Part shown: piece by piece, positions 1 through 64,000 of the stretch
How the letters are laid out: each line of letters opens with the position of its first letter
How positions within the stretch are numbered: the stretch's first letter is position 1
NCBI GenBank assembly: GCA_964613715.1
Contig: CAZTJK010000004.1
Span: forward strand, 3,834 to 67,833
DNA: 64,000 nucleotides
DNA from: an uncultured Candidatus Saccharibacteria bacterium
Lineage (GTDB): Bacteria > Patescibacteriota > Minisyncoccia > Phycocordibacterales > GWA1-40-21
Direction of reading: 5' to 3'
The notes under the pieces: generated by a model
Databases searched by the model: none
The model's input: only the letters and a program-made list of their open reading frames with translations
What the model was told of the DNA's origin: nothing
Position numbers and translations under genes: made by a program

Positions 1-492
1 CATCTTTTGCTGCGCCAGGCAGCGATACTTCGAAGAGTGTCATGCGGAGCGCCTTTAGTACCGGGCCTTTTTCTGCGCTGCTGCCAGAACGAAAACCAGC
101 CTTTACATATTGCACGAGGAAACGGTGGAAATCATCCTCAAGATGGGGATCCTTCAGCTTATCGACAATCTCAAGCGTGTTGAGCACGCCCTTCTCTTGA
201 AGGATCGTGACAAGCTCCGCCATCTGCTCATCATGTGGCTCGGGTGCGAGATCGAGGACGATCGATTCTGATTCTTGCCTAGAAAGCGCGAAATCAGGAT
301 GGAGCATGTCTTCTTTTCTCCGCGACGCATGCTCCGTCACCTGATGGGCGATGACTTCCTCATGGAGCGGTGTTTCCTTGCGATCGGCAAGCGCCTGCTC
401 ATGACGTGCCACTTCGCTTCTCAAGAATCGCAGCTCTTCCTCGGGCGATTTGAACTTCTGCTCTATTTTTTCAGGACCAAACTGCTCTGCCA
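1..492 (-). CDS. hypothetical protein, partial (3' end beyond window start)
   Basis: Read by eye on the minus strand from the ATG at 492..490: MAEQFGPEKIEQKFKSPEEELRFLRSEVARHEQALADRKE..., open to position 1. It is absent from the ORF track only because it is truncated. It lies antisense to the weak plus-strand ORF 275..502. Confidence 0.4.
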
Positions 493-569
493 TGGCTCAT
501 AGTATACCATAGGCGCCCGATGCTATCGGTAAAATTGTCCGAATCCGCGGCTCCTGCTAGAATAGGGCC

Positions 570-1589
570 ATGATGTCTTGGAAAAAATATCTGCGCTCTG
601 GCATAGCTGCACTACTCTTGATTGGAATCGGTTATGGTGCCGGCTACTTGCATACCGACGAATATACGAAAAATCTCATCAAGAATATAAAGCCGGTGCG
701 AGAAAACAATTTTAATTACAAGTTCATCTTCCCCCTCTTGCGCTATGATTTCGGCAATGCGCGAACCTATCTTGAGGACAAGACATTGGAACAGAAATTG
801 AATACCTATGTCGAAAACGAATACAGCAATAAGGCAGCTGGCAGCATTTCCATCTATGTTTCCGATTTGCTCGATAATTCATGGGCAGGCGTGAATCAGG
901 ATATCCAATATCATCCGGGCAGCATGATGAAAGTCATGATCATGATGGCGTATTTCCGCGAGTCGCAGCTTGATCCCCGCATCATGACGCAGTATCTGAC
1001 CTATACCAAGCAAGTAAGCGACGCAGTGAAGATGATCAATTATTCGACCCCGTCGAATCTGACGATCGGTGGAAGCTATACGATACAGAATCTCGTCGAG
1101 AATATGATCGAGAATTCCGACAATGGTGCCGAAACCCTCCTTGTCGCGAATGCGAACCAGAAAATCCTCAATGATATCTACCATGACCTCAATATCCGCG
1201 TCCCGACCGAAGTCCCGGATTTCACAATCTCGACGCGAAGCTATTCGGCATTCATACGCATTCTCTACAACTCAACCTATCTTATCGAAACAAATTCAGA
1301 AGAGGCATTATCCATTTTGAGTAAAACAAGCTTCAAAAGCGCCCTCGTTGCCGGCGTACCGTCCGATATTGTCGTCGCGCATAAGTACGGCGAGCGCGTC
1401 GACACGGATGCAAACGGAACCGTGACTGCAGTTGAATTGCATGATTGCGGTATCGTCTATGCCGAAAATCCATACCAGATTTGCGTGATGACGCGCGGAT
1501 CAAGCGAAAAGAGCCAGCAAGACCTCGCCGCAGTGATCAAGGATATCTCAACGATCGCGTATAATTACGCCAACAGCAAGTCGCAATAA
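570..1589 (+). CDS. class A beta-lactamase-like serine hydrolase domain protein, N-terminal membrane anchor
   Basis: Motifs S-M-M-K (SxxK), E-N-S-D-N (SDN) and a KYG box with class-A-like spacing. N-terminal hydrophobic segment IAALLLIGIGYGAGYL. Confidence 0.55.
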   Translation: MMSWKKYLRSGIAALLLIGIGYGAGYLHTDEYTKNLIKNIKPVRENNFNYKFIFPLLRYDFGNARTYLEDKTLEQKLNTYVENEYSNKAAGSISIYVSDLLDNSWAGVNQDIQYHPGSMMKVMIMMAYFRESQLDPRIMTQYLTYTKQVSDAVKMINYSTPSNLTIGGSYTIQNLVENMIENSDNGAETLLVANANQKILNDIYHDLNIRVPTEVPDFTISTRSYSAFIRILYNSTYLIETNSEEALSILSKTSFKSALVAGVPSDIVVAHKYGERVDTDANGTVTAVELHDCGIVYAENPYQICVMTRGSSEKSQQDLAAVIKDISTIAYNYANSKSQ

Positions 1590-1591
1590 GC

Positions 1592-1903
1592 CTAGAGCAC
1601 TTCGAGCGCTTTTCTTAATTTTTCACGGACCGAAATCAATATCGGCGTGTATTTGATGAATTCGCTTTTTACGATATCGTCCATGGTGATGGTCTCCGCC
1701 TGGGCAATGACCGCATCGAGCTCTTCCTCTGTGATGCCAGCCTTGTTGAGCAATATGGCAAACGGCAGTTTCGTATCAAAAATGTTTGAGCTGGCGAACA
1801 GCTCAGGATATACGTTTACGACCGATACGCGGGCGTACAGCTCTTCTTCCTCATTGCGGAATGCCAGATCATCATGATGTGAACCGTCAAAATTTTCTAC
1901 CAT
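1592..1903 (-). CDS. hypothetical protein (103 aa), co-transcribed downstream of map
   Basis: The ATG lies 3 nt after the map stop. It sits where infA normally sits but has no S1/OB-fold similarity by eye. Confidence 0.35.
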   Translation of the reverse strand: MVENFDGSHHDDLAFRNEEEELYARVSVVNVYPELFASSNIFDTKLPFAILLNKAGITEEELDAVIAQAETITMDDIVKSEFIKYTPILISVREKLRKALEVL

Positions 1904-1906
1904 GAA

Positions 1907-2680
1907 TTATAAGGATTTCGTGAGTATTTCAGGCTCGCCATTCGTGATGAGAATCGTGTGCTCGAAATGCGCGCTGCGCTTGCCGTCTCTTGTTTTGTAG
2001 GTATAGCCGTCTTTGTCCAAATAGACATCTTTCGATCCTTCGTTCAGCATCGGCTCTATCGCAAGGACCATGCCAGGCTTCAGCTTGTCGCCTGCGCCAC
2101 GGTCGCCATAATTTGGCACATAAGGATCTTCGTGGATCTTATAGCCGACGCCGTGCCCGCAGAGATCCTCAACAACCGAAAGACCTGCTGCTTTCGCTGT
2201 GCGGCTGACCGCAAAGCCGATATCGCCGGTATGTTTGCCGCCTTTTGCTGCCTTGATGCCGGCATAGAGCGATTCTTCCGTGACCGCGAGCATTTTCTTC
2301 CCGACTGCATCGCCGGTGCCGGCAATGACCGTGCGCGCGGAATCCACGATAAGACCCTCGTGCGTCAGGCACATGTCGAGCGACACCATATCCCCATCCT
2401 TGATTATTTTCGGCGATTCGTTCGGAATGCCGTGCACCACCTCGTCATTTATTGAAATGCATATCGATGCGGGATACGGCCGCTTGGATCCTTTCGGCTT
2501 ATAGTTCAAGGTGGACGGATAATCGCCGAGATCGCGAGCCAGCTGGTCAGCAAGGTTGTTGAGCTCGAGAGTCGAGACTCCCGGCTTCACGGCAAGCGCA
2601 ACCGCCTGCAAAATAGAAGCAAGGCGGCGCCCTCCTTCGCGCATGATTGCTATGTCCTCTTTCGTTTTGATGGTAATCAT
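1907..2680 (-). CDS. map: methionine aminopeptidase type I
   Basis: MetAP-1 metal-binding pattern: DMCLTHEG, HGVGYKIHE, LAIEPML, FEHTILIT. It follows adk as in canonical spc-alpha clusters. Confidence 0.9.
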   Translation of the reverse strand: MITIKTKEDIAIMREGGRRLASILQAVALAVKPGVSTLELNNLADQLARDLGDYPSTLNYKPKGSKRPYPASICISINDEVVHGIPNESPKIIKDGDMVSLDMCLTHEGLIVDSARTVIAGTGDAVGKKMLAVTEESLYAGIKAAKGGKHTGDIGFAVSRTAKAAGLSVVEDLCGHGVGYKIHEDPYVPNYGDRGAGDKLKPGMVLAIEPMLNEGSKDVYLDKDGYTYKTRDGKRSAHFEHTILITNGEPEILTKSL

Positions 2681-3267
2681 GTGATGAGATGCGTTTTGCG
2701 CATGATCTCTTCGTGAATCGCCTCAACCGATTGTTCACCGTTGATATCGAGCACGATGCAGTCCTTATTGGTGCGGAAAAACTGGATAGCCGGCACGACA
2801 TCCTTCTCGAACCAGTTCATGCGATGCTCGATAGCCTCCGTATTGTCATCGCCCCGAGCGCGGGAAAGCAAACGCATGGTCGCCGATTCCCGGGAAACAT
2901 CGATATGCAGGATCTTGTATTTGCTGATATTCAAAAAGCGCATCGTATTGGCAAGAAATACTGCCTCGACGAGCTTTCGCGGAGCGCCATCGAAAATAAG
3001 CTGTTCAGTGCCCGTGAAGCGACTGGCCAGATAATTGATCCAGGTGCCGACAACGATCGGGTCAGGCGCAAGCTCGCCGGCCGTCATCATGTTTTTGACG
3101 ATTTTCTGGATATACGAATCCCCTTTCGCGTATTCACGAAGCAATGCACCGGTCTCAATATGCAAATACTTCACCTGCGCCGCCTCGAACGCTTTTTTCA
3201 GGAGTTCTACCTGCGTCCCTTTGCCACAGCCGGACCTGCCGATAAAGACATAGGCGGATGGCTCCAT
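2677..3267 (-). CDS. adk: adenylate kinase
   Basis: P-loop GRSGCGKGTQ and NMP-binding/LID regions. I place the start at the ATG at 3267 (MEPSAYVFIG). The longer track ORF begins with a GTG inside the terminator hairpin at 3375 and has an odd hydrophobic N-terminus. Confidence 0.85.
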   Translation of the reverse strand: MEPSAYVFIGRSGCGKGTQVELLKKAFEAAQVKYLHIETGALLREYAKGDSYIQKIVKNMMTAGELAPDPIVVGTWINYLASRFTGTEQLIFDGAPRKLVEAVFLANTMRFLNISKYKILHIDVSRESATMRLLSRARGDDNTEAIEHRMNWFEKDVVPAIQFFRTNKDCIVLDINGEQSVEAIHEEIMRKTHLIT

Positions 3268-3316
3268 GGGAACGTAGTTTTGGGAGCTTTTTGTGAAGAA
3301 ATTGAACATCACAGAG

Positions 3317-3344
3317 AGTATAGCAAAGCAGGCGAAAAAGCCAA
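3317..3344 (-). promoter_or_regulatory. sigma70-like promoter for adk-map (minus-strand TTGGCT, 16-nt spacer, TATACT)
   Basis: RC of plus 3339..3344 is TTGGCT and RC of 3317..3322 is TATACT. It lies immediately downstream of the secY terminator hairpin. Confidence 0.4.
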
Positions 3345-3350
3345 ATAAAA

Positions 3351-3375
3351 GTGGCGCGCCCGCTGGGCGCGCCAC
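3351..3375 (-). terminator. intrinsic-terminator-like hairpin between secY and adk
   Basis: GTGGCGCGCCC-gct-GGGCGCGCCAC: a perfect 11-bp GC stem with a 3-nt loop, followed on the minus strand by TTTTATTTGG. Confidence 0.55.
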
Positions 3376-3392
3376 TTTCGGATGAACGAGGA

Positions 3393-4664
3393 TTAATATT
3401 CCCGCATCGTGACCTGCGCCTCGATTTTCTTGATGAGATCAATGACGACGGAGACGACAATGAGAAGCGCGGTACCGCCAAGCGCGATCGAGGTAATACC
3501 TGAAAGCGATCGGACTACGAGCGGCAAGACAGCGACAATGCCGAGAAAGAGCGCGCCGACGAGCGTAATGCGGGTCAACACTTTGGCAAGATACTCGGAA
3601 GTCGCCTGGCCTGGGCGGACGCCGGGAATGAATGCGCCCGATTGCTGCAAGTTCTTCGCGATCTGATCGGGATCAAATGTAACGGCGGTATAGAAATACG
3701 TGAAGATGAAGACGAAGACGAAGTAGAGCGCCATATAGATCCACTGATTCGAGATGAAGTCATTCAGCGTCGTCGCAATGGACTTGAGAACCGGATTGGT
3801 CGCGACCTGGGCAACGAACTTGAAAATCATCTGCGGGAACAAGAGAATCGACATACCAAAGATTATCGGAATAACGCCTGACTGGTTCACGCGCAGCGGC
3901 AGATAGGTCGAGACACCGCCAGAGACCGTGCCGCCGCGTACCGTTTTGGCATAGGTGACCGGAATCGGCCGTTCTGCTTCAGAAACAAATACCACGCCAT
4001 AAATGACCGCGATTGCAATCACGAGAAAGAGCACATAGGTCGGGATCTGCGACACATCGAAAATGAGTCCGAACTGCTTGATATGCGTCGGCAAGTTTGC
4101 CACGATGCCGGCGAAAATGAGCATGGATGTGCCGTTACCGATACCGAATTCAGTCATAAGCTCTCCAAGCCACATCATCAAGAGCGAACCTGCGACAATG
4201 ATAATGATATTGACGATCATGGCCGTCAGGCCGAGATTCGAAAGCACGCCCGCCTTTGCAAGGATCGTAAGAAATGCAAAGCCCTGGATGCAAGCAATCG
4301 GCACCGTGATCAGGCGCGAAACCTGGTTGAATTTCCTGCGGCCGATCTCCCCTTCCTCCTGATACATGGCCTTGAGCTTCTTCGAAAGAAGCGTGAGCAC
4401 CTGCATGACGATAGACGCCGTGATATACGGACCGACGCCAAGCATCACGATCGAGAGCTTGCTCATGCCGCCGCCCGAGAAAATATTCAAAAAGCTGAAA
4501 AATTCGCTGCCAGAAAAGAATTCAGCGAGCTTTGCCGGATTGATGCCCGGGATCGGAATGACTGCAAGTACGCGGGAAATACAGAGTCCGAAGAGGACAA
4601 AGAGGATCCGACCCCGCAAAGTGCGGTCTTTGAATACTGTCGTTATTTTTTCCCAAAAGTTCAT
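3393..4664 (-). CDS. secY: preprotein translocase subunit SecY
   Basis: 423 aa, 10-TM profile, SecY signature regions. Immediately downstream of rplO. Confidence 0.92.
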   Translation of the reverse strand: MNFWEKITTVFKDRTLRGRILFVLFGLCISRVLAVIPIPGINPAKLAEFFSGSEFFSFLNIFSGGGMSKLSIVMLGVGPYITASIVMQVLTLLSKKLKAMYQEEGEIGRRKFNQVSRLITVPIACIQGFAFLTILAKAGVLSNLGLTAMIVNIIIIVAGSLLMMWLGELMTEFGIGNGTSMLIFAGIVANLPTHIKQFGLIFDVSQIPTYVLFLVIAIAVIYGVVFVSEAERPIPVTYAKTVRGGTVSGGVSTYLPLRVNQSGVIPIIFGMSILLFPQMIFKFVAQVATNPVLKSIATTLNDFISNQWIYMALYFVFVFIFTYFYTAVTFDPDQIAKNLQQSGAFIPGVRPGQATSEYLAKVLTRITLVGALFLGIVAVLPLVVRSLSGITSIALGGTALLIVVSVVIDLIKKIEAQVTMREY

Positions 4665-4668
4665 AGGG

Positions 4669-5100
4669 TTATTTCACCGTGCCTCCTGCCTTCTCTATCT
4701 TGGCTTTCGCTTCGGCCGATACGAGGCAACCCGTCACGACGAGCTTTTTCGAGAGATCGCCAGTCGCAAGGATCTTCACGATCGGATTTGTGCCGCCGAA
4801 AAGCTCGATAGCACCTTTCTCCACGAGTGTTTTCGGGCTGACGGTTGCGCCCGCCACAAAGAGTGAGTCAAGTGCCGCGATATTCACCGCAACCGGCTTT
4901 TCATTCTTGCTATTGAACGCGTAGCCGCGAAGCTTCGGCATACGCTTGATGATATCGCGCATTTCCGGGCGAGCTTTGTGTCCGGCGCGGGCAGTCTGGC
5001 CCTTGCCGCCGCGGCCCGAGGTCTTGCCGCGCTTGCCGCCGCGGCCAATGAGCGGATATTTCTTGTTCTTCGTCTTTCGCTTGAGTTCGTGTATTTTCAT
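4669..5100 (-). CDS. rplO: 50S ribosomal protein L15
   Basis: Gly/Arg-rich N-terminus (GRGGKRGKTSGRGGKGQTARAGHK) typical of L15. Confidence 0.92.
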   Translation of the reverse strand: MKIHELKRKTKNKKYPLIGRGGKRGKTSGRGGKGQTARAGHKARPEMRDIIKRMPKLRGYAFNSKNEKPVAVNIAALDSLFVAGATVSPKTLVEKGAIELFGGTNPIVKILATGDLSKKLVVTGCLVSAEAKAKIEKAGGTVK

Positions 5101-5111
5101 GGTCGTATGCG

Positions 5112-5750
5112 TTATTGCGCTGTCGCTTCCGTTTTCTCTGATGCCGGCTTTTCCGAAACTGCTGATTTCTTGTTGAATGCCGAGAGGGCAAGCAGGGTCG
5201 CGCGGGCGATATTGAGCTTGTTCTTGGATGGCGAGATGATCTTGCCGGTAATATCATGAATGCCTGCAAGCTCGATCACGTTCTGAAGAGCGCTGCCGGC
5301 GGATACACCCCTGCCCTTTGCCGGCATGAGGACGATGCGGCCGCTCGAGTATTTGGCGCTCACCTGATGCGGAATAGACATGGTCTTGGTCAGCTGCAAA
5401 TGCATCAGGTTCTTTTTGGCGCTGCGATATGCCTTGTCGATCGCTGCCGAAGTGTCATTGGCCTTTCCGGTGCCGACGCCGACAGCGCCTTTCTTATTGC
5501 CGATAACGACGGCGATGGAGAAATTCATGCGCTTGCCGCCCTTGGTCACACGGGTAACGCGGCGGATGGTAAGGATTTTCTGATCGAACTCCGGCTTGAC
5601 GCGCTCGCCGCGCGGGCCGCCGCCCCTGCGCGGATTTTTCATGCGATCATCCCGTCCTGAGCGCTTGCCAAACGGCGCATGCGCTTTCGGCGCCATGGCT
5701 GCTGCCGGTGCTGCTGTCGTATTCGTAGGTTGTGATGTGGTGGTGTCCAT
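5112..5750 (-). CDS. rpsE: 30S ribosomal protein S5 (extended N-terminus)
   Basis: The S5 core (ILTIRRVTRVTKGGKRMNFSIAVVIGNKKGAVGVGTGKAND) preceded by a low-complexity N-terminal extension. Its stop is 11 nt from the rplO start, so there is no room for an L30 gene. Confidence 0.9.
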   Translation of the reverse strand: MDTTTSQPTNTTAAPAAAMAPKAHAPFGKRSGRDDRMKNPRRGGGPRGERVKPEFDQKILTIRRVTRVTKGGKRMNFSIAVVIGNKKGAVGVGTGKANDTSAAIDKAYRSAKKNLMHLQLTKTMSIPHQVSAKYSSGRIVLMPAKGRGVSAGSALQNVIELAGIHDITGKIISPSKNKLNIARATLLALSAFNKKSAVSEKPASEKTEATAQ

Positions 5751-5758
5751 AAATGAAT

Positions 5759-6109
5759 TTAAAATTGCAAGCCCCCTTCGCGCGCGCCATCGGCGAATGC
5801 CTTGATCTTGCCGGTATAGATGAAGCCGCCGCGATCGAACACGACTTTCTTCACGCCTTTGGCGAGCGCGAGCTTGGCGATTTCCTTGCCGGCATTCTTC
5901 GATTTCTCGAGGGTGCTCTTGCCGGTGGCCTTGTCTGTTGAATAGGCAACGAGCGTTGCGCCGAGCGCATCATTGACGAGCTGGCCATAGACTGCGGTAT
6001 TCGATTTGTATACCGAAAGGCGCGGACGCTCTGCGGTGCCCGAGACCTTTGCGCGGATGCGCGCATGGCGGACTTTGATCTTTGCTGCTTTGGTGACTGC
6101 GGTATTCAT
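5759..6109 (-). CDS. rplR: 50S ribosomal protein L18
   Basis: 116 aa with L18 family conservation (RLSVYKSN...YGQLV...AKGVKKVVFDRGG). Confidence 0.9.
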   Translation of the reverse strand: MNTAVTKAAKIKVRHARIRAKVSGTAERPRLSVYKSNTAVYGQLVNDALGATLVAYSTDKATGKSTLEKSKNAGKEIAKLALAKGVKKVVFDRGGFIYTGKIKAFADGAREGGLQF

Positions 6110-6118
6110 ATGCGTGTA

Positions 6119-6652
6119 TTAGGCTGTTTTCTTGCCCTCCTTGCGACGGACTACTTCGTTTTCGAAGCGGATGCCTTTGCCCTTGTATGGCTCCGGCTTT
6201 TTGATGGCGCGCAGGCTTGCGGCAAAGCTTGAAACAAGCTCCTTGTCGATGCCGCTGATAACGAGAACGCCTTTATCGGAAGCAACTTTGATGCCCTTCG
6301 GAATCGCGACCTTGACCGGGTGCGAGAAGCCGAGCTTCATATTGATTTCAGCTGGCGTCACGTCTGCCTTGTAGCCGATACCTTCAACAACCATGCGCTC
6401 AGTGAACTCCTTGTTCACACCCGCAATCATATTTTTGATATGAGATGCATAGGTGCCCCAGAGTGCCTTGTTCTCAAGGGTTTCCTTGGCTGGCACGAGC
6501 GATACCATATTACCTTCGACGGCAATCGCGATATTCGATTTGAACGGGCGTGAGAGCTCGCCGAGCGGGCCTTTCACGGACACCGAACCGCTACCAACCT
6601 TCACCTCGGTCTTTTCGGGAATCGCTATTCCTTTTTTCGCAATGCGTGACAT
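6119..6652 (-). CDS. rplF: 50S ribosomal protein L6
   Basis: 177 aa; N-terminus MSRIAKKGIAIPEKTEVKV... is typical of L6. Confidence 0.9.
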   Translation of the reverse strand: MSRIAKKGIAIPEKTEVKVGSGSVSVKGPLGELSRPFKSNIAIAVEGNMVSLVPAKETLENKALWGTYASHIKNMIAGVNKEFTERMVVEGIGYKADVTPAEINMKLGFSHPVKVAIPKGIKVASDKGVLVISGIDKELVSSFAASLRAIKKPEPYKGKGIRFENEVVRRKEGKKTA

Positions 6653-6664
6653 GAATATGAATGA

Positions 6665-7057
6665 TTACCAGATGCGGAACATTTCCTCGCCGCCGACTTT
6701 CTGCTTCACGGCTTCCTTATCGATCAGGATGCCTTTCGGGGTCGAGAAAATAGTAGCGCCGAAACCGTTCTTGAACGGCTTGATATCGGCAGCAGCCTTG
6801 TAGATGCGGCGGGACGGCTTTGAGACGCGGGCGACATCAGTAACTTTCGGCATTTTGTCCGCGGTATATGCGAGGCCAAGTTCGAGCGTCTTGCCATCAT
6901 TCGTCTTCGATACAGACGTAAGAAATCCGGCACGCATCAGGGCGTGAGCGACCGCTTCTTTGAGCAGGGATGCCGGAACAGCCGCCGATGCCTTGCCGAC
7001 GCGGTTGGCATTCTTGATGCGGATAATGAGATCGCCGATTTTGTCAGTGACTACCAT
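6665..7057 (-). CDS. rpsH: 30S ribosomal protein S8
   Basis: 130 aa; [14 protein letters not shown]... is typical of S8. Confidence 0.9.
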
Positions 7058-7236
7058 GATGATTTCTTGATACCTGGAATTTTTCCGTCATTGGCAAATT
7101 CGCGGAAGCAGATTCTGCAAAGATCAAAATCCCGCATATAGCCGTGCTTGCGGCCGCAGCGGAAACAGCGTCTCACCACGCGTGAGGCGAATTTTGGCTT
7201 CCGTTTTGAGCGGTCAATGACTGATTTTTTTGCCAT
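7051..7236 (-). CDS. rpsN: 30S ribosomal protein S14 type Z (zinc-binding)
   Basis: [16 protein letters not shown]...[23 protein letters not shown] with four Zn-ligand Cys. The true start is the ATG at 7236; the track ORF begins at an upstream TTG. Confidence 0.88.
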
Positions 7237-7272
7237 GTCCAAATAAAAAAGCTCGAAAAAGCTTGTCAGAGC

Positions 7273-7301
7273 ATACTAGCAAGGACAGATAGCAAAGTCA
7301 A
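7273..7301 (-). promoter_or_regulatory. sigma70-like promoter (TTGACT, 17 nt, TAGTAT) upstream of rpsN
   Basis: The minus strand reads TTGACT (7301..7296), then 17 nt, then TAGTAT (7278..7273). A short hairpin AAGCT-TTTTCG-AGCTT followed by a U-tract lies in the leader (7253..7268). Confidence 0.45.
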
Positions 7302-7330
7302 TGGTGAATCCGCCTGCCTGGGCAAGAAAA

Positions 7331-7361
7331 AACCCGAATGGAACGGTCCATTCGGGTTTTT
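7331..7361 (-). terminator. intrinsic terminator after the membrane-protein gene
   Basis: AACCCGAATGG-aacggt-CCATTCGGGTT: a perfect 11-bp stem flanked by A-run and T-run, so it can act bidirectionally. It starts 3 nt after the stop of the 7364..7762 gene. Confidence 0.6.
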
Positions 7362-7363
7362 GG

Positions 7364-7762
7364 TCAGTGGCGAAAAAATGATACATAGCAGCGCACGGCA
7401 CCGGCAACACAGAGCCAGGTAGGCACAAGCCTCGCCACAATCGGCCACCATGCTTGCTTGACGGTCAATTGCACCGTATAGAGCGATGCGAGCATGAAGA
7501 AAGCCCATATCGGCAATGCTTTGGAATCGGCAACAATATGGCAGCCTACCGCTACCCCGATCCCGCTATTTATGCAAATGCCGATAAGCGGATCCCGGGA
7601 TGCTTCACCAGCGAAATACAGCGCGAGGATAACCGTGACCACTACAATACCCACGAGTATCGGCATGGTATCCTTCTGCGGTATCGCGGATAGGATGAAA
7701 ACAATAGTTACTACTAGACCCCAAAAAGCCCCTACTTTCGAACAAATATCAAGCTGCTGCAT
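7364..7762 (-). CDS. small polytopic membrane protein (132 aa, 4 predicted TM) inserted between rplE and rpsN
   Basis: ATG start with a strong SD (AGGGGAGGA, 6 nt upstream). Four hydrophobic helices. It has its own promoter and terminator. Confidence 0.6.
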   Translation of the reverse strand: MQQLDICSKVGAFWGLVVTIVFILSAIPQKDTMPILVGIVVVTVILALYFAGEASRDPLIGICINSGIGVAVGCHIVADSKALPIWAFFMLASLYTVQLTVKQAWWPIVARLVPTWLCVAGAVRCYVSFFRH

Positions 7763-7797
7763 GATCGTCCTCCCCTGTCAAAATAGCATCTGCAGTA

Positions 7798-7826
7798 TAT
7801 ATACAGGGAGCTGAATGCGGAGTCAA
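7798..7826 (-). promoter_or_regulatory. sigma70-like promoter (TTGACT, 17 nt, TATATA) for the membrane-protein cassette
   Basis: The minus strand reads TTGACT (RC of 7821..7826), a 17-nt spacer, then TATATA(TACT) (RC of 7798..7803), directly after the rplE terminator. Confidence 0.5.
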
Positions 7827-7831
7827 GAAAA

Positions 7832-7856
7832 ATCCCCGCGAGCGCGGGGATTTTTT
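7832..7856 (-). terminator. intrinsic terminator immediately after the rplE stop
   Basis: ATCCCCGC-gagc-GCGGGGAT: an 8-bp GC stem with a 4-nt loop. A-run and T-run on either side overlap the rplE stop codon. Confidence 0.55.
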
Positions 7857-8421
7857 ATTTTTTGCCTTTTTTGCCTTCGTCTTCCTTCTTGAATGGGAAG
7901 CCGAGATATTCGAGAAATGCGCGGGCTGATTTCTTATCCTTCGTGCTCATAACGATGGTCACACCCATGCCAAAGACATCCTTGAGCTCTTCGTCGGCAG
8001 ATTCTGGAAACACTGTGTTCTCCTTGATCGCGATGGTGAAGTTACCCATGCTGTCGATCGCATTGGCTGAAAGGCCGCGGAAGTCCTTGGTGCGTGGAAA
8101 AACGACTGCAACGAGCTTATTGAGGAAATCAAACATGTGTGGGCCGCGCAGCGTCACCTGATAGCCGACTGGATCACCCTGTCGCACCTTGAAGGTTGCC
8201 ACTGATTTCTTCGCGACGCGGAGGACCGGCTTCTGGCCGGTGATTTTCTTCAAGCGGTCTTCAACGATTTTCTGCTTGTTCTTGTCCTTGAACGAGCCGA
8301 CGCCGACATTGATCGACACCTTCTCTATTTTCGGAGACTGCATCTTGTTTGTGATGCCGAGCTTCTCATGCAAAGCAGCAAATGCCTTATTCTGTTTTTC
8401 TTTGAGTGATATCATGGTCAT
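7855..8421 (-). CDS. rplE: 50S ribosomal protein L5
   Basis: 188 aa with L5 core (ITGQKPVLRVAKKSVATFKVRQGDPVG...). Confidence 0.9.
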   Translation of the reverse strand: MTMISLKEKQNKAFAALHEKLGITNKMQSPKIEKVSINVGVGSFKDKNKQKIVEDRLKKITGQKPVLRVAKKSVATFKVRQGDPVGYQVTLRGPHMFDFLNKLVAVVFPRTKDFRGLSANAIDSMGNFTIAIKENTVFPESADEELKDVFGMGVTIVMSTKDKKSARAFLEYLGFPFKKEDEGKKGKK

Positions 8422-8424
8422 TAT

Positions 8425-8724
8425 TTAAATCTCCTGGCCGTTCTTCTTGTTGATGCGGACATATGTTCCGCCGATCGCCTTCTTCCCGACGCGCGCGCCC
8501 TTGCCGCCATGATTGATCATGACATTCGAAACATGGACCGGCATGGCTTTTTCAATCACCTGCCCTTTGGCACCCGAACGGCCGGCGCGCTGATGCTTTT
8601 TATGCATATTCACGCCCTCGACGAGCACGAGGTCCTGCTTGGGAAAAGCAGCGACGACTTTGCCCGTCTTTCCCTTGTCCTTGCCGGCGATCACTATGAC
8701 ATTGTCTCCTGTTTTGATTTTCAT
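8425..8724 (-). CDS. rplX: 50S ribosomal protein L24
   Basis: KOW-like motif MKIKTGDNVIVIAGKDKGKTGKV. Confidence 0.9.
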   Translation of the reverse strand: MKIKTGDNVIVIAGKDKGKTGKVVAAFPKQDLVLVEGVNMHKKHQRAGRSGAKGQVIEKAMPVHVSNVMINHGGKGARVGKKAIGGTYVRINKKNGQEI

Positions 8725-8729
8725 GATGG

Positions 8730-9101
8730 TTATACTATTTCAGGGGCAAGAGACGCGATTTTCTTGAATCCGAGATCAGCGATTTCGCGCGGAATCGGGC
8801 CGAAAATGCGGCCGGCGATCGGCTCATGCTTTACCTTTTCGATAATGACGACGGCATTTTCGTCGAAGCGGATATAGGATCCGTCCGCGCGGCGGAACGG
8901 TTTTCTCTGGCGCACGATGACGCCGTACAAAATATCCTTTTTCTTGACCTGCTTGCGAGGCTCTGCCTTCTGCACGGACAGGACGACAATTTCGCCGATT
9001 TCCGCCCAGCGCTTCTTCGAGCTGCCGAGCACCTTGAAGATGCGTCCGATTTTTGCTCCGGAATTGTCAGTGACGTTTACGAGTGATCGATCTTGTATCA
9101 T
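8730..9101 (-). CDS. rplN: 50S ribosomal protein L14
   Basis: MIQDRSLVNVTDNSGAK...; 123 aa. Confidence 0.92.
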   Translation of the reverse strand: MIQDRSLVNVTDNSGAKIGRIFKVLGSSKKRWAEIGEIVVLSVQKAEPRKQVKKKDILYGVIVRQRKPFRRADGSYIRFDENAVVIIEKVKHEPIAGRIFGPIPREIADLGFKKIASLAPEIV

Positions 9102-9112
9102 GGCAGTGTCTA

Positions 9113-9370
9113 TTACTTGGTTTCAAGCACCATAAAATGCTTGTTTTTTGAAATCGGCTTGGTCTCGACAATCGTGACCACCTCGCCTTCCTTGTGCTTG
9201 TTGCCGAGGTCATGCGCCATAATCTTGTTCTGGCGCTTGATGAACTTGCCGTATTTCGGATGCTTCTTGAACGAATCGACGGATACCACGACCGTATCTT
9301 TCATTTTGGTCGATACGATAGTGCCGGTGATTTTCTTGCCTGTATGCTGTTGTGTCTGTTTGGTAACCAT
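9113..9370 (-). CDS. rpsQ: 30S ribosomal protein S17
   Basis: 85 aa; GTIVSTKMKDTVVVSV OB-fold pattern. Confidence 0.9.
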   Translation of the reverse strand: MVTKQTQQHTGKKITGTIVSTKMKDTVVVSVDSFKKHPKYGKFIKRQNKIMAHDLGNKHKEGEVVTIVETKPISKNKHFMVLETK

Positions 9371-9378
9371 GGTTGTTG

Positions 9379-9567
9379 TTATGCCTTCATTTCGCGGATA
9401 ACCGTGCGGATCTGGGCAATCTCCTTTCTCAGGTTGCGGGACATTTTAGTATTCTTATTCTTGCTGCCCGCATTGCCAAATGCGATATCGACAAGTGCCT
9501 TGGTCTTGTCGGCAAGATCCTTGCCCAATTCGCCCATATTCTTTTTTCGGATATCCTTGGTATTCAT
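9379..9567 (-). CDS. rpmC: 50S ribosomal protein L29
   Basis: I place the start at the ATG at 9567 (MNTKDIRKKNMGELGKDLADKTKAL...), 4 nt after the rplP stop. The longer track ORF overlaps rplP. Confidence 0.8.
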   Translation of the reverse strand: MNTKDIRKKNMGELGKDLADKTKALVDIAFGNAGSKNKNTKMSRNLRKEIAQIRTVIREMKA

Positions 9568-9571
9568 AGTA

Positions 9572-9988
9572 TTAGCGGGCGATGATTTTCGTGCGGACCG
9601 GAAGCTTCGTGCCACCCTTGCGAAGCATTTCGCGCGCTGCATCTTCTCCGACGCCGTCGACTTCAAAGACAACGCGGCCGGGCTTCACGATCGCCACATA
9701 GCCCTGGAGCTCTCCTTTGCCCTTGCCCATTTTCACTTCGGCAGGCTTCTGGGTATACGGATGATCAGGGAAAATACGCGTCCAGATCTTGCCGGACTTC
9801 GGCATGGAATGCGCGATCGCCTTGCGGGCAGACTCGATTTGATTCGATTTGATGCGGCCGCCATCGAGCGCTTTCAGGCCGAAAGAGCCGAACGACACTT
9901 TCGTGCCGCGGGATTCCACACCGACCTTCCCCTGGTTTTCCCGGAAGGAGTGCATTTTTCTGAATTTTACTTTTTTTGGTACCAACAT
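9572..9988 (-). CDS. rplP: 50S ribosomal protein L16
   Basis: MLVPKKVKFRKMHS...GKGKGELQGYVAIVKPGRV. Confidence 0.92.
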   Translation of the reverse strand: MLVPKKVKFRKMHSFRENQGKVGVESRGTKVSFGSFGLKALDGGRIKSNQIESARKAIAHSMPKSGKIWTRIFPDHPYTQKPAEVKMGKGKGELQGYVAIVKPGRVVFEVDGVGEDAAREMLRKGGTKLPVRTKIIAR

Positions 9989-9999
9989 GGCCGTGATGA

Positions 10000-10665
10000 T
10001 TATTTCCTATCCTTGCTGAAAATGTCGCCGCGGTAAATCCACACCTGGATGCCGATGTCGCCGTAGGTCATATGCGCCTTTTCCTGGGCATAATCAATAT
10101 CGGCGCGGAGGGTCTGGAGCGGAATGCGTCCCTTTTTCAATTCCTCGGAGCGGGCGATTTCTGCGCCGCCCAAGCGACCACCGCAATAGACGCGGACGCC
10201 TTTGACGTCGCGGTTTGCCATGACTTTCTCGATCGTCTGTTTCATGACGCGGCGGAACGGCAAGCGTTTCTCCAGACCTTCGGCAACCATCTGTGCGACG
10301 AGTGCTGCATTTGATTCCGGCGACTTGATTTCCTCGATATCGAGCTTGAAATCGGCAGGAATAGCAAGCGTGCGCTTTGCGGCAAATTTCAAAATATCAT
10401 TGCGGAGCTTGACCGATCCTTCCCCATTGCGGCCGATGACAATGCCCGGGCGTGATGTTTTCAGGATGAGGCGGAATGTCTTGTCATTGCGCTCCATTTC
10501 AATGGATGCAATATACTGGCCGCGCATCTTTTTTTCGAGATATTCGCGCAGCGTCACGTCCGCCTTGAGGAAATCCTTGTATTTCGTGCCCGAGGAGAAC
10601 CAGCGGGATTTCCAGTCCCGAATGACGCCAAGTCTATGTGAATATGGATGGACGGTTTTTGACAT
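10000..10665 (-). CDS. rpsC: 30S ribosomal protein S3
   Basis: 221 aa; KH domain and the S3 C-terminal domain (GIVIGRNGEGSVKL..., VRVYCGGRLGGAEIAR). Confidence 0.92.
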   Translation of the reverse strand: MSKTVHPYSHRLGVIRDWKSRWFSSGTKYKDFLKADVTLREYLEKKMRGQYIASIEMERNDKTFRLILKTSRPGIVIGRNGEGSVKLRNDILKFAAKRTLAIPADFKLDIEEIKSPESNAALVAQMVAEGLEKRLPFRRVMKQTIEKVMANRDVKGVRVYCGGRLGGAEIARSEELKKGRIPLQTLRADIDYAQEKAHMTYGDIGIQVWIYRGDIFSKDRK

Positions 10666-10669
10666 GGAA

Positions 10670-11047
10670 TTATTTTTTGGTGCCTGACGCGGCTGCCTTC
10701 TTCTTCGTCTTCATGGTATCAACCGTATCGAGCTCGATGAATACATGGCTCGTGCGCTTGTTGATCGGATATGCCATGCCGCGAGCGCGCGGGCGACGGC
10801 GCTTGAGCACCATGCCTTCGTCAACGCGGAAATTCTTGACGAAAAGCTTGTCGCTCTCGATATTGAAATTGTGCTTCGCATTCGCGACCGCTGAATCCAG
10901 GAGATCGGCAAGCGGCTTTGCGGCGCGCTTGACCAAAAACTGCAAAGTGTTCTTCGCGTCGGCGACCGTCTTGCCTTTGACCAGATGCGCCACCAGGCGG
11001 ACCTTGCGCGGAGACTGCCTATAATCCTGTAATTTCGCGGTAATCAT
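10670..11047 (-). CDS. rplV: 50S ribosomal protein L22
   Basis: 125 aa; MITAKLQDYRQSPRKVRLVA... Confidence 0.9.
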   Translation of the reverse strand: MITAKLQDYRQSPRKVRLVAHLVKGKTVADAKNTLQFLVKRAAKPLADLLDSAVANAKHNFNIESDKLFVKNFRVDEGMVLKRRRPRARGMAYPINKRTSHVFIELDTVDTMKTKKKAAASGTKK

Positions 11048-11053
11048 AGTCGT

Positions 11054-11395
11054 TTATTTCTTCGCTTCGGTTGCGGCTTTCGCCGTCTTTGCTGCTGCGA
11101 TTTCAGACTCCTTGGCTGCTGCATCGATATCCTTCTGCATCTTACCGCCATGGCGGACAAATTTTCTCGTATGGGAGAATTCACCCAAGCGGTGGCCGAC
11201 CATGTCTTCGGTCACCAGGACCTCGAGATGCGTCTTGCCATTGTGCACGCCGAAGACAAATCCAACCATTTCCGGAGCAATCTGGCTGCGGCGTGACCAT
11301 GTCTTAATGACACCGGTCTCGATCGGCTTTTTCCCTTCTATCTTTTTTAGAAGTTTTTCGTCGATATATGGTCCCTTTTTGACTGATCGTGCCAT
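11054..11395 (-). CDS. rpsS: 30S ribosomal protein S19 (C-terminal Ala/Lys-rich extension)
   Basis: [20 protein letters not shown]...HNGKTH...GHRLGEF. Confidence 0.92.
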
Positions 11396-11421
11396 AGAGT
11401 CGTTGAGAAATGCAAAATAAT

Positions 11422-11437
11422 AAGCTCACGTGAGCTT
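11422..11437. promoter_or_regulatory. perfect 16-bp palindrome AAGCTCACGTGAGCTT upstream of rpsS
   Basis: Located 27-42 nt upstream of the rpsS ATG at the 5' boundary of the ribosomal cluster. It could be an operator, or a 6-bp stem with an ACGT loop followed on the minus strand by ATTATTTTG. Confidence 0.35.
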
Positions 11438-11489
11438 GAGCCCCCATAGTAGCAAAATGGACGGGAATGTCAACACGGGAAACAGGCCG

Positions 11490-11630
11490 CTATTGGCCGG
11501 CTGCCTGGGTATTTTCGGACCCTGCCCCAGTCGCTGTATGCGCACCGCCGGCGATATTCATGGCAAGAAAGCTGATGCCGATGATGAGGAGAAACGCTAT
11601 GAGAAATTTGAAAAATGTCGTATCAAACAT
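11490..11630 (-). CDS. candidate small membrane peptide (46 aa)
   Basis: ATG-initiated ORF MFDTTFFKFLIAFLLIIGISFLAMNIAGGAHTATGAGSENTQAAGQ with one TM helix, below the ORF track's 60-aa cutoff. A TATACT -10-like hexamer lies 13 nt upstream. It is antisense to the weak plus ORF 11430..11654. Confidence 0.25.
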   Translation of the reverse strand: MFDTTFFKFLIAFLLIIGISFLAMNIAGGAHTATGAGSENTQAAGQ

Positions 11631-11657
11631 GGCGATGCAAAGAGTATAGCATAGAGG

Positions 11658-13124
11658 TTATAAATGGTGGAAGAGACCGAGGATGCCGCCGAAAACTCGA
11701 GTGAAAAAGCCGGTGCTTGAGCTTGCAGGTACGCCAGTCAAGACGCTCGCTGATTGAGGTATATCGGTAGATGCCGGTTCTTCACGAGACGTGTCGATAG
11801 GAAGCTCGGCAGGAGCAGTATGGGATTCCGCCGATTGGGTTCTCCGATCAGCGGCACGCGCACGAATGAGCGCGAGCACGTGCTCTGCCTCTGCAACGCT
11901 CATGCCGAGATCCGCTTCAATATTTGAAGATATCGCAGAAGGCTGCGCTATGTTCTCGTTGCCGCGGATTGATACGACATTTGTAGCGGAAGGATTAGCG
12001 AGGAATATATCCTGGAATCTGAGAGGCCAGGCCATATCTTCCCGGGAAAGGGTGATGGTACCTTCGGGAGCAAGGATGGTGTTACGGGGAAATGAAAACT
12101 GACCCGCATCTGATTGCAATTTCCAGCCGCCGAGATTTATTTCGCTGCTACCTCGATTCGTTACCTCGATCGCAGCATCAGCTGAAATGGCAAGCGACAG
12201 GTTTGGCACGAGCACCTTGACGGCAGTGCGGGCAGTCGCCGACATATCTCCGCAATGCGCGCTCAAAATCACCGCGTATATGCCCGGATGCTTGTAGGTA
12301 TGAGATACTTCCCCGCTGTTTGCGCTGAAGCCGTCACCGAATGACCAGGATACATCGCATGAACTCCAAGGAAAGCTCGCAAGAGCCTTATGCTTTGCGG
12401 AAAAAAGAACGGGTACGCCGACATAGGAGAGCCGCTCGCGGCCGGCTGAAATGGAAAGTGAATTCGCGCCGTCATCATAGGCGCTGATATCCTCGGGACT
12501 ATCATGGGCGGAAAGATAGACATTGTGGATGATGACTGTCGTTGTCGCTGCTGCTGTTTCAGTAGTACTTGCTGTTTGGGAGGAAGGCGTGGCATCAGCA
12601 GCGGTTGTGGTCGCGGATGAGGAAGATACCGGCGCGGATACATTCGCCTTGCCCGGCGTCGGTAAAGCAGCGCCCCAACCCTCATTTATATATTGAAGCG
12701 AGTTTCCATCCCCTCCCGCGCCGATAGATGGATCATACGTGATACTTGCAAGCGTATTGAGACTGCCATCCCGGATTTCAAGCGGCTCACCCGTATTTGA
12801 AAGCGAAAAGCTGCTATCGAACAAGAGCCCCGCATAATCCGGATTGTCTGCCGTAAACTTTGCGGGCGTATCGGCGATCACCGCATATTGATATGGGTCA
12901 AGCGTCGCGGATGCCCCGGCAGGAGTGATGCTGTGATTCGTACTTGCTTCGAACAGCTTCAATTTTGAGACATCGATGCTTGCCGCATCAGGATTATAGA
13001 TCTCGATCCACTCCCTGCCAGTATCGGTACCGGGAAGATCGTACATGATTTCCGTTATCTGCACTGCGGCAAAAGACAGCATCGGCAGGAGAAACAGAGA
13101 AAGAGCGACAAGAAATTTCTTCAT
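11658..13124 (-). CDS. secreted lamin-tail-domain (LTD) protein with PKD-like segment
   Basis: Signal peptide, then LTD signature (ITEIMYDLPGTDTGREWIEIYN...SNTGEPLEIRDG) and a second LTD-like block (GGWKLQSDAGQFSFPRNTILAPEGTITL). A Thr/Ala-rich linker and a hydrophobic C-terminus are also present. Confidence 0.65.
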   Translation of the reverse strand: MKKFLVALSLFLLPMLSFAAVQITEIMYDLPGTDTGREWIEIYNPDAASIDVSKLKLFEASTNHSITPAGASATLDPYQYAVIADTPAKFTADNPDYAGLLFDSSFSLSNTGEPLEIRDGSLNTLASITYDPSIGAGGDGNSLQYINEGWGAALPTPGKANVSAPVSSSSATTTAADATPSSQTASTTETAAATTTVIIHNVYLSAHDSPEDISAYDDGANSLSISAGRERLSYVGVPVLFSAKHKALASFPWSSCDVSWSFGDGFSANSGEVSHTYKHPGIYAVILSAHCGDMSATARTAVKVLVPNLSLAISADAAIEVTNRGSSEINLGGWKLQSDAGQFSFPRNTILAPEGTITLSREDMAWPLRFQDIFLANPSATNVVSIRGNENIAQPSAISSNIEADLGMSVAEAEHVLALIRARAADRRTQSAESHTAPAELPIDTSREEPASTDIPQSASVLTGVPASSSTGFFTRVFGGILGLFHHL

Positions 13125-13181
13125 ACTACCGCACAGTGTAGTACAAAATATCAGACAGGGCGAGAAAATCCTGTGGATAAG

Positions 13182-13778
13182 TTAGTTGAGCGTCAGATAA
13201 AAATCAAATGCGCGCGGCTTTGCGCCGTTTGGCTGCTCGACTTCGGTAAACGTGATCTTGATCGGCGTGCCCGAGTAAATGCCGACGGTCGTCGTCCAGG
13301 CATTCAGTGTCACTGAGAATTTCGAAGATGAAGCGACAGAAGCGACAAGGCCGTTATTCGTGACTGCGACTGGAACGCCAGATGGCTGCCAGCCAGCGGA
13401 TTTCGAATAGAAATAGAGCTGTGCGGTGCCGGCCCGGGAGGCGGTCTTCTCCCATAAGCAGCCGAGGGCGTCGGCTTTCGTATTGTCGATCGTACCGGAT
13501 ACGATGAGCGGGAATGTCACCCGGGCATTTGCGGCAGGGCTCGTTACTCTGAAGCCGCAGGTGCCGTAGCTTGTCGTTACTGGTTTTGGCAAAACAGTAC
13601 CACTCGTTGATTGCGATGAATGCGAAGAGGCTGGTACATTTGTCGTTGAAGAGGTATTCGTCGTGCTATTCCCCGGCATCTCTGCGCTCGGTCCCTTTGC
13701 AAGAAGCGCATAGAGCCCCCCTCCAAGGATGACAAGGATGATGATTCCGAGCGTTATTTTATTTTTCATGGATTCCAT
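13182..13778 (-). CDS. membrane-anchored secreted hypothetical protein
   Basis: N-terminal TM helix (ITLGIIILVILGGGLYALL), a Ser/Thr-rich linker, then a ~120-aa beta-rich domain. Confidence 0.5.
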   Translation of the reverse strand: MESMKNKITLGIIILVILGGGLYALLAKGPSAEMPGNSTTNTSSTTNVPASSHSSQSTSGTVLPKPVTTSYGTCGFRVTSPAANARVTFPLIVSGTIDNTKADALGCLWEKTASRAGTAQLYFYSKSAGWQPSGVPVAVTNNGLVASVASSSKFSVTLNAWTTTVGIYSGTPIKITFTEVEQPNGAKPRAFDFYLTLN

Positions 13779-13790
13779 ATGCGTAATTTG

Positions 13791-14801
13791 TTATTCCCCG
13801 TAAACCTCTATTAACTTCGCCTTGGTGCGTGGTCCTACCTGACCGTATCCGGCATCTCCCTGTTTGGCAATGCCGTATTTTTCCTGGAAGCGCCCGACTG
13901 CTTTCCTCGTGAGGGATCCGAAATAGCTGGTGATCAGGCCTTCGGGATACATGCTCGCATCTTTTGAAAGAACAAGCTGTATCAATCGTACATCGGCGCC
14001 GGATGCGCCGAGCATAAGCTGGCGCTTCACAGTGTCTGCAATGCCAGAAACTTTAATGACAATGATCGGCGGCTCGGTAGTGACAGGTGTTGACGGTGGT
14101 GTCGATGATGCGATAGGCGTTGTCGTAGCAGCAGTCGTTTGGGTTGTCGAAGCTGTGGTTGTAGCTGTTGCGGCGGGCGCGCCATTTGAATAGTTGTTAT
14201 GGGTACGATCGACATCGATAGCGCGAGAGAGAGCTGTGCTGTTGCCTGCAGCATCGGTTGCCGTATACGTCAGATAATAGCGGTCGACATGGGTTGGGTT
14301 CAGATTGCCTGACACCACGACGGAAATCGGGGTGCCATTTTCATCGAATGCAGTGGCTCCTGGATCGATACATGGAAAATAAATGCTGCAGCTCATCGGA
14401 TTGTAGCCGACAAGCGACAAGGACGGCATACGGGTCATCAGTACCGCTGATGTGATGACCGGAGCGCTTATGCTGTTTGTTCCCGATTGGGAGTAGACGG
14501 TAATACTAAGGGTACCATCAACAAATCCGGCCCGGATGGCGTTGATCGCGAGATCGAAGCCGCTGCCGTAAAGCGTGGATGAGGTCGTAGCCGCATGTCC
14601 GGCCGCATCAGCAATCGCGAGCGTTACGGTTGCACCAGCATCTGCAGTGCCGACAACATGAATCGCAAGTGCTTCAGTCGCATTCACATAGCTATCCCCT
14701 GCTACTGAAGCAATCGTTGGGCTTGCCGTCATACCGGCATATGCAACTGGCACAAAGACAAACGCGGAGAAAATGCTGATAATTGAGTAGTATTTTTTCA
14801 T
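13791..14801 (-). CDS. secreted protein with Ig-like domain and C-terminal PG_binding_1 domain
   Basis: Signal peptide, Ig-like repeat, Thr-rich linker, and a C-terminal DVRLIQLVLSKDASMYPEGLITSYFGSLTRKAVGRFQEKYGI...GPRTKAKL segment typical of the putative peptidoglycan-binding domain. Confidence 0.6.
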   Translation of the reverse strand: MKKYYSIISIFSAFVFVPVAYAGMTASPTIASVAGDSYVNATEALAIHVVGTADAGATVTLAIADAAGHAATTSSTLYGSGFDLAINAIRAGFVDGTLSITVYSQSGTNSISAPVITSAVLMTRMPSLSLVGYNPMSCSIYFPCIDPGATAFDENGTPISVVVSGNLNPTHVDRYYLTYTATDAAGNSTALSRAIDVDRTHNNYSNGAPAATATTTASTTQTTAATTTPIASSTPPSTPVTTEPPIIVIKVSGIADTVKRQLMLGASGADVRLIQLVLSKDASMYPEGLITSYFGSLTRKAVGRFQEKYGIAKQGDAGYGQVGPRTKAKLIEVYGE

Positions 14802-14866
14802 AGATAATCACTTAGTACTATTACCTAGTTATTATACTACAAATGGGACAGCAAATAAAAAGAAAT

Positions 14867-14895
14867 GAAAAAACCGCCATATATTGGCGGTTTTT
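14867..14895 (-). terminator. intrinsic terminator (first of a tandem pair) after the giant surface-protein gene
   Basis: ACCGCCA-tatat-TGGCGGT stem-loop flanked by A6 and T5. Confidence 0.5.
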
Positions 14896-14901
14896 CCATA
14901 C

Positions 14902-14931
14902 AAAAAGCCGGCCCTTTCGGGCCGGCTTTTT
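14902..14931 (-). terminator. intrinsic terminator (second of the tandem pair)
   Basis: GCCGGCCC-tttc-GGGCCGGC: an 8-bp GC stem flanked by A5 and T5. Confidence 0.55.
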
Positions 14932-14973
14932 GAACCATTCTCAAGCCGTGCGGCTCAAGAATCACAAGTGGTC

Positions 14974-17900
14974 TTAGTTCGTCAAGTTCTGAGAATCCGT
15001 TGGGATATTCTTGATCAACACGTCATTGTTCCAATCCGGCGAAGTCGTCGAATGTGGGCTGAATGATTCATCAGACCAGACAAACGATGCGTTTGTACCA
15101 GCACCTGATGAGGTGGTTGACTGAATATGACCAGCAGTACCCGCAGCAATCTTTGTCGTGACAGCATCGTTTGTTGCGATGGTGCCGCCGACAACCGCCT
15201 TCAACTTGTAGGTCTTAGACGTGCCTGCTGCGATTTCCTCTGGGTTCGTCGGGGTGAATGTGATCACGCCTGACGTAACACCTGACTGTGAAAGGTCGCC
15301 GGTTGATGATGCGAATGAACCTGGGATTGCCACGTCATTTACATCAGTGAGCGTCCAGCCAGTCTGAAGGGTGCTTGCCGTCGCCAAGGTGTTTGCAGAA
15401 GCCTTGGTGATGGTGAATGCAACCTTTGACCACTGAACTGCGCCAGCTGCATCAGCTGCAACCTGGATCTTGTCGAGGGTCTTCGTACCAGCCTGCAAGA
15501 GAGTATCCGTCAAAGCAACGTTCGTGATTGTCGGAACTGACTTGAAGACATACTGGACGTTACCCGTCGAACCAACGTTACCCACGAGGGTCTGAACGCC
15601 GGTTGATGACTGCTTTCTGTAACCAGTGAGCGTGTACAAGACATTGGAGCTTGACGTTGCGCCACCTGGAGTACCGATTGAAGCAAGATTCAAGTATGCA
15701 TCAACGATGACACCTGAAGTGTTGTTCGCAGGAACAACGATGTTCAAACCAGTCGTGGTTGCCATTGCATTGGTACCATCTGAGGTATCAATTGGCGTAC
15801 CAGAACCGTTGAGCACGGTTGAACCGATCTTGTAAACAACGCTTGCGACGTTACCAGCTGAAGCAAATGGGATGAAGCCCATGAGCTGATCAACCGTGTA
15901 GGTGTCGCCCGTAGCAACAAACTTGAATGAGCCAGCCTTGACTGTGTTGTTTGCAACGACAGTCGTGCTTGCTGCCAAGTTGTATGCTGCCAAGTTCAAC
16001 GAGCCTACTGTGATGCTAAACGTCTGACCAGTCGTGTAGGTTGAGCCTGAAGGGACCGTAACAGTCTGATTTGACTGTGAGGTCTGACCTGCAATCTGCA
16101 ACTTCGTGACGATCACGTCTGCACCGCCGAGTCCTGAACCGAGAGTACCATACACTGAGACGTCAATTGTCTGACCAGCAGGCAATGTGTAGTTCACCGC
16201 GTATGAGTTGTCTCCGGAAACAATCGTCGACTTGTTGCTTGAAGTCTTGTTGCCATACACAACGTAGACATCCGTGATGGATGAGGTAGCAGTCGTAGAC
16301 GCACCTGATCCGAGGAAGTTAACGGTGATGGTGTTCAAGTTCAAGTTTTCAGTCGTACCAGCAGTAAGCGTGTAGTCGCCGAGCTTGACCGCAGTCTGCG
16401 GAGCAATCATTGACTGGTTTGCATATGCCGTGTACTTCGAAAGGGACAATGAGCCCTGAGAAACCGTCAACTGGTTTGCAGTGACAGCACCCGTGCTGAT
16501 ATTGCCGCCTGACTTCGTGAGGTCTGCGTTTGCAGAACCTGCAACGAGAGAAACAGTAACCGTGTTGCCATTTACGAGCTGAGCTCCGCTTGACGTGTAG
16601 ATATCGCTGCGTACTTCAAGAGTAACTGGCGAACCTGGAACGACAGTGAAGTTCAAGCTGTTGTACTGCGTTGCGGTCGTTGAACCGATATCCGCAGTGC
16701 TGCCAACCTGGGAACCATTGACGAACAATGCGCCATTGCGCAATGGGCCAACGTTTGAGCCAGCATATGACACTTTCAAGTTTTCAATCTTGATAGGTTC
16801 ACCTGCTGCCTTGATCTGGAAGCGAGCGAGAGCAACACCTGATGCAGACAACGTAACGTTACCTGAAGGTGAATCGGTCGTCTTCGTGATGGTCAAGGTA
16901 CCAGAGTTGACTGACTGAACGCCCGTCGTGAATGGGAATGTGTAGCCCGAGTTCGTCGTGGCCAACACGTTCACGTTGAGCTGTGAGTCAACAAGGTTGA
17001 GATCTGAAGCCTGTCTCAACTGGAACGAGAAGTTCTTCGTCGAGCCGCCGATGATGTCACCAACGAGTTTGATCGTGTGTGAACCAGTCGTGAGCTTCAA
17101 TGGGTTTCCTGACAAATCAAAGGTCAAGTAATTGTTGACATCATATGCGCTGAGCGCTGAGCCAACCTGATTACCGTCGATGAAGAGGCGGAAATTACCC
17201 AAGTCTCCCGTTGCAACAGAACCAACCTGGCGAAGAGCGATTGCCTTCATCCAGACATCGTTCGTGCTCACGCTTGCCGTGCCGTACCACATGGTGTAAT
17301 CCGTCTGTGGGTCGACTGACGTCGTTGAGACTGACGATGATGAGATGATCACTGATGCGAGCGTCGCTGACGAAACCGTCTGCGAAGCTGCTGAGATCGG
17401 GTACACTGCCGTCACCGGAACATTCGACGTAACGCCCGTGAGGGAGACTACGAAGATCTGACCGTTGTAGGTCGTGCCTGACGTGATGTCAGCGCGAACG
17501 GCGATCGTCATCGATGAGCCTGCAGGAATCGTGAAGAGACCTGAAGGAGCATTGAAGGTGATCTTGCCGGTCGAAACTGATGCTGAGTCAGTCAATCTCG
17601 TCACACCGCTGTAGAGGTAGACGTTTGACAATGCTGCATCGTTTGAAACACCGCCTCTCTGGAGAGTGACGTTCGTCACAACTGCCGGAGCTGCTGAGGT
17701 GTTCGTAAACGTGTATTCAGCGAGGTCAGCGATTGACTGTCCTGCAACGACTGCGCCGGAAACCGGTGAAGTTGCTGCGAGAGATACCTTGAGGTCAGTG
17801 CCTGAAGGGACCACCGTTGAACCGGTACCTGATGACATCGAGCCTGAGCTCAACATCGAGCGGGTCTTCGGACCAACATAACCAGCTGCTGGCGTGATGC

Positions 17901-18246
17901 CGTTTGCAAGCTGATATTTGATGACGGCTGCTTTCGTCAATGAACCGAAGTAACCGGTCGCTGGCGAAATGCCGAGCATGGTCTGCAATGCGGTGACATC
18001 TGCACCCTTGCTACCGACGGTGAGGTCGACAGAGAAGGTGTGGCCTGACGTCGTCGATGAAGATGACGTGAGTCCGAGGGATGCCTTGACTGCAGCTGCT
18101 TTGCTTGCATCAACGAGACCAAGCGCAACGAGCATGTCGATCTCGTATGCCGTCTTCTGCTTGAAAAAAAAAACTGCAACCAATGAGAAGACGACGTCCA
18201 AGCCGGCGACCAGTCCAAACATTGATGAAAAACTATTTCTTTTCAT
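14974..18246 (-). CDS. giant Ser/Thr-rich cell-surface protein (1090 aa) with N-terminal PG_binding_1 domain; 5' end contains adapter-derived sequence
   Basis: After residues 1-36 it has a PG_binding_1 block (GADVTALQTML...GYFGSLTKAAVIKYQLANGITPAAGYVGPKTRSML) and about 900 aa of repeated beta-sandwich-like Ser/Thr/Gly/Val-rich segments. Codons 26-36 (FFFKQKTAYEI) are encoded by an Illumina P7 adapter plus poly-A, so the true N-terminus and start are uncertain. Confidence 0.65.
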   Translation of the reverse strand: MKRNSFSSMFGLVAGLDVVFSLVAVFFFKQKTAYEIDMLVALGLVDASKAAAVKASLGLTSSSSTTSGHTFSVDLTVGSKGADVTALQTMLGISPATGYFGSLTKAAVIKYQLANGITPAAGYVGPKTRSMLSSGSMSSGTGSTVVPSGTDLKVSLAATSPVSGAVVAGQSIADLAEYTFTNTSAAPAVVTNVTLQRGGVSNDAALSNVYLYSGVTRLTDSASVSTGKITFNAPSGLFTIPAGSSMTIAVRADITSGTTYNGQIFVVSLTGVTSNVPVTAVYPISAASQTVSSATLASVIISSSSVSTTSVDPQTDYTMWYGTASVSTNDVWMKAIALRQVGSVATGDLGNFRLFIDGNQVGSALSAYDVNNYLTFDLSGNPLKLTTGSHTIKLVGDIIGGSTKNFSFQLRQASDLNLVDSQLNVNVLATTNSGYTFPFTTGVQSVNSGTLTITKTTDSPSGNVTLSASGVALARFQIKAAGEPIKIENLKVSYAGSNVGPLRNGALFVNGSQVGSTADIGSTTATQYNSLNFTVVPGSPVTLEVRSDIYTSSGAQLVNGNTVTVSLVAGSANADLTKSGGNISTGAVTANQLTVSQGSLSLSKYTAYANQSMIAPQTAVKLGDYTLTAGTTENLNLNTITVNFLGSGASTTATSSITDVYVVYGNKTSSNKSTIVSGDNSYAVNYTLPAGQTIDVSVYGTLGSGLGGADVIVTKLQIAGQTSQSNQTVTVPSGSTYTTGQTFSITVGSLNLAAYNLAASTTVVANNTVKAGSFKFVATGDTYTVDQLMGFIPFASAGNVASVVYKIGSTVLNGSGTPIDTSDGTNAMATTTGLNIVVPANNTSGVIVDAYLNLASIGTPGGATSSSNVLYTLTGYRKQSSTGVQTLVGNVGSTGNVQYVFKSVPTITNVALTDTLLQAGTKTLDKIQVAADAAGAVQWSKVAFTITKASANTLATASTLQTGWTLTDVNDVAIPGSFASSTGDLSQSGVTSGVITFTPTNPEEIAAGTSKTYKLKAVVGGTIATNDAVTTKIAAGTAGHIQSTTSSGAGTNASFVWSDESFSPHSTTSPDWNNDVLIKNIPTDSQNLTN
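18140..18173. other. Illumina P7 adapter (ATCTCGTATGCCGTCTTCTGCTTG) followed by A10: sequencing/assembly artifact
   Basis: Exact 24-nt match to the reverse complement of the P7 flow-cell primer CAAGCAGAAGACGGCATACGAGAT on the plus strand, followed by ten A's. This is the signature of adapter read-through. Confidence 0.9.
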
Positions 18247-18957
18247 AAATGAATTCTAATTGTTACATTACGGAAACCGTATTCCTCGACTACTACTAAA
18301 TTAATAATTGGGAATCCGATCTCCTTGCTCACCAATAGACCGCGAAGCGGCAAGAGAATGGATTTCGACTAAAAACCCATTCTCTTTGAAATTGGCAAGT
18401 GCCTCGATCCCGATACCATAGAATGACCATCCATAGAGCATCGGGTACATGCGGCCGGCGTACTGCGCGCATGACACATTTCTACTATTCCCCTCTCTCA
18501 TATTCTTCACAGCATCTTGCGATGCATGCGGAGTTCGACACGAGAAAGCGGATTAGCTGACATGAACAAAACTGACTTTCTGTATTTTTTCTGCCTATTC
18601 AATTGTCAAAGTTCTCGACCACTGACAATGGGGCTTGAGCGAGCCCGACTTCAGCATTTCTGAAATGGTGGCTCTTGAGACCACCCAAACTAGACAAGCT
18701 GAAAACCTGTCTAGCCGCAAAAGATGGGAAAAGCACTTTCGCAAATGCAACTCACACCTTTGCTACCATTATATATCGTGCCTGGACCCAGGCAAAATAT
18801 ATTCTTGTGGATAACTGAATATAGGCTAAAAACCGGCCATTTTCGAGCTTTCGAAAAAGCGCAAAAACGGATCCGGGCAATAGCCTACAACTCTAGTATC
18901 TCCACATGGAGGCCATACTTACATATATTAGTATGAAAAACAAGTGCAAAAAATAAA

Positions 18958-18989
18958 CAAAAAGAGATGGGCACGCCCATCTCTTTTTG
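18958..18989 (-). terminator. intrinsic terminator after the HTH-protein gene
   Basis: CAAAAAGAGATGGG-cacg-CCCATCTCTTTTTG: a 14-bp stem with A/T-rich flanks, 50 nt after the stop at 19040. Confidence 0.6.
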
Positions 18990-19039
18990 TTTATTTTGAT
19001 CCTATTACATTCCTAAGAAGAGAAAGTAATAGATGTCCT

Positions 19040-19870
19040 TTATGCTAAGAAGTATTTTGACCAGCGGCGTTCGCCTTCTTTCTTCAATACTCCCTTAGCA
19101 ACCATGGCGATCAATTCCCTCTGAATAGTCTTGTCGCTGCAGCCTTTTATGTTCTTTGCAAAATCCTTGATGGTCAGCTTTGCACCGCCTTTGAGCATGG
19201 CAAGAATAATTTCCTGTCTGTTATTTTTGTCTTTGATCGGCTTATTTTCTTTTGATACTTTTATTTCAGACATTTCAGCAGGCAATTCAATTTTCTGATT
19301 GTCTTTAATAGGATTTTGTCCTTGAAAAAAGGCGGGCTGTTCTGCGATTACTGGCTTGATAGTGTCTGCTTTCTTGATCTGGTAAATATCGGTCGGAGCA
19401 AAATTGTAGTCTCCTTCAAAAAAGTTCTGGGGTACGGCAATCTTTGCTGAAGAATAATTCGCTGAGGATTCCAAGAGGAAATTCGTCAGTTTCTTCAACT
19501 CATCAGTGATGATCTGATGATTCATTGTTGAGATCATCTGGGCTGTCAGCGCCACATCAAAAAGCACGGTCATCTCGCAGAGCGCGTTCGACAGATTCTT
19601 CTGAAACAGGTCTTCGCCCCAGACTCTATCGGACATCGAGAGAGCAGTCGAAAGCATGTCAGTTGCGATCGCACGAAGCTTCCCTTTCATCGGTTCTGCA
19701 TCAGCCATGACGCCAGTCAAAAGATAGATGGCGGTGACCAGCCTTTCAGTCTTCTTAAAGACAAAAAGACCGTATGAATCTCCGGAAAACAATACGTCGA
19801 TATTAAGCTTGTTTTGCTGGATATTCTTGCTATCAGCACTCACCATATTGTTTTGATTTTGGCCTTCCAT
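19040..19870 (-). CDS. hypothetical protein with C-terminal winged-helix (DeoR-like) HTH, in an AT-rich island
   Basis: C-terminal QEIILAMLKGGAKLTIKDFAKNIKGCSDKTIQRELIAMVAKGVLKKEGERRWSKY resembles a DeoR-type wHTH. The N-terminal ~200 aa have no recognised domain. GC content is clearly lower than in neighbouring genes. Confidence 0.55.
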   Translation of the reverse strand: MEGQNQNNMVSADSKNIQQNKLNIDVLFSGDSYGLFVFKKTERLVTAIYLLTGVMADAEPMKGKLRAIATDMLSTALSMSDRVWGEDLFQKNLSNALCEMTVLFDVALTAQMISTMNHQIITDELKKLTNFLLESSANYSSAKIAVPQNFFEGDYNFAPTDIYQIKKADTIKPVIAEQPAFFQGQNPIKDNQKIELPAEMSEIKVSKENKPIKDKNNRQEIILAMLKGGAKLTIKDFAKNIKGCSDKTIQRELIAMVAKGVLKKEGERRWSKYFLA

Positions 19871-20177
19871 AGATGATATTGGTTATTAAACGTCTTTTAA
19901 AACTAGCTTGGAAAATATATGTCTTTTTTAATTTGTCTTTAAGAGATAAAAGGACAGTACTGTTGTATGTTTGCTATTATAATATGTCCTATAGAATTTG
20001 TAAAGTCCTTAAAAATAGTCCGAAATAGGCTGATACAATCGGCAATAGAGATGAAAAAAGAAGGTTTGAAAATAAGTATAAAAAGAGCAGCATTTTCAAG
20101 ATGGTATACAGGCATGCAAGAATGTTGTTTGATTCAAAAAGACAAAACGAATTTTGGGGAAATTATCCACAGCATTT

Positions 20178-20186
20178 GCTATAATG
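20178..20186 (+). promoter_or_regulatory. extended -10 element TGcTATAAT immediately upstream of ftsK
   Basis: A perfect TATAAT with a TGn extension ends 10 nt before the ftsK ATG at 20197, which would make the mRNA leaderless. No clear -35. Confidence 0.3.
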
Positions 20187-20196
20187 AAGCTCATCT

Positions 20197-22476
20197 ATGG
20201 CGTCAAAACAAAAAGAAAAACCGGCAAAAAGAGGGTCGGAATCAACGGTATGGGAAAGCATCAAGAGCGAGACGAAACAGGCGATCATTGCAGTCGTTTT
20301 TTTCGTTTTTTTCATCATATTCCTTCTCGCTTCCTTTCATAAGGCAGGGTTCGTCGGGGACGAGATCTTCTACTGGCTTTCGGTGCTCCTCGGTATCGGA
20401 TACTTCCTGATTCCCCTCTTTTTCCTGATGCTCGCAATCTCCTTCTTTAAAGCAGAAGAAAAGGAATTCAATCGCATTAAGATCTTCGGCGGCATGCTCT
20501 TTTTCGTTTCCGGTCTCGGCATGATCGATCTCGTCTCGCGGACGTATTTCACGCCGGAAGGAGGCAAGCTCGGCTGGGTGATTTCGACGCCACTCTTGAA
20601 GCTCTTTGGTTTCGCGGCAAGCGCGATCATCCTGCTTGCCGTCATCGTCATTTCCTGTCTCGTCATCTTTGAAACGAAGCTCACGGTCGAGTCGCTTCTC
20701 TTCTGGAAGAAATCGAAGAAAAAGAAAGAACGCGATGAAGAGCCAGTGCGGAATCTCAAGATCATCGCGCCGCCAGAAGCGCCGGAACGCCCGCTTGAAG
20801 CAAAAAAAATCACCGAAGAAAAGACACCGGAAGAAAAAGAGAAAAAACCTGCGAAGAATACAGCGAATGGAAAGGAAGAGGGTGGTGAATTGAAAATGGC
20901 GAAGCGCTATGTGCTGGCAACCAATTACGTGCCGCCGCCGCTCTCGCTTCTTGAAGATGACCGCGGCAAATCAGTGAGCGGCGATATCAAGGCGAATGCG
21001 AATATCATCAAACGCACGCTTCAGAACTTTGGCATTGATGTGGAAATGGATGAGGTATCCATCGGCCCGTCGGTGACCCGCTATGCGCTGAAGCCTGCGG
21101 AGGGCGTGAAGATCTCGCGCATCCTCGGATTACAAAACGATCTTGCGCTTGCCCTTGCCGCACATCCGCTCCGCATCGAAGCACCCATCCCGGGCAAATC
21201 GCTCGTCGGCATCGAAATTCCAAATGCTACAAAATCCACGGTCGGCCTCGGTTCCCTGCTCTCAGCTGATGAATTCCAGAAATCGGAGAAGCCGCTTCTC
21301 GTTGCGCTCGGCCGTGGCATTTCCGGCATGACCCATTTCGCCAATATCGCGAAAATGCCACATGTACTCGTCGCAGGCGCTACCGGCTCCGGAAAATCGG
21401 TAACGATCCATGCAATCATCACTTCCCTCCTGTACCGCAATTCGCCGGAAAATCTGCGCTTCATTATGGTGGACCCGAAGCGTGTCGAGCTGACCCTCTA
21501 TAATAAGATCCCGCACCTCCTCACGCCGGTCATCACTGATGCGAAAAAAACCATCCTTGCCCTGAAATGGGCCACCAAGGAAATGGATCGCCGCTATGAT
21601 GTCCTCGAGTCGAATGCAGTAAAAGATATAGATTCCTACCATAAGAATGTCTATGCTCCGGCAGCGAAGAAGATCGAGGAACTCAAGAAAGCTGGAAAAT
21701 ACAAGGAGGATAAGGATGCATTGCCGGAACCGATGCCATATATCGTCATCGTTATCGACGAGCTTGCCGATATCATGATGGCCTATCCTCGCGAGCTTGA
21801 GGCTGGCATTGTGCGCCTCGCGCAGATGTCCCGTGCGGTCGGCATCCACCTCATGCTCTCCACGCAGCGCCCGTCGGTGAACGTCATCACTGGCATCATC
21901 AAGGCGAATATCCCAGCGAGAATCGCCTTGCAGGTGGTTTCTCAGATCGATTCCCGCACAATTCTCGACACGCCGGGCGCGGAAAAACTCCTCGGCGCAG
22001 GCGACATGCTCTATATCGGTGGCGAAATGTCGAAGCCGGTGCGCATCCAATCGGCATTCGTTTCCGAAAAGGAAGTGAAGGATGTAGCAAAATATCTGGC
22101 CAATGCCTATAAAGACGAGCTGATCGGCAGCGAGATCGACCTTGGCGGCAGCGAAACGGGAGGCAATACAAGCGACCTCGGCGGCGTATCACTCGATGAC
22201 GATGACAATGACGAATTATACGAGCAGGCAAAGGACGAGGTGCTGAAAGCCGGCAAAGCATCGACCTCGTATCTGCAGCGCAAGCTTCGCGTCGGCTATG
22301 CCCGCGCGGCGCGGCTCATCGATCTCTTGGAACAGAAAGGCGTCATCGGCCCGGGAGACGGCGCAAAACCGCGCGAAGTCATCGGCGGCGCCAAACCTGC
22401 TGACGAATCCGACGACATTGATCCGGTCGCCAAAAAGCAGCTCGATGAGATGCGAAGTGACGGCGACTATCTCTAA
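20197..22476 (+). CDS. ftsK: DNA translocase FtsK/SpoIIIE
   Basis: N-terminal TM helices, a Lys/Glu-rich linker, an FtsK motor domain (Walker A GATGSGKS, VIVIDELADIMM) and a C-terminal gamma winged-helix (TSYLQRKLRVGYARAARLIDLLEQKGVIGP). Confidence 0.92.
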   Translation: MASKQKEKPAKRGSESTVWESIKSETKQAIIAVVFFVFFIIFLLASFHKAGFVGDEIFYWLSVLLGIGYFLIPLFFLMLAISFFKAEEKEFNRIKIFGGMLFFVSGLGMIDLVSRTYFTPEGGKLGWVISTPLLKLFGFAASAIILLAVIVISCLVIFETKLTVESLLFWKKSKKKKERDEEPVRNLKIIAPPEAPERPLEAKKITEEKTPEEKEKKPAKNTANGKEEGGELKMAKRYVLATNYVPPPLSLLEDDRGKSVSGDIKANANIIKRTLQNFGIDVEMDEVSIGPSVTRYALKPAEGVKISRILGLQNDLALALAAHPLRIEAPIPGKSLVGIEIPNATKSTVGLGSLLSADEFQKSEKPLLVALGRGISGMTHFANIAKMPHVLVAGATGSGKSVTIHAIITSLLYRNSPENLRFIMVDPKRVELTLYNKIPHLLTPVITDAKKTILALKWATKEMDRRYDVLESNAVKDIDSYHKNVYAPAAKKIEELKKAGKYKEDKDALPEPMPYIVIVIDELADIMMAYPRELEAGIVRLAQMSRAVGIHLMLSTQRPSVNVITGIIKANIPARIALQVVSQIDSRTILDTPGAEKLLGAGDMLYIGGEMSKPVRIQSAFVSEKEVKDVAKYLANAYKDELIGSEIDLGGSETGGNTSDLGGVSLDDDDNDELYEQAKDEVLKAGKASTSYLQRKLRVGYARAARLIDLLEQKGVIGPGDGAKPREVIGGAKPADESDDIDPVAKKQLDEMRSDGDYL

Positions 22477-22493
22477 ACGCGCATTCCCGAGGC

Positions 22494-22856
22494 ATGACTG
22501 AACGCTACAAGACCAGAAAGCATCTCGCGATCATCATAACGCTCTTCCTCCTGCTCCTCGTCGGTGGCTACACTGCCTATGAGGTGCAGAAGGTGGTATC
22601 GGGACCGCAAATTATGCTCCTTTCCCCCGAGGATGGCGCATTCGTTTCGACATCAAGCATCATGATTTCCGGCACTGCGACAAATGTGAGCGTAATCAGC
22701 CTCGATGATCGCAAGATTTTCATTGATGAGGCGGGCAATTTCAAAGAGGAGATGCTGCTCTCCCCCGGATATAATATCTTCAAGCTTGATGCGAGCGACA
22801 AATTCGGCAGCACGATAGAAAAAACCGTCGAGGTGATCTATAAGCCTGTGCTATAA
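22494..22856 (+). CDS. small membrane-anchored protein with beta-sandwich (Ig-like) ectodomain
   Basis: N-terminal TM ([19 protein letters not shown]) followed by ~90 aa of beta-rich sequence. Confidence 0.45.
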
Positions 22857-22867
22857 TCAGCATATAT

Positions 22868-23911
22868 ATGAAAAAGAAACAGAAAAAAGAGGAAGGCGAA
22901 GTCGCAATGGAAACGGCTCGAAGCGAAGAAAAAAGCATCAAGTCAGTCGAAAGCGCCATGAAGGCGATACAGACCAAATTCGGCGACGAAGCGATCATGA
23001 TGCTTGGCGAGAAGCCAAAGGTGAACGTGAATGTCATCCCGACCGGCTCGATCGGTCTCGACGCTGCGCTTGGCGTCGGCGGATATCCGCGCGGCAGGAT
23101 CATCGAGATATTCGGCCCCGAATCATCCGGCAAGACCACGCTTGCCCTCCATGCAGTCGCGGAAGCGCAGTCTATGGGCGGCATCTGCGCATATATAGAT
23201 GCAGAGCATGCGATGGACCCAGAATACGCAAAGAAGCTCGGCGTCAAAATCGACCAGCTGCTCATTTCTCAACCGGATACCGGCGAACAAGCGCTTGATA
23301 TCGTCGACTCTCTCGTGCGCAGCGGCAATATCGATGTCATCATCGTCGACTCGGTGGCAGCGCTTACTCCAAAAGACGAGATCGAGGGCGATATGGGCGC
23401 ATACCATGTGGGCAAGCAGGCCCGCCTCATGTCCCAGGCGCTCCGCAAGCTCACCTCCATCGTCGCAAAATCAAAGACGGTGGTCATCTTCATCAACCAG
23501 ATCCGCATGCAGATCGGCGTCATGTTCGGCAACCCGGAAACGACTCCGGGCGGCAAGGCACTCAAGTTCTATACCTCCGTGCGCCTCGATATCCGCCGCA
23601 TCGCGCAAATCAAGAAGGGTGAAGAAATCATGGGCGGCCGCGTGCGCGTGAAAGTGGTGAAGAATAAAGTCGCGGCGCCGTTCAAGCAGACCGAATTCGA
23701 TCTCATGTACAATGAAGGCATCTCGCGTGAAGGCGAAATCCTCGCACTCGGCGAAAAAATGATGCTGATCAAGAAATCCGGCTCGTCTTACGAATACGGC
23801 GAGACCAAGCTCGGCCGCGGCTATGACGCAGCGCGCACGTTCCTGAAAGAAAATATGAAGATCGAGAACGAGATCTTGAAACAGATACGCGCGAAGCTGA
23901 AAGAATCATAA
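22868..23911 (+). CDS. recA: recombinase RecA
   Basis: Walker [13 protein letters not shown], the L1/L2 loop regions and the RecA signature [14 protein letters not shown]. Confidence 0.95.
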
Positions 23912-23915
23912 CCAT

Positions 23916-24062
23916 ATGGCGAACATACACTGGTTTATCCTGATTGTGCTTGGTGCGGCAATGATGTATGTGCCAAGACTGAATATCACCTTCAGTATAT
24001 CGCTTGGCTTGGTGCTCCTCATTCTCGGCATATTCGGCCTGATACGAGGGCTCTTCAAATAA
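23916..24062 (+). CDS. candidate small two-TM membrane protein (48 aa)
   Basis: ATG ORF MANIHWFILIVLGAAMMYVPRLNITFSISLGLVLLILGIFGLIRGLFK ending at the shared bidirectional terminator. It is below the track's size cutoff. Confidence 0.3.
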   Translation: MANIHWFILIVLGAAMMYVPRLNITFSISLGLVLLILGIFGLIRGLFK

Positions 24063-24063
24063 A

Positions 24064-24090
24064 CAAAAACCGCCTTCCGGCGGTTTTTGT
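24064..24090. terminator. bidirectional intrinsic terminator between the small ORF/recA unit and efp
   Basis: AAAAACCGCC-ttcc-GGCGGTTTTT. Confidence 0.6.
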
Positions 24091-24095
24091 TTGTC

Positions 24096-24671
24096 TTATT
24101 TGGTTACGCGGCCGACATACTCCCCTGTCTCGGTATTCACGATCGCAATATCTTTTTCGGTGATGAAGAGCGGAGCATTGATGATGGCGCCGGACTCGAG
24201 CGTCACTTGCTTCGTGGCATTCGTCGAGGTATCGCCTTTGACTGCTGGCGGCGCTTCGACGACTTTCAGCTCGACTTTGATTGGCAGATGCACGCCGATG
24301 ATCTTCTCGTCGAAAATCGCAGTCTCGATGATCGAATTCGGCTTCATGAATTTTGCCGGCGTGCCGATGGCCGCTTCGGAAAGGTTGAAGCGATTCTTCG
24401 GATCATTCGGATCGGAGAACCAGTAGAGATTCTTGTTATCCTTGTACATGAACTTTGCATCCTTGTAGGTGATTTCCGCTTCCGCGACGCGCTCGGACTG
24501 ATGGAATGTGATTTCCACGACCTTGCCGCTTACCATATGCTTGAGCTTGGCGACATTCACTGCTTTATAGCCGCCTTTGGAGCCGATCTGGCTGGCTACC
24601 ACCTCGTATGGTTCGCCATCATAGAGGATGGTCGTTCTCGGCTTTATTTCATTGTAATTCAGAAGCGCCAT
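24096..24671 (-). CDS. efp: elongation factor P
   Basis: 191 aa with three OB-like domains and a conserved GSKGG loop lysine. Confidence 0.9.
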   Translation of the reverse strand: MALLNYNEIKPRTTILYDGEPYEVVASQIGSKGGYKAVNVAKLKHMVSGKVVEITFHQSERVAEAEITYKDAKFMYKDNKNLYWFSDPNDPKNRFNLSEAAIGTPAKFMKPNSIIETAIFDEKIIGVHLPIKVELKVVEAPPAVKGDTSTNATKQVTLESGAIINAPLFITEKDIAIVNTETGEYVGRVTK

Positions 24672-24722
24672 GTGTTTTTATGTTTATTGCAGGACTGATT
24701 CTATCGGATTTTTGCGGAAAAA

Positions 24723-24757
24723 CAAGGGGCCGGGCCGCAAAGCGGCCCGGCCCCTTG
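24723..24757 (-). terminator. strong GC hairpin terminator after rpsR
   Basis: CAAGGGGCCGGGCCGC-aaa-GCGGCCCGGCCCCTTG: a perfect 16-bp stem. Confidence 0.55.
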
Positions 24758-24766
24758 CATGAACCG

Positions 24767-24967
24767 TTATTTCGCGACAAATGGCAGGAGAGCCATGAAG
24801 CGGGCGCGCTTCACTGCCTCGGCGAGCTGGCGCTGGCTCTTGGCATTCACGAAGGTCTTCTTCTTGCCCATGAGGCGTGCATGCGGATTCAGGAACTTCT
24901 TCAGGAGCTCCACATCCTTGTAATCGACGTATTTGATATTATTCTGCGAAAAAAAGCACTGTTTCAT
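24767..24967 (-). CDS. rpsR: 30S ribosomal protein S18
   Basis: 66 aa; YVDYKDVELLKKFLNPHARLMGKKKT. Confidence 0.88.
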   Translation of the reverse strand: MKQCFFSQNNIKYVDYKDVELLKKFLNPHARLMGKKKTFVNAKSQRQLAEAVKRARFMALLPFVAK

Positions 24968-25005
24968 AGAAAATGGATAGTACTATAGTTTATAGTTTTC
25001 TGCAA

Positions 25006-25455
25006 CTAGAACGGAATATCGTCTGGGTTGATCTCTTCGGACGGATACTCGATAGTATCCATCTCGGGCATCTTCGACTTCGGCGCGCTTGGCGCATCTG
25101 ACGCTTGAGCGCTGCCGCCCATAGCGCCCGACGGGCCGAACTGGAAATTCTCGACGACAATCTCGGTGCGATATTTCTTTGAACCGTCGTTCTTATCATC
25201 CCAGCTTCTCGTCTCGATGCGTCCTTCGACAAAAAGCGATCGGCCTTTCTTCATATACTGGGCAATGAGCTCGGCTGGTTTGCCATACGCGACGATATTG
25301 TGAAAGGTGGAGGAATCCTTCTTCACGCCGTTTGCATCCTTCCAGCTGCGATTCGTCGCCAAGCCGAAATTCGCCACCTTCATACCCGACGGCAAGGATT
25401 TCAATTCCGGATCGCGGGTCAGATTGCCGAACAGGAATGCCTTGTTGATATTCAT
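25006..25455 (-). CDS. ssb: single-stranded DNA-binding protein
   Basis: OB-fold (MNINKAFLFGNLTRDPELK...) and the acidic C-terminal tail DDIPF. Confidence 0.92.
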   Translation of the reverse strand: MNINKAFLFGNLTRDPELKSLPSGMKVANFGLATNRSWKDANGVKKDSSTFHNIVAYGKPAELIAQYMKKGRSLFVEGRIETRSWDDKNDGSKKYRTEIVVENFQFGPSGAMGGSAQASDAPSAPKSKMPEMDTIEYPSEEINPDDIPF

Positions 25456-25467
25456 GAGAACAGTATA

Positions 25468-26010
25468 CTATATTCCCACTTCCTGCGATACGAACTGGTC
25501 GATAGACTTGTCGATTTCCTCAATCGAGGCAGATTTTTCCTCAGCCTTTCCTGATGTGCTCTTCGGTGCGAAATTCGTCTTGATCTTGCCTTCCTTGTCG
25601 GAAAAAACCGTGATCTTCGGAGAGTACATGGTATTTTCACGGACCGTCTTCACGATGAGATAGCGCAGGACATTCTCATTCCCTTTGAGCGCAGCATCGA
25701 TCGCTGCGATATCGCCAGCTTCCGGCAGCTCGAACTTCACGAAGCCGAAATATGCCGTATCGAATGTCTTATACAGGCCGCCGAATGCTTTCTTGATAGC
25801 GTATGCAAGCGGGCGGAGCTTTGGCGCCTCTTCGGCGATGACGATCGCCTTTTCCTTTGCCAATACTGCCGCGATCTTCGCCGCTTCGGCCGGAATATTT
25901 TCCTCCGCAATGGAAGAAATAAGGTGGTAGCCCACCTCGTAGATCCGTTCACCGCTTATTTTCGGTGCTTTCTCCTTTTTACTCATAGGACAAGACAATA
26001 GCACACTCAA
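25468..26010 (-). CDS. rpsF: 30S ribosomal protein S6 (with N- and C-terminal extensions)
   Basis: The S6 core (YEVGYHLI...PKLRPLAYAIKK...VLRYLIVKT) sits in the conserved rpsF-ssb-rpsR arrangement. Confidence 0.7.
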   Translation of the reverse strand: MSVLLSCPMSKKEKAPKISGERIYEVGYHLISSIAEENIPAEAAKIAAVLAKEKAIVIAEEAPKLRPLAYAIKKAFGGLYKTFDTAYFGFVKFELPEAGDIAAIDAALKGNENVLRYLIVKTVRENTMYSPKITVFSDKEGKIKTNFAPKSTSGKAEEKSASIEEIDKSIDQFVSQEVGI

Positions 26011-26032
26011 GAGGCCATTGCAAACGGTTTTG

Positions 26033-27301
26033 CTAGAATTTCAAGACATCCGAAAACTCCTTTTTATCCTTGAATTTCCCCACAACGGCGAGATTGAGCC
26101 CTTCGTTCTTGAAGATACGCTCGGCGACGAATTTCACGTCCGCAGCCGTCACTGCCTTCACTTCCTTGATAAGCTCATCGGCAGTCTTCAGTTTTTCATT
26201 GAGCACCTCCTGCATGCCGAAGAATTCAGCGAGCGAATCAGACGATTCAAGACCGAGGTTCTGGGTACCGATGAGATAGCGCTTTGCCTTTTCAAGCTCA
26301 TCGGCAGAAATCACCTCGGTTTTCAGGCGGCGAAGCTCGCCGACAATCGCACTCACCCCTTCTTTGACCCGCTTGCTGTCGACACCGGACGAGACGGCAA
26401 AGACGCCGTGATCGGTAAATGAATCGTTGTCCGCATGCACGCTGTAGCAGATGCCGAGCTCTTCGCGCATTTTCATAAAGAGGCGCGAGCTGAAACCACC
26501 AGACAGGATACTGCGAATGACGCGTAGCACCGGAGCATATTTACTATGTACATTGAATGAGCGCACGCCGACGATGATATGCGTCTGATCAGTATCTTTG
26601 TAATAGACTGTCGCAGCCGGCGACCCTTGGAACTCGGCGACTTTCTGCTTGTCCCCTTTCTTCCAGGTGCCCGCCTTCTGGAACAGCTTCATCACTTTTT
26701 TCTGTACGTCCTTTTCGCTGATCTTTCCGGCCACAATGACCGTCGTTGCCGGGGCAACATAGTGCTTGCCGCGATAGTCGATGAAATCGGCACGCTTGGT
26801 CTTCAGGATATTCTCCTTGGGCCCAAGTATTTTCCAGCCAGCCGGCTGATCCCCATACAAGAGCTTATAGAATTCATCTGCAGCGATTGAGGACGGCAAA
26901 TCCATGTGGCGGTTGATCTCCTCGATGATGACGCCCTTTTCCTTTTCTATTTCTGCTTCTGGAAAGGTCGGGTTCAGATAGATATCGGAGACGACATCGA
27001 GCACCGTGTCGAGATTCTTATAATCCGCCTTGGCATAATAGCCGGTATATTCGTGGCCGGTGAATGCATTGTAGATCGCGCCGATGCCGTCGAGCTCTTT
27101 GGAAATATCCTTGGATGTCGGGCGATTCGTCGTACCCTTGAAGCACATATGCTCGAGAAAATGCGAGATGCCATTATTGTCCTTGTGCTCGTATTTGGAG
27201 CCAGTCTCGACGAGGATGAGCACGGTGACCGTCGGATTCGACTTCATCGGCACCGTGATGACCCGCAGGCCGTTCTTCAAAATTTTTTTCGTATATTGCA
27301 T
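26033..27301 (-). CDS. M16 family zinc peptidase (insulinase-like)
   Basis: Inverted zinc motif HFLEHM...E. I place the start at the ATG at 27301 (MQYTKKILKNGLRV); the longer track ORF runs through the glyQS terminator. Confidence 0.8.
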   Translation of the reverse strand: MQYTKKILKNGLRVITVPMKSNPTVTVLILVETGSKYEHKDNNGISHFLEHMCFKGTTNRPTSKDISKELDGIGAIYNAFTGHEYTGYYAKADYKNLDTVLDVVSDIYLNPTFPEAEIEKEKGVIIEEINRHMDLPSSIAADEFYKLLYGDQPAGWKILGPKENILKTKRADFIDYRGKHYVAPATTVIVAGKISEKDVQKKVMKLFQKAGTWKKGDKQKVAEFQGSPAATVYYKDTDQTHIIVGVRSFNVHSKYAPVLRVIRSILSGGFSSRLFMKMREELGICYSVHADNDSFTDHGVFAVSSGVDSKRVKEGVSAIVGELRRLKTEVISADELEKAKRYLIGTQNLGLESSDSLAEFFGMQEVLNEKLKTADELIKEVKAVTAADVKFVAERIFKNEGLNLAVVGKFKDKKEFSDVLKF

Positions 27302-27317
27302 AAGAAGAATATAGCAT

Positions 27318-27355
27318 AAAAAAATACGCCTGCCGACAGGCAGGCGTATTTTTTT
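27318..27355 (-). terminator. intrinsic terminator after glyQS
   Basis: A7-TACGCCTGCC-gaca-GGCAGGCGTA-T7. Confidence 0.65.
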
Positions 27356-28679
27356 ATGCAAGCATTTTTTTCAAATGGTCTTGCAGAGCGGAAATTTTTA
27401 TTCTCTCCTGCTTACCGGTATCGCGGTCGCGGACGGTCACGCAATCATCTTTTTCGAGCGTCTCGAAGTCGACAGTCACGCAGTACGGCGTGCCGATCTC
27501 GTCCTGGCGGCGATAGCGCTTTCCGATATTGCCATTATCATCGAACATCACTGCGCCAAATTCTTTTTTCAAGGCAGCGTATACTTCGCGTGCTTTCTTC
27601 ACGAGCTCCGGCTTGTTCTTCAGAAGCGGAAAAACGGCGATCTTCACTGGCGCAAGCGCAGGCTTGAAGCGCATGAAAATGCGCTTCTCCCCGCCGAGAT
27701 CGTCTTCGGTATAGGCCTCGGCAATGACCGCAAGGATGCTGCGATCGACACCGAAGGTCGGCTCGACGCAATGCGGCGTAAATTTCTGTTTGGCCTCTTC
27801 ATCCATGTATTCGAGGCTGACGCCCGAGGCATTGGAGTGGTTCTTCAGATCAAAATCGGTGCGGTATGCGAGGCCGTAGAGCTCGTTGACGCCAAACGGG
27901 AAATCGTATTCGAAATCGATCGTGCGCTTGGAATAATGTGCGAGCTTCTCCTTTGGCACTTCGAGCTCGTGAATATGATCTTTCGAAAGGCCAAGGGTCT
28001 CCGTCATCCATTTCCACATTTCTCCTCTCCAGTATTCAAACACTTTCTCCCAGTCCTCCCCTTTTAGGAAATACTCGATCTCCATCTGCTCGAATTCGCG
28101 GGAGCGGAAGGTGAAATCGCGCGGCGCGATCTCGTTCCTGAACGCTTTGCCGATCTGCGCGAGGCCAAATGGCAGCTTCGGGTGGAACGAATCGACAACA
28201 TTCTTATAATTGACGAACATGCCCTGGGCAGTTTCCGGGCGCAGATATGAGACAGATTCATCATTCTGCACGGGACCGACATTCGTCTTGAACATCATAT
28301 TGAACTGGCGCGCTTCGCCGAGCTCGCCGCCGCATTCCGGGCATTTCTTCTGGTCTTCGAGCTGGTCGGCGCGGAAGCGCTTCTTGCATTTCTTGCATTC
28401 GACGAGCGGATCGGAAAAGGTGGCGACATGGCCGGACGCACGCCACACATTCTGATTCATGAGAATTGCCGCATCAACACCGTACATGTCTTCGCGGTCG
28501 GTCACGAACGTCTTCCACCAGAGATTCCTGATATTATTTTTCAGCGTAATACCGAGCGGACCATAGTCCCAGGTACCGGCGAGGCCGCCATAGATTTCCG
28601 ATCCCTGATAGATAAAGCCGCGGCGCTTGGCGAGCGAGATGATGTCCTCCATGCGTGCGTTTGATTCCTTTTTCGCCAT
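27354..28679 (-). CDS. glyQS: glycine--tRNA ligase (alpha2, archaeal/eukaryotic-like type)
   Basis: N-terminal RRGFIYQGSEIYGGLAGTWDYGPLG and class II motifs. There is a Cys cluster (CKKCKK...CPECGGE). Confidence 0.85.
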   Translation of the reverse strand: MAKKESNARMEDIISLAKRRGFIYQGSEIYGGLAGTWDYGPLGITLKNNIRNLWWKTFVTDREDMYGVDAAILMNQNVWRASGHVATFSDPLVECKKCKKRFRADQLEDQKKCPECGGELGEARQFNMMFKTNVGPVQNDESVSYLRPETAQGMFVNYKNVVDSFHPKLPFGLAQIGKAFRNEIAPRDFTFRSREFEQMEIEYFLKGEDWEKVFEYWRGEMWKWMTETLGLSKDHIHELEVPKEKLAHYSKRTIDFEYDFPFGVNELYGLAYRTDFDLKNHSNASGVSLEYMDEEAKQKFTPHCVEPTFGVDRSILAVIAEAYTEDDLGGEKRIFMRFKPALAPVKIAVFPLLKNKPELVKKAREVYAALKKEFGAVMFDDNGNIGKRYRRQDEIGTPYCVTVDFETLEKDDCVTVRDRDTGKQERIKISALQDHLKKMLA

Positions 28680-28721
28680 ATTTTCGTACTGTATCCTAAA
28701 AGTAGGTCTTTTGCCAGCCAG

Positions 28722-30650
28722 TTATCTGCCGACCTTGCCGATGCCCGGGACGTATTGCGGGTCGTTCACCACATCGGTCGTGACTGCTGGGCGGTTCTCG
28801 GACAGCGTCTCGCCCGAATAGGAATCGGTGCCGGTGATCGTCGCGGCGTTAACGAGCGGCACATCGAAACCGAGTTGTGTGATCGACGGCGTAACAGACA
28901 CCTGGAATGAAACTTCTTTGGGCGGATACGTGGTGCCGGTGCCCGACTGCATGGCGCCAATAGTCCAGAGTACCTGCCGGGTAGCATCATTGTACGAGAC
29001 ATTTTCAGTTGTCGGACTCGTGAAGCCAGCCCATTTTACATTTGGCGGCAACGTCGCTGCGACGCTCACATTATTCGTGTTATTAAATGAATCGCTTGCA
29101 GTCCAGGTGACGGTGTATGTCGTTTCTTGATCGACTTTCGGCGGAAACGGCCCTGAATTCTCGAACGGGCCGATGGTGCGGAAACTGCGCGACAAGAGGC
29201 CAAGCCCCGAGGAGAGCTTCAGCGTTTTCTTGCCGCTATAAAGAAGCTCCGAGCTGTTGCCGCCGCTCGTGCGGCTGCCGGTGATCGTCGTCGTCATGGT
29301 TATCGCAGCATTGGCGAACTGCACATTGGTCGCTACCGACGGCAAAAGCGTCGCAAGGGTAAAATTCGCCGTCCCCTGATCGGAAGGAGCGAGAGTTTCA
29401 AGGTCGCCGAGGGTCGTCTTATCGAACGTGATGGTATTGTCCTTCGAGCTGTAGAAGCCGTTATCCACGCCGACCTGGGTCTTGTCGAGAATCTGCCCTG
29501 AGAGCTTTGTCACGACGCTTACATTGTAGATTTTTTCCGGCAAATTGTTCTGCCAGGTGAGGTTCGCGGTGATCTTGTCCCCGGCCGAAATCGGCACCGA
29601 GTCATCGGCGCTCTGATTGACGAGCATCGTAAGGCTCACCGATGCTTTTTGAATCGTGATGTCATCCATAGCAAGGGCAAGCGGCGTATCGATGGTGTTC
29701 TTGTCGGTCGATTTCGGCGTACCAACAGTGAATTTCAGCACCCGCTCCTCGCCATCCTGCCCATTGATCATACCCGTGATGATAATGGTGCGCTCCTGGC
29801 CTGGCGCGAGATCGCCGATCGTAAAAACGCTCTGATCGAGATTCGCCGGCTTGGTATTCGCGGATACGAAATCGAAACCAAACGGATAGTCAGCTTTCAG
29901 GATGAGATTGGTCAGGGCCGAGAGCGTATTCGATTTTATTTTTATCGTCATCTGCGTTTGCTGTCCGGCATTGACTTGGTTGTCGCCCGCTATCGTCAGC
30001 GTAACCGGAGAGGAGCTCAAGAGCACCGTATAATCCTTTTCCTTGCTGAAGACGGCGTTTGATCCGGGAATGCGGTATTCGACGGTGATCTTCACGGTTT
30101 CTTGCGTATTCTCCTGTCCGAAGAGTACCGCTTTGACCAGGCGCTCCTGGCTTTTGCCGACCGGCATGTCGCCGATGAGTAGGCTTTCGCGCGGCAAATC
30201 CTTTGATGAGGCATCGGCGGTTTTCGTGCCGCTCGGATACTCGATGCGAAGATCGACGGTATTAAGCACCGTCTGATTATTATTCGTCACCGTGATATCA
30301 AGCGGTAGCACTTCCCCGCCTGCGACCGACACCGGGCCGTTGACGGCAATGCCGATATTGTTTGCAGACACGGTATTCGACCCCGCTAAAAACGTATAGG
30401 CTGCAAAAGCGACGGCAAGGGCGAAAAAGACGAACGCGCCAAAGAGTATCTGGGGATAGGTCAGGCGGAAGCGGGATTCGGCTTTTACATCGTCCTGCCA
30501 AGCGGCTGGCGCTTCCGTACGCATATCGGCAGGAGAAATACCGTGGCGCTTCTTGGCGAAAATGCCGTCAGTATTCCTCGAGTAGAGGACGTCTTTGACG
30601 CTGTCGATCTTGCTTTTTTTCTCTTCGCCCTCGAACATATTCGAAGCCAA
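28722..30650 (-). CDS. single-pass membrane protein with large multi-domain ectodomain (lineage-specific, function unknown)
   Basis: ~75-aa cytoplasmic N-terminus, a TM helix (ILFGAFVFFALAVAFAAYTFLAG), then ~560 aa of repeated beta-rich segments. Confidence 0.45.
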   Translation of the reverse strand: MASNMFEGEEKKSKIDSVKDVLYSRNTDGIFAKKRHGISPADMRTEAPAAWQDDVKAESRFRLTYPQILFGAFVFFALAVAFAAYTFLAGSNTVSANNIGIAVNGPVSVAGGEVLPLDITVTNNNQTVLNTVDLRIEYPSGTKTADASSKDLPRESLLIGDMPVGKSQERLVKAVLFGQENTQETVKITVEYRIPGSNAVFSKEKDYTVLLSSSPVTLTIAGDNQVNAGQQTQMTIKIKSNTLSALTNLILKADYPFGFDFVSANTKPANLDQSVFTIGDLAPGQERTIIITGMINGQDGEERVLKFTVGTPKSTDKNTIDTPLALAMDDITIQKASVSLTMLVNQSADDSVPISAGDKITANLTWQNNLPEKIYNVSVVTKLSGQILDKTQVGVDNGFYSSKDNTITFDKTTLGDLETLAPSDQGTANFTLATLLPSVATNVQFANAAITMTTTITGSRTSGGNSSELLYSGKKTLKLSSGLGLLSRSFRTIGPFENSGPFPPKVDQETTYTVTWTASDSFNNTNNVSVAATLPPNVKWAGFTSPTTENVSYNDATRQVLWTIGAMQSGTGTTYPPKEVSFQVSVTPSITQLGFDVPLVNAATITGTDSYSGETLSENRPAVTTDVVNDPQYVPGIGKVGR

Positions 30651-30666
30651 TTATACCATGAAAATC

Positions 30667-31251
30667 CTACAGGCTGGTCTCTTTCAGCGCATCGTTGATG
30701 TCGCGGATCGCAGCGGAGCGAAGAGGCAGGAATGCGGCAAGCGAAGCATCCGAGATAGCAGTATCCCCGCTGAATGGCAGATATGCTGCGGAAGACTTGA
30801 AATAGCCGAGCACTGATAGGATGCGCAGGACCGTGAGGGTCTCCAGGCTTTTGAGCTCATCGCCATGAAGGTCATGCTGCGAAAGAAATGCGGCAAAATC
30901 GACAATACAGGAAAAAAGAGCTTCGTTCTTTTCTTCGCCATGCACAAGCCGCAAAAGAAGCGACAGGATATTCTGCATGACAGCGCGCTTGTCCGGCAAA
31001 GCAAGAAGATCGAACTGGGACCGGGCCTCAGCGCTCGTAATGCGCCAAAACTCCTTCCCTTTCACTACTGATAGAGAAATGAGCGAGAGCTCTTCGAGAT
31101 GGCCTTTGAGCTTCGATTTGCCGAGGCGGACACCCTGTGCGATAGCTCGGATAAATCCGAGGTCTTTGGTCAATAAAAAATACATGCGATTCGCCTCGCC
31201 CCGCGGGAGGCTTTTGACGATGATCGCGTCTGTCGTATAGATATGGTGCAC
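30667..31251 (-). CDS. recO: DNA repair protein RecO
   Basis: N-terminal OB-fold pattern AIIVKSLPRGEANRMYFLLTKDLGFIRAIAQGVRLGKSKLKGHLEELS matches the RecO family. Confidence 0.6.
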   Translation of the reverse strand: MHHIYTTDAIIVKSLPRGEANRMYFLLTKDLGFIRAIAQGVRLGKSKLKGHLEELSLISLSVVKGKEFWRITSAEARSQFDLLALPDKRAVMQNILSLLLRLVHGEEKNEALFSCIVDFAAFLSQHDLHGDELKSLETLTVLRILSVLGYFKSSAAYLPFSGDTAISDASLAAFLPLRSAAIRDINDALKETSL

Positions 31252-31258
31252 GGAACGC

Positions 31259-31759
31259 TTAGCTTGCTTTTGCGAGTACCGGCTCAGCTTCAGCGAGATT
31301 CGCAGCGAGCGTCGTCATTTCTTTTGCAAGGTCGATCTGATCCTGATACGCCTCCTTCAGAGCAGCAGCATTTGCAAACGGTTCTATGCCAAGGACCGTC
31401 TTCGCACGGAATGCTTTGATGCCATCTTCAAGCTCGAGTACTTTCGCCCGAAGGTCTTCTATGCCGGCAAGGGCGGATTTTTTCTGCTTCTTCTGCTCCT
31501 CGCACAGCTTCAATATTTCAGAGATATGCGGCACGAGGCTTGAGAATTTGATCTTATTCGTCACGTCGGCATCGGTAAATTGATCGATGAGCTTCACGCC
31601 AAGATCGAGGCGGCCTGCAATCGCACCCGCAGCGCGTACCGCATCCTGCTTCTCAATGCGGGCTCGATTCTTCTGGATCTCCGCCTGCTTTTCCTGATTG
31701 ATCCAGCCCTGCTCGATATGCAGATTCTCCTCGCCGCCAAATTGTTCGAATGATGTCAT
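31259..31759 (-). CDS. hypothetical coiled-coil protein
   Basis: 166 aa, Ala/Glu/Lys-rich with heptad-like periodicity and no recognised domain. Confidence 0.4.
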   Translation of the reverse strand: MTSFEQFGGEENLHIEQGWINQEKQAEIQKNRARIEKQDAVRAAGAIAGRLDLGVKLIDQFTDADVTNKIKFSSLVPHISEILKLCEEQKKQKKSALAGIEDLRAKVLELEDGIKAFRAKTVLGIEPFANAAALKEAYQDQIDLAKEMTTLAANLAEAEPVLAKAS

Positions 31760-31774
31760 GTGCCTAGTATAGCA

Positions 31775-34700
31775 TTATTTGAGCGCAAGCTTGAATGACA
31801 TACCGTCGGCATCAAGCGTCTCTCCCCCGGATACAGCCTCAAATGAGACTTTTTTCAGGCTCGTTGCCTTCATGATCTCGGCTTCAAAAGCTGCTATAAG
31901 CGCCTTGCCTGCTTTATCCGTTTCCACGGAAAGCATTGCCGGATCGCCCGGATTGAGTTTCGCTGCTTTACGGAGCTCCTGGACAGCGCGCATGATCTCG
32001 CGCACGATTCCCTCTTCTTTCAGTTCTTTCGTAAGCGTTGTGTCGAGCTCGAGGTCAGTTGCAAGCGACACATCAAAGCTAATTGCTTTGACATTGAGCT
32101 CATCTTTCACAAGATCGAAATATGCCGGGCTATCTTTGAGCAGAGCCGATTTGATGCGGACAGATGCAAGCGGCTGGCGCACTTTGATGCCTGATTTTGC
32201 GCGCGCCTCGAGGCCGAGAGAAACGATTCGGCGGGTTTCATGCATAAGCTCGAGCGTTTGCACTTCTCTCTCCGAAAGCGTGCCGACAAACTGCTCCGGC
32301 CAGCTTTCCAGATGTACGCTTTCCTTTTGCATGCCGCCCGTAATCTTTAGATAAAGGTCTTCCGCAAGAAACGGCAGAGACGGCGCGATGAGCTTGGCGA
32401 ATTCCATGAGCACGGCTTTCGTGGTGAGCATGGCAGCATTACGATCATTCGCATCGTCCGACTTGAAGCGGTCGCGCGAACGACGCAAATACCAGGTTGA
32501 AAGATCGTCGACGAAATCCGCAACTGGCCGCGTGGCGCGATCGAGCTCGTATGCATCAGTTGCACGGGTCATCTCGCTTGCGGTTTCCTTGAGGCGCGCG
32601 ACAATCCAACGATCGAGAATATTGTCAGACACACTCGTGTTCATATCTGCATCGAATCCGCCATACATCTCGAAAAAGGAATAGACATTCTGGACGCGCA
32701 TGATGATTTTCTTCCCGACATCATCGACGCCCTTGTTGGCGAATTTCAAATCCTCGGCTTTCACCACGGGCGATGACAAAAGGTAATAGCGCAGCGCATC
32801 AGCACTGTATTCTGACACGAGCTCGAGCGGATCGGAATAATTATGCAAATGCTTCGACATTTTCTGGCCGTCTTCGGCAAGGACAATGCCATTTACCACG
32901 ACGTTCTTGTAGGATGATTCCCCGAACAGCGCGACGGAGAGAATGAGCATCGTGTAGAACCAGCCGCGCGTCTGATCGAGGCCTTCGGCGATGAAATCGG
33001 CCGGAAAGCGCTTGTGGGCCTTCGGATCGAAGAGTTTGCCGTTCTCAAACGGATAATGCATCTCGCCATACGGCATCGAGCCCGATTCAAACCAGCAGTC
33101 GAAAACTTCCGACACGCGTTTCATCCGCCCGCCGCACGCGCAGGGCAAGACCACTTCGTCGATGAAGGGACGATGCATGTCGAGCTCGTAATTGCGATTG
33201 TGCGGAATCGGTGCAAATGGCAATTCACGTATCTCGGAATTCCCGATGAAATCGATCTGGGTGCGCGTCTTCACAAGCTCGGTCGGATGCATGCCTGCCG
33301 CGCCGCCGAAAAGAAGCCATATCGGCGTATTATGCGAGACGATGAGCACTGTCTTGCCAACATGCTTGGCATCGATATCGTACAGAAACTCAGTAATGCG
33401 ATTCTTCACCTGCGTGTAATTCTCGCCGCCTTCCGGTGTCTTCGAGAATTTTTCAAAGCGGGAGCCAAAAAATGCCTGATATTCTGCATCCGGTCTGCCG
33501 TCGAGCACTCCCACATATATTTCGTGCAGACGCTCGTCGAAAACGATCTTGTCTTTCGGATAGCCGATGGTCTCAGCGATGATTTCGGCAGTCTCGCGCG
33601 TGCGCATGAATGGAGACGCATAGATGATATCTACCTTTTCCGTTGCAAGTTTCTTCCCTGCCTCCGCTGCCTGATGCCGGCCATTTTGTGTCAGATGATT
33701 GACTGTTTTCGGATTGGAGCTCAAGGTCCGCGTCAGATTGCTTTCCGCTTCGCCATGGCGTGCGACCAGGAAGCGATTGCCCTTGTTCGTCTTCGCTTTG
33801 ATATCAGCAACTGAACCGATAAAATGGGTTTCCTTGCATTTCTCGCAGCGCCAGACTGGCAGCGGCGCGCCCCAGAAGCGCGATCGGGAAATCGCCCAGT
33901 CGCGCGCGCCCTCGAGCCATTTGCCGAAGCGGCCCTCGCCTACCTCGTGCGGTACCCAGGAAATATGCTTGTTCGCCTCGATGAGCTTGTCCTTGAATTT
34001 CGTCACTTCCACGAACCAGGAGCTCGTCGCATAATTCAAAAGCGGCGTATCGCAGCGATAGCAATGCGGATATGAGTGGGTGAATTTCTCTTTAGCGAAC
34101 AGCTTCCCCTTGCCCGCAAGGAATTTGATGACTTCGATATCGGCAAGCTGCGAATTCTCGATCGGCTTCACTTTCTGTCCGGCGAATTCTTTCACCTCCG
34201 GCTTGAAACGGCCGTCCATGCCGACATGCTGGATGAAGGGCAATTTGTTCGTATTACCGAGATTGAGGTCATCCTCACCGAATGCCGGCGCGATATGCAC
34301 AATGCCGGTGCCGTCTTCGGTAGTGACGAATGCTGCACCATATACTTTCCAGCCATTCTCGCGATTTTTCAGATCCGGCTTGTCATAATAATCGAAAAGC
34401 GGCGTGTATGGCATGCCGACAAGCGCAGAGCCTGGAATTTTCTCGAGCAATTCGTATGTTTCTTTGATGACCGGCAAACGCGGCTCGGCAAGGATGAATT
34501 TTTCCGCGCCGATCTGGATCTTCGCATAATCGATATCGGGATTCACCGCGAGCGCGACATTGCCCGGCAAGGTCCATGGCGTCGTCGTCCAGGCCAGGAA
34601 AAATGTTCCCGGTTCGTCTTTCGATTCGAATTTCGCAATGACTGAAATATCGGTAATGTCCTTGTAGCCTTGGCTCACCTCGAAATTCGAGAGTGTCGTG

Positions 34701-35278
34701 CCGCAATGCGGGCACAGATGCATGGATTTGAAACCTTCATAGACGAGGCCTTTGTCGTGAAGCTGTTTGAATACCCACCAGACGCTTTCGGTGAATGATG
34801 GATTGATCGTGCGGTAGTCGTTTTCCATATCGACGAAGCGGCCCATGCGCGGGATGATCTTCTTCCAGTCCTCGACATAGGTAAAGACTTTGCTTTTCGC
34901 GATGTCATTGAATTTCTCGAGGCCGAATTCCTCGATATCCTTTTTCGACTTCAGACCGATCTCCTTTTCGACGATATTCTCGATCGGCAAGCCGTGGCAG
35001 TCCCAGCCCCAGCGGCGCGGCACATGGTAGCCGCGCATAGTCTGATAGCGGCCGACATAATCCTTGATTGTGCCGGCAAGCAAATTGCCATAATGTGGCA
35101 AGCCGGTCGCAAACGGCGGACCGTCGTAAAAGACGAATTCCCCTCGTGGAGATTCCTTCGCGAGCGTTTTTGCGAAGATATTCTTTTCCTGCCAAAAGGC
35201 GAGTATTTCCTCTTCCCGTTCGGCAATTTTACTCTTGGCGACCGGCGCTTTCGGTTTTTCGTCTTTATTTTGAGCCAT
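31775..35278 (-). CDS. ileS: isoleucine--tRNA ligase (type 2) carrying an in-frame histidine-phosphatase (PGAM-like) domain insertion
   Basis: HYGN (HIGH) and KMSKH (KMSKS) class I motifs, a CP1 editing domain and a Zn knuckle WRCEKCKETH. About 190 aa containing RHGEAESN, SPFMRTRETAEI and LIVSHN are inserted between ...HFIGS and HRPFIDEVVLPCACGG.... Confidence 0.9.
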   Translation of the reverse strand: MAQNKDEKPKAPVAKSKIAEREEEILAFWQEKNIFAKTLAKESPRGEFVFYDGPPFATGLPHYGNLLAGTIKDYVGRYQTMRGYHVPRRWGWDCHGLPIENIVEKEIGLKSKKDIEEFGLEKFNDIAKSKVFTYVEDWKKIIPRMGRFVDMENDYRTINPSFTESVWWVFKQLHDKGLVYEGFKSMHLCPHCGTTLSNFEVSQGYKDITDISVIAKFESKDEPGTFFLAWTTTPWTLPGNVALAVNPDIDYAKIQIGAEKFILAEPRLPVIKETYELLEKIPGSALVGMPYTPLFDYYDKPDLKNRENGWKVYGAAFVTTEDGTGIVHIAPAFGEDDLNLGNTNKLPFIQHVGMDGRFKPEVKEFAGQKVKPIENSQLADIEVIKFLAGKGKLFAKEKFTHSYPHCYRCDTPLLNYATSSWFVEVTKFKDKLIEANKHISWVPHEVGEGRFGKWLEGARDWAISRSRFWGAPLPVWRCEKCKETHFIGSVADIKAKTNKGNRFLVARHGEAESNLTRTLSSNPKTVNHLTQNGRHQAAEAGKKLATEKVDIIYASPFMRTRETAEIIAETIGYPKDKIVFDERLHEIYVGVLDGRPDAEYQAFFGSRFEKFSKTPEGGENYTQVKNRITEFLYDIDAKHVGKTVLIVSHNTPIWLLFGGAAGMHPTELVKTRTQIDFIGNSEIRELPFAPIPHNRNYELDMHRPFIDEVVLPCACGGRMKRVSEVFDCWFESGSMPYGEMHYPFENGKLFDPKAHKRFPADFIAEGLDQTRGWFYTMLILSVALFGESSYKNVVVNGIVLAEDGQKMSKHLHNYSDPLELVSEYSADALRYYLLSSPVVKAEDLKFANKGVDDVGKKIIMRVQNVYSFFEMYGGFDADMNTSVSDNILDRWIVARLKETASEMTRATDAYELDRATRPVADFVDDLSTWYLRRSRDRFKSDDANDRNAAMLTTKAVLMEFAKLIAPSLPFLAEDLYLKITGGMQKESVHLESWPEQFVGTLSEREVQTLELMHETRRIVSLGLEARAKSGIKVRQPLASVRIKSALLKDSPAYFDLVKDELNVKAISFDVSLATDLELDTTLTKELKEEGIVREIMRAVQELRKAAKLNPGDPAMLSVETDKAGKALIAAFEAEIMKATSLKKVSFEAVSGGETLDADGMSFKLALK

Positions 35279-35317
35279 AGTTCAGATAGAAATCCATTGT
35301 AGCAGCTTTTTGCCAAA

Positions 35318-35349
35318 GAAAAAGGGCGGTCATTTTGTACCACCCTTCT
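35318..35349 (-). terminator. intrinsic terminator after the small Zn-ribbon gene
   Basis: On the minus strand AAGGGUGGU-acaaaaug-ACCGCCCUU (with one G-U pair), then UUUUCUUUGG. Confidence 0.5.
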
Positions 35350-35655
35350 TTATTCTGTCCAACTCAAATCAAAAAGTTCCCTGACTGCTTTCTTAATTTT
35401 ATGAACCTCTCCATTCTTAAGAATATTGTACAATGCGGAAATTCTTAGCATCGCATGCTCTATCCAAGCTAACCGACTCATATTAGAGACTGTTAATTCA
35501 GCTATCTGCTTTTTCAAATCAGCAATCTCTTTAAATGGTCCCTCAGCAAGCTTGTGTGGAAGATCGATATCACACTGTACACCCCCGCATGTCACACCAT
35601 TCTTTGAATCTATCATTGATGGTGTTTTGCATACAAAACAATGGCCTAATCGCAT
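35350..35655 (-). CDS. hypothetical small protein with N-terminal Cys4 zinc-ribbon-like motif, AT-rich gene
   Basis: Strong SD (GAGGAGGTG, 6 nt from the ATG), a CxxC...CxxxxC motif, and its own terminator. GC is about 38% against ~55% in the flanks. Confidence 0.5.
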   Translation of the reverse strand: MRLGHCFVCKTPSMIDSKNGVTCGGVQCDIDLPHKLAEGPFKEIADLKKQIAELTVSNMSRLAWIEHAMLRISALYNILKNGEVHKIKKAVRELFDLSWTE

Positions 35656-35703
35656 GAAAACACCTCCTCAAAAAATAGAGAGACAATTTCTACAAAAAAC
35701 ATA

Positions 35704-37518
35704 TCACATCCGCTCTGGCGCAGCAATGCCGAGCAGATTCAAGCCGTTTTTAAGCACGATTGAAAACGCATCGGTGAGCGCCACCTTGTATGGCGAGGTC
35801 AGGTCTGCATCATCCACGATCTTGTTCTTCGCATAAAAGCTATTGAACGAGGACGCGAGCTCGATGAGATAGAACGTAATATAGTGCGGCGAATACTCTG
35901 CGCCAGCGCGCGCGACGACTTCCGGAAATCGATAGAGCATTTTCTCAAGCTCGCTGACTTCTCCCGTCCCCTTTTTCGGGCTCGGCTTTACCTTGGCGCT
36001 TTTGGCCTTGCGGATGATCGACCGCGCACGCGCATATGAATACTGCAGATAAGGCCCGGAATCTCCCTCGAATGAGAGCGATTTTTCGAAATCGAAAATG
36101 ATGTCCTTGCCGGTCACTTGGCGAAGGATTGCATACTTGAGCGCGCCAACTGCCACCTGTTCTATCACTATCTGCCGCTCTTTCTCGCTCATCTCGCGAT
36201 CCGTCATCTTTGCGGCGACTTTTTCCTTCACGTCTGAAAGCAATGACATGAACGTAATCACGTCTCCGGTACGCGAGGACATTTTGCCGCTCGGCAAGCG
36301 CAGCATGCCATGGGAGACATGCGAGGTCTTTGCAGCAAGATCCGGAAATACGAGACTCATCGCTTTCAGGAGCACTTTAAAATACTCATTGATCTCATTG
36401 CCCGTCACGATAATAGACTTGTCGTATTTCGTCTTGTCGTATTTTATCTTTGAAAGGCCGAGCTCTTTCGCTTCATAGGTCGGCAAGCCCTCGTTGTTTA
36501 TGAACACGCGCGTATGTAGGCCGTATTTCTCCCCGGGGAAAATGATCGAGCCCTTCTCGCCTTTCTCGAATACCGGGCCGATATTCTTTTCCACAATTTC
36601 CTTGCCGAACGGCCCTGTCTTGCTCTCGAAGAAATAGACAGCGAATTTCGTGCCGAGAATTTTGTAGATGGATTCGAAATAATCTAGAGAGATCTTCCGG
36701 CCCCAGTCATAAAGCTTGTTTATCGCCTTGTCTGATCGGTCATAAATTATCTTGTTCAGTTCGGCAAGTCCTGCCTTATACTTCTCCTGGCCAAATTCTG
36801 GTTCCTGAGCACCGGTAGCATATGCTTTTCCTAAAAATACCGCCTTCGCTTCGAGTGATTCCTTTTCGGGAAGCATGATCCCTTTATCAAGCGCAAGGAG
36901 CCTCATGCCATATATTGCCTTCGCTACATGCAACCCCACATCGCCCTGATAACAGGCGCGCTTCACCTTCGCACCATTCGCTTCCACGATGCGCGAGATG
37001 GACTCGCCGATCGAGTTCGACATGAGATGGCCGATATGGAATTCCTTGAATGGATTCGGATCAGTGTACTCGACGACCGTCTTCGCACCTTTCAAATCTT
37101 TGCTGGTTCCGAATTTATTTCCAGCTTTTATAATATCTGCTGTCGCGCTCGCAAAAAACTGTGGCGACAGGGTGAAATTGATGAAGCCCGGACCGGCAAC
37201 CTCTACCTTCTCTACTTCCTTCGGCTTGCTCTTGAGGATTTCTGCGACGATTTTTTCTGCAAAAGCACGAGGATTATGAAAATTTTTTGTTTCATTTACT
37301 GGCCTATATGTAGTCCAGACACCATGTTTTTCATTATGAATAACCTTCGAGGTCGGTCCGAAATATTTTAATGCAATAGTTGTTGTGTAATCGCCATGAG
37401 AAAGCTCGGCTGGATGCTCGAGCACGATTGCCCCATCTGCCGGCAGGCCGAGGCTTTTCAGACTATTCTGTATGGCTTTTTCCAATGCAGAGCGAATCAT
37501 ATTCTGAAAGCTTATCAC
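35704..37518 (-). CDS. argS: arginine--tRNA ligase
   Basis: HIGH motif (FHIGHLMSN), a KMSK-like SGKMSSRTG, and the C-terminal DALR anticodon-binding segment (YLQYSYARARSIIRKA). Confidence 0.92.
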   Translation of the reverse strand: MISFQNMIRSALEKAIQNSLKSLGLPADGAIVLEHPAELSHGDYTTTIALKYFGPTSKVIHNEKHGVWTTYRPVNETKNFHNPRAFAEKIVAEILKSKPKEVEKVEVAGPGFINFTLSPQFFASATADIIKAGNKFGTSKDLKGAKTVVEYTDPNPFKEFHIGHLMSNSIGESISRIVEANGAKVKRACYQGDVGLHVAKAIYGMRLLALDKGIMLPEKESLEAKAVFLGKAYATGAQEPEFGQEKYKAGLAELNKIIYDRSDKAINKLYDWGRKISLDYFESIYKILGTKFAVYFFESKTGPFGKEIVEKNIGPVFEKGEKGSIIFPGEKYGLHTRVFINNEGLPTYEAKELGLSKIKYDKTKYDKSIIVTGNEINEYFKVLLKAMSLVFPDLAAKTSHVSHGMLRLPSGKMSSRTGDVITFMSLLSDVKEKVAAKMTDREMSEKERQIVIEQVAVGALKYAILRQVTGKDIIFDFEKSLSFEGDSGPYLQYSYARARSIIRKAKSAKVKPSPKKGTGEVSELEKMLYRFPEVVARAGAEYSPHYITFYLIELASSFNSFYAKNKIVDDADLTSPYKVALTDAFSIVLKNGLNLLGIAAPERM

Positions 37519-37573
37519 AGAACGAGAGAGGAAAAAATGCTATACTACGAGCATTAACAATCATATTCGTACT

Positions 37574-38503
37574 ATGGAAAAAACAAAAACAACCGCAAAA
37601 GATTTCTTCCTCTGTCTTGGCATCGGCATCGGCCTCTATACGAGTACGATCAGTTTTCTCGTGCTCGCCTTCCAGATCACCGACTATCTTTTTCCGCTTT
37701 CAGGCGAATACCTTTCAGTGGATGGCATGATTCGGAGCTCGATCGCCGCGCTCGTCATCTTCTTCCCTGTCTTCCTGTATCTCCTGAAGCTTGGCAATGA
37801 CGACCTGGCCGCGCATCCGGAAAAGAAAGACATCTGGGTCCGGCGCTGGATGATCTATCTCACCCTCTTTCTCGCCGGCCTTGCCATGGCGATAGACCTC
37901 GTTACGCTCGTGTACCGCTTCCTCGGTGCCGAAGACCTGACCCTGCGCTTTTTCCTGAAAGTCGCGCTCGTCTTCGTGACGGCGCTCGTCGTCTTCCGCT
38001 CAATGCTCGCCGATCTGCGCCGCACGGCATTCGCCGTCACGCGGTGGATGAAAGTTGAGACGATCATCACTGCAGTTGTCCTGCTTGCAGCGGTTGTCGG
38101 CGGCGTATGCATCATCGGCTCCCCTGCCGCGCAGCATGCAAAGCAGCTTGATGCGACACGTGTGAGTGATCTCGCAAGCATTCAGAATCAGATCGTGTAT
38201 ACACAATGGACAAACAAAGGCATGGTGCCAGAGACGCTCGACGCGCTGAAAGACCCGATCTCAGGCTATACGCTGCCGACCGATCCTGAGACGCATGCAG
38301 CCTACGAATACGCGAAGCTCTCAAAGAACAGCTTCGAGCTCTGCGCCACCTTCTCGACAGCAAGCGATGCAGTAGCAAATGGCAGCACGCGCGCCGCCTA
38401 TCCGAACATGCCGGAAAATGAGAATTGGCAGCACCCGGCCGGCCATGCCTGCTTTACGAGAACGATAGACCCGACACTCTATAAGGTAGCGCCAGTGAAA
38501 TAG
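37574..38503 (+). CDS. DUF5671-like polytopic membrane protein with C-terminal extracytoplasmic domain
   Basis: Multiple TM helices in the first ~190 aa with the architecture common to DUF5671 proteins. An upstream TGcTATACT extended -10 lies at ~37545..37553. Confidence 0.5.
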   Translation: MEKTKTTAKDFFLCLGIGIGLYTSTISFLVLAFQITDYLFPLSGEYLSVDGMIRSSIAALVIFFPVFLYLLKLGNDDLAAHPEKKDIWVRRWMIYLTLFLAGLAMAIDLVTLVYRFLGAEDLTLRFFLKVALVFVTALVVFRSMLADLRRTAFAVTRWMKVETIITAVVLLAAVVGGVCIIGSPAAQHAKQLDATRVSDLASIQNQIVYTQWTNKGMVPETLDALKDPISGYTLPTDPETHAAYEYAKLSKNSFELCATFSTASDAVANGSTRAAYPNMPENENWQHPAGHACFTRTIDPTLYKVAPVK

Positions 38504-38509
38504 GAAAAT

Positions 38510-38543
38510 AAAAAGCCGGGCCGCTCTGCGGCCCGGCTTTTTA
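38510..38543. terminator. bidirectional intrinsic terminator
   Basis: AAAAAGCCGGGCCGC-tctg-GCGGCCCGGCTTTTT. Confidence 0.65.
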
Positions 38544-38551
38544 TTGTTCGC

Positions 38552-38803
38552 TTACGAGAGGTGCTTAGAGACGAGCTTCGTCATCTCGAACATGTTCACC
38601 GTATCCTTGCCGAAAATGACTTTGAGATTCGCATCGGCATTGATATTGCGCTTGTTCTTCGCGTCCTGAAGACCGTTCTTCTTGATGTATGCCCAGAGCG
38701 CCTTCACCACTTCCGAGCGAGGCATTGGGCCCTTGCCGACGATCTTTGCGAGATCGGCGCTGACATTGAGGGGCTTCATAAACGCTGAACCTTTTGCTGC
38801 CAT
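38552..38803 (-). CDS. SWIB/MDM2 domain protein
   Basis: PLNVSADLAKIVGKGPMPRSEVVKALWAYIKKNGLQDAKNKRNINADANLKVIFG matches the SWIB/MDM2 fold consensus. I place the start at the ATG at 38803 (MAAKGS...); the upstream extension of the track ORF overlaps dut. Confidence 0.65.
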   Translation of the reverse strand: MAAKGSAFMKPLNVSADLAKIVGKGPMPRSEVVKALWAYIKKNGLQDAKNKRNINADANLKVIFGKDTVNMFEMTKLVSKHLS

Positions 38804-38891
38804 ATAGTTTTGCTTAAATAAGATTACTGCTAATAAGTACCCTCTAAGGCTAGCATGGAATGCCTCTTTTGGGTATAGGCGGCTTGAGAGG

Positions 38892-39314
38892 CTATTTTCC
38901 GCTGCTGCCAAAGCCTGCTGCTCCCCGCTTCGTATCGGAAAGCTCTGCAACCTCCTGAAATTCAGCTGTTTCCTTTTTCTGAATGAGCATCTGCGCCACC
39001 TTATGCCCTTTTGCAAAGGTATATACTTTTTCGCTCAGGTTCACCAGCCCGATGAGCAACTCGCCGCGATAGCTCGAGTCCACGACTCCGCCGATCGTCT
39101 TCACTCCTTCCTTGATACCAATACCGCTTTTGTCCCACACGAGGCCGACATATCCTTCGGGAATCTCGAGTGCAATGCCGGTCTTTACCGCTTTTCGCTC
39201 GCCCGGCTGCAATGTCGTATCCTCTATCGCAAGAAGGTCAAATCCCGCATCATCATGATGCGCATAGCTCGGCATTTTTGCATCCGGATGCAGCTTTTTA
39301 ATTTTTAAAATCAT
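38892..39314 (-). CDS. dut: dUTP diphosphatase
   Basis: dUTPase motifs (AGFDL, GERKAVKTGIALEIP, GLVWDKSG, RGAAGFGSSG). I place the start at the ATG at 39314 (MILKIKK), which overlaps the glyA stop as ATGA. Confidence 0.85.
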   Translation of the reverse strand: MILKIKKLHPDAKMPSYAHHDDAGFDLLAIEDTTLQPGERKAVKTGIALEIPEGYVGLVWDKSGIGIKEGVKTIGGVVDSSYRGELLIGLVNLSEKVYTFAKGHKVAQMLIQKKETAEFQEVAELSDTKRGAAGFGSSGK

Positions 39315-40483
39315 TTCCGAAGAATCTGATCGATTTTCTTCGCGAGTTTTACCATATCCTTCTCTTTCGCGCCACGAGTGGTCTCGCCGGCCGTGCCGAG
39401 GCGGATGCCAGATGGATCGAAAGCGCTTCGCGTCTCGTTCGGAATAGTATTCTTGTTGACGATAATGCCGGCTTTCTCGAGCTTCACGCTCGCCTCTTCG
39501 CCCGACATGCCTTTCCCGTCCATCCACGTATCAACGAGGATGAGATGGCTGTCCGTACCGCCGGAGACGATCTTCCAGCCAAGCTTCTTGAGCTCCTCCG
39601 CGAGCACTTTCGCGTTCTTCACCACCTGTTGTGCGTACTTCTTGAATGCCGGGCTTGCCGCTTCCTTGAGCGCCACGGCCACTGCTGCAATCTGATTCAT
39701 ATGCGGCCCGCCCTGAAGCCCCGGGAATACCGCCTTGTCTATCTTCGCACCGAGTTCGCGGCTATCTACTTTTGAGAAAATGAGCGCGCTTCGCGGGCCA
39801 CGCAAAGTCTTGTGCACCGTCGTCGTCACGATATCAGCATATGGAAATGGCGATGGGTATGCACCGCCGGCAACAAGCCCGGCGAAATGCGACATGTCCA
39901 CCATCAAGAGCGCGCCGCATGCGTCCGCGATCTCGCGGAATTTCTTGAACTCGACGACACGCGGATAGGCTGTAAATCCCGCGATAATCATATTCGGCTT
40001 CTCGGCAATCGCGAGTTTTTTTATTTCTTCGTAGTCGATACGCTCGGTATTCTTGTCGACGCCGAATGGTACCTGGGTCCAGATCTTTCCTGTTGCAGAT
40101 ACTTTATGACCATGCGTCAGATGCCCGCCATGAGAAAGGGTCATGCCCATCACTTTTCCACCTGGCGGCACGAGCGCGAGATACACGGCAAGATTCGCCG
40201 GCGAACCTGAAAGCGGCTGCACATTCACATACCACTCTCCTGCTTTCAGGCCAAATGCTTTGAGTGCGCGAGCTTGCGCAAGCTTCTCGAGCTTGTCAGT
40301 GAATGTCTGGCCTTTATAGTAGCGCTTGTCCGGATAGCCTTCCGAATACTTGTTCGTGAATTTCGAGCCGAGCGCTTCAAGCACATCGTCCGAGACATAG
40401 TTTTCCGAGGCGATGAGCGATATCGTCTTTTTCTGCCGTGCCTCCTCGGCCTTGATGAGCTTTTTTATTTCTGCATCTTTCAT
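39311..40483 (-). CDS. glyA: serine hydroxymethyltransferase
   Basis: PLP-binding region TTTVHKTLRGPRSALIF and SHMT N-terminal conservation. Confidence 0.92.
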   Translation of the reverse strand: MKDAEIKKLIKAEEARQKKTISLIASENYVSDDVLEALGSKFTNKYSEGYPDKRYYKGQTFTDKLEKLAQARALKAFGLKAGEWYVNVQPLSGSPANLAVYLALVPPGGKVMGMTLSHGGHLTHGHKVSATGKIWTQVPFGVDKNTERIDYEEIKKLAIAEKPNMIIAGFTAYPRVVEFKKFREIADACGALLMVDMSHFAGLVAGGAYPSPFPYADIVTTTVHKTLRGPRSALIFSKVDSRELGAKIDKAVFPGLQGGPHMNQIAAVAVALKEAASPAFKKYAQQVVKNAKVLAEELKKLGWKIVSGGTDSHLILVDTWMDGKGMSGEEASVKLEKAGIIVNKNTIPNETRSAFDPSGIRLGTAGETTRGAKEKDMVKLAKKIDQILRK

Positions 40484-40550
40484 GAATATCAGGTATTCAA
40501 ATTAGGATAGCACTAAATGTACAGGCCTGCACGCCGGATAAGAAAATGCT

Positions 40551-41498
40551 ATGATGAAAATAATACCTATGGAAGATACTGCCCGCATGAAGCCAGTGAC
40601 TGACCGAATACCTGATACTCAGTATCAGGATTTGCTCAAGCGCATTCTTAAGGAAGGAACCCGAACAAATACCCAACAGGAAACGGATGCAATAACCCTG
40701 ATAGGGCCAGGCTCAATGCATTTCAAGCTTGAAAACGGCTTTCCGATAATTACCGAGCGAAATATGAGCCCGAAAGAATCGGACAAGTTGCCGGTCACGA
40801 TCTGGAAACAGGCTATCGGTGAAATATTCGCATTCATAAATGGCGCCCGCACGCTCAAAGAACTTGAGGACTTCGGCTGCAGTTGGTGGGCGCCGTGGGG
40901 TACGGAAGAAAAATGCAAAAAGCGTGGACTAGAGACTGGCGATCTTGGTCCAGGATCATATGGCGCGGCATTCCATGATTTCCCGATGATAGACGGGGGT
41001 ACGTACAATCAATTCAAGAATATCGTGGAGCAGATCAAGGAGCAGCCACATCTGCGAACGCATTTCATCAGCCCATGGATTCCGCAATACACGATCCGCG
41101 GCAAAGGCAAGCAGCAAAAAGTGGTTGTCGCTCCCTGCCACGGCTGGATACATATCCGCATCATCGATAATAAGCTTACCTTGCATATGATGCAGCGTTC
41201 CGGCGACGTGCCAGTCGGCGTGCCGTCAAACATGGTGCAATACGCAGCACTGACCATGGCGCTCGCGCAGGTGACTGATACCATCCCTTATGAATACGTA
41301 CATACGATTTCCGACGCGCATATCTATGTCGATCAAGTACCAGCAGTGGAAATAATGCTTGCGCGAGAGCCACGGGCATTCCCGACCATGAAAATCAATC
41401 CGGAGAAAAAAGATATATTCGATTTTAGAAAAGACGATTTCGAGCTTTCTGATTACAATCCGCATCCGGGCATCAAAGCAATACCAGTCGCTATATAA
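40551..41498 (+). CDS. thyA: thymidylate synthase (ThyA family, extended form)
   Basis: Catalytic region VVAPCHGWIHIRI... and MQRSGDVPVGVPSNMVQYAALT. The start is ambiguous (ATGATG...ATGGAA). Confidence 0.8.
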   Translation: MMKIIPMEDTARMKPVTDRIPDTQYQDLLKRILKEGTRTNTQQETDAITLIGPGSMHFKLENGFPIITERNMSPKESDKLPVTIWKQAIGEIFAFINGARTLKELEDFGCSWWAPWGTEEKCKKRGLETGDLGPGSYGAAFHDFPMIDGGTYNQFKNIVEQIKEQPHLRTHFISPWIPQYTIRGKGKQQKVVVAPCHGWIHIRIIDNKLTLHMMQRSGDVPVGVPSNMVQYAALTMALAQVTDTIPYEYVHTISDAHIYVDQVPAVEIMLAREPRAFPTMKINPEKKDIFDFRKDDFELSDYNPHPGIKAIPVAI

Positions 41499-41500
41499 TC

Positions 41501-41977
41501 ATGCCAAAGAAAGCATTCATCGTGTCTGACAATGTGCGTCCGGAAAATAAGAAAGTCTATGATACCATAGCCAAAAAAGGCCATTGCCCGTTCTGTCCAG
41601 AAAACCTATTCGCCTATCACAAAAAGCCAGTCATCGCTGAAGGAACATACTGGGTTCTGACGGACAATCAATGGCCCTACGACAAGATCAAGCATCAACT
41701 GCTGGCGATCCATAAGAAGCATATCGAGCACATCGAAGAGATGGATCCGGATGCAGCGCGAGAGCTTATCGAGCTTTTTCAGGCAGAAGCAAAAAAAAGA
41801 AGGATCCCGGGCGGGGGCATTGCCATACGATTCGGCTCAAATCCTCAACACGGCAGTTATGGCAATTCTGTCCTGCACCTGCATGCGCATCTCATAGAGC
41901 CGGATCTGGAGGCCTTGCTCCCCGATGAGGCATGGCGATTCAAATTCGGCCAGGGAAAAAACAACAAAAAAGACTGA
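41501..41977 (+). CDS. HIT (histidine triad) family hydrolase
   Basis: Histidine triad HLHAHLI near the C-terminus and an N-terminal CPFC zinc motif. Confidence 0.7.
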   Translation: MPKKAFIVSDNVRPENKKVYDTIAKKGHCPFCPENLFAYHKKPVIAEGTYWVLTDNQWPYDKIKHQLLAIHKKHIEHIEEMDPDAARELIELFQAEAKKRRIPGGGIAIRFGSNPQHGSYGNSVLHLHAHLIEPDLEALLPDEAWRFKFGQGKNNKKD

Positions 41978-41982
41978 TACGA

Positions 41983-42822
41983 TCAGTCTTTTTTGACGAA
42001 AATAATTTCAATCCCTTTATTCCGCATGATGGTTTCTCCGTCGAGCACGCCATACCCTTCGCAATAATAAATTTTCTTGATGCCGGAATATGCGATCTGC
42101 TTAGCACAGGGTGGGCATGGGAATGTGGTTACATAGATCTCCGCACCATCAAGCGCAATACCCCTGCGTGCAGCTTCTGCGATAAGTCCTGCTTCAGCAT
42201 GCATGGCAGTCGAAAGTTCCAAATATTCACCCTTATGGAATGCGTTGCGCGGATCACCGTTGGCATAAGGTATATGTTCTGAAGGCACGTGTTTATTGTA
42301 TCCCGCAAGAATGACTTCCCTGCCTTTTATGATCACCGCACCCACATGCCGCCACCAATCTGAGCTCCGTTCGGACTGCTTTTCTGCAAGTGCCATAATC
42401 TTTTTTGAAAATACGTCTGCGGTCATCGTCTGATCGGCAGGCACTTTGTCAGTCTTTACTGCATTCGTCCGATCCCATCGCAGAAAAATTGGAGAAAATG
42501 ATACATGGACTTTGGGAAGATATCGTTCCGCAAATACGTGCGAAATATCGTCATCCGGCATCACAATCTCGCCAGGATATGCAGCAACCCGAGAAATAAT
42601 ATTTGACTCGAGAACTTCAACAGGCATCCCGAAATGCCAGGCATCGAGCGATGCCTTCACGAGCGCTGGATCGAGCGCACGTATCTCTTTGGAAAGATAG
42701 TCGGATTCGGCAATCAGATCCTTCCCCCAGACATAGACCTTTTCCACATCACGATTCGCATTAAGCAATTTTCGATAGCCTTCGTGCAGGACAGGGATGT
42801 ACGCAATAAGGATTTTTGCCAT
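41983..42822 (-). CDS. dCMP/cytidine deaminase domain protein fused to an uncharacterised N-terminal domain
   Basis: The C-terminal ~150 aa carry HAEAGLI...PCPPCAKQI zinc-deaminase motifs. The N-terminal ~130 aa are unassigned. Confidence 0.75.
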   Translation of the reverse strand: MAKILIAYIPVLHEGYRKLLNANRDVEKVYVWGKDLIAESDYLSKEIRALDPALVKASLDAWHFGMPVEVLESNIISRVAAYPGEIVMPDDDISHVFAERYLPKVHVSFSPIFLRWDRTNAVKTDKVPADQTMTADVFSKKIMALAEKQSERSSDWWRHVGAVIIKGREVILAGYNKHVPSEHIPYANGDPRNAFHKGEYLELSTAMHAEAGLIAEAARRGIALDGAEIYVTTFPCPPCAKQIAYSGIKKIYYCEGYGVLDGETIMRNKGIEIIFVKKD

Positions 42823-42824
42823 GG

Positions 42825-43448
42825 CTACTTGGCTTTCCGCTTGCCATCTTGTGCGCTGCCGAGCACTTCTTCGAGCAAGCCGAGGATTTTCGGCGTAAGC
42901 GATTGGCCAAGGCTTTTCGCCGTGCTGATCTGCAGTTTGCGGATCTTCGCGCTTGTCGACGTCGTGGCCTGCGGCTCAAGGACGATGACTTCTCCGGAGT
43001 ATTTTTTCAAGTCAGCGAGTTCCTTCTTGCTGTAGGTTTCTTTCGTAGCGATAAGCACATCAGGTTGGATAGTCTTAATCAGGTGCCATTTCGGATGATC
43101 GAGTTCCTTGAGAACAACAATATCGACCGGCCGCATATGGGCAACCATTTCAAGGCGCTCTTCCTGGGGCACGATCGGACGCTCAGGGCCTTTCCGCGAG
43201 CGGATCTTCTCATCACTATCGACGCCGATGACGAGTATATCGCCGTGGCGCTTGGCTTCCTCAAAATAGCGGGCGTGGCCGATATGCAACATATCGAAAC
43301 TCCCCTGTGTCAGCACGACTCTCATGCCGAGACCTTTGCAGTGGGCAATGATATCCTTCAATTTCTGATAGTCGGATATATGGCGTTTATTGAAATTCGA
43401 CTCCTGGCCGAAGATAGCATTCTCGATAGGAAGCAGGCGTTTTGTCAT
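42825..43448 (-). CDS. cytidylyltransferase-like (RfaE domain II-like, HxGH) nucleotidyltransferase
   Basis: GSFDMLHIGHARYFEEAKRHGDILVIGVDSDEKIRSRKGPERPIVPQEERLEMVAHMRPVDIVV matches the (H/T)xGH nucleotidyltransferase fold. I place the start at the ATG at 43448; the upstream extension of the track ORF is antisense to folA. Confidence 0.6.
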   Translation of the reverse strand: MTKRLLPIENAIFGQESNFNKRHISDYQKLKDIIAHCKGLGMRVVLTQGSFDMLHIGHARYFEEAKRHGDILVIGVDSDEKIRSRKGPERPIVPQEERLEMVAHMRPVDIVVLKELDHPKWHLIKTIQPDVLIATKETYSKKELADLKKYSGEVIVLEPQATTSTSAKIRKLQISTAKSLGQSLTPKILGLLEEVLGSAQDGKRKAK

Positions 43449-43539
43449 GCTGAATATAGTACCCCTTGGAAGAATAAAATCAAGAAAGTGCTCAGCCTCG
43501 GAAAAATTAAAAAGATGTAGTATCCTAAGCCTACGAACT

Positions 43540-44031
43540 ATGGCACGCATCAACCTCATCGCAGCGATAGACAGAAAGCGGGTCATCGGCAAGGACAATG
43601 ACCTTGCCTGGAAAGGCGTACCGGGCGATATGAAGCGCTTCAAGGAGCTGACCACCGGCCACCCGGTCGTGATGGGCAGGAAGACGCTCGACTCCATGGG
43701 CAGCAAGCCACTTGTGAACCGCACGAATATCATAATCACCCGGCAAGCAGGCTTTGCACTGGCAGGCTGCATCATTGCCCACTCGGCAGATGAGGCACTT
43801 GCGATTGCAGCAAAGCTCGACAGCGAGATATTCGTGATCGGTGGCGGCGAAATATATGCGGAAATGATCGGCAAAGCAGACCGGCTCTATCTGACCGAGA
43901 TCGATGCAGAGTCGGATGGCAATATCTTCTTCCCGGATTACAGCGATTTCACGAAAATCGTTTCAAAAGAAGAAATGCCCGCAAGCGAGAAATTCCCGCA
44001 TCCGTATCGATTCCTCGTTTTGGAACGATAA
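43540..44031 (+). CDS. folA: dihydrofolate reductase
   Basis: MARINLIAAIDRKRVIGKDNDLAWK...PVVMGRKTLDS...IGGGEIY. I place the start at the ATG at 43540. Confidence 0.8.
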   Translation: MARINLIAAIDRKRVIGKDNDLAWKGVPGDMKRFKELTTGHPVVMGRKTLDSMGSKPLVNRTNIIITRQAGFALAGCIIAHSADEALAIAAKLDSEIFVIGGGEIYAEMIGKADRLYLTEIDAESDGNIFFPDYSDFTKIVSKEEMPASEKFPHPYRFLVLER

Positions 44032-44037
44032 GGCTGT

Positions 44038-44066
44038 TTGACAAGGACGCACAGGAGCGCAATACT
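44038..44066 (+). promoter_or_regulatory. candidate promoter TTGACA, 17 nt, AATACT
   Basis: A perfect -35 TTGACA at 44038..44043 and a 4/6 -10 hexamer, 35 nt upstream of the small Cys-rich gene. Confidence 0.3.
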
Positions 44067-44100
44067 TCATTTAGAAGCATAACTCCCAAGGAGGTAGAAC

Positions 44101-44295
44101 ATGGCTCACCCGTTAATTGAAAAGCTGGTGAAGAAGCCGCAGGGCGCCCCGAAACTCTGCGGCGACCCGAATCAGTTCCAACACTGCAGAGGCTGCGGGG
44201 TGGAAACGAATCTCGTGAAGCCCGGACATTGCCACGTGGTGGAAGGAGACAAGGCACTGAAACCGCCTTTGCCGAAAGGGAAAACGACAAGCTGA
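44101..44295 (+). CDS. small Cys/His-rich protein (64 aa), probable metal-binding
   Basis: Strong SD AAGGAGGT 6 nt from the ATG and its own terminator. C20, C30, C33 and C44-H45 form a CxnCxxC...CH pattern. Confidence 0.5.
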   Translation: MAHPLIEKLVKKPQGAPKLCGDPNQFQHCRGCGVETNLVKPGHCHVVEGDKALKPPLPKGKTTS

Positions 44296-44313
44296 TGCTT
44301 GTCGTTTTTTTTC
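44281..44313 (+). terminator. intrinsic terminator after the small Cys-rich gene
   Basis: ACGACAAGC-tgat-GCTTGTCGT followed by T9. Confidence 0.6.
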
Positions 44314-44322
44314 TATACTGCG

Positions 44323-44880
44323 TTATGAATCGAGCAGCTTCGTAAGAAGCGAATCAACCTGCCGTTCAAGGTCAGCGCGAGAACCGTTATTGTCGATGGA
44401 AAGGGTCGCCGATGTCATGACGGTCGGAATATCGCGGTCGGCTTCGCTTTCGTGATCTGCCATGAATTCGTCATATGTTTTTTCGGCATCACCCTTGTTT
44501 TCATTCCGCAGGACCTGGCGGTCGAAGCGCAGCCGCGAGTCGGCATCGATCTTGATCAGGAAGAAATTCGGCAAGGCGGAAAGATGCTTGATATCCGCAA
44601 GGCGGCGCACGCCGTCGACGATGACGATATCGCCATCAAGCGACAGCGCATCATGTGCGATCATGCGTGCAAGCAGGTCCTCGCCGAAGGCGCTGCGCAG
44701 GATGGTAGAAAGCGTGGAGAGATGCTCGCGGCTTTCCGGTATGCTAATGCGGTGCAGTACATCCCGCAGCGGTGTGGAAAAGCGGCAATCTTTGGCCTGA
44801 TAGCGCTCGACCACGTATTTCTTGACAGTCCCCTTGCCGCTTGCGAGCGGGCCCGTCAGGCCGATGATGATTTTTGCCAT
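44323..44880 (-). CDS. P-loop nucleotide kinase (dephospho-CoA kinase/dNMP-kinase-like)
   Basis: Walker A GLTGPLASGKGT and a lid-like IDADSRLRFDRQVLR. It is preceded by TTGGTATACT 9 nt upstream of the ATG. Confidence 0.5.
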   Translation of the reverse strand: MAKIIIGLTGPLASGKGTVKKYVVERYQAKDCRFSTPLRDVLHRISIPESREHLSTLSTILRSAFGEDLLARMIAHDALSLDGDIVIVDGVRRLADIKHLSALPNFFLIKIDADSRLRFDRQVLRNENKGDAEKTYDEFMADHESEADRDIPTVMTSATLSIDNNGSRADLERQVDSLLTKLLDS

Positions 44881-44897
44881 ATGTTTTGCAGTATACC

Positions 44898-44921
44898 AAA
44901 AAGACGCCCGAGGGCGTCTTT
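44898..44921 (-). terminator. intrinsic terminator directly after rplK
   Basis: AAGACGCC-cgag-GGCGTCTT followed on the minus strand by TTTTTGG. No L1 gene follows. Confidence 0.55.
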
Positions 44922-44931
44922 GCTTTGGATC

Positions 44932-45354
44932 TTATTTGACGTCGACTCCCATTGAGCGAGCGGCGCCTTCAACCATTTTCATGGCAGCGTCGAGGTCATT
45001 GGCATTCATGTCGACGAGCTTGCGCTCCGCGATTTCCTTGACCTGTGCCTTGGTGATGGTGCCGATCTTTTTCGTGTTCGGCTTGCCAGAACCCTTTTCC
45101 TGGCCGAGCGCCTTCAGGATGAGCTTGGCAGTTGGCGGGGTCTTGAGGACGAAATCATATGAGCGGTCCTCGTAGACGGTGATGACCACTGGCAGCGTAT
45201 CGCCGATCATGGCTTTCGTCGCCGTGTTGAACTTGTTGATGAAGTCACCAATATTGATGCCGGCCTGGCCGAGCACCGGACCGACTGGCGGCGCTGGAAC
45301 GGCCTTGCCTGCCGGGATCTGGAGCTTCAATTTTTTCATTATTTTCTTCGCCAT
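44932..45354 (-). CDS. rplK: 50S ribosomal protein L11
   Basis: [25 protein letters not shown]...; 140 aa. Confidence 0.92.
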
Positions 45355-45418
45355 AGTGTATATGTGTTAGGTTGTCCGAGGCCTCGATACGGTATCAAAG
45401 AAGGCCCGGAAAGTAAAG

Positions 45419-45964
45419 CTAGAGCTTGCGGATCTGCAGGAGATCAAGCTCGACCGACGTCTCGCGGCCGAACATGAGCACCATGACGCGCGCCTTGCCC
45501 TTTTCGGAATCGATCTCGCTGATCTTGCCCTCGAGATCCTTGAACGGGCCATCGATAATCTTGACCGGATCGCCAAGCGCGAAATCCACGGCGTGCGTAA
45601 CCGCCTGATTGTTCATGCGGCCGAGCAGGAAGTCGATCTCCTTCTGCGAAAGCGGCACCGGATAGACGCCTGCGCCGACGAATCCCGTTACGCGCGGCGT
45701 ATTGCGCACGACGAACCACGATTCATCCGTCACGACCATGTCAACGAGGATATAGCCCGGGTATATCTTCTCTTCTTCCTCGATGCGCTTATTACCCTTG
45801 ATCTTGATCTTCTTCTCGGTCGGCACGACGACAGCAAAAATCTTGTCGTTCATATTGAGCGAATCGATGCGCTGCTTCAGGTTGCGGGCAACGGCGTTCT
45901 CATACCCTGCATAGGTGTGGATCGCGTACCAGTGCCTGCCCTGCTCTATTGTTTGTTTTGCCAT
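45419..45964 (-). CDS. nusG: transcription termination/antitermination factor NusG
   Basis: NGN domain (WYAIHTYAGYENAV) and a C-terminal KOW domain (GDPVKIIDGPFKDLEGKI). Confidence 0.9.
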   Translation of the reverse strand: MAKQTIEQGRHWYAIHTYAGYENAVARNLKQRIDSLNMNDKIFAVVVPTEKKIKIKGNKRIEEEEKIYPGYILVDMVVTDESWFVVRNTPRVTGFVGAGVYPVPLSQKEIDFLLGRMNNQAVTHAVDFALGDPVKIIDGPFKDLEGKISEIDSEKGKARVMVLMFGRETSVELDLLQIRKL

Positions 45965-45982
45965 AGGTGAAAGTAAGTGGGG

Positions 45983-46165
45983 TTAGATGAGCGACTTGAG
46001 CCCGAGCGAAAAGACATAATCAAGGCCGCCGAGATATGCCGCAAGAACGAGAGAGATGAGCACGACGAGCGAGACAAATACGGTGGTCTGCGTGCGAGTC
46101 GGCCAAGAGACATGGGTCATTTCTTCCCGGGTTTCCTTGATGTAGTTTGCGAGGCGTGAAATCAT
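45983..46165 (-). CDS. secE: preprotein translocase subunit SecE
   Basis: 60 aa with a single C-terminal TM helix; conserved secE-nusG-rplK order. Confidence 0.75.
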   Translation of the reverse strand: MISRLANYIKETREEMTHVSWPTRTQTTVFVSLVVLISLVLAAYLGGLDYVFSLGLKSLI

Positions 46166-46233
46166 GTTTTTGTATTTTAAAACCCCCTGCGGGGGCTTAC
46201 ACCTTCAGAATACCAAGGATATGCAGGAAATGC

Positions 46234-46267
46234 AAGAGCGGGCGGCCCGAAGGGCCGCCCGCTCTTT
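46234..46267. repeat. perfect 15-bp GC-rich inverted repeat (AAGAGCGGGCGGCCC-gaa-GGGCCGCCCGCTCTT)
   Basis: It lies between the SIMPL-gene stop and the secE start with no clear U-tract, so it may be a terminator or processing hairpin. Confidence 0.45.
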
Positions 46268-46285
46268 TCCCCACTCAAAATCTGG

Positions 46286-47080
46286 TTAGCGGATTTCGTA
46301 GGTAATGGTGACGTTCGAAGTGATCTTGTCTTCACCGGTCGGCAATACCGCTTCAGATTTTGCCATGCCGCCCATATCGGCACTCATGGTCGCATAGTAC
46401 GGGCGCGGATAGTTTCCGCCCTCCGAATACGACATGATCTTGCCAAGGCTCACGCCGAGCGACTTCGCAAGGCTCTTGGCTTGCTCGCGGGCGTCGGCGA
46501 TAGCCTGGTCGCGGGCTTGCCTGACGAGATCATCATACTTATCCTCGGTGAAATTGAGGCCGCTCATATTCGTGACATTGAATACGGACAAATCGGTCAC
46601 GATCTTGCCCACTTTCGAAATATCGCGGATCTTCAGATCGATCGAATCGGTGACATCATAGCCGGCGAGGACTTGCTTGCCGCCGTACGGATAGTTCGGC
46701 GAATTCAGATAATTGTAGCGCGGAGTAATCGTATAGCCAGTCGTCTTGATATCCTTTTCATCGATACCGTCGGCTTTGAGCGCAGCGACGATCTTGCCGA
46801 TCTTTGTATTCACGGCATCCGAAGCTTTCGATACGTCGAGATCTTCTTCCATCACTGAGAATGATATGGTTGCGATATCCGGCTTCACGGCTATTTCGCC
46901 TTTGCCTGATACGACGATGCTATTCTGATCGGTACCCTTATGGCCGTATCCGACCCAGCCGAATGCTTTCGCCGCGAAAAATGCGACGAGAAGGATCAGG
47001 ATTATCTTGAAGAATTTCCTATGGCCGCCATGGTAATAGCCATTGCAGCAGCCGCACACATTATTTTTTTCCTTGTCCAT
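46286..47080 (-). CDS. SIMPL/DUF541 (BP26-like) domain protein with N-terminal Cys-rich motif and TM anchor
   Basis: SIMPL-like blocks (ISFSV...DAVNTKIGKIVAALKADGIDEKDIKTTGYTITPRY...QVLAGYDVTDSIDLKIRD...RDQAIADAREQAKSLAKSLG) and an N-terminal CGCCNGYYHGGH motif. Confidence 0.6.
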   Translation of the reverse strand: MDKEKNNVCGCCNGYYHGGHRKFFKIILILLVAFFAAKAFGWVGYGHKGTDQNSIVVSGKGEIAVKPDIATISFSVMEEDLDVSKASDAVNTKIGKIVAALKADGIDEKDIKTTGYTITPRYNYLNSPNYPYGGKQVLAGYDVTDSIDLKIRDISKVGKIVTDLSVFNVTNMSGLNFTEDKYDDLVRQARDQAIADAREQAKSLAKSLGVSLGKIMSYSEGGNYPRPYYATMSADMGGMAKSEAVLPTGEDKITSNVTITYEIR

Positions 47081-47105
47081 ATATTTTTTGTTTAGATGAG
47101 TAAAG

Positions 47106-47963
47106 CTATTCCAGACCTGTCTGCCTCTTATATGCTATCAAAAGATTCTGAAAAAGAGAAACAACGGTCATGGGCCCGACTCCGCCCGGTACGGGTGTAA
47201 TGGCAGAAACGAGAGGCGCCACCTCATCAAAATCAACATCGCCGGCGATTGTATGACCTACTTTCGTAATGCCGACATCGATCACGATCTGGCCTTCGCG
47301 AACGAAATCTTTCGTGACGAGCTTCGGCACACCCGCTGCGCTTATCAGGATATCTGCCTGCTTGGATTTTTCTGGAATATGCTCCGTACCCTTGTGGCAG
47401 ACCGTCACGACCGCTCCTCGATGCGCGCACGCAAGCGCGACCGGATGGCCTACAAGTACCGAGCGTCCGATCACCGTCACTTTTTTTCCGGAAAGAGAGA
47501 TATGATAAAAATCAAGGAGCGAAAGAATGCCTTTCGCGGTTGCTGGGATGAATCCGTCGTCTTGATTTTCTTCAAGTAGCTTGGCATTCGTCGAATGCAA
47601 ACCATCCACGTCTTTGGCCGGATCGATAGATTCAATAACCACAGTCTTATTGATATGCGATGGCAATGGCAGCTGCACAATGATGCCGTTTACTGCTTTA
47701 TCAGTATTCAGCTTTTGTATTTGGGCGCATAATTCTGATTCGGCTATCGAGGCGGCATATTGGATATGATCGACGGTCACGCCGATCTTCGCACCGAAAC
47801 GCTTTTTCTGTTCGACATATGCTGTCGAGCGCTCGTCAGCACCGACTTGAATAATGGCGAGCTTCGGCTTCGTGCCGAGAACTGCCAATTCCGATTGCAT
47901 ATTCGCCGCGAGCATGTCGCGGACTTTTTTTCCGTCAAGAATCTGCGTCATATTAGTTTGCAC
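47106..47963 (-). CDS. folD: bifunctional methylenetetrahydrofolate dehydrogenase/cyclohydrolase
   Basis: FolD signature regions (IIQVGADERSTAYV, GIIVQLPLP, VTVIGRSVLVGHPVA). Confidence 0.9.
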   Translation of the reverse strand: MQTNMTQILDGKKVRDMLAANMQSELAVLGTKPKLAIIQVGADERSTAYVEQKKRFGAKIGVTVDHIQYAASIAESELCAQIQKLNTDKAVNGIIVQLPLPSHINKTVVIESIDPAKDVDGLHSTNAKLLEENQDDGFIPATAKGILSLLDFYHISLSGKKVTVIGRSVLVGHPVALACAHRGAVVTVCHKGTEHIPEKSKQADILISAAGVPKLVTKDFVREGQIVIDVGITKVGHTIAGDVDFDEVAPLVSAITPVPGGVGPMTVVSLFQNLLIAYKRQTGLE

Positions 47964-48822
47964 ACCAACGTGTGAAAATGCCTGCCGGCAGAAGGCGCTT
48001 TCCGTTCGATTCCTCGATAGTCAGCTCGCCATATTCGAAAGCGCCGCCAAAGGTTTCAAGAAGCGGCTTGAGTAATTGATAATATGCGACGGCCGAATAT
48101 CCTGATGCATAGCCGTTCAAGATGAAAAAAAGCGGTTTTTCAGAAAGGATTTTTGAACAGTCTTCGAGCAGCTTCAGAAGATCAGCCTCTATATTCCATA
48201 TTTCTCCTTTGCCGCCGCGGCCGAATGCCGGCGGATCCATGATGATGGCATCATATTTCACTCCCCGCTTGATTTCGCGCATGACAAATTTCCGCGCATC
48301 ATCGATGAGCCAGCGCACCGGCTTCGCCGAAAGGCCTGATGCTGCGGCATTTTCCTTCGCCCAGCCGACAACGGCTTTTGATCCGTCGACATGGGTCACT
48401 TCGGCGCCGGCATAAAGAGCAGCAAGGGTAGCTGCGCCGGTATATCCGAAGAGATTGAGCACTTTGACCGGCCGACCGGCACGCGTGATGCGCTCGGCGA
48501 TCCATTTCCAATTCGAATCCTGCTCGGGGAAGATGCCAGTATGCTTGAATGCCGTCGGCTCCACATTGAGCGTAAGCGGCCCGAAGGACACCCGCCAGGC
48601 AGCCGGCATGGCGGCATTCTTCTTTTTCCACGATTTGCGATCGGCATCGAAGGTCGCATCTGCCGCTTTCCATTCAGATTCAGGAAGCGATTTTGTCCAA
48701 AGCGCCTGCGGATCTGGCCGGCGCAGGATGTACGCGCCCCAACGCTCGAGCTTTTCGCCCGCGCCGCTGTCAATGAGCTCGTAATCCTTGCCCGGCTTCG
48801 TAATGAGAGTTTTTGGTTCCAT
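47953..48822 (-). CDS. class I SAM-dependent RNA methyltransferase (RlmI/YccW-like)
   Basis: SAM-binding motif I (VLNLFGYTGAATLAALYAGA) and motif IV (IMDPPAF) with RlmI-like flanking conservation. Confidence 0.6.
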   Translation of the reverse strand: MEPKTLITKPGKDYELIDSGAGEKLERWGAYILRRPDPQALWTKSLPESEWKAADATFDADRKSWKKKNAAMPAAWRVSFGPLTLNVEPTAFKHTGIFPEQDSNWKWIAERITRAGRPVKVLNLFGYTGAATLAALYAGAEVTHVDGSKAVVGWAKENAAASGLSAKPVRWLIDDARKFVMREIKRGVKYDAIIMDPPAFGRGGKGEIWNIEADLLKLLEDCSKILSEKPLFFILNGYASGYSAVAYYQLLKPLLETFGGAFEYGELTIEESNGKRLLPAGIFTRWCAN

Positions 48823-48873
48823 CGCAAAAACTGTAGCACAGATCGCCCTATTTATAAACGATACGCTTCCGTG

Positions 48874-48902
48874 TTGACTTCAGAACGTGGCAGGCATAGA
48901 GT
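48874..48902 (+). promoter_or_regulatory. candidate promoter TTGACT, 17 nt, TAGAGT
   Basis: A near-consensus -35 with a 17-nt spacer. It overlaps the GTG-initiated 5' extension of track ORF 48887..49198, so I prefer the ATG at 48944. Confidence 0.35.
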
Positions 48903-48943
48903 ATGGGCAGGCAGCGTTGTTCAAAAAATCAAAGGAGGGTGCT

Positions 48944-49198
48944 ATGGCTCCCAAGCTTTCGGGCGCTCGGAAGACACTGTTTCCGAACGGTCCGTATATG
49001 AAAACAACATCCAAAGATGAAACGTTCTCGATGGTGCGCAAAGGGAAATATATCATCGCCATCTGGACATCAGCCGTGAAAAAAGCGGTGAGAGACGGCT
49101 GGAAAAAGGTCGGGAGCAAAAGGCTCGACCCGGATGATGCGATCAATGAAGCGAAAGGCTACGCAGCGGAAAATAGCCTGAAGTTTCTTCCGCAGTAG
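48944..49198 (+). CDS. hypothetical small basic protein (84 aa)
   Basis: ATG at 48944 preceded by the SD AAAGGAGGG at a 5-nt spacing, and followed by its own terminator. Confidence 0.5.
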   Translation: MAPKLSGARKTLFPNGPYMKTTSKDETFSMVRKGKYIIAIWTSAVKKAVRDGWKKVGSKRLDPDDAINEAKGYAAENSLKFLPQ

Positions 49199-49211
49199 GC
49201 AAAGTGCTAGG

Positions 49212-49244
49212 GCGCGCGTAGAAATACGTGCGCTTTTTTCTTTT
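49212..49244 (+). terminator. intrinsic terminator
   Basis: GCGCGCGTA-gaaa-TACGTGCGC (one G-U pair) followed by TTTTTTCTTTT. Confidence 0.55.
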
Positions 49245-50016
49245 ATCGGATGCCGAATACGCGACGAGCGTTCGCAAGCAGTTGTGTTCGTACTTTTTCC
49301 ATATCATCGCCGCGTAGCTCGGCAATTTTTTTCACTGTTTCGATGACATATGCCGGCTCATTACGCTTGCCGCGATATGGCTTCGGCGCTGCAAAAGGAG
49401 AATCCGTCTCGGCATGCATCATATCGAGCGGCGCATCTTTCACCGCTTCCTCGGTCTCTTTTGCAAAGGTGATAACGCCCGAAAATGAGACGGTGAGGCC
49501 GAGATCGTTGAACTTTGTGGCCCACTCGGCGCTCCCGGTGAAGAAATGCACGTTACCGCGAACTTTCTCGCCGTATGATTTTAGAATATCGTATGCATCC
49601 GCGTATGCATCGCGGATATGGAGCATGAGCGGCTTGTCGTACTTCACCGCAAACTCGATCTGCTTCACGAATTCTTTTTTCTGGCGCGCTTTTTCTGCTG
49701 CCAGATCGCCCACGAAGCGGAAATAATCGAGGCCGCATTCCCCTATCGCCACGACTTTCGGGCTTTTCACAAGCTCCGCGAAATCTTTTTCCTCGAACAC
49801 GAAATCTGCATTGTCCCGCGGATGCGCGCCGATGCAAGCCCACAGATTTTCATGCGCTTCCGCGAGCTTCACTGCTTCGCGCGAGGTCTCTAGATCAACA
49901 CCAACAACTATTGCTCCAACACCTGCTTCACGCATGCGCGCCATTACCGCTGCCTGATCTGCGCCATAATCGACAAAAGAGATATGCGAATGAATATCGA
50001 TATACTTTAATTCCAT
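49243..50016 (-). CDS. tatD: TatD family metal-dependent hydrolase
   Basis: IDIHSHISF, MLHIRDA, HFFTGS and DSP metal-binding motifs. The track ORF begins at a TTG at 50022; the first ATG is at 50016. Confidence 0.85.
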   Translation of the reverse strand: MELKYIDIHSHISFVDYGADQAAVMARMREAGVGAIVVGVDLETSREAVKLAEAHENLWACIGAHPRDNADFVFEEKDFAELVKSPKVVAIGECGLDYFRFVGDLAAEKARQKKEFVKQIEFAVKYDKPLMLHIRDAYADAYDILKSYGEKVRGNVHFFTGSAEWATKFNDLGLTVSFSGVITFAKETEEAVKDAPLDMMHAETDSPFAAPKPYRGKRNEPAYVIETVKKIAELRGDDMEKVRTQLLANARRVFGIR

Positions 50017-50034
50017 GAGCAAATACTAGCATAG

Positions 50035-50063
50035 AAAAACCCTCTGCTTTGAAACAGAGGGTT
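50035..50063 (-). terminator. intrinsic terminator
   Basis: AACCCTCTG-ctttgaaa-CAGAGGGTT with a U-tract on the minus strand; it overlaps the stop of the 50062..50586 gene. Confidence 0.5.
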
Positions 50064-50586
50064 ATCTTACTTCTCGGACTCCGACGAATGCTACGCCCAT
50101 CGGCTGGAATTGGCACATAAAGACATCGGCCATACATTCACCATTGAAACCATAGAGAACCGGAGCAAATTGGCCGTCATCTTGAGAATACACCGAACCA
50201 AGAGCGAACAATACCTCTCTCGATGCAATGATCTGCTCTCGGCATTGTACGGCATAGAACAGAAGCTCTTTCAGATTCGCCGGCCTGAAACCCGCCCGCT
50301 TCATTTGAGCACCGATCGCATCGACATGAAATCCGGACCGATCGTGCATCCGGCGCAATGCGATGATCGCCTGGTCTACTACGCTCGGTGCACCGACTGT
50401 TTTCGGATAGAATTCGCAAAACATGAGCGATTTCTTTCCCTGCTCGCACGATGCAAGATGCTCCTGTTTGAGCGACCAGGTATAGCGATAATGACCGAGT
50501 CGGGCCAGATCCTGTACAGAACAGCTATAATCTACCGTGAGCTTGACGCCTTTCCTCTTCTGCAACAGAAAGATAAGATCTCCCAT
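50062..50586 (-). CDS. hypothetical protein (174 aa), no recognisable domain
   Basis: Clean ORF with codon usage like its neighbours and a terminator directly after the stop. Confidence 0.45.
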   Translation of the reverse strand: MGDLIFLLQKRKGVKLTVDYSCSVQDLARLGHYRYTWSLKQEHLASCEQGKKSLMFCEFYPKTVGAPSVVDQAIIALRRMHDRSGFHVDAIGAQMKRAGFRPANLKELLFYAVQCREQIIASREVLFALGSVYSQDDGQFAPVLYGFNGECMADVFMCQFQPMGVAFVGVREVR

Positions 50587-50647
50587 CGCAGCCTCCTTTC
50601 AAGGCTCATCTCATGTAAACCTAGCACAGAATCTGCGAACAGTATAT

Positions 50648-52117
50648 TTAATCTTTCCTCGCAAAAAGCGGCGTTTCTGGCTTCTTGTTTTCTTTGATGA
50701 GTACAAGCATCTTTTCTGCGGTTTCTGCTAAAAACGGCTTGAGATTATAGGCGATTTCGGCAAGGCAGGCAATATATTCTTCGAGCAGTTTCTTGCCCGC
50801 CGCGGCATCGGTTTTCACCACTTTGAATACTTGCTCATCGGAAATTCTCTTGTCGAGCTTGCCAACGAGCGTCCAGACGAGCTCTGCAGCATGCTGAAGA
50901 TTGAAACTATCGAGCGCGCCCGCGACGAATGCATTCATCTCTTTCTTGCATTCGTCCTCTACAATCGCTGCGGCAACTTTCGTATCGATATATTTTTCTG
51001 ACAGCGTGAGAATGCGGCTCGTGAGGTTCCCGATACCGTTCGCAAGGCCAGCATTGTAAGCCTCTTTGAATGCTTCCATGGTAAACGGCGAATCTTCAAA
51101 TGAAGACACTTCGCGCAACAGATAATAGCGCAGCGCGTCTGTGCCGTATTCGGCGACGAGCGCGAGCGGGTCGGCGACATTGCCGAGCGATTTCGACATT
51201 TTCACGCCGCCTGCGCCCGTGATGAAGCCGTCGATCACAATCGTCTGGGAATTTGGCAGTCTTGCAGCCATGAGCATGGCCTGCCACATGGCGGACTGCT
51301 GGCGGAGATTGTCCTTGCCGCAATATTGCACCATGCCGCCACTCTCTACTTGCCATTTCTCGAAGCTTTTTGAGTCACTCGGCCAGCCGATGGTGGAAAT
51401 ATAATTGACGAGTGCGTCGAACCACACATACATCACCTGCTTTTCATCACCTGGCACCGGCACGCCCCAGGGCATCTTCTCGGCAAGGCGCGAAATGGAA
51501 AAATCTTGGAGGCCGCGCGAGACAAATGCCTTGATCTCATTGAAGCGAGTGTCGGGAATGACGAAATGCGGATGCTCGGCATAGAATTTCAAAAGCTTGT
51601 CCTGGAATGCCGACCATTTGAAGAAATAATTCTCTTCGTCGATGAGCTCGAGCTCGAGATTCGGATGATCCTTGCAGCGGCCGTTCTCAAGCTCAGATTC
51701 TGATTTCTCAAGCTCGCAGCCGACGCAGTATTTGACCTGGTAATTCTTCTTGTAGATATAGCCGTTTGTGTCGCAGACCTTCCAAAACTCCTGCGCTGCT
51801 GCGACATGATGCGCATCAGTAGTACGGATGAAATGCACGTCCTCCGAAATACCGAGCTCGGTAAGCGCCGCTTTGAATTTCGCCGCATATGAATCAACGT
51901 ACGCTTGGATATTCTTCCCCTCTTCGGTTGCCTTGCGATAGACCTTCTGGCCATGCTCGTCGGTGCCGGTATTGAAAAAGACATCGAAGCCTTGGAGCTT
52001 CTTATAGCGAGCGATTGTATCTGCGCGGACGAATTCAAGCGCGTGGCCAAGATGCGGCTCTGCGTTCACATACGGCAAAGTCGTCGTGATATAAAAAGGT
52101 TTCTTGTCTCCAGTCAT
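50648..52117 (-). CDS. metG: methionine--tRNA ligase (short form)
   Basis: HLGH (HIGH) and KMSKS motifs and a zinc knuckle (CVGC...C). Confidence 0.92.
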   Translation of the reverse strand: MTGDKKPFYITTTLPYVNAEPHLGHALEFVRADTIARYKKLQGFDVFFNTGTDEHGQKVYRKATEEGKNIQAYVDSYAAKFKAALTELGISEDVHFIRTTDAHHVAAAQEFWKVCDTNGYIYKKNYQVKYCVGCELEKSESELENGRCKDHPNLELELIDEENYFFKWSAFQDKLLKFYAEHPHFVIPDTRFNEIKAFVSRGLQDFSISRLAEKMPWGVPVPGDEKQVMYVWFDALVNYISTIGWPSDSKSFEKWQVESGGMVQYCGKDNLRQQSAMWQAMLMAARLPNSQTIVIDGFITGAGGVKMSKSLGNVADPLALVAEYGTDALRYYLLREVSSFEDSPFTMEAFKEAYNAGLANGIGNLTSRILTLSEKYIDTKVAAAIVEDECKKEMNAFVAGALDSFNLQHAAELVWTLVGKLDKRISDEQVFKVVKTDAAAGKKLLEEYIACLAEIAYNLKPFLAETAEKMLVLIKENKKPETPLFARKD

Positions 52118-52120
52118 AGA

Positions 52121-53287
52121 TCAGATTTTCTCGAGTTCTTCAGCCTTTTTCCAGAACAAGGTCTTGCGCTTCTCGATGTCCTCGATGAATTCCATGAGCG
52201 CCGAGACCATCGGCACGGAGAGGACGATGCCGAGGAATCCGGCAAGCTTTGCGCCGACAATGAGCGCGAGGATGACGATGATCGGCGAAACGCCGACGAT
52301 CTTACGCACCACGAGCGGATAGATGAGATGGCTCTCGAACTGCTGCACGATTACATACAAACCGACGACCAAGAGGCCCGCTGTCACGCCGCCGCCGACA
52401 AAAGCCATGATGATCGCTGGAATGGATGCAAGGATCGGTCCGAAAACGGGAATGATCTCAAGGAGGCCCGAGATGACGGCAAGCATGAGTGCATTATCGA
52501 CGCCAAGAATGACGAGACCAAGATACAAAAGCACGCCGACGAGAATGCCGAGGAGAAGCTGTCCCTGCATCCACTGGCCGATTTTCCGCTGCGAGCGGCG
52601 CCAGAGGTCGACGACGTATTTCTCCTGTTTGACCGGCGTGACGAGGCCGAGGAATTTCGCGACGCCGTCTTCCTGCACCACGAGATAAAACGAGAGCACG
52701 ACGATGAGGATGAAGGAGAGGAGGCCGCCGAACACCGCGCTGACAATTTTCACGAAGCCGTTCGTGACATTCGCCGTAATATCCTGAATGCTCTGAATGA
52801 GATCGCCGATGCCAAACGATGCACCAGTAACAGGAAGCTTCTGGCTTGAAATATCTTTCACAAGCTGCGTCGGATTATTGACTCCTTCGGAAAGGCTCTG
52901 CACCACTTTCTGCGGCGTTGCGATGTCGGAGCTTGTCACTCCGAGCGGATTCCAGAGTGTCGTCGAGTCGATATATTTCGGCAATGCCGCCAGAAATGCG
53001 GAAGTTTCATTCAAGACCGCCGGCACGAAGAAAAAGAGCAGGCCGAAGCAGATGCCGACAAGGCCGAGATACGAAATGATCGCGGCAGGCAGGCGATGCA
53101 CTTTGAATTTCCTGAACCAGAGTATCAGGGGCTCGATGCCGCTTGCGATGACGACGGCCGTCAGCACGACGAGCACGATATCCTTGATGAAAAAGAGAAA
53201 CCAGAAAAGCAAGAGGAGGAGAATCCCCTTCAGGAATGATGCAGGAGTGATATTGACGACGATTTTCGGAGTATCTTTTGATTCCAT
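52121..53287 (-). CDS. AI-2E family transporter (UPF0118/PerM-like)
   Basis: 8 TM helices and the family signature LEIIPVFGPILASIPAIIMAF. Confidence 0.75.
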   Translation of the reverse strand: MESKDTPKIVVNITPASFLKGILLLLLFWFLFFIKDIVLVVLTAVVIASGIEPLILWFRKFKVHRLPAAIISYLGLVGICFGLLFFFVPAVLNETSAFLAALPKYIDSTTLWNPLGVTSSDIATPQKVVQSLSEGVNNPTQLVKDISSQKLPVTGASFGIGDLIQSIQDITANVTNGFVKIVSAVFGGLLSFILIVVLSFYLVVQEDGVAKFLGLVTPVKQEKYVVDLWRRSQRKIGQWMQGQLLLGILVGVLLYLGLVILGVDNALMLAVISGLLEIIPVFGPILASIPAIIMAFVGGGVTAGLLVVGLYVIVQQFESHLIYPLVVRKIVGVSPIIVILALIVGAKLAGFLGIVLSVPMVSALMEFIEDIEKRKTLFWKKAEELEKI

Positions 53288-53325
53288 ACGCGCATCATAG
53301 CACTTCAGAGGGGTTTTTGAAAGGA

Positions 53326-53360
53326 AAACGGGGCGGCGGGCCTTCGGCCCGCCGCCCCGT
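53326..53360 (-). terminator. strong GC hairpin terminator after the pilus-associated large-protein gene
   Basis: AACGGGGCGGCGGGCC-ttcg-GCCCGCCGCCCCGTT: a 16-bp stem with a TTCG tetraloop. Confidence 0.6.
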
Positions 53361-53368
53361 TGAGAGCC

Positions 53369-55189
53369 CTAATTACTGAGTTCTTTCCAGGACGTGATAT
53401 TGAAGCTGCCGGATGGGCCGGACGAGAAATTCGGATTCGCCAAGCCGCTCTGATAGGTGATATTCGTCGCGCCACTCATGATGATCATATTTGCCGTCGC
53501 TTCATTGACATTCGAGCTGCCGGAAAAATTGATCGTGCCGTTTTGCGCATTAAGAATCACCGCGCCGGCTGCGCCGGAAATATCCATCGCATAGGCGCCG
53601 CTGCAGGTGCCGCCACCGGCGCAGCTTGAGGTCGTCACAAGCATGATATAGCTGCCTGATGTGCCCGAGCCGGTCAGATTGCCGCTGCCACCGACAATCA
53701 CTTTTCCATCAGTGACAATGATGCCGCTATTGGCACCATACGAGGATGAAAGCTTTATTTTCCCAGCGCCGTCAACGGTCACATTGCCTGTCACGTAGAG
53801 CGTGCCGGTAAGCGTGAGCGTCACCGAACCGCCGATGTGAAGATTACCGCTTATTTTTTTCGGCCCGAGCGTGAGACTTGATGCATCGCTGTAATCATAA
53901 TTGCCATTGATGACGCCACCGGCAGTCGCCTCATCTTTCCACGAGGTGATATTGCCGCTTGAAACCGGATATGACGATGGCGATGGGTCATCATAGCTCG
54001 TGCATGACTTGTTATTGAGCAGCTCGTTCTGGCAGCGCAATTCGCCGGTCGCGCTTGTGTATTGGATCGTATGCGCCCATGCCATGCCGCTGCCACCCGT
54101 GCCGACATGCAGCGGGTTATATTGGCTATCGCCCGAAATTTTTGAGAAAAAGTCGCCAAGATAGAGGCGGAAGTAGGCATCGTAGCCAGCGTTCGACCAT
54201 GAGCTGCCGAGCGATCCGGTTTTTGCAGTGCCGAGCGTATAGCTCGTATCAAGATTTGCACCGATGACATAATTATTCGAAGCGGAGCCAGTCGAGCCAT
54301 CGATGACGATCCAGTACGTATTGCCGACCGTAAGCGACGGGTTCGGAGAAAGCGCTACGTCGACCCAATCAAGGCTCGTCGTCACGAGAGAGGAATTGAG
54401 CGCGCCGCTCGCGACGACATCACCTGCGACGGTCGACGGGGAACCGCCGCTATCTTTGACGATTTTGACGGTCAGACTCGCCGGGCTGCCAGCCTTTTTC
54501 ACATAGAGCGATACTTGAGTGATAGCAGATGTCGTCGAGACCTGGAAACTTTGCGCCACGTCCTGGGTCGCCGCAGCATTGCCGAAGGTGATCGAATTCG
54601 GTGAGGAGGTCGGCGTGTCATTCGATTGGTCTTCTGTCATCGCCCCATTCGATACGATCGCTGACCCGGTGATATAGGCGCTCGAGCTACCGACGATGTC
54701 TCCGCTCGAAAACACATTACCGGTCACGCCGGAGCTTCCTGACATTGAAAAGCCGCCCTGCCCTACCTGCACCCCGTAAGTGAAGGAAACGCCGGCGCCC
54801 TCCTTCACTTTTGTCTCAATTTTCTTTTGATAGCCGGCATCATCGGAAAGCGTCGTGACCGTCATGCCGTCGACGCCGTTGATCGATCCGGAAAATGTCG
54901 TTGTCGCGCTGTAGCCGTTTAGCGTGATGGATTCGGTCGAGCCGACGTACTGGGTATAGGTCGCATCTTTCAGGCGATAGAGTACGTCTTCCGCACCGGC
55001 TTCCGAGAGGAAATAGCTTTGCTTAGCGCCCCAGATATCGCGCGACAGGAGTATTTGCTTCACGATCGGCGTCGTGAGGCCGAAGACAATGACGAAAGAA
55101 ACAAGCATGAAGATGACCGCGGTCACAAGCATTGCATATCCTTTTTTCTGTTGTGTCGGCATGATCGTCATAATATTAGTAGGATCCAC
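53369..55189 (-). CDS. large pilus-associated surface protein (606 aa) with N-terminal pilin-like TM helix
   Basis: N-terminal KKGYAMLVTAVIFMLVSFVIVFG followed by Gly/Ser/Thr-rich beta repeats. It is the last gene of the pilB-pilC-prepilin operon. Confidence 0.5.
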   Translation of the reverse strand: MDPTNIMTIMPTQQKKGYAMLVTAVIFMLVSFVIVFGLTTPIVKQILLSRDIWGAKQSYFLSEAGAEDVLYRLKDATYTQYVGSTESITLNGYSATTTFSGSINGVDGMTVTTLSDDAGYQKKIETKVKEGAGVSFTYGVQVGQGGFSMSGSSGVTGNVFSSGDIVGSSSAYITGSAIVSNGAMTEDQSNDTPTSSPNSITFGNAAATQDVAQSFQVSTTSAITQVSLYVKKAGSPASLTVKIVKDSGGSPSTVAGDVVASGALNSSLVTTSLDWVDVALSPNPSLTVGNTYWIVIDGSTGSASNNYVIGANLDTSYTLGTAKTGSLGSSWSNAGYDAYFRLYLGDFFSKISGDSQYNPLHVGTGGSGMAWAHTIQYTSATGELRCQNELLNNKSCTSYDDPSPSSYPVSSGNITSWKDEATAGGVINGNYDYSDASSLTLGPKKISGNLHIGGSVTLTLTGTLYVTGNVTVDGAGKIKLSSSYGANSGIIVTDGKVIVGGSGNLTGSGTSGSYIMLVTTSSCAGGGTCSGAYAMDISGAAGAVILNAQNGTINFSGSSNVNEATANMIIMSGATNITYQSGLANPNFSSGPSGSFNITSWKELSN

Positions 55190-55727
55190 GCAGTATCGCA
55201 GTGCTATAAAACCATTCCGTCGATGTCTGGCCGTTTGCCGTCGCCGAAAGATTCAGCTGAATGCGCACGGCCTGTGAATTCCCCGTCGAGATTTTCGTGA
55301 AGATGAGCTTATTGACTTTCGTGCCGTAAAGCGTCACTGGGCCAATAAGGGATGGTGTCGTCGAGCCGCCACTATAATTGAGCGTCTGTGAGCTTGATGT
55401 CGCAAATTTCACTACATACGGATTGCCGCTTGCATCGAGCTGATTAAGCTGTAATACTCCCGCTGCCGAAGGATACAGGGTGCTGTTTGCCGTATCGACC
55501 GATTGCGATGCGCGAATCTGCCGCTCCATCGCCTCGATCGCTGCATATGCGGAATTGCGCAGATTGGAATCCGCGAATGAACTGCGATTGGACTTGAATA
55601 CGACGACGAGTGACTGGATGAGTGCCGTGCCGATGATCGTGATGATGAGGACATAGATCAGCATTTCTATCATCGTAAAACCCTGCTGTGTGCCCCCTCT
55701 TCGTACTGTATGGAAAAATGATTTCAT
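55176..55727 (-). CDS. type IV prepilin-like protein (pseudopilin)
   Basis: Class III signal QQG|FTMIEMLIYVLIITIIG with Glu at +5. Confidence 0.7.
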   Translation of the reverse strand: MKSFFHTVRRGGTQQGFTMIEMLIYVLIITIIGTALIQSLVVVFKSNRSSFADSNLRNSAYAAIEAMERQIRASQSVDTANSTLYPSAAGVLQLNQLDASGNPYVVKFATSSSQTLNYSGGSTTPSLIGPVTLYGTKVNKLIFTKISTGNSQAVRIQLNLSATANGQTSTEWFYSTAILRGSY

Positions 55728-55728
55728 G

Positions 55729-56247
55729 TCAGTTACCGATAATATTGGTCAGATACGTCGCGATGGTTTTGACGGTCGTTGTCGCCTTGTATGGCCAGGA
55801 AACGGACACGGTCACTTTTCTGGTATTGGCATCGACGGTGCCGCCGCTTGATACGATCCTGCCATTGCTATCGCGCATGACCGTTGCGAGATTTATCTTG
55901 CGCGTCATGCTGTCGGTCGTTGTCGCAGTCGTCGTCGCCTTCCAGGCATAATTAGTTGATGAAGAATAATCGAACACGAGGTAATAGGTCGTGCTCGTGG
56001 AAAGCGCAGTGACATTGGTCCATGCTGCATCGCGGATAGTACGCATCGCCTCCACGCCTTCTTCGCCGAAATATGCCGCCTGGGCCGACTGCAAGCTATC
56101 CCCTGCGCCAGAAAGGTACAGATTGCTCGCATAAATGAGCGCGCCTAAAATGACAGAGAATACGAATACGCCGACAAGCACCTCGACAAGACCCATTCCT
56201 TTTTTGAGCGATATGCGCTGCATAGAAAGCGATTTAGTTGCGTTCAA
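55729..56247 (-). CDS. type IV prepilin-like protein
   Basis: KKG|MGLVEVLVGVFVFSVILG prepilin-type N-terminus. Confidence 0.65.
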   Translation of the reverse strand: MNATKSLSMQRISLKKGMGLVEVLVGVFVFSVILGALIYASNLYLSGAGDSLQSAQAAYFGEEGVEAMRTIRDAAWTNVTALSTSTTYYLVFDYSSSTNYAWKATTTATTTDSMTRKINLATVMRDSNGRIVSSGGTVDANTRKVTVSVSWPYKATTTVKTIATYLTNIIGN

Positions 56248-56686
56248 CCACGCCGGTTGAGAATACCCGTATTGTACTACTTTGCGACGGAGCGCTCAAA
56301 AGATAGAGCGTGATCGTGCCGCTTGCTGTCGTCTCGCCGGAGACATTCTGAAAAATGACATCGGTGCCGATGCCGGTCGACGTGGAAATGCCGACAAGCG
56401 TCGACAGGACGAAATCCTTGTTGCCTGTGCCGTAGCTGTCTTGGAACGACGTCACTTTCGTTTTTCCGATTCGAAGGCCGTAGTCGGCGGCATTCTTCGA
56501 AGAGATCGCAAGCGATCGCGCCTCATTCAAAAGCGACATAACGGAAAGCGTGGCCTTATCGAGCGTCTGCGCCGTGCCGAGGCTTGAAAATGAAAGTGTC
56601 ATGACTGCGGCGATGAGCGCAAGGATCACGACGACAGCCATCGTCTCAAGGAGCGTGAATCCCCGTTTGGAATTCGGCAATCGCAT
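56234..56686 (-). CDS. type IV prepilin-like protein
   Basis: KRG|FTLLETMAVVVILALIAAV is the canonical N-methylation/cleavage motif. Confidence 0.72.
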   Translation of the reverse strand: MRLPNSKRGFTLLETMAVVVILALIAAVMTLSFSSLGTAQTLDKATLSVMSLLNEARSLAISSKNAADYGLRIGKTKVTSFQDSYGTGNKDFVLSTLVGISTSTGIGTDVIFQNVSGETTASGTITLYLLSAPSQSSTIRVFSTGVVERN

Positions 56687-56689
56687 GGG

Positions 56690-57907
56690 CTAATTCAGTG
56701 TATCCATGACCGAATAAATCGGTTTGATCATGGCAAGCGCGAAAAAGCCAACGGCGACGCCGATGATCACCATGAGCACCGGCTCGATGATCGTCGACAT
56801 GTCCTTCGTCTTTTGATCGACCGAATTCTCGTAGAATTTCGCCACTTCCATGAGCATGGAGGGCATGCGACCCGTTTCCTCGCCGACCGCCATCATTTCG
56901 CCCACAAATACTGGGCAAAGATCGCTTTTGGCGAGGAAGACGCTCGAGATTGTCTCGCCTTTTTCCACCTTCAGGCTCGCTTCGGAAAGGATCGCGCGGA
57001 AATAGCTGTTCTGGATAACGTCGCCAGTGATGGAAACTGCCTTCGCAAACGGCACACCGGATGAAAGGAGTGAGGAAACCGTGCGCGTGATGCGCGCCGA
57101 ATTCGCTTCTTTGACAAGATCGCCGACAACAGGCGCATGGATCGATACGAAATCAAAGAGACGCCGCCCGCTTTTCGACAGTGAGAAGAAATAGCCGGCG
57201 ATGACAAGCGCAATAAGCAACAACAGTGACAGGATGATATTGTCCTTCAGGAAATTGCTCGAACTGATGAGCACCCGGGTCATGAATGGCAGCTCGACAT
57301 GCAGATCATTGAAGGTCGCGGTGATCGACGGCACGACAAAGACAAGCATGAGGATGCCGACGGTTGCCATGACGAAGAGAATCACGGACGGATAAATCAT
57401 GGCACCACGGATTTTCTTCTTGAGCTTGTACATGCCATCCATCTGCTCGCCGACGATCTGCAGTGATTCGGCAAGCTTGCCCGACTCTTCGCCCGCGCGC
57501 ACCATGGATACGAACAGGTTCGAAAATACGTTCGGGTATGCCGAAGCAGCCTGGGAAAGCGTTTGACCTTTGCGGATCTCAAGGCTGAGCGCAGCGATGA
57601 TCGTCTTGAATTTCTTATTTTTGATCTGCTTTTCGAGCACCGCAAGACTTTTCGCCACCGACAGGCCGGCATCGATCATATAGCCGAGATTTTTCGTGAA
57701 AATGATCTTTTGCAGCTCGGGCACGGCACTCAACAGATCGCTCACGAAGCCGGACCAATGCTTTTTCTCACCGACAAGCGACGCACTTACGAGCGTCGAT
57801 CCTTCAGCTTTCAGTTCCGCATAGAGGGAAAACTTGTCCGTCGATTCGCGGATGCCTTCGTATGTCTCCCCGCTCTTGCGTATCGCTTTGAATGCAAATT
57901 TTTCCAT
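56690..57907 (-). CDS. pilC: type IV pilus assembly platform protein PilC (GspF family)
   Basis: 405 aa; two GspF repeats with three TM helices. Confidence 0.85.
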   Translation of the reverse strand: MEKFAFKAIRKSGETYEGIRESTDKFSLYAELKAEGSTLVSASLVGEKKHWSGFVSDLLSAVPELQKIIFTKNLGYMIDAGLSVAKSLAVLEKQIKNKKFKTIIAALSLEIRKGQTLSQAASAYPNVFSNLFVSMVRAGEESGKLAESLQIVGEQMDGMYKLKKKIRGAMIYPSVILFVMATVGILMLVFVVPSITATFNDLHVELPFMTRVLISSSNFLKDNIILSLLLLIALVIAGYFFSLSKSGRRLFDFVSIHAPVVGDLVKEANSARITRTVSSLLSSGVPFAKAVSITGDVIQNSYFRAILSEASLKVEKGETISSVFLAKSDLCPVFVGEMMAVGEETGRMPSMLMEVAKFYENSVDQKTKDMSTIIEPVLMVIIGVAVGFFALAMIKPIYSVMDTLN

Positions 57908-57911
57908 GGCG

Positions 57912-59669
57912 TTATTCGGTAACTACACGCAGCACTTCTTCGATCGTCGTCAGGCCCTGCACGCATTTGAAAATGCCGTCTTCGAGCATGGTGATCATGC
58001 CCTCTTTCTTTGCCTGCAGCTCGATTTCCTGCGATGTCGCTCCTTTGATGACGAGATCGCGGATAGTCGGCGTCATTTCCATCACTTCATGGATGCCGAT
58101 GCGGCCCGCGAAGCCGTCTTTCGCTTCGGGCGTCTCGACCGGCTTGTAAAAACTGATCTTCGTCCAGTCATCACTCTTGCCAACGATGTTTTCCGCCCGT
58201 AAGGTGGCAAGCACTTTGTCGAGATCGACGATTTTCGCAAGCGAAGCAAGCTCCGTCTTCGACAATATATATGCCTTCTTCGACTTGGTCAGCTTGCGCA
58301 CCAAACGCTGGGCCATGACGATATTGATCGTAGAAACAAGAAGAAATGGCTCGATCTTCATATCGGAGAGGCGCGGAATGGTACCGGCAGCGCTATTGGT
58401 ATGAAGCGTGGAAAGCACGAGGTGTCCAGTCAACGCGGCATTCACGGCAAGAGAGGCCGTCTCATTGTCGCGGATTTCGCCGACCATGATGATGTCCGGG
58501 TCCTGGCGCACCAGAGAGCGCAAACCGTTTGAGAACGTAAAGCCTATATCCGGACGCACCTGCGTCTGGTTCACGCGAGGCATCTGATATTCGATCGGGT
58601 CTTCGATGGTCGCAATATTCACATCGACGGTATTCAAAAGCTCGAGAATCGTATAGAGTGTCGTCGTTTTTCCGGAGCCTGTCGGACCAGTGGTAAGAAT
58701 CATGCCATTGGCGCGCTTCATCGCCTCCTGGATGCGTTCGAGATTGATGCCGTGAAAGCCCATGGACTCGAGCGAGTAGTTGCCGACATTCTCGCGCAAA
58801 AGGCGCATGACGGTCTTTTCACCGAAATAGGTCGGGATGATGGAGACGCGAAAGGAAACGTTCTCGCCATTGAGCTCTATCTTGAAGCGCCCGTCCTGCG
58901 GCAGGCGCTTTTCATCAAGCTTCAAGTTCGCAAGCACTTTGATTCTTGCCGTAATCCCGGTCGCGGCTGATTTCGGCAGGACCATGGCATCATGTAAAAG
59001 ACCGTCGATACGGTAGCGGATCAGGAGATCGTTTTCCATCACTTCGATATGGATGTCGGACGCATTCTGGAGCACCGCATGCTTCAAGAGTGTATCGACG
59101 ACGCGCACGACGGGCAAATCTTCTGCCATTTTTTTCAGCGAATCTTCCGGCGCCTCATCAGCTCCGTTTGGCATATTTGTCTTGAGCGCGAGCAAATCCT
59201 TCTGGATCAGGTCACCGAACTCCGCTTTCAAACTTTTCTGATACTGGAGAATCGCGCTTTTGATCGATTCCGTATCGGTTAGGCGCGGCAGGATTTTCAG
59301 TCCGACTTTTTTCTTAATGAATTCGATTGAGGAGAGATCGTTCGTATCGAGCATCGCCACTTCGAGCGAGTCGATATTCTTGCGGAATGCGATGATATTG
59401 TTCTTGCGCGCGACAGGCTCCGGAATAAGCGAGAGCACGGCGAAATCTATTTTCTGGTTCTTCAAGTCGACGAACGGAATGCCGAAAATATATGCCTGTG
59501 CGCGACGCAGATCATCATCGGTGATCTTCCCGGAGCTCGTAAGCGCCTTCTCGATGCCGCCTTGGATTTTTCCAGCCTTGAGATCGGCCTCAATAGCATC
59601 GTATTCGGTCCGGTTGATGAGGCCGGAATCGACGAGGAATTCCTTCAGCTGTTTGGTATCAAGACGCAT
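57912..59669 (-). CDS. pilB: type IV pilus assembly ATPase PilB (GspE family)
   Basis: Walker A GPTGSGKTTTL, Asp/His boxes and a tetracysteine-like region. The first ATG is at 59669 (MRLDTKQ...); the track ORF starts at a TTG at 59690 inside a TTGGTATACT promoter-like motif. Confidence 0.88.
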   Translation of the reverse strand: MRLDTKQLKEFLVDSGLINRTEYDAIEADLKAGKIQGGIEKALTSSGKITDDDLRRAQAYIFGIPFVDLKNQKIDFAVLSLIPEPVARKNNIIAFRKNIDSLEVAMLDTNDLSSIEFIKKKVGLKILPRLTDTESIKSAILQYQKSLKAEFGDLIQKDLLALKTNMPNGADEAPEDSLKKMAEDLPVVRVVDTLLKHAVLQNASDIHIEVMENDLLIRYRIDGLLHDAMVLPKSAATGITARIKVLANLKLDEKRLPQDGRFKIELNGENVSFRVSIIPTYFGEKTVMRLLRENVGNYSLESMGFHGINLERIQEAMKRANGMILTTGPTGSGKTTTLYTILELLNTVDVNIATIEDPIEYQMPRVNQTQVRPDIGFTFSNGLRSLVRQDPDIIMVGEIRDNETASLAVNAALTGHLVLSTLHTNSAAGTIPRLSDMKIEPFLLVSTINIVMAQRLVRKLTKSKKAYILSKTELASLAKIVDLDKVLATLRAENIVGKSDDWTKISFYKPVETPEAKDGFAGRIGIHEVMEMTPTIRDLVIKGATSQEIELQAKKEGMITMLEDGIFKCVQGLTTIEEVLRVVTE

Positions 59670-59704
59670 AACTTTAGAAAAGTATACCAAGAAAGCGGAG
59701 CAAC

Positions 59705-59733
59705 AAAAAGCCCGCGCGTCGCCCGGGCTTTTT
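59705..59733 (-). terminator. intrinsic terminator between the giant secreted-protein gene and pilB
   Basis: AAAAAGCCCG-loop-CGGGCTTTTT. Confidence 0.5.
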
Positions 59734-59735
59734 GC

Positions 59736-60000
59736 TTAAATCTCGTGTATCTTCCCTTCATCGAGCTTCACCGTCGTCGTCGCCACACAGGTCGACGTAT
59801 ATATGGTGCCATTGGCGATCACCGTCGAGCTCGCGCTCACGCTTTTTATCCCGAGCGTCGTGTAAATCTTATTGAAAGTCAGTGAGCTCGTCGCGGCAGG
59901 CGGCAGATCGGTGCCGGCAATCGTAAGCGATGGATTACTGAATGGCCCTGAAATGCCTGGAAACGAGACAGTCCAGGAGACCTGCTTGTTCAGATAGACG
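59736..60000 (-). repeat. copy 1 of the ~260-bp imperfect direct repeat encoding the shared C-terminal domain
   Basis: Nucleotide similarity to 62835..63100 is visible (for example TAAATCTCGTG....ATCAAGCTTCACCGT and TAAATCTTATTGAAAGT versus TAGATCTTGTTGAATGT). Confidence 0.5.
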
Positions 60001-62813
60001 CTGTTTCCTCCCGGACCACCGATCTGCGTTGCACTGCAGGCAGAGGTCGTGGGGACAGCACAGGAAGCAAGTGGCGCTGATGTCGTAGAGACGCGCTGCG
60101 AAGATGCAGTAAAGAAGGTATTGTTCGGGCCATAATTCACCGCGGTCACGAAATAGGAATATTTCTTGCCGAGAATGACATCTGAATCGGCAAAGCTGTT
60201 GGCGCTCGTCGTGCCGATTTGCACAAACTGGTTGCCGCCGCCATTGCCGGATCTTCTCCATATCTGGTAATAATTCGCTGCATGCGAAGGAGACCAATCC
60301 ACTTCGATCGGCCAGACGCCACCGGCGCCACAGCTATTGGTGACACTCGTATTTGGTGAAGGTGGTTGGGCCCATGCAGTTGCAGTCGAACTTCCGGACC
60401 CGTATTGATTCGTGCAGGTAAGGATAAAGGTGGTGCTGACCAAGAGCGGCAAGCTGTCGACGGAGCTTGTTGCACTGTTTGATGGCTCGACAGTCCCCGG
60501 CCATAAGCCGTTATATGGAGTGGTTTGCGCGGAACAGGCATTCGCCGAGATGGTTCGCCATTGGATATTCGTCGTCGGTGGGGCAGCAACCACGGTCGGC
60601 GAGACAACAAGATTCACCGTAGGTGTCAAAGGGTTCGCCGTGATCTTCACGGCATCGGTCGCGACAAGGCTCATGCCGTTTTTCACGCAGGTCAGGGTGA
60701 ATGTCGTATCTTTTGCGAGATTCCCCGTCGAAGTGCTGCCGGAGGTCGATACTTGACCGAGATTATTACTGTTCCCGCTATTCCCACGACTGCTCAAAGA
60801 ACACGTATCCGCATAGCTCGATGACCAGGCAAGCGTGGTCGAGCTATTCATCGGAATGGATGTCGATGCTGCGGTGATGGAATCGGATGGCCCGACAAGG
60901 ATGGTGGTGCCTGCCTGGCCTGGATTGGTAATACCCGTGCCACTATACGGAATATAGTTACTGCCGCAGTAGACAGTGATGGAAGAATTATTTGTGATCG
61001 GCTTCGTCGATGCCGTACCCCAGACGCCTGCATTCTGATGGATCATGGCGCCGTCCTGCCAGATATCGCACCAATTCGCTCCGCGGGAATCCCAGGAAAT
61101 ATTTGCTGTCATGCCATACGCGGCCGCGCTCGGCGCTGACGTGATATACGCTCCGGGATTGAACTGCGATCCGCTGTTTTGAAAATACACTTTGCTGCAG
61201 TATTTGCCGCCATCATCGCAGACGTTGAGATAATTGCCGGACGCGAGCTGATTGGTATTCGGCCAGCCGATAAATCCCCCACCATAGCCATAATAGGATA
61301 CGGTGCGGCCGGTCCAATACATCGGGCAGCCGCCAGTCCAATTTGCAGAACAAGTGATCGGATCTTCAGTGCTTTCGCAGAAGAAATAGCCACTGTAGCC
61401 GTCCTTGTTCGCATCATTGCTATTCGGAAAACAGGAGATCGCGGATGCGTGCTTTGGCAGAGCAAGCGTTACCAGCGACATGATGATTAGGAACGCTGCC
61501 ATGCCGGGAAGCGTCGGCTTTTTTCGAAATAGTCTCATGCCAATCAAAAGTACGAGCACGCTCGCCAATACGAGAAACAGTGGCCAGAGCATGGCAATAG
61601 GCAGTCCGGTACGCCCGACATGTATGGCGAAATCCTTGGTATCTAAAACTTTTTCAGAACCATCTGCTACATGCGTTGACAGGACGACATGGAGTGATGG
61701 GTTGGCACACGCACGGGAAACCGGCAGGGCGAAAATAGTATCCGGATTTGCCGGAGATGTTTCCTGGGACATCGGTTGAGCGCATTGATTTCCTGCGCTG
61801 TCGCGAAGGGCCACCGAAAGCGTGCCGGCCGACACCGAGGCAATCTCGCCTACAGTATAAATAGCAGATACGATCCTCACTGCCGCAGTATCGCCGGCAT
61901 CATATGCGACCTTATCGAAAGCGACATTCGCGATATCGCCGGCGATTCCCTTGACGAAATACATGAATGAATCGGTATTTGAAATCACTGCGCCGCTTTT
62001 GTCGCGGAGAGATACGAGCGCATAATATTCCTGTGGCACTGTCTCATGCGGCACTGCAAAGATGACCGTTGTGTCCCCGCTTGCAAGCGAGAGCGGCTCG
62101 GCTGCGATGCTTGATGTAGCGATATCGCCATACGGATTATGATAATGGATTTCAAAATACGGATAGGCACTTGTGCTGCCGGAAAGCCGGCTGGTCAAGC
62201 GGCATTCTTCAAAAAGCTCGTCTTGTGCGGAAACGAAGAGCTGGCCCGTCGCATCTTTCTTCCCTTTCACGAAGGCATGGCAGGAATCATGATCGATTTC
62301 GATCGCCTGGCCAGCGCTCGCATGTAAAGCGAGAGGGCTAAAATCGAATAGCGCGATTGTCACGCCGTCCTTGTTGCCGATTTCAATAGAAACAATATAT
62401 GATCCAGCTGTTATTGCATTCGGAATTACATAGGAACGGGCCTGTGCCAGGTGTGATGACGGCTCAAGGGTGAAGGCATCAGCATACGGATGCTCATCGA
62501 CGATCTGAGCGGTAGTTGATGATGTCACCCGCTTGAGACGAACCATGGCTCGTAATTCCGGATATGCATCACGGGTATTATTGACGATATCGAATGAAAG
62601 CTTGAGATCGCGATTGCCGTTATCCGCCCCAGAAATCTGCGTCTGTTCAATCGCAATATCTGCAGGAATCTGGCTCTGCGCTGATGCAGCATGTACGTAC
62701 GTTGTCGGATGAGTCATCCCAACCGGCACTGGAGCGGCTTGCGGCGATGCGAGGTCTTGCGCAAGGGCGAGGAAGGGGAAAAGGAAGAAAAAGAGATAGA
62801 AAATTTTTTTCAT
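59736..62813 (-). CDS. giant secreted/membrane protein (1025 aa) with central TM hairpin and conserved C-terminal domain
   Basis: Signal peptide (MKKIFYLFFFLFPFLALA), ~580 aa of Ig-like sequence, two adjacent hydrophobic helices (LPIAMLWPLFLVLASVLVLLIGM / MAAFLIIMSLVTLAL), a Cys/Trp/Gly-rich region and a C-terminal ~90-aa domain ending TCVATTTVKLDEGKIHEI. Confidence 0.6.
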   Translation of the reverse strand: MKKIFYLFFFLFPFLALAQDLASPQAAPVPVGMTHPTTYVHAASAQSQIPADIAIEQTQISGADNGNRDLKLSFDIVNNTRDAYPELRAMVRLKRVTSSTTAQIVDEHPYADAFTLEPSSHLAQARSYVIPNAITAGSYIVSIEIGNKDGVTIALFDFSPLALHASAGQAIEIDHDSCHAFVKGKKDATGQLFVSAQDELFEECRLTSRLSGSTSAYPYFEIHYHNPYGDIATSSIAAEPLSLASGDTTVIFAVPHETVPQEYYALVSLRDKSGAVISNTDSFMYFVKGIAGDIANVAFDKVAYDAGDTAAVRIVSAIYTVGEIASVSAGTLSVALRDSAGNQCAQPMSQETSPANPDTIFALPVSRACANPSLHVVLSTHVADGSEKVLDTKDFAIHVGRTGLPIAMLWPLFLVLASVLVLLIGMRLFRKKPTLPGMAAFLIIMSLVTLALPKHASAISCFPNSNDANKDGYSGYFFCESTEDPITCSANWTGGCPMYWTGRTVSYYGYGGGFIGWPNTNQLASGNYLNVCDDGGKYCSKVYFQNSGSQFNPGAYITSAPSAAAYGMTANISWDSRGANWCDIWQDGAMIHQNAGVWGTASTKPITNNSSITVYCGSNYIPYSGTGITNPGQAGTTILVGPSDSITAASTSIPMNSSTTLAWSSSYADTCSLSSRGNSGNSNNLGQVSTSGSTSTGNLAKDTTFTLTCVKNGMSLVATDAVKITANPLTPTVNLVVSPTVVAAPPTTNIQWRTISANACSAQTTPYNGLWPGTVEPSNSATSSVDSLPLLVSTTFILTCTNQYGSGSSTATAWAQPPSPNTSVTNSCGAGGVWPIEVDWSPSHAANYYQIWRRSGNGGGNQFVQIGTTSANSFADSDVILGKKYSYFVTAVNYGPNNTFFTASSQRVSTTSAPLASCAVPTTSACSATQIGGPGGNSVYLNKQVSWTVSFPGISGPFSNPSLTIAGTDLPPAATSSLTFNKIYTTLGIKSVSASSTVIANGTIYTSTCVATTTVKLDEGKIHEI

Positions 62814-62834
62814 GTGAATAATGGCGAACAGAAC

Positions 62835-63100
62835 CTAAATCTCGTGGACGGTGCCCGGATCAAGCTTCACCGTGGTGGTTGCGGAGCATGTTGCCGTGTA
62901 TGTCTTCGGGCCAAGCTTGGCAAGCACGGTCGCCGTAATGCCTTTCTGGCCGATCGTCGTATAGATCTTGTTGAATGTTGTCGCATCCTTGCCTTCCGTC
63001 ATGATATTCGCGACATCATTGCCTTCCCAATTCACCTGGAGTGTGTCGAAAGCCTGATCAAGGAATGATGCGCCGCCGCGTATCGCGTCAGGTACGATTG
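62835..63100 (-). repeat. copy 2 of the direct repeat encoding the shared C-terminal domain
   Basis: See copy 1. Confidence 0.5.
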
Positions 63101-63746
63101 TCCATGATACCTGCTTGTTTGCATAAATAGTCGCGGAGCCGAGCTGGGTTGCGGAACAGACTGCATTGAGTACGATCGCATCGAGCGGTATGCCGCCATT
63201 GCCCCCGTTTCCAAAACCGCCAAATCCCCCGTTACCGTTGCCTTGCCCGTTGCCGTTATTACCCTGCCCCGGATGGCCAGGACCACGATTGCCGCCACCA
63301 TTATTGCCGCCGAAAATGCCCTGGCCATTGCCGTTGCCATTATTCTGGCTATTCGATCCGCCGCATGAGCCAACTGCCTGATCGCCGCCGCCAACGCCGG
63401 GAACATAGGTTGCATTGTCATTGCCAAGGCTGACCGGGGCTTTCGTCGCTTGGCTAAGCCGACATCCAGAATCATTGATCAGGCTATTCCCCAAATCAGT
63501 CAAGCCGGTATGAATACCAACAACATCAAGAGTAGCACCGACAGCATCTGCAGCTGCACCAATGATACCGCTGCCAACTGCGATAGAAGTATTCACGACA
63601 ACATTCACAACCGTCGTTGCAACGCTCACCACGGCAGTAACAACGCTTGCTACCGCATCCACGACGAACCCCGCCTGGCTTATTTGCGGTGTAACGATGA
63701 GAACCGCACCGAAGAGAAGCGAAAATGCCTTGAGATAGAGTTTCAT
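62835..63746 (-). CDS. secreted Gly/Asn-rich protein sharing the C-terminal domain of the upstream giant protein
   Basis: Signal peptide MKLYLKAFSLLFGAVLIVTPQISQA from the ATG at 63746, a long low-complexity GNG-repeat region, and a C-terminus (...NKQVSWTIV...FNKIYTTIGQKG...TCSATTTVKLDPGTVHEI) paralogous to 59736..~60000. Confidence 0.55.
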   Translation of the reverse strand: MKLYLKAFSLLFGAVLIVTPQISQAGFVVDAVASVVTAVVSVATTVVNVVVNTSIAVGSGIIGAAADAVGATLDVVGIHTGLTDLGNSLINDSGCRLSQATKAPVSLGNDNATYVPGVGGGDQAVGSCGGSNSQNNGNGNGQGIFGGNNGGGNRGPGHPGQGNNGNGQGNGNGGFGGFGNGGNGGIPLDAIVLNAVCSATQLGSATIYANKQVSWTIVPDAIRGGASFLDQAFDTLQVNWEGNDVANIMTEGKDATTFNKIYTTIGQKGITATVLAKLGPKTYTATCSATTTVKLDPGTVHEI

Positions 63747-63847
63747 GGATAAATGATGCTTATAAATAATAGTGCTTCTATTATAGCAGATATGCATGCG
63801 GTGCAAACCGGTCTGTGTATAAGCGATTGCATGCTATCATACACCGC

Positions 63848-64000
63848 ATGACGCCCGACACGGCAGAAAAAAGAGCGCAGTCGCGCTGGCTCGCCCTTGA
63901 TGCCGTCAAAACGGCCGGCTTGATCGGCACGCTGCTCGCCCACCCGATGATCTGGGTGCTCGGAACAGAAAAAATGCTCGACGGCCATCCGATTTACGAT
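63848..64000 (+). CDS. hypothetical membrane protein, partial (continues beyond window end)
   Basis: ATG at 63848, open to the window end (MTPDTAEKRAQSRWLALDAVKTAGLIGTLLAHPMIWVLGTEKMLDGHPIYD) with a hydrophobic segment. It is absent from the track because it is truncated. Confidence 0.35.
   Translation, partial: MTPDTAEKRAQSRWLALDAVKTAGLIGTLLAHPMIWVLGTEKMLDGHPIYD

Follow-up and report, generated by a model that had tools for sequence, protein, structure and literature searches.

The ribosomal-protein gene cluster is the standard example of a gene order frozen by co-transcription, and rplE and rpsN are normally adjacent and co-transcribed at a site within the spc operon of model bacteria. The leader of the Escherichia coli S10 operon has, ahead of rpsJ, a hairpin and U-run where transcription terminates in an L4- and NusA-dependent manner, and the 5′ stem-loops of E. 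coli ompA and of the Bacillus subtilis aprE leader are examples of structures that stabilise an mRNA from its 5′ terminus. Insertions into translation-gene clusters have been described earlier; of four detailed cases, three (tusDCB, bfd-bfr and ilv-leu) lie between operons and one (nrdHEF) lies within the rpoBC operon, and each was attributed to one event in the ancestry of a single lineage. Accessory-gene integration hotspots between conserved core genes were described by Oliveira, Touchon, Cury & Rocha 2017 (PMC5635113). A literature search on the spc operon in Patescibacteria returned no reports.

In the window, by which we mean the whole 64-kb stretch of DNA analysed here, the canonical spc arrangement, in which rplE and rpsN are adjacent with neither a terminator nor a promoter between them, does not hold. 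The two genes are separated by a spacer of 618 bp that contains two terminators and two promoters, all predicted, and one gene, ORF132. rplE is the last gene of an upstream ribosomal transcription unit whose first gene is rpsS, and rpsN is the first gene of a downstream unit comprising rpsN-rpsH-rplF-rplR-rpsE-rplO-secY. The features of the locus are as follows.

11412..11473, minus strand: second module of promoter, 5′ hairpin and U-tract, ahead of rpsS (covariance model R1, 31.2 bits, E = 1e-5)
11054-11395, minus strand: rpsS
7855..8421, minus strand: rplE, encoding L5 (Pfam Ribosomal_L5, E = 1e-17; Ribosomal_L5_C, E = 3e-27)
7827..7856, minus strand: predicted intrinsic terminator of rplE, arms 7855-7843 and 7840-7828, then TTTTTC
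7798..7826, minus strand: promoter-like site of ORF132, TTGACT-17-TATATA, read straight from the sequence
7775-7769, minus strand: Shine-Dalgarno (SD) sequence GGGGAGG, 6 nt ahead of the ORF132 ATG at 7762
7762-7364, minus strand: ORF132, 132 aa, from the list of open reading frames
7328..7361, minus strand: predicted intrinsic terminator of ORF132, arms 7361-7347 and 7342-7328
7273..7301, minus strand: predicted rpsN promoter, TTGACT-17-(TGC)TAGTAT, from the consensus scan, the upstream TG making an extended -10
7264-7249, minus strand: rpsN leader hairpin AAGCUU-UUUC-GAGCUU, with a U-tract at 7248-7243, supported by covariation in relatives
7051..7236, minus strand: rpsN, encoding a 61-aa S14 of the zinc-ribbon type (Pfam Ribosomal_S14, E = 3e-22; CxxC...CxxC in the translation)

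Both rplE and ORF132 are followed by the sequence signature of an intrinsic terminator, a GC-rich stem-loop with a run of five to six T residues downstream of the stop codon. The structure past rplE has perfect 13-nt arms and a folding energy of -18.9 kcal/mol (z = -4.8) that is equalled by none of 200 shuffles, and the structure directly 3′ of the ORF132 stop codon has perfect 15-nt arms and a folding energy of -21.7 kcal/mol (z = -6.0); two of the region's strongest predicted terminators bracket ORF132. The rplE terminator, at the rplE stop (7855), is bidirectional in form, with an A-tract on its 5′ side and a T-tract on its 3′ side. An earlier sequence-only reading of the locus had proposed both terminators, and likewise the two TTGACT promoters, all of which are present. 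The site ahead of ORF132 is best termed promoter-like, as its -10 hexamer is non-canonical and ends in A at position 6 where T is usual, which is why the consensus scan omitted it. The predicted rpsN promoter has the features of the sigma-70-type consensus (a TTGACA-like -35 and a TATAAT-like -10 at a spacing within 16-18 bp, the -10 with A2 and T6). Promoter-like matches are by themselves not above chance (25 found versus 17.9 ± 3.9 expected in 20 kb), and the rpsN leader hairpin taken alone is not significant (-4.4 kcal/mol, z = -0.44); support for the predicted rpsN promoter and its leader hairpin comes mainly from conservation in related genomes, and that for the putative ORF132 promoter only in part. 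The start of rpsN is ATG 7236 rather than TTG 7242. The succession of promoter, SD, open reading frame and strong terminator supports the view, as judged from the sequence, that the segment is a self-contained unit.

We surveyed 12 ribosomal-gene junctions spanning S3 to L15, each of them in 49-81 related loci, the sample being the 80 loci most similar in L5 and the relatives all being metagenome-assembled genomes. Among 72 related genomes of uncultured Paceibacteria, rplE|rpsN is the sole variable junction of the 12. Its gap measures 320 bp at the median and 3,609 bp at most, and it exceeds 250 bp in 39, 500 bp in 31 and 1 kb in 15 of the 72 loci; at the remaining 11 junctions the medians range from -12 to 28 bp and no gap is longer than 479 bp. 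In roughly half of the genomes the rplE|rpsN gap carries unrelated genes, and the 49 cargo ORFs of at least 80 aa, found in 32 genomes, fall into 43 clusters, 38 of which are singletons. Pfam assignments of the cargo include an RHH and YafQ toxin-antitoxin pair, an EamA transporter with GrpB, IS200-like Y1 and IS30-like transposases, Lcl_C, PG_binding_1, DUF5684, HD_3, NUDIX, DKNYY and PBECR1, many other cargo ORFs being orphans, and one gap contains a SAM riboswitch. Turnover is illustrated by two genomes, L019 and L015, whose flanks are 92% identical and of which only L015 possesses a 1,040-bp promoter-ORF-terminator cassette, inserted exactly past the T-tract of the rplE terminator. In at least 4 of the 80 loci (L008, L021, L034 and L042), the contig ends within ~300 bp of rplE.

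The interval thus has three traits of the hotspots of PMC5635113, namely the same two universally conserved core genes on either side, many unrelated accessory families between them, and rapid turnover between close relatives, sometimes with IS elements or toxin-antitoxin genes. Unlike those hotspots, it lies inside the ribosomal-protein supercluster, has neither an integrase nor a tRNA target, occurs in the very small genomes of Candidate Phyla Radiation (CPR) bacteria (0.6-0.7 Mb among the complete or near-complete relatives sampled), and usually holds one or a few small genes that each have a promoter and a terminator of their own. As in the earlier-described insertions into translation-gene clusters, a few unrelated genes enter the cluster and the overall gene order survives; unlike tusDCB, bfd-bfr, ilv-leu and nrdHEF, the rplE|rpsN site lies within what is the spc operon of model bacteria and its content is genome-specific. 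The notion that ORF132 intrudes into an otherwise continuous operon is not supported for this lineage, as the break is lineage-wide: of the 18 closest relatives, 16-17 have a terminator past rplE, with cargo or without, and the predicted rpsN promoter, hairpin and U-tract are found together in 54 of 72 genomes with a covariance model. The junction is apparently a hitherto undescribed hotspot at a lineage-wide operon break, and its clade-wide variation with unrelated cargo argues that ORF132 is an ordinary accessory gene, one occupant of a slot that is filled differently from genome to genome. We consider it probable that the ORF132 segment represents an accessory cassette of one gene, complete in itself, at a point where the ribosomal-protein gene cluster is broken throughout the lineage.

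The downstream side of the break is marked by the rpsN leader, in which a 6-bp stem begins 8 nt past the -10 box and no SD precedes ATG 7236. The rpsN promoter with its 17-nt spacer is conserved in 50 of 71 relatives by pattern search. With filters off, the copy ahead of rpsS is the only other match to model R1 in the 64-kb window, and the module is placed ahead of rpsS in 37 of 68 relatives; overall, 93 of 102 model matches map ahead of rpsN or rpsS or within the rplE-rpsN gap, and only 9 are found elsewhere. Across these 102 matches, 97.4% of cells are paired, all six pairs have changed on both sides, and double-change cells number 57 versus 5.3 ± 3.4 in shuffles. In a plain MAFFT alignment of 50 leaders, hairpins with unequal loop lengths fell out of register and a covariance-model alignment was used instead; the latter leans towards the modelled structure, a bias that a slid-partner control answers in part. 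G-U wobble cells are far more numerous than unpaired ones (59 versus 14), an indication of RNA rather than of a DNA operator, and a DNA-operator reading of the palindrome was judged less likely on the basis of this asymmetry. A Zur-box reading of the leader of this zinc-ribbon S14 gene was rejected, since the module also precedes rpsS and the wobbles point to RNA. The covariation pattern indicates that the hairpin noticed in the sequence-only reading is real; it is conserved and covaries, and it lies at 7264-7249, ~4 nt away from the 7253-7268 given there. As a covarying, conserved RNA that is consistently upstream of ribosomal-protein operons, it has the structural attributes of an r-leader. 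At the gathering threshold, Rfam gave no matches in the whole window, at E ≤ 5 around the locus it gave sub-threshold matches only, driven by the terminator hairpin, and the leader hairpin matched no Rfam family; neither an S14 nor an S19 leader is listed in PMC7247131. Some relatives have longer structured leaders added at the same place.

The attributes of this element would be consistent with a hairpin that mainly protects the 5′ end of the mRNA and supports SD-independent initiation, rather than one that attenuates. Like the ompA and aprE leaders, it is a short stem-loop that stands a few nucleotides from the predicted 5′ terminus of a strongly expressed mRNA and gives way to an A/U-rich leader in single-stranded form. 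Unlike those stabilisers, it has a conserved AGCU core and is common to two operon heads, and these two properties exceed the needs of a purely structural stabiliser. The main alternative, raised in part by the sequence-only reading as an attenuator role, is that the hairpin and U-tract form a factor-dependent attenuator or a ribosomal-protein binding site that autoregulates both units. The terminator-like form, a stem and then a U-run just ahead of the first gene of a ribosomal-protein operon, recalls the E. coli S10 leader, and the compensatory changes in all six pairs, the wobble excess, the near confinement to the heads of two ribosomal units and the longer structured leaders of some relatives would all suit such a function. 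Against it, the stem is weak (-4 to -8 kcal/mol versus -9 to -33 kcal/mol for bona fide terminators in these genomes), sits at the predicted transcript 5′ end, where its fixed distance from the -10 is the classic position of a protective stem-loop, recurs ahead of rpsS, is too small for convincing mimicry of an rRNA site, and has no counterpart in Rfam. The S10 leader is moreover much longer, with several hairpins and its regulator L4 encoded in the operon, whereas here a single 5-7-bp stem stands at the extreme 5′ end ahead of both rpsN and rpsS; as rplD, the gene for L4, is in neither the rpsS-rplE nor the rpsN-secY unit, the E. coli S10 mechanism cannot apply as such. A motif search of the window for rplB found it absent. 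Attenuation or protein binding is thus possible but not favoured, and we regard it as somewhat unlikely. Rather more tentative, and in our view doubtful, is the wider proposal that an actively turning-over slot inside the most conserved bacterial gene cluster persists across the clade because Paceibacteria re-punctuated the cluster into short units, each headed by one promoter and 5′ RNA module (AAGCUY-loop-RAGCUU, then a U-tract), and that this module is a new ribosomal-operon leader coordinating the rpsS and rpsN units by attenuation or protein binding, of which the longer Paceibacteria leaders would be elaborations at the same control point.

Returning to the accessory cassette itself, the ORF132 protein is predicted to have five helices by both hydropathy and an AlphaFold2 model, not the four transmembrane segments counted previously; the model, built on a three-sequence alignment, is of low confidence (pLDDT 60.6). 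Exhaustive searches gave a family of three members only, all in the rplE|rpsN slot with homologous signals and at 22-29% identity. One relative (P0002) came from an exhaustive phmmer search of 1.84 billion protein representatives (E = 4e-5), and the third member (P0003) was recovered only through a profile search. A profile search with the three-member alignment gave no further relatives, a word-index search of 5.8 billion proteins returned the query alone, and neither a family-profile scan of JGI metagenome contigs nor tblastn against phage and plasmid collections gave a match. The HMM and structure searches that had been suggested brought no known family or fold: the best Pfam values (E = 0.12 and 0.16) fall short of the cut-offs, NCBIfam gave none, the best PHROGs value was E = 0.17, and Foldseek of the low-confidence model against the PDB gave at best E = 0.42 with TM < 0.4, the helical-bundle matches being at chance level. 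ORF132 thus matches no described membrane-protein family significantly among those searched (Pfam, NCBIfam, PHROGs and PDB folds).

In agreement with the claim of a genuine gene with its own SD, the homologues in two other genomes (L084 and L007) occupy the same position with the same signals. The SD region TTTGA(A/C)AG(G/A)GGA is conserved at the correct distance in the carriers, and the TTGACT -35 box recurs right after the terminator in both; the -10 box varies (TATATA/TATAAA in L084, TAAAAA in L007), and being atypical and poorly conserved it suggests that the gene may rely on read-through. All three carriers retain an uninterrupted frame of 130-149 codons, with a conserved pattern of hydrophobic segments and a C-terminal motif (K..R..P.W), and this conservation supports ORF132 as a real gene. 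It evolves faster than its neighbours, the same genomes showing 78-79% identity in L5 and 90-93% in S14, and the picture is one of a membrane protein that evolves fast, is restricted to this lineage, measures ~130-150 aa and has five predicted helices. The synteny comparison proposed in the sequence-only reading gave a divided answer: the gene is present in only two relatives and is missing from most of the closest ones (e.g. L004, with a gap of 136 bp, L009, L011, L012 and L017; gaps of 99-166 bp). In a tree of L24, L5 and S14, the three carriers are each other's nearest relatives while their cassettes are deeply diverged, a pattern that fits old, vertical inheritance.

That position, orientation and signal architecture are kept in three genomes at so low a protein identity suggests that the position could matter functionally, and would be expected if ORF132 had a functional tie to the genes beside it, for instance as a membrane-borne partner of either the ribosome or the SecY translocon, with its place selected for co-expression. 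Its strong SD, its location downstream of a highly expressed operon whose terminator is possibly leaky, and the presence of secY in the downstream unit fit such a tie. We nonetheless consider it improbable, given the two strong terminators that flank the gene, its absence from most of the closest relatives, the unrelated cargo that fills the slot elsewhere, an evolutionary rate far above that of L5 and S14, and a GC3 of 55%, as in local non-ribosomal genes, versus ~65% in the ribosomal genes. The product would more plausibly be an envelope or membrane accessory factor with no connection to the ribosome. Equally hard to sustain is the idea that the cassette arrived recently, as a mobile element or by horizontal transfer, for example in the form of a miniature insertion, and that it targeted the terminator region. 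Transposases of the IS200-like and IS30-like types and toxin-antitoxin modules do occupy the slot in other genomes, the 1,040-bp cassette distinguishes genomes whose flanks are 92% identical, and the 3′ ends of the two terminators share, at a distance of 501 bp, an imperfect direct repeat of 13 nt, GGG(A/T)TTTTTCTTG. This repeat, however, is largely what any two terminators have in common, the window cassette has no transposase, integrase or terminal inverted repeats, and the GC of ORF132 (51.1%, the window as a whole having 51.6%) and its GC3 are host-like. The phage, plasmid and JGI collections gave no match and the protein representatives one other carrier, and the mutual proximity of the carriers with deeply diverged cassettes speaks against recent arrival. 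Finally, that ORF132 is no gene at all, its spacer being non-coding regulatory DNA with an accidental open frame, is very hard to credit: the missing family, fold and annotation matches, the low AlphaFold confidence and the mere three sequences would fit, but the frame, hydrophobic pattern and C-terminal motif kept at 22-29% identity, the phmmer match, the conserved SD region at the right distance and the terminator directly past the stop codon all argue otherwise.

The accessory-cassette interpretation would account for the locus in the following manner. In this Paceibacteria (Parcubacteria, CPR) clade, transcription from rpsS to rplE would halt at the strong intrinsic terminator, and a conserved strong promoter would restart it ahead of rpsN, giving a transcript that probably opens with the conserved hairpin, followed by a leader rich in U and lacking an SD. 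The stretch from the rplE terminator to the rpsN promoter would then be transcriptionally insulated, so that insertions would leave ribosomal-protein expression undisturbed, and this insulation may be the reason why the site tolerates cargo. The slot gains and loses unrelated genes, which typically bring a promoter and a terminator of their own. Expression of ORF132 would draw on a weak-looking promoter and a strong SD that belong to it, and possibly also on read-through of the rplE terminator. The predicted terminators and promoters would, from their sequence and conservation, be expected to work in vivo.

The ribosomal-protein cluster supplies marker genes for CPR phylogenies and for contiguity checks of metagenome-assembled genomes, and the hotspot may explain contigs that end just past rplE. 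The comparison implies that, across a large CPR class, the cluster can be divided anew into units that are transcribed independently while its gene order stays intact. rplE|rpsN is a defined place in which to seek accessory genes peculiar to a lineage, for instance those for membrane proteins, toxin-antitoxin pairs and nucleases, in very small genomes, and the common promoter and hairpin module provides a concrete candidate for the expression or regulation of ribosomal operons in these bacteria.

The spacer between rplE (L5) and rpsN (S14) reads on the minus strand in the order rplE, terminator, promoter, Shine-Dalgarno sequence (SD), ORF, terminator, promoter, hairpin and rpsN, in agreement with the sequence-only reading that had described it as an autonomous membrane-protein cassette:

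7855, minus: stop of rplE (Pfam L5 domains)
Arms 7855-7843 and 7840-7828, minus: predicted rplE terminator, a perfect GC-rich hairpin followed by a T-run (-18.9 kcal/mol, z = -4.8 against shuffles)
7826-7798, minus: TTGACT-17-TATATA, predicted promoter read from the sequence
Six nt 5′ of ATG 7762, minus: SD GGGGAGG, read from the sequence
7762 (ATG) to 7364, minus: ORF132, 132 codons (ORF list)
Arms 7361-7347 and 7342-7328, minus: second perfect hairpin (-21.7 kcal/mol, z = -6.0)
7301-7273, minus: TTGACT-17-TAGTAT with an upstream TG (promoter scan)
7264-7249, minus: 6-bp leader hairpin AAGCUU/GAGCUU with a U-tract, read from the sequence
7236 (ATG), minus: start of rpsN, a 61-aa zinc-ribbon S14 (Pfam)

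The observation itself is thereby confirmed, and the interpretation drawn from it is partly supported. The leader hairpin and its U-tract lie ∼4 nt from where they had been placed, and the ORF has its 132 codons and SD but five predicted helices instead of the four claimed. The first predicted promoter is found at its claimed position, but was missed by the promoter scanner because its -10 hexamer ends in A. Promoter-like sites are not enriched as such (25 seen, 17.9 ± 3.9 expected from shuffles), and the rpsN leader hairpin does not reach significance when folded by itself (z = -0.44). An imperfect 13-nt direct repeat, GGG(T/A)TTTTTCTTG on the minus strand, lies at the 3′ ends of the two terminators (ORF132, 7323-7335; rplE, 7824-7836), 501 bp apart, and may be a trace of cassette origin or simply common to any two terminators.

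The closest L5 relatives are metagenome-assembled Paceibacteria/Parcubacteria (CPR) at 72–79% identity. The cluster runs rpsS-rplV-rpsC-rplP-rpmC-rpsQ-rplN-rplX-rplE, ORF132, rpsN-rpsH-rplF-rplR-rpsE-rplO-secY and adk-map. No rpmD (L30) is present between rpsE and rplO (4669-5750, minus), where S5 is extended at its N terminus by ∼50 low-complexity residues. rpsS is preceded by neither rplB (L2) nor the rest of the S10 operon, and no rplB occurs anywhere in the 64-kb window; the region upstream of rpsS (11658-18246, minus) holds large secreted/surface-type ORFs of 488, 198, 336 and 1,090 aa. L2 adjoins rpsS in 29 more distant relatives and was not seen within ∼900 nt of rpsS in the closest clade. 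Between secY and adk, a predicted terminator-promoter pair forms a third such punctuation in the cluster, and adk probably begins at the ATG near 3267 rather than the GTG at 3375:

3379-3347, minus: strong hairpin of 15 pairs with a T-tract
3344-3317, minus: TTGGCT-16-TATACT, predicted promoter after the hairpin, read from the sequence

Of the 12 successive junctions spanning S3 to L15, each measured in 49–81 related loci, L5|S14 is the only variable one. Its gap has a median of 320 bp and reaches 3,609 bp (72 loci), whereas medians at the remaining 11 junctions range from -12 to 28 bp and no gap there exceeds 479 bp. Gaps exceed 250 bp in 39, 500 bp in 31 and 1 kb in 15 of the 72 loci, and these counts are lower bounds, as nine more loci have no rpsN downstream of rplE (i.e. 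the contig ended soon, or >1.2–4 kb passed without it). MAG contigs stop within ∼150–300 bp past rplE in L008, L021, L034 and L042, and rpsN is not reached over 1.2 to >4 kb in L010, L032, L036, L049, L065 and L075, consistent with assembly breaks or large cargo at a hotspot. In 32 genomes the gaps contain a total of 49 ORFs with a length of ≥80 aa, which fall into 43 clusters (38 singletons); the largest is the ORF132 family, with three members. Other cargo includes RHH+YafQ toxin-antitoxin pairs, an EamA transporter with GrpB on the opposite strand, IS200-like and IS30-like transposases, a PBECR1 nuclease, Lcl_C, PG_binding_1, a DUF5684 membrane protein, HD_3, NUDIX and DKNYY, as well as a SAM riboswitch (RF00162, 54.7 bits; L022:4660-4770) ahead of a 168-aa ORF that has no Pfam match. 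Cargo turnover is recent: the flanks of loci L019 and L015 match at 92% identity over 1.5 kb, yet L015 carries a 1,040-bp promoter-ORF-terminator cassette whose first base directly follows the T-tract of the rplE terminator. Three genomes that differ in cargo share GAAATAGTGACGGGGTCAATGAAATATAGTC immediately 5′ of the rpsN promoter (approximately L015:5700-5780, L018:6240-6320 and L019:4670-4745), possibly a scar or a site of recombination.

ORF132 has no match in Pfam, NCBIfam or PHROGs, and its sole match among 5.8 billion proteins is its own sequence, carried by three identical short Logan contigs. Exhaustive phmmer comparison with 1.84 billion representatives gave one relative, P0002 (130 aa, E = 4e-5), and tblastn a third member, P0003 (149 aa, locus L007); none was found in phage, plasmid or JGI-metagenome collections. 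In the synteny comparison that the sequence-only reading had proposed, both homologues occupy the rplE-rpsN spacer of other genomes, and all three members lie there in one orientation and with an identical order of signals; the profile and structure searches proposed alongside gave nothing, Foldseek against the PDB returning chance-level matches only for a low-confidence AlphaFold2 model (five helices, pLDDT 60.6) built on the three-sequence alignment. The members are 22–29% identical, with a common hydrophobic-segment pattern, a C-terminal K..R..P.W motif kept in all three, an SD region homologous at the DNA level and, in two of three, a homologous terminator. The flanking L5 and S14 in the same carrier genomes are 78–79% and 90–93% identical, so ORF132 is a real but fast-evolving gene. 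Its composition is native (GC 51.1% versus 51.6% for the window; GC3 55% versus ∼65% in ribosomal genes and 52–60% in other genes). In a rough neighbour-joining tree of L24+L5+S14 the three carriers are mutually nearest and basal within the close clade, a placement compatible with an old insertion passed down vertically.

A canonical terminator follows rplE in 16–17 of the 18 closest relatives, including those with gaps of just 99–166 bp, which indicates that the operon is broken at rplE|rpsN whether cargo is present or not. By pattern search, TTGAC(T/A)-17-(TG)CTAnnAT precedes rpsN in 50 of 71 loci, followed exactly 8 nt past the promoter by a 5–7-bp hairpin, a U-tract and, 10–25 nt beyond, the rpsN ATG without an SD. 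Run over 689 kb, a covariance model made from 17 sequences gave 102 matches with E ≤ 1. They lie ≤200 nt upstream of rpsN in 54 of 72 rpsN-bearing loci (45 within 14 nt of the ATG, nine with an extra 69–123 nt leader between) and upstream of rpsS in 37 of 68, with only nine of the 102 elsewhere. With filters off, the rpsN module and the following copy are the only two matches in the window:

11412-11473, minus: second module copy, hairpin AAGCUC-ACGU-GAGCUU with a U-tract, directly upstream of rpsS (11054-11395)

In the model alignment, which was fitted to the model's own structure, 97.4% of cells are paired and six of six pairs show changes on both sides, with 57 double-change cells compared with 5.3 ± 3.4 in shuffles (0/500); slid partners scored far lower. 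The large excess of G-U cells (59) over unpaired cells (14) points to structured RNA rather than a palindrome in DNA. No Rfam family matches the module, and the ribosomal-leader catalogue has no S14 or S19 leader among its entries (PMC7247131).

We tentatively read the leader hairpin as a 5′-terminal stabiliser followed by a U-rich, SD-independent initiation region, a possibility that falls a little short of an even chance and is favoured by the fixed place at predicted +1 to +3, the occurrence at two operon heads and the weak stem (-4 to -8 kcal/mol versus -9 to -33 for true terminators in these genomes). A factor-dependent attenuator or protein-binding leader is less probable but plausible, in view of the terminator-like form of hairpin and U-tract, the conserved AGCU core and the restriction to ribosomal operon heads, and some weight is left to neither reading; the Escherichia coli S10 attenuator offers a resemblance only, since rplD is in neither unit (rpsS-rplE, rpsN-secY).

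Further leaders lie upstream of rpsN in other loci, none with an Rfam match; the second and third listed are candidate ribosomal leaders:

L022:5732-5824, L030:5285-5377, L058:8061-8153, L071:4603-4695, L077:7057-7149: a different conserved leader, RTTGGAAGC, variable hairpin, AGCTAACCAAY and U-tract, with a few compensatory pairs (more distant Paceibacteria)
L023:4585-4707, L044:5636-5758, L070:6000-6122: ∼80-nt hairpin, 7 compensatory pairs among only 3 sequences
L039:3599-3721, L054:3155-3277, L059:5077-5199, L064:4926-5048: promoter-hairpin module, then two further hairpins

Among known concepts, the rplE|rpsN slot comes nearest to a gene-turnover hotspot flanked by core genes (PMC5635113). 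For Gammaproteobacteria and Bacilli, published work describes insertions into the translation-gene cluster; most of those it examines in detail fall between operons, one (nrdHEF) sits inside the rpoBC operon, and each is presented as a single ancestral event (PMC8046335). The literature search turned up nothing on the Patescibacteria spc operon. We propose that Paceibacteria re-punctuated the ribosomal cluster into shorter units, as the secY-adk terminator and promoter and the lack of rplB upstream of rpsS also suggest. The stretch from the rplE terminator to the rpsN promoter would then be insulated and insertions therefore tolerated, giving a hotspot at which small self-contained cassettes come and go. 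ORF132 would be one occupant, an old, lineage-restricted and fast-evolving polytopic membrane protein that we infer to act in the envelope, with no direct ribosomal role; as its promoter looks weak, read-through of the rplE terminator may add to its expression. The ORF132 cassette itself is an ordinary accessory gene. It sits in a hypervariable slot where the ribosomal supercluster is broken throughout the lineage, next to a conserved leader module that rpsN and rpsS share.

Follow-up and report, generated by a model that had tools for sequence, protein, structure and literature searches.

Probable in-register replacement of a signal peptide segment by the complement of the immobilized P7 sequencing oligonucleotide in a conserved surface-protein gene

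Introduction

Illumina adapter contamination persists in deposited assemblies despite read cleaning and is concentrated at contig ends (Moeller et al. 2024, BMC Genomics 25:1033, PMC11536531); the screen used in that work relies on the 12-mer AGATCGGAAGAG. In the study by Breitwieser et al. (2019, Genome Res 29:954, PMC6581058), contaminant DNA is described as being translated and entering protein databases. The reagent that is relevant to the present case is the immobilized P7 oligonucleotide, which is composed of a T10 spacer and the 24-nt P7 sequence CAAGCAGAAGACGGCATACGAGAT and is given as the entry '...TTTTTTTTTTCAA/8oxoG/CAGAAGACGGCATACGAGAT' in Table 1 of PMC13584795, a table that concerns a non-Illumina flow cell following the conventional design.

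In this work, 34 nt were analyzed that are situated in a stretch of DNA of 64 kb, referred to as the window. They are the exact reverse complement of the above surface oligonucleotide, which is a reagent and not a genomic element. Illumina's own grafted oligonucleotides also bear the T10 spacer. Because the surface oligonucleotide consists of T10 and P7, the reverse complement of P7 followed by A10 represents the complement of the entire tethered oligonucleotide, and this is what appears in a read that extends to the terminus of a cluster strand.

The locus resembles the cases of Moeller et al. (PMC11536531) in that a synthetic Illumina sequence was built into an assembly, where it damages the annotation. 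It differs from these cases in that the universal adapter part is absent, in its internal position, and in that native bases appear to have been replaced instead of being extended by appended sequence. Another difference concerns wholly spurious proteins caused by contaminant DNA (PMC6581058), since here eleven residues are corrupted in a genuine and well-conserved protein.

Results and Discussion

Nature of the 34-nt segment

At positions 18140..18163 of the plus strand, the window reads ATCTCGTATGCCGTCTTCTGCTTG, which, read on the opposite strand, is the 24-nt P7 sequence with 0 mismatches. When up to 3 mismatches are permitted, this match remains unique in the window, and 0.00 matches are expected from shuffled sequences. 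It is directly followed by A10 at 18164..18173, the sole homopolymer of at least 9 nt in the 64 kb. Together, the 34 nt translate as FFFKQKTAYEI within the ORF 14974..18246 of the minus strand, which encodes 1090 aa, in the context ...SLVAV-FFFKQKTAYEI-DMLVALG.... The frame stays open through the 34 nt, which also provide two of the three bases of each of the codons for V25 and I36. The site and the gene that harbors it are composed of the following features:

14974..18139, minus strand: native body of the gene for the ~1090-aa PG_binding_1 surface protein, residues ~37-1090
18140..18163, plus strand: reverse complement of P7, artefact (0 mismatches, unique, 0.00 expected)
18164..18173, plus strand: A10, artefact complementary to the T10 spacer; at the outer edge, 1-2 A may be shared with the native sequence
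18174..18246, minus strand: start codon and signal-peptide n and h regions, native (residues 1-24 and the first base of codon 25)

That the segment is a genuine part of the genome, either as a chance match or as a real insertion, would be compatible with an ORF that is open throughout, but is virtually inconceivable. By our arithmetic, the expectation for the 24-mer alone is ~128000/4^24 or ~5e-10 (128,000 positions on both strands), and the match is to a synthetic oligonucleotide including its T10 spacer. In addition, the 34-nt sequence is missing from 38 homologous loci, which possess a normal c-region of the A-x-A type, and FFFKQKTAYE falls on the signal-peptidase site of the family. The initial annotation, made from the sequence alone, had reported the exact P7 complement with its A10 extension and the peptide encoded in this ORF, had considered a chance occurrence negligible, and had regarded the segment as an artefact; in all three respects it is borne out. 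Judged by its sequence, the segment is thus to be seen as a sequencing or assembly artefact without biological significance.

Other parts of the adapters, namely, AGATCGGAAGAGC, the TruSeq or Nextera body, an index, P5, and the transposase end, are absent across the 64-kb window, and inspection of the sequence that directly precedes 18140 revealed neither an adapter body nor an index. Instead, the 60 nt upstream of 18140 code for conserved native protein. The segment lies 18 kb inside the window and is followed by a further 45.8 kb, with native sequence restarting straight after A10, and neither a duplicated flank nor N nor junk is present around it in the window. The bases CG to the left of the P7 complement also fit the old PE PCR primer 2.0; this match was taken as a chance event (1 in 16), because the adjoining bases differ. 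The small-RNA v1.5 3' adapter, which contains the same 24-mer and is ligated directly to inserts, was also considered as a source but was discarded, since it has no place in a metagenomic DNA library and leaves the resumption of native sequence unexplained.

Comparison with P7 sequences in public genomes

The GTDB representative genomes were scanned for the 34-mer, which was detected in at least 120 stretches, and 125 occurrences were listed; the genome of the window was not among them. In the matches listed, the A-run after the P7 complement is mostly 10-12 nt long. A TruSeq body with index is found upstream of the P7 complement in 86 of the 125 matches listed, a Nextera body in 31, and a degenerate Nextera body in 2. 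The large majority of the 125 matches listed, namely, 119, are located at most 230 nt from a contig end and are then followed by A-rich junk, in line with the findings of Moeller et al. (PMC11536531). What these classic read-through tails have in common with the window are the terminal 34 nt, i.e., ATCTCGTATGCCGTCTTCTGCTTG and A10, whereas the body with index that precedes these 34 nt and the contig-end junk that follows them are both absent from the window.

These data bear on the possibility that the segment originated from ordinary, untrimmed adapter read-through of a short insert, and the initial annotation had indeed spoken of a classic read-through signature. Such a read does terminate in a P7 complement and poly-A. 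However, AGATCGGAAGAGC...index (TruSeq) or CTGTCTCTTATACACATCT...index (Nextera) precedes the P7 complement in 117-120 of the 125 matches listed, and neither is found in the window. Furthermore, the 60 nt upstream encode conserved native protein, and a read-through does not explain why native sequence restarts, in register, after A10. This reading is therefore very improbable, and the corresponding part of the initial annotation is not upheld.

Only 4 of the 125 matches listed show P7 fused straight to non-adapter sequence (L051, L084, L101, and L120), and two of these are particularly informative. In L120, a contig of a Lachnospiraceae MAG (CALDLG010000111.1), the P7 complement with A11 is fused directly to native sequence, in frame, within an open frame of 1805 aa that reads ...EFRTYFL-FFFFKQKTAYEI-YKKENEAY.... 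The BLASTP alignment with the sole homologue that spans this site, P0122 (44% identity), is gapless through the site (EFKVYFPDDYERQVRNYAEYETKLAEY), indicating that in-register overwriting by the P7 oligonucleotide recurs. Among the matches listed, L120 alone has this internal, in-frame, and in-register form in common with the window. L101, from Paenibacillus sp. GM2, contains adapter, junk, N, and a duplicated flank and corresponds to an end-to-end scaffold join; it is an example of how a true mis-join looks.

The surface-protein gene and its signal peptide

The 1090-aa protein, a peptidoglycan-binding surface protein, contains a Pfam PG_binding_1 domain at residues 81-132, and full-length homologues with 40-65% identity are present in Paceibacterota/Parcubacteria MAGs, the closest among those listed sharing 65%. 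The organism itself is a CPR bacterium similar to Paceibacteria. The same protein, including the adapter peptide, has entered an NCBI-derived protein collection (P0001, from a 69,087-nt contig), and P0001 is the only one among the 120 homologues listed that contains KQKTAYEI. In an assembly index, by contrast, no exact match was obtained for this protein, for FtsK, or for a neighbour of 336 aa.

Both flanks of the segment align with the family. In the alignment, residues 1-25 (MKRNSFSSMFGLVAGLDVVFSLVAV) correspond to the n and h regions of homologous signal peptides, which share the motif GL..V.SLV, and the sequence from residue 37 on (DMLVALGLVDASKAAAVKASL) corresponds to the helix located behind the signal peptide in these proteins. 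In 14 of 30 homologue N-termini, the alignment is gapless over window residues 12-50. The comparison with L160 (MINGKVKSMIGIVVGLAMVLSLVGASTVSALTAADIDLLAAMGLIPADKVAAAKAILGG) is the most instructive, since the stretch from Met1 to residue 58 is equal in length to that of the window, and identical residues flank the artefact to the left and right. The basic n-region and the hydrophobic h-region are present in the window (MKRNSFSSMFGLVAGLDVVFSLVA, aligned with MINGKVKSMIGIVVGLAMVLSLVG of L160), and FFFKQKTAYEI is placed opposite STVSALTAADI of L160, which is the c-region with its A-x-A signal-peptidase site. This small-x-small site is missing in the window, where the segment reads FFFKQKTAYEI instead of the ...A-S-A-L-T-A... 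of the homologues. On these alignments, the gene and its start can be considered genuine, and the N-terminus is predicted to be a Sec-type signal peptide with native n and h regions, in which the c-region and the cleavage site were overwritten. The native cleavage site has thus been lost from the record but presumably not from the organism.

A pure insertion is excluded: 34 nt, a number not divisible by 3, would have shifted the frame, whereas the native flanks share one. The overwritten native stretch would accordingly have a length of about 34 nt, strictly 34 + 3n. Since V25 and I36 agree with the family consensus, its exact ends are ambiguous. Across the family, the spacing of this segment varies from 13 to 20 residues, and P0002 and P0003, which have the highest overall identity among the homologues listed, contain 4-6 more residues here; the claim of equal length consequently depends on the ALTAxDI subclass, which is nearest to the flanks of the window. 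A search of metagenome contigs for both flanks separated by N28-40 resulted in 0 matches, and the native 34 nt were not recovered in this way. They are predicted to encode roughly x-x-x-S-A-L-T-A-x-[D/E]-I, with something like GACGGCAnnCGAnATC.

Gene order and regulatory region

The contig was compared with two contigs of relatives, L003 (94 kb) and L005 (81 kb). In all three, the same order is observed: RecA, a Glucodextran_B-like gene encoding 117-120 aa, and FtsK, then, divergently, p276, a gap of ~800-930 nt, the surface-protein gene, an Ig-like/PG_binding gene, a PKD/LTD gene, and the ribosomal operon with S19-L22-S3-L16. In tblastn searches against L003 and L005, identities were 55-56% for p276, 71-73% for FtsK, and 87% for RecA. 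A 22-mer from a conserved upstream element retrieved 34 further metagenome loci, and all of those with enough flank contain p276 upstream and/or, at a distance of 400-550 nt downstream, a homologue of the surface protein. The features to the right of the site are:

18247..18761, minus strand: conserved 5' leader of the surface-protein gene, predicted to be structured
18768..18814, minus strand: conserved promoter, with the TTATCCACA box at 18806..18814, the -35 element TTGCCT at 18790..18795, and the -10 element TATAAT at 18768..18773
19040..19870, minus strand: p276, a conserved gene of 276 aa that matches no Pfam family and precedes the leader and the surface-protein gene in relatives

A decrease in GC content, from ~0.54 to ~0.42, is seen immediately right of the site. 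Within the low-GC island at 18250..20196, it amounts to 0.42 in the gap and p276 and to 0.30 in the divergent p276/FtsK intergenic region; for comparison, the genome of the window has a GC content of 0.52, as opposed to 0.34-0.41 in the relatives. The island is made up of p276 with a terminator hairpin, the conserved promoter, and a leader of ~520 nt that extends up to the ATG at 18246. The promoter agrees with the consensus at 10 of 12 positions, and in 38 of 39 loci, TATAAT is preceded by an exact TTATCCACA at a distance of 40-42 nt. Promoter and leader belong to the surface-protein gene, whose own regulatory region thus adjoins the adapter on the right. The possibility that the 30%-GC divergent region, which contains TTATCCACA boxes, is a replication origin received no support from the GC skew, which has no clear switch.

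The leader is the most interesting element in the vicinity of the artefact. Its DNA is 81-83% identical to that of relatives, whose flanking proteins share only 50-65%. An RNAalifold analysis of 29 leaders predicted 64 pairs in 11 helices, with compensatory double changes in 37 pairs. Paired cells accounted for 95.2%, as compared to 38-45% when the 3' partners were slid by 1-3 columns, and the number of double-change cells was 199, with 31-48 after sliding; the observed covariation score was not attained in any of 500 shuffles. The leader is therefore predicted to form a covariation-supported structured RNA. No match to Rfam 15 was obtained for the leader of the window or of four relatives, and no terminator was predicted between the promoter and the ATG. 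Rfam and ARAGORN searches of the island detected neither a tRNA nor a tmRNA; the only hits were sub-threshold hairpins at 18947..18998, which correspond to the terminator of p276.

These data also permit an assessment of a chimeric contig, in which unrelated contigs or distant parts of a genome would have been joined at an adapter-bearing read end, so that the 25 N-terminal codons and the sequence to their right would be foreign. Adapters usually mark the ends of reads or contigs (119 of the 125 matches listed; PMC11536531), the GC content falls at the site, and L101 of Paenibacillus GM2 demonstrates that real end-to-end joins occur. However, gene order is identical in L003, L005, and the 34 metagenome loci, residues 1-25 are homologous to the signal peptides of the family in alignments that are gapless across the site, the conserved promoter and leader of the gene are located directly to the right, and the window is free of duplicated flank, N, and junk. 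Because gene order is preserved across the site, the contig is not considered chimeric at the adapter, and a chimera is extremely improbable. With a probability of roughly 85%, the segment is derived from the grafted P7 oligonucleotide, of which it is the complement, and overwrote about 34 native nt in register, with native and collinear flanks on either side in a contig that is not chimeric.

The initial annotation had left open whether the contig was chimeric or the native sequence replaced; the gapless alignments with homologues support the latter, and the synteny with L003, L005, and the metagenome loci speaks against the former. Its warning that the N-terminus should not be taken as a real signal peptide applies to the predicted cleavage region, which was destroyed, but not to the n and h regions, which are native. 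It had also distrusted the residues preceding the adapter peptide, the AT-rich island, and any operon inference across the site. These reservations can be lifted, given that residues 1-25 match the signal-peptide n and h regions of the family (with a gapless alignment across the site in 14 of 30 homologues), that the island consists of conserved p276 and the promoter and structured leader of the same gene, and that gene order is kept in L003, L005, and the metagenome loci.

Possible origin of the segment

The site itself may offer a clue. In 15 relatives, the homologous in-register site, identified by the motif [LF]T[AST][ASG][DE][IV], agrees with the 15 nt at the 3' end of P7 in 9-11 positions, a similarity that was measured in relatives and not in the lost sequence of the window itself. 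As a background, a fraction of 4.4e-4 of the 15-mers of the same loci has at least 10 matches and 6.3e-5 at least 11. The family consensus is GACAGCAGGCGATATC and the corresponding P7 sequence GACGGCATACGAGATC; at the protein level, the adapter-encoded T-A-Y-E-I overlies T-A-x-[D/E]-[I/V] of the family. Given the higher GC content of its genome, the native codons of the window (e.g., ACG for Thr) may fit P7 even better. For the L120 site, the similarity of P0122 to this end of P7 is not significant (6 of 15 positions), a value that stems from a single homologue with 44% identity.

A specific chain of events is tentatively proposed, the chances of which are estimated to be just short of even. 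The native site would resemble the P7 3' end, and the P7 oligonucleotide would mis-prime within the insert, most likely on the flow-cell surface as the cluster grows. In the resulting mixed cluster, full-length strands would be accompanied by truncated ones terminating in P7 at the site. Up to this point, Read 1 would be identical for the two; dominant truncated strands would then give the P7 complement and A10 for 34 cycles, after which their template ends. Base calls would revert to the full-length strands, at a position 34 nt farther into the native sequence, and the assembler would take the artefact branch of the graph. Reads from such mixed clusters would lack AGATCGGAAGAGC and hence pass ordinary adapter trimming. 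This chain would account for all of the features, namely, the exact 34 nt, the missing body and index, the resumption in register, the kept frame, and the escape from trimming. Degenerate adapter-like sequence is found after the A-run at the contig ends of L015, L038, and L116, which suggests that base calls past the template end reflect minor strand populations. Literature searches revealed no paper describing a mixed-cluster mechanism or in-register adapter overwriting, and a search for the peptide KQKTAYEI also returned none.

The main rival to this mixed-cluster chain is a patch made by software: a read composed of native sequence, P7 complement, and A10, generated for example by PCR mis-priming, would have been used by a gap-closer, a scaffolder, or a curation script to close a short gap in coverage, and length and frame would have been kept by luck. 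PCR mis-priming alone suffices for a direct fusion of P7 with native sequence. Gap-filling tools can insert poor sequence, and a frame is kept by chance in 1 of 3 cases; moreover, several fill lengths would look acceptable given the family spacing of 13 to 20 residues. A patch is nevertheless judged unlikely, since two independent in-register cases are at hand, of which L120 is in a plain metagenome-assembler contig, and since the fill is exactly the complement of the 34-nt oligonucleotide without trailing junk, in contrast to the contig-end cases with their A-rich junk. In addition, no Ns are present, and the length from Met1 onward is identical to that of L160. Another scenario, k-mer error correction towards abundant adapter k-mers, was rejected, because the Hamming distance is too large at k of at least 21.

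Turning back to the mixed-cluster chain, the window and L120 may together point to a little-documented, sequence-specific error mode of Illumina sequencing, in which P7-like sites are mis-primed and in-frame FFFKQKTAYEI patches arise in genuine genes; this generalization is possible, although the odds are somewhat against it. If true, the reads concerned lack AGATCGGAAGAGC and would evade standard trimming as well as published contamination screens.

Implications

A P7 complement with A10 that is devoid of the adapter body, internal, and in register is missed by screens based on AGATCGGAAGAG. For VecScreen, an internal match of 24 nt is probably only a weak hit. Screens that include ATCTCGTATGCCGTCTTCTGCTTGAAAAAAAAAA or the peptide KQKTAYEI would detect this type of contamination.

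The errors in the record amount to 34 nt and 11-12 residues, and predictions of the signal peptide and the cleavage site for P0001 are corrupted. The surface-protein gene, its start, promoter, leader, and the operon structure remain trustworthy, and nothing has to be discarded as chimeric.

Internal adapter remnants in other public genomes

Internal artefacts made up of the reverse complement of the Illumina P7 oligonucleotide followed by poly-A were also found in other public genomes; among the matches listed, these were L120, L101, L068, L069, and L041. Four of them are as follows:

L120, CALDLG010000111.1, Lachnospiraceae MAG, 7397-7431: in-frame FFFFKQKTAYEI within the open frame of an 1805-aa LRR protein
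L101, Paenibacillus sp. GM2, NZ_LN831279.1, 6047-6085: scaffolds joined end to end, marked by an N and a duplicate of the flank
L068, Streptomyces specialis: internal Nextera-type remnant
L069, Sanguibacter massiliensis: internal Nextera-type remnant

Base composition and a possible variable slot

The GC content of the genome that harbors the window is 51.6%, compared to 34-41.5% in the syntenic relatives, with which its proteins share 50-65% identity (window versus loci L001-L005). There is thus a large compositional shift inside a single CPR lineage in which gene order is conserved. One position in the locus may be a variable slot, which is occupied in the window by the following frame:

13182..13778, minus strand: 198-aa ORF flanked by the Ig-like/PG_binding and LTD/PKD genes

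This ORF had no match in Pfam, nor in a tblastn search against four relatives, and a Y1 transposase is found at the equivalent place in the syntenic contig L003.

A structured leader precedes the surface-protein gene

A conserved stretch of about 520-650 nt separates a conserved promoter from the ATG of the surface-protein gene:

18247..18761, minus strand: leader of the surface-protein gene

Comparison with the homologous stretches in L001-L003, L005, and L127-L160 revealed DNA identities of 81-83%, although the proteins of the same relatives are only 50-65% identical. The predicted fold comprises 11 helices with 64 pairs, of which 37 are supported by compensatory changes, and 95% of cells were paired, as compared to 38-45% in slid controls. 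The hairpin UUGUCAG-UGGUCGAGAACU-UUGACAA (approximately 18600..18630) is invariant. A search of Rfam 15 with the leader returned no match, and no terminator was predicted between the promoter and the surface-protein ATG. The leader has the appearance of a structured 5' UTR, not yet described, in front of the S-layer-like gene in Paceibacteria-type CPR bacteria.

The contigs of many relatives stop inside or just past the promoter and leader, at a distance of 130-400 nt on the upstream side of the conserved 22-mer. This was seen in L001 (GCA_964562105.1), L002 (Logan ERR14373514), L127, L130, L132, L136, L147, L148, L156, and L160. The region upstream of the surface gene may be either hard to assemble or strain-variable.

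Intergenic DnaA-box consensus copies and a candidate regulator

The sequence TTATCCACA, which corresponds to the DnaA-box consensus, occurs in three exact copies in the 64 kb (0.27 expected), all intergenic and co-oriented with the gene downstream:

18806..18814, minus strand: copy upstream of the surface-protein gene
13172..13180, minus strand: copy upstream of the LTD/PKD protein gene
20163..20171, plus strand: copy upstream of the FtsK gene

At the surface-gene promoter, the box lies 40-42 nt upstream of TATAAT in 38 of 39 homologous loci. GC skew of the window gave no clear sign of a replication origin. TTATCCACA is a candidate site for DnaA or for another factor, such as the HTH-like product of the adjoining gene p276:

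19040..19870, minus strand: p276, encoding a 276-aa protein

In about 25 loci, p276 always directly precedes the leader and the surface gene, with identities of 36.9-67%. No Pfam family was found for its product, the C terminus of which (...TIQRELIAMVAKGVLKKEGERRWSKY) resembles, as judged by eye, a winged-helix DNA-binding motif. The p276 protein may regulate the surface-protein locus.

Follow-up and report, generated by a model that had tools for sequence, protein, structure and literature searches.

A type-2 isoleucyl-tRNA synthetase of CPR bacteria with a predicted histidine phosphatase nested in its CP3 subdomain

Does the isoleucyl-tRNA synthetase (IleRS) encoded in the 64,000-nucleotide stretch of DNA analysed here (the window) contain a second enzyme within its fold, and what could such an enzyme do there? 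Few enzymes are as conserved as the aminoacyl-tRNA synthetases, and the bacterial ones are usually thought to carry no accessory catalytic domains except editing modules. A sequence-only reading of the window had proposed that a histidine phosphatase domain is inserted in frame into the catalytic core of the IleRS. The insertion is borne out by our analysis, but its location in the core is not, as the site lies in the peripheral zinc knuckle of the CP3 subdomain. A full-text literature search found no published description of a phosphatase-bearing IleRS.

The synthetase and the site of the insertion

The ileS open reading frame occupies positions 31775..35278 on the minus strand and encodes 1167 residues followed by a stop codon; the frame is unbroken over its whole length, as had been claimed. 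The whole protein matches the NCBIfam model TIGR00392 (ileS) with 863.8 bits against a cutoff of 621.4, and its Pfam match to tRNA-synt_1 is split in two, with His_Phos_1 in between. The top matches in the PDB are the IleRS structures 9w01, 8c8u, and 1ile (E-values of about 1e-221 to 1e-225), whereas the type-1 IleRS of S. aureus (1ffy) scores weaker, with 7e-95. Because of these E-values, the Thermus zinc sites, and the presence of DUF5915, the window IleRS is, by sequence, of type 2 (Thermus/eukaryote-like). The AlphaFold2 model of the full-length protein has a pLDDT of 91.9 and compares to IleRS2 8c8v with a TMt of 0.84 and to 1ile with a TMt of 0.92. The models of the mupirocin-resistance IleRSs MupA and MupB (NF000257 and NF000258) give 742 and 731 bits, below their cutoff of 1900.

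The window IleRS has the domain order of the type-2 enzymes of T. thermophilus (1ILE), Priestia megaterium (8C8U/8C8V), and the eukaryotic cytoplasm, and shares with them the HIGH and KMSKS signatures, the CP1 editing motifs, both Cys4 zinc sites, and the C-terminal DUF5915. Unlike in these enzymes, the CP3 hairpin is interrupted by the 195-residue phosphatase, and the fourth residue of the HIGH signature is an asparagine. The N-terminal part, delimited by profile and alignment (residues 1–501, positions 33776..35278, minus strand), is formed by the first half of the Rossmann fold, the CP core, the CP1 editing domain, CP2, and the first half of CP3. It contains the HIGH motif in the form HYGN (residues 62–65, positions 35084..35095, minus strand), the fourth position of which is histidine in 110 of 116 close homologs and asparagine in the remaining 6. 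The CP1 editing motifs T231–T236 (TTTPWT) and G323/G325/H328 are invariant in 83 sequences, and the isolated editing domain 1wk8 matches the protein with an E-value of 1.5e-34.

The C-terminal part, delimited in the same way (residues 697–1167, positions 31778..33190, minus strand), comprises the remainder of CP3, the second half of the Rossmann fold with the DCWFESG and KMSKH motifs, the anticodon-binding domain, and DUF5915. The KMSKS signature, here KMSKH, is located at residues 806–810 (positions 32849..32863, minus strand). All eight zinc cysteines are present and, like the HIGH, KMSKS, and editing motifs, conserved; they occur as CxxC/CxxC at residues 189/192 and 406/409 and as CxxC/CxC at residues 478/481 and 713/715. 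By alignment, the first half of the CP3 zinc knuckle is CEKC with Cys478 and Cys481 (positions 33836..33847, minus strand) and the second half is CAC with Cys713 and Cys715 (positions 33134..33142, minus strand); they correspond to Cys461/Cys464 and Cys502/Cys504 of T. thermophilus, in numbering counted along the alignment. Cys478 and Cys481 are unchanged across 120 homologs. The earlier judgement that HYGN, KMSKH, and the CP1 motifs are intact agrees with this inventory, and the signatures, editing motifs, zinc cysteines, and structure model together predict that the gene encodes a working type-2 IleRS capable of aminoacylation.

The inserted segment, delimited by deletion and realignment and by conservation, comprises residues 502–696 (195 residues, positions 33191..33775, minus strand); the interval first proposed, 33188..33781, corresponds to residues 500–697. 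Alignments to IleRSs from the PDB end at residue ~495–499 and restart at 700. Removal of residues 502–696 restores a collinear alignment to residues 419–619 of T. thermophilus IleRS that is free of gaps at the junction, and ~195 residues are therefore extra. The sequence-only reading had counted about 190 in place of a linker of ~15–20 residues, and the native loop between the IGS and HRP motifs of the Thermus enzyme indeed has ~18. At the position of the insert, the CP3 hairpin loop of Thermus has about 7 residues (481–487). The insert is absent from the Thermus, yeast, human, and Priestia enzymes and is thus not universal in type-2 IleRS. The junctions read KGN/RFL and NRN/YELD.

The alignment places the insertion at the tip of the zinc-knuckle CP3 subdomain, between Cys478/481 and Cys713/715. 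CP3 is a connective-peptide subdomain inserted in the Rossmann fold. In class I synthetases, the DCWFESG motif helps to form the amino-acid pocket. This motif borders the root of CP3, as does the segment ARDW..SR.R.WG, which in yeast IleRS lines the tRNA CCA/reveromycin pocket (PMC7955072), and proximity of the phosphatase to the synthetic site is therefore possible. CP3 is structurally variable among IleRSs and tolerant of change (PMC7191050).

Inteins are likewise large in-frame insertions in conserved regions of essential enzymes. Unlike them, the insert has no splice-junction residues and no Hint/intein family among its Pfam matches at E ≤ 0.01, which agrees with the earlier rejection of an intein, and, as a conserved enzyme domain, it evidently stays in the mature protein. 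The unbroken reading frame and the conservation of the gene rule out a pseudogene. A recent horizontal insertion is ruled out by conservation and by the GC content of the insert, which is 0.51–0.52 and equal to that of the flanks.

Fold and catalytic residues of the insert

The insert is composed of a histidine phosphatase domain and a conserved C-terminal connector (FIxNSE..FAPIPHN). An HMM search of residues ~500–697 matched His_Phos_1 (PF00300) with an E-value of 2.2e-35 and 122.5 bits against a cutoff of 21.7. The matched core spans residues 504–670 (positions 33269..33769, minus strand) and covers positions 2–168 of the 194 in the profile. The signature on which the sequence-only reading relied is complete: RHG, SPFMRTRE, HEI, and VSHN are all present and align to the catalytic residues of PhoE (1ebb). 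Arg507 and His508 of the RHG motif (positions 33755..33760, minus strand) correspond to PhoE R9 and H10, and His508 is the predicted phospho-acceptor nucleophile. From the PhoE alignment and conservation, Arg559 of SPFMRTRE (positions 33602..33604, minus strand) is assigned as the second phosphate-binding arginine, Glu586 of HEI (positions 33521..33523, minus strand) as the predicted general acid/base, and His649 of VSHN (positions 33332..33334, minus strand) as the second catalytic histidine. The set R-H-R-E-H is kept in 180 of the 184 copies located at the CP3 site and in ~97% of all 344 copies compared.

In the AlphaFold2 model of the insert alone, the segment folds independently, with a pLDDT of 89.3. 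The best Foldseek matches are PspA 4ij5, PhoE 1h2e, Entamoeba PSP, GpgP Rv2419c, and CobC, with TM-scores of 0.70–0.76, a range that also includes 1ebb and 6nru; the probability is 1.0 for PspA, PhoE, and CobC. The insert sequence matches the solved phosphatases PhoE 1ebb and PspA 4ij5 with E-values of 1e-14 and 1e-13, respectively. The modelled fold is thus that of small-substrate phosphatases (PspA, PhoE, CobC) and not of phosphoglycerate mutase. The insert shares the fold and the full catalytic set with PhoE/PspA/CobC proteins (1EBB, 1H2E, 4IJ5, 6NRU) at 26–28% sequence identity. Unlike those free-standing proteins of ~200 residues, it is nested in another enzyme, and it has SSNPK..HLT in the loop that follows RHG, where QGW.D is usual. 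The net charge of the insert is about 0 to −4; it therefore does not offer a basic RNA-binding surface.

The best NCBIfam match of the insert is PRK07238 (95.6 bits), followed by the archaeal phosphoglycerate mutase (dPGM) model NF038349 and by PspA. The PspA, CobC (TIGR03162), and SixA equivalog models score 75, 74, and 35 bits against cutoffs of 350, 163, and 74.5, and the dPGM models NF038349, PRK01295, and TIGR01258 score 92, 42, and 28 bits against cutoffs of 225, 316, and 82. GpmB is also far below its cutoff. Because no NCBIfam equivalog cutoff is reached, substrate specificity is not transferable from the known families. In mutases of the dPGM type, Tyr and Lys follow the catalytic Glu at distances of 3 and 11 residues. 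The insert has the superfamily and the catalytic core in common with dPGM, but Val589 and Asp597 replace these mutase-specific residues. PRK07238 represents the RNase H/acid phosphatase of the Rv2228c/SCO2299 type, in which a histidine phosphatase is likewise fused to a nucleic-acid enzyme. In contrast to the window IleRS, that fusion is end-to-end and its partner is RNase H, and the score of the insert is far below the 326-bit cutoff. To our knowledge, the functional link in the RNase H/acid phosphatase fusion is also unexplained.

Spread of the fusion and other domains nested in IleRS

A scan of species-representative genomes, seeded with an alignment of close relatives of the insert, identified at least 581 loci that encode an insert relative (~580 genomes, Paceibacteria/Parcubacteria). 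The 80 best of these loci are all flanked by IleRS and include complete Wolfebacteria (CP011209.1) and RAAC4_OD1 genomes. Among the 150 best representatives of 50%-identity clusters, 106 are IleRSs with the phosphatase. The true number of free-standing close relatives is below the remaining 44, because two of the apparent stand-alone proteins, P0194 and P0128, are encoded on contigs no longer than about 1 kb (the 636-bp contig of P0128 holds nothing else), and a third, P0138, arose from the miscalling of a UGA-recoded ileS. The same insertion is thus found in related genomes, and by these sequences the IleRS–phosphatase fusion is an old, clade-wide inheritance in Paceibacteria/Parcubacteria and not a peculiarity of one genome.

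The nearest relatives are 73–74% identical in protein, a level at which synonymous sites are saturated, and selection was judged by the relative amino-acid conservation of each domain. Compared with the window protein, identity averages 0.61 for the insert, 0.62 for the anticodon-binding domain, and 0.44 for the C-terminal domain, and 42 columns of the insert are invariant. This pattern indicates long-term purifying selection on the insert, which equals the anticodon-binding domain in conservation. Conservation of the fusion across more than 120 close homologs and ~580 genomes, together with the retained catalytic residues, argues for a functional chimera rather than a pseudogene, as the sequence-only reading had suggested.

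Neither the window nor any of the 80 related loci contains a second copy of the phosphatase. The ArgRS, the MetRS, and one class II synthetase encoded in the same window are without such a domain. The window contains no tRNA genes or Rfam matches, and hence no sign of a T-box or other leader ahead of ileS. No conserved kinase, toxin, or ligase neighbours ileS across 55 sufficiently long loci.

In other CPR lineages (Gracilibacteria, Peregrinibacteria), the same phosphatase family occupies at least three to four other IleRS loops. The insertion sites were mapped by deleting the phosphatase envelopes and globally aligning the remainder to a reference without an insert. The sites are CP3a, CP3b, the loop of residues 735–760, the anticodon-domain loop of residues 865–890, and, in one fragment, CP2; a single IleRS contains up to three copies. 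The copies group by insertion site, with an identity of 29–34% between sites, and the 344 copies are only about 30–47% identical overall.

The IleRSs of these lineages often contain GNAT, HAD, alpha/beta-hydrolase, or P-loop kinase domains as well. DUF559 is also nested in the same IleRSs, and IS200-type transposase domains as well as DUF559 endonuclease-like domains are also found inside CPR ileS reading frames. The IleRS P0331 contains HAD_2 at residues 567–733 above threshold and a weaker HAD match at 815–923, and is without the histidine phosphatase. In some IleRSs, among them P0332 and P0347, the phosphatase is accompanied by an AAA_33/Zeta-type P-loop kinase, and in some CPR IleRSs, among them P0120 and P0271, by GNAT. 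The NCBIfam model NF040702 (ileS_w_GNAT) offers a curated precedent, an IleRS with an accessory enzyme domain inside it. In contrast to that architecture, the window IleRS nests a phosphatase, at a different site; it scores 317 bits against the NF040702 cutoff of 1999 and has no GNAT by Pfam.

The only other fusion partner of the close relatives found is TsaC, an ATP/adenylate-forming enzyme of tRNA metabolism, in a search seeded with an IleRS-borne copy, which biases the partners that can be revealed. The TsaC fusion carries little weight as a functional clue, as it is rare (four clusters) and TsaC of CPR bacteria is fused to many unrelated domains.

Possible roles of the nested phosphatase

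We tentatively interpret the protein as bifunctional, with close to an even chance of being right: a type-2 IleRS with a nested PhoE/PspA/CobC-like branch-1 phosphatase that would act as an autonomous small-substrate phosphomonoesterase riding on the synthetase. One polypeptide would contain two separate active sites, with the phosphatase positioned at the tip of the zinc-clamped CP3 hairpin. By the chemistry of the family, a terminal phosphate would be removed through a phospho-His508 intermediate, with Arg507, Arg559, and His649 holding the phosphate and Glu586 donating a proton. The phosphatase would be co-produced with IleRS and kept near it or its ligands, without geometric channelling to the synthetic site. 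The domain is read as an autonomous rider because its family occupies several IleRS loops and unrelated enzyme domains occupy the same loops. Against this reading stand the possible proximity of the phosphatase to the synthetic site and, with little weight, the fusion to TsaC, which like IleRS is an ATP/adenylate-forming enzyme of tRNA metabolism. Moreover, one phosphatase family recurs at several IleRS sites, and P0331 carries HAD domains; it looks like phosphatase chemistry is selected specifically at IleRS, which piggy-backing does not predict.

This recurrence bears on a coupling of the phosphatase to the charging of tRNAIle, which we consider unlikely yet deserving of serious attention. 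The phosphatase would clear a phosphate or pyrophosphate from A76 or dephosphorylate a nucleotide in the neighbourhood of the active site. The sequence-only reading had offered a phosphorylated tRNA end or a nucleotide as possible substrates. The blocking groups envisaged are a 2'- or 3'-phosphate, a 3'-phosphate derived from a 2',3'-cyclic phosphate, and pyrophosphate, so that IleRS would mend the tRNA that it then charges. The association recurs and is specific to IleRS, with several loops and multiple copies, and P0331 has phosphatase domains of the HAD family in place of the histidine phosphatase. The pairing of kinase and phosphatase in P0332 and P0347 resembles that of end-healing enzymes. 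A substrate as large as tRNA could be reached from each of several loops, the CCA-pocket segment adjoins the root of CP3 (PMC7955072), and the best NCBIfam match of the insert, albeit below cutoff, is to the phosphatase half of the RNase H/acid phosphatase PRK07238. On the other hand, the fold neighbours are all small-molecule phosphatases and the domain is neutral to acidic. We know of no member of the histidine phosphatase superfamily that acts on RNA ends. A general lesion of tRNA ends would need repair for all tRNAs, yet the three other synthetases of the window lack the domain, and the 55 loci show no conserved kinase, toxin, or ligase beside ileS. Distinctly less probable is the narrower form of this proposal, a built-in phosphatase of the A76 2'/3'-phosphate or pyrophosphate or of an adenylate-site nucleotide that would serve as a repair or anti-toxin step before charging, with convergent use of the histidine phosphatase and HAD folds in several loops.

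We think it improbable that the insert is a core metabolic enzyme relocated into ileS, be it the glycolytic phosphoglycerate mutase or a phosphatase, for instance phosphoserine phosphatase. Archaeal dPGM and PspA rank second and third among its NCBIfam matches and phosphoserine phosphatases are among its structural neighbours, but the dPGM, PspA, CobC, and GpmB equivalogs are all far below their cutoffs, and Val589 and Asp597 stand where mutases have Tyr and Lys. Jaffe et al. reported that PGM is apparently absent in several shallow Parcubacteria clades, where it is "possibly too divergent" to detect (PMC7304191), and a relocated enzyme would fit such a gap. A complete Gracilibacteria genome is reported to be without glycolysis (PMC7304191), yet the domain is present in IleRSs labelled Gracilibacteria. 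A glycolytic mutase role is unlikely because of this report and the dPGM scores. Furthermore, a single metabolic step hardly explains two or three copies per IleRS.

The nested phosphatase, GNAT, hydrolase, and kinase domains could also be in-cis immunity modules that inactivate IleRS inhibitors or antimetabolites at their target, a notion that is argued purely by analogy and that we find highly improbable. Several families of small-molecule-modifying enzymes are indeed found on the same target enzyme, IleRS is often an antibiotic target, and acetyltransferases and hydrolases are known resistance enzymes against aminoacyl-adenylate mimics (MccE/RimL, MccF, MccH). However, we know of no IleRS inhibitor with a terminal phosphate that needs removal, and biosynthetic or transport genes are not linked to ileS in the related loci examined. 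We consider it extremely improbable that the insert lacks catalysis and serves a structural or regulatory purpose, as a pseudo-enzyme or phosphate sensor, or that it is a selfish insertion that the enzyme tolerates. The variability of CP3 would accommodate such an insert (PMC7191050), and the DUF559 and IS200-type transposase domains suggest that some insertions in CPR ileS genes are selfish. Against this, the catalytic pentad is kept in nearly all copies despite their low overall identity, the insert has the same slow rate of evolution as the anticodon-binding domain, and its GC content is that of the host gene.

The autonomous-phosphatase reading and its rivals share a setting in which an essential synthetase carries a second, apparently active (predicted) enzyme in insertions of its catalytic domain, in a class of minimal-genome bacteria and across hundreds of species. 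The recurrence in multiple loops implies that selection links the hydrolysis of phosphate esters to IleRS in CPR bacteria; at a minimum, IleRS is a privileged scaffold for accessory enzymes in their reduced genomes. The phosphatase-bearing IleRS should be readily amenable to biochemistry and cryo-EM. In metabolic reconstructions based on domains, such proteins could be miscounted as "phosphoglycerate mutase", and in recoded genomes gene callers split the phosphatase-bearing ileS.

Insertion of a histidine phosphatase into the CP3 subdomain

The ileS gene (31775..35278, minus strand) is a single uninterrupted frame encoding 1167 residues, and the whole protein is called IleS by NCBIfam (TIGR00392, 863.8 bits versus 621.4). 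Pfam splits tRNA-synt_1 into two pieces and also recognizes Anticodon_1 and DUF5915; it places His_Phos_1 (PF00300) at residues 504–670, between the two tRNA-synt_1 pieces (E=2.2e-35, 122.5 bits versus a cutoff of 21.7). The alignment to solved IleRS structures ends at residue ~495–499 and restarts at 700, and the stretch between the two halves matches PhoE (1ebb, 1h2e) and the phosphoserine phosphatase PspA (4ij5). The in-frame phosphatase domain that the sequence-only reading had placed at 33188..33781 (residues 500–697) is thus confirmed. The same reading had argued against an intein, and a Pfam search of the window IleRS indeed returned no Hint or intein family. The GC content of the insert is flat at 0.51–0.52, as in its flanks.

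To place the insert, residues 502–696 were deleted in silico and the remainder was searched again. The insert-less protein is collinear with residues 419–619 of Thermus thermophilus IleRS, with a gap-free junction, and likewise with the yeast and human enzymes. Counted along the alignment, Cys478 and Cys481 (CEKC) correspond to the Thermus zinc ligands Cys461 and Cys464, and Cys713 and Cys715 (CAC) to Cys502 and Cys504. The phosphatase therefore replaces the tip (Thermus ~481–487) of the zinc-clamped hairpin. All eight zinc cysteines are invariant among 120 close homologs. The subdomain is known as CP3 (residues 473–534 in Candida and 459–526 in yeast); it contains a zinc motif in Thermus, and its topology varies among IleRSs (PMC7191050; PMC7955072). 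The segment just before CP3, ARDWNVSRNRYWG in yeast, lines the tRNA-CCA/reveromycin pocket (PMC7955072). Its window counterpart, ARDWAISRSRFWG, lies directly before CP3, and the DCWFESG motif follows ~12 residues after CP3. The insertion thus lies in a connective peptide at the periphery, whose root adjoins the active site, and not in the catalytic core to which it had been assigned.

Both halves of the protein look functional, judged by their motifs and predicted structures. The HIGH signature of the IleRS half is HYGN (35084–35095, minus strand), which is shared by 6 of 116 close homologs, the other 110 having HYGH. KMSKH is conserved, as are TTTPWT and GTG.VH in CP1 and the zinc sites. At R507/H508, R559, E586, and H649, the insert aligns with the catalytic residues of PhoE. 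The full-length AF2 model has a mean pLDDT of 91.9 (88–97 in insert blocks) and a pTM of 0.84, and superposes on type-2 IleRS with TMt of 0.84 to 8c8v and 0.92 to 1ile. The model of the insert alone (pLDDT 89.3) matches PspA, PhoE, Entamoeba phosphoserine phosphatase, GpgP Rv2419c, CobC, and TIGAR with a probability of 1.0 and TM of 0.70–0.76.

Distribution among candidate phyla radiation bacteria

The nested phosphatase is an old feature, spread across the clade. Of 8000 homologs scored, the top 120 (56–100% identity) all have PF00300 within IleRS; the taxa named among them are Paceibacterota, Minisyncoccia, or Patescibacteria. Averaged over these 120, identity to the window protein reaches 0.61 for the insert and 0.62 for the anticodon-binding domain, compared with 0.71–0.76 for the catalytic and editing regions and 0.44 for the C-terminal domain; 42 columns of the insert are invariant. 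When 1.84 billion representatives of 50%-identity clusters were searched exhaustively with HMMER, with only the insert, an IleRS-borne phosphatase copy, as the query, 15,103 hits were obtained. Phosphatase-bearing IleRSs, full length or fragments, make up 106 of the 150 best hits, with insert identity down to ~30%, and in some representatives the phosphatase domain is present two to four times. When one genome from each GTDB species was scanned, at least 581 loci were confirmed, and IleRS flanks the phosphatase on both sides in all 80 of the best. These include Wolfebacteria (complete genome CP011209.1), Taylor-, Lloyd-, Vogel-, and Kaiserbacteria, and Parcubacteria RAAC4_OD1_1, under the submitters' own labels, among which many 'Saccharibacteria' are probably generic labels for the candidate phyla radiation (CPR).

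One metagenomic contig (L085:1-1362; ENA ERZ23499197, TREM19-1_SAMN09060594_METAG-scaffold_42854) consists entirely of an ileS-fragment frame with the CP3 phosphatase, 51.6% identical to residues 315–768 of the window protein. Its seven in-frame TGA codons all stand opposite window tryptophans (W421, 441, 453, 461, 469, 476, and 729), and in this relative UGA apparently encodes Trp, not Gly. The reading of UGA as Gly has been reported for Gracilibacteria/SR1. The recoding identifies the 219-residue 'free-standing' phosphatase P0138 as a gene-calling artefact, and several seemingly free-standing relatives are fragments or artefacts of gene calling. The free-standing proteins P0235 (410 residues) and P0243 (404 residues) each have two tandem histidine phosphatase domains with intact catalytic residues, and fall with non-CP3 IleRS copies in a rough tree.

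Phosphatase-bearing ileS sequences have been public for years, in Parcubacteria genomes of 2013–2015. Domain databases annotate both halves, and one JGI entry is named 'isoleucyl-tRNA synthetase/phosphohistidine phosphatase SixA/...'. Synthetases to which an accessory domain is appended, or in which one is nested, are already known. In full-text searches of mostly open-access literature, we found no description or test of a phosphatase-bearing IleRS. What is notable is the clade-wide conservation, the nesting inside CP3, and the recurrence at several IleRS loops.

Further insertion sites and other nested domains

A search with P0219, an IleRS of 1419 residues from a 28.6-kb long-read contig, provided a second large set; its labelled members are IleRSs from Gracilibacteria, Peregrinibacteria, and Peribacteria. 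Insertion sites were mapped by removing the phosphatase envelopes, aligning the rest to an insert-less reference, and reading off the cut points. In window numbering, the phosphatase occupies CP3a, the window site between residues 501 and 697 (183 proteins alone); CP3b, after CxC at residues 706–725 (16 alone, plus combinations); the loop after DCWFESG at residues 735–760 (5 alone, plus combinations); and an anticodon-domain loop at residues 865–890 (45 alone, plus combinations). The nearest neighbour comes from the same site for 166 of 184, 22 of 22, 16 of 21, and 61 of 62 copies. One fragment (P0157) has the insertion in CP2, at about residues 420–436. The maximum is three copies per protein (P0272, P0275). 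The copies group by site and share only 29–34% identity between sites and 26–41% within one protein, which marks them as old lineages, maintained separately, and not as recent duplications. In a rough neighbour-joining tree of IleRS cores, built from identity distances, the site classes form blocks with insert-less IleRSs interspersed, indicating several gains and/or losses. The ileS of L082:4001-8260 (ENA ERZ25074195 ctg43262, 28.6 kb) encodes 1419 residues with phosphatases in the 735–760 and anticodon-domain loops; its neighbours are DAHP synthase and a large SLH-domain protein, a gene content unusual for a CPR genome.

CPR IleRSs form a hotspot of domain nesting. Those of the P0219-derived set also hold GNAT acetyltransferases, DUF559 endonuclease-like domains, an alpha/beta 'Ser_hydrolase', AAA_33/AAA_18/Zeta-type P-loop kinases and, solely in precomputed annotation, a transposase domain of the IS200 type (Y1). 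P0331 has HAD_2 at 567–733 above threshold and a weaker HAD-family match at 815–923 below it, and lacks the histidine phosphatase. Examples of IleRSs with nested domains are P0271, P0283, P0321, P0331, P0332, P0347, P0353, and P0120, which reach 1400–1860 residues. NCBI curates an 'IleRS with GNAT' exception model, and annotators are thus already aware that accessory domains nest in IleRS. CPR TsaC (Sua5/YrdC, threonylcarbamoyl-AMP synthase) is equally promiscuous: most clusters carry MGMT-like PF01035, and further partners are TruB, a 2H/LigT-like phosphoesterase, GNAT, NUDIX, and methylpurine glycosylase. A histidine phosphatase close to the IleRS insert is fused to TsaC in just 4 clusters (P0265 / L083:977-2140 is among the TsaC fusions noted).

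Possible role of the phosphatase and gene neighbourhood

From the chemistry of its family, the insert would hydrolyse phosphomonoesters through phospho-His508. The NCBIfam equivalogs dPGM, PspA, CobC, GpmB, SixA, and RNase H/acid phosphatase all score far under their cutoffs, so specificity is not transferable from known families. We tentatively favour a bifunctional enzyme, in which the phosphatase is an autonomous domain acting on a small substrate and carried by IleRS. All fold neighbours of the insert are small-molecule phosphatases, and its net charge is neutral to acidic. The occurrence of the phosphatase in loops as distant as CP3 and the anticodon-binding domain, the presence of unrelated enzymes in the same loops, and the comparable promiscuity of TsaC point the same way. 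Action on a tRNA end or nucleotide, with a true functional link to IleRS or tRNAIle, is a less likely alternative. Such a link is favoured by the recurrence and multiplicity of the phosphatase at IleRS specifically, its replacement by a HAD phosphatase in one IleRS, the kinase-plus-phosphatase combinations, and the proximity of the CP3 root to the CCA pocket. The ileS neighbourhoods of the window and 55 related loci contain housekeeping genes and no partner gene for the phosphatase.

A metabolic role as a mutase or phosphoserine phosphatase is unlikely. Val589 and Asp597 replace the mutase-specific Tyr and Lys that follow the catalytic Glu in dPGM, which makes a mutase in particular unlikely. 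Furthermore, Gracilibacteria-labelled IleRSs carry the phosphatase, whereas a complete Gracilibacteria genome has been reported without glycolysis (PMC7304191). It is quite improbable that the nested domain detoxifies an inhibitor. The catalytic pentad is intact in ~97% of 344 phosphatase copies from all IleRS sites, and there is very little likelihood of a dead or structural module.

The ileS neighbourhood comprises a DUF11 protein, recO, a hypothetical gene, ileS, argS, a class II synthetase, an M16 peptidase, glyA, and thyA, and the order from the DUF11 protein to argS recurs in 37–43 of 55 related loci. A 25-kb part of the window contains four aminoacyl-tRNA synthetase genes, all on the minus strand; ileS is the only one with an inserted domain, as argS (35704–37518), metG (50648–52117, compact, 489 residues), and the class II G/H/P/S/T-type synthetase gene (27354–28679) have none. 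The 425-bp spacer between ileS and argS (35279–35703) is AT-rich (GC 0.37–0.38 versus ~0.52 around it) and has no Rfam leader or T-box. It contains an orphan 101-residue ORF (35350–35655, minus strand) with a Cys-rich start and no Pfam match. Directly downstream of ileS, a 166-residue ORF (31259–31759, minus strand), also without a Pfam match, is predicted to encode a charged, helical-looking protein.
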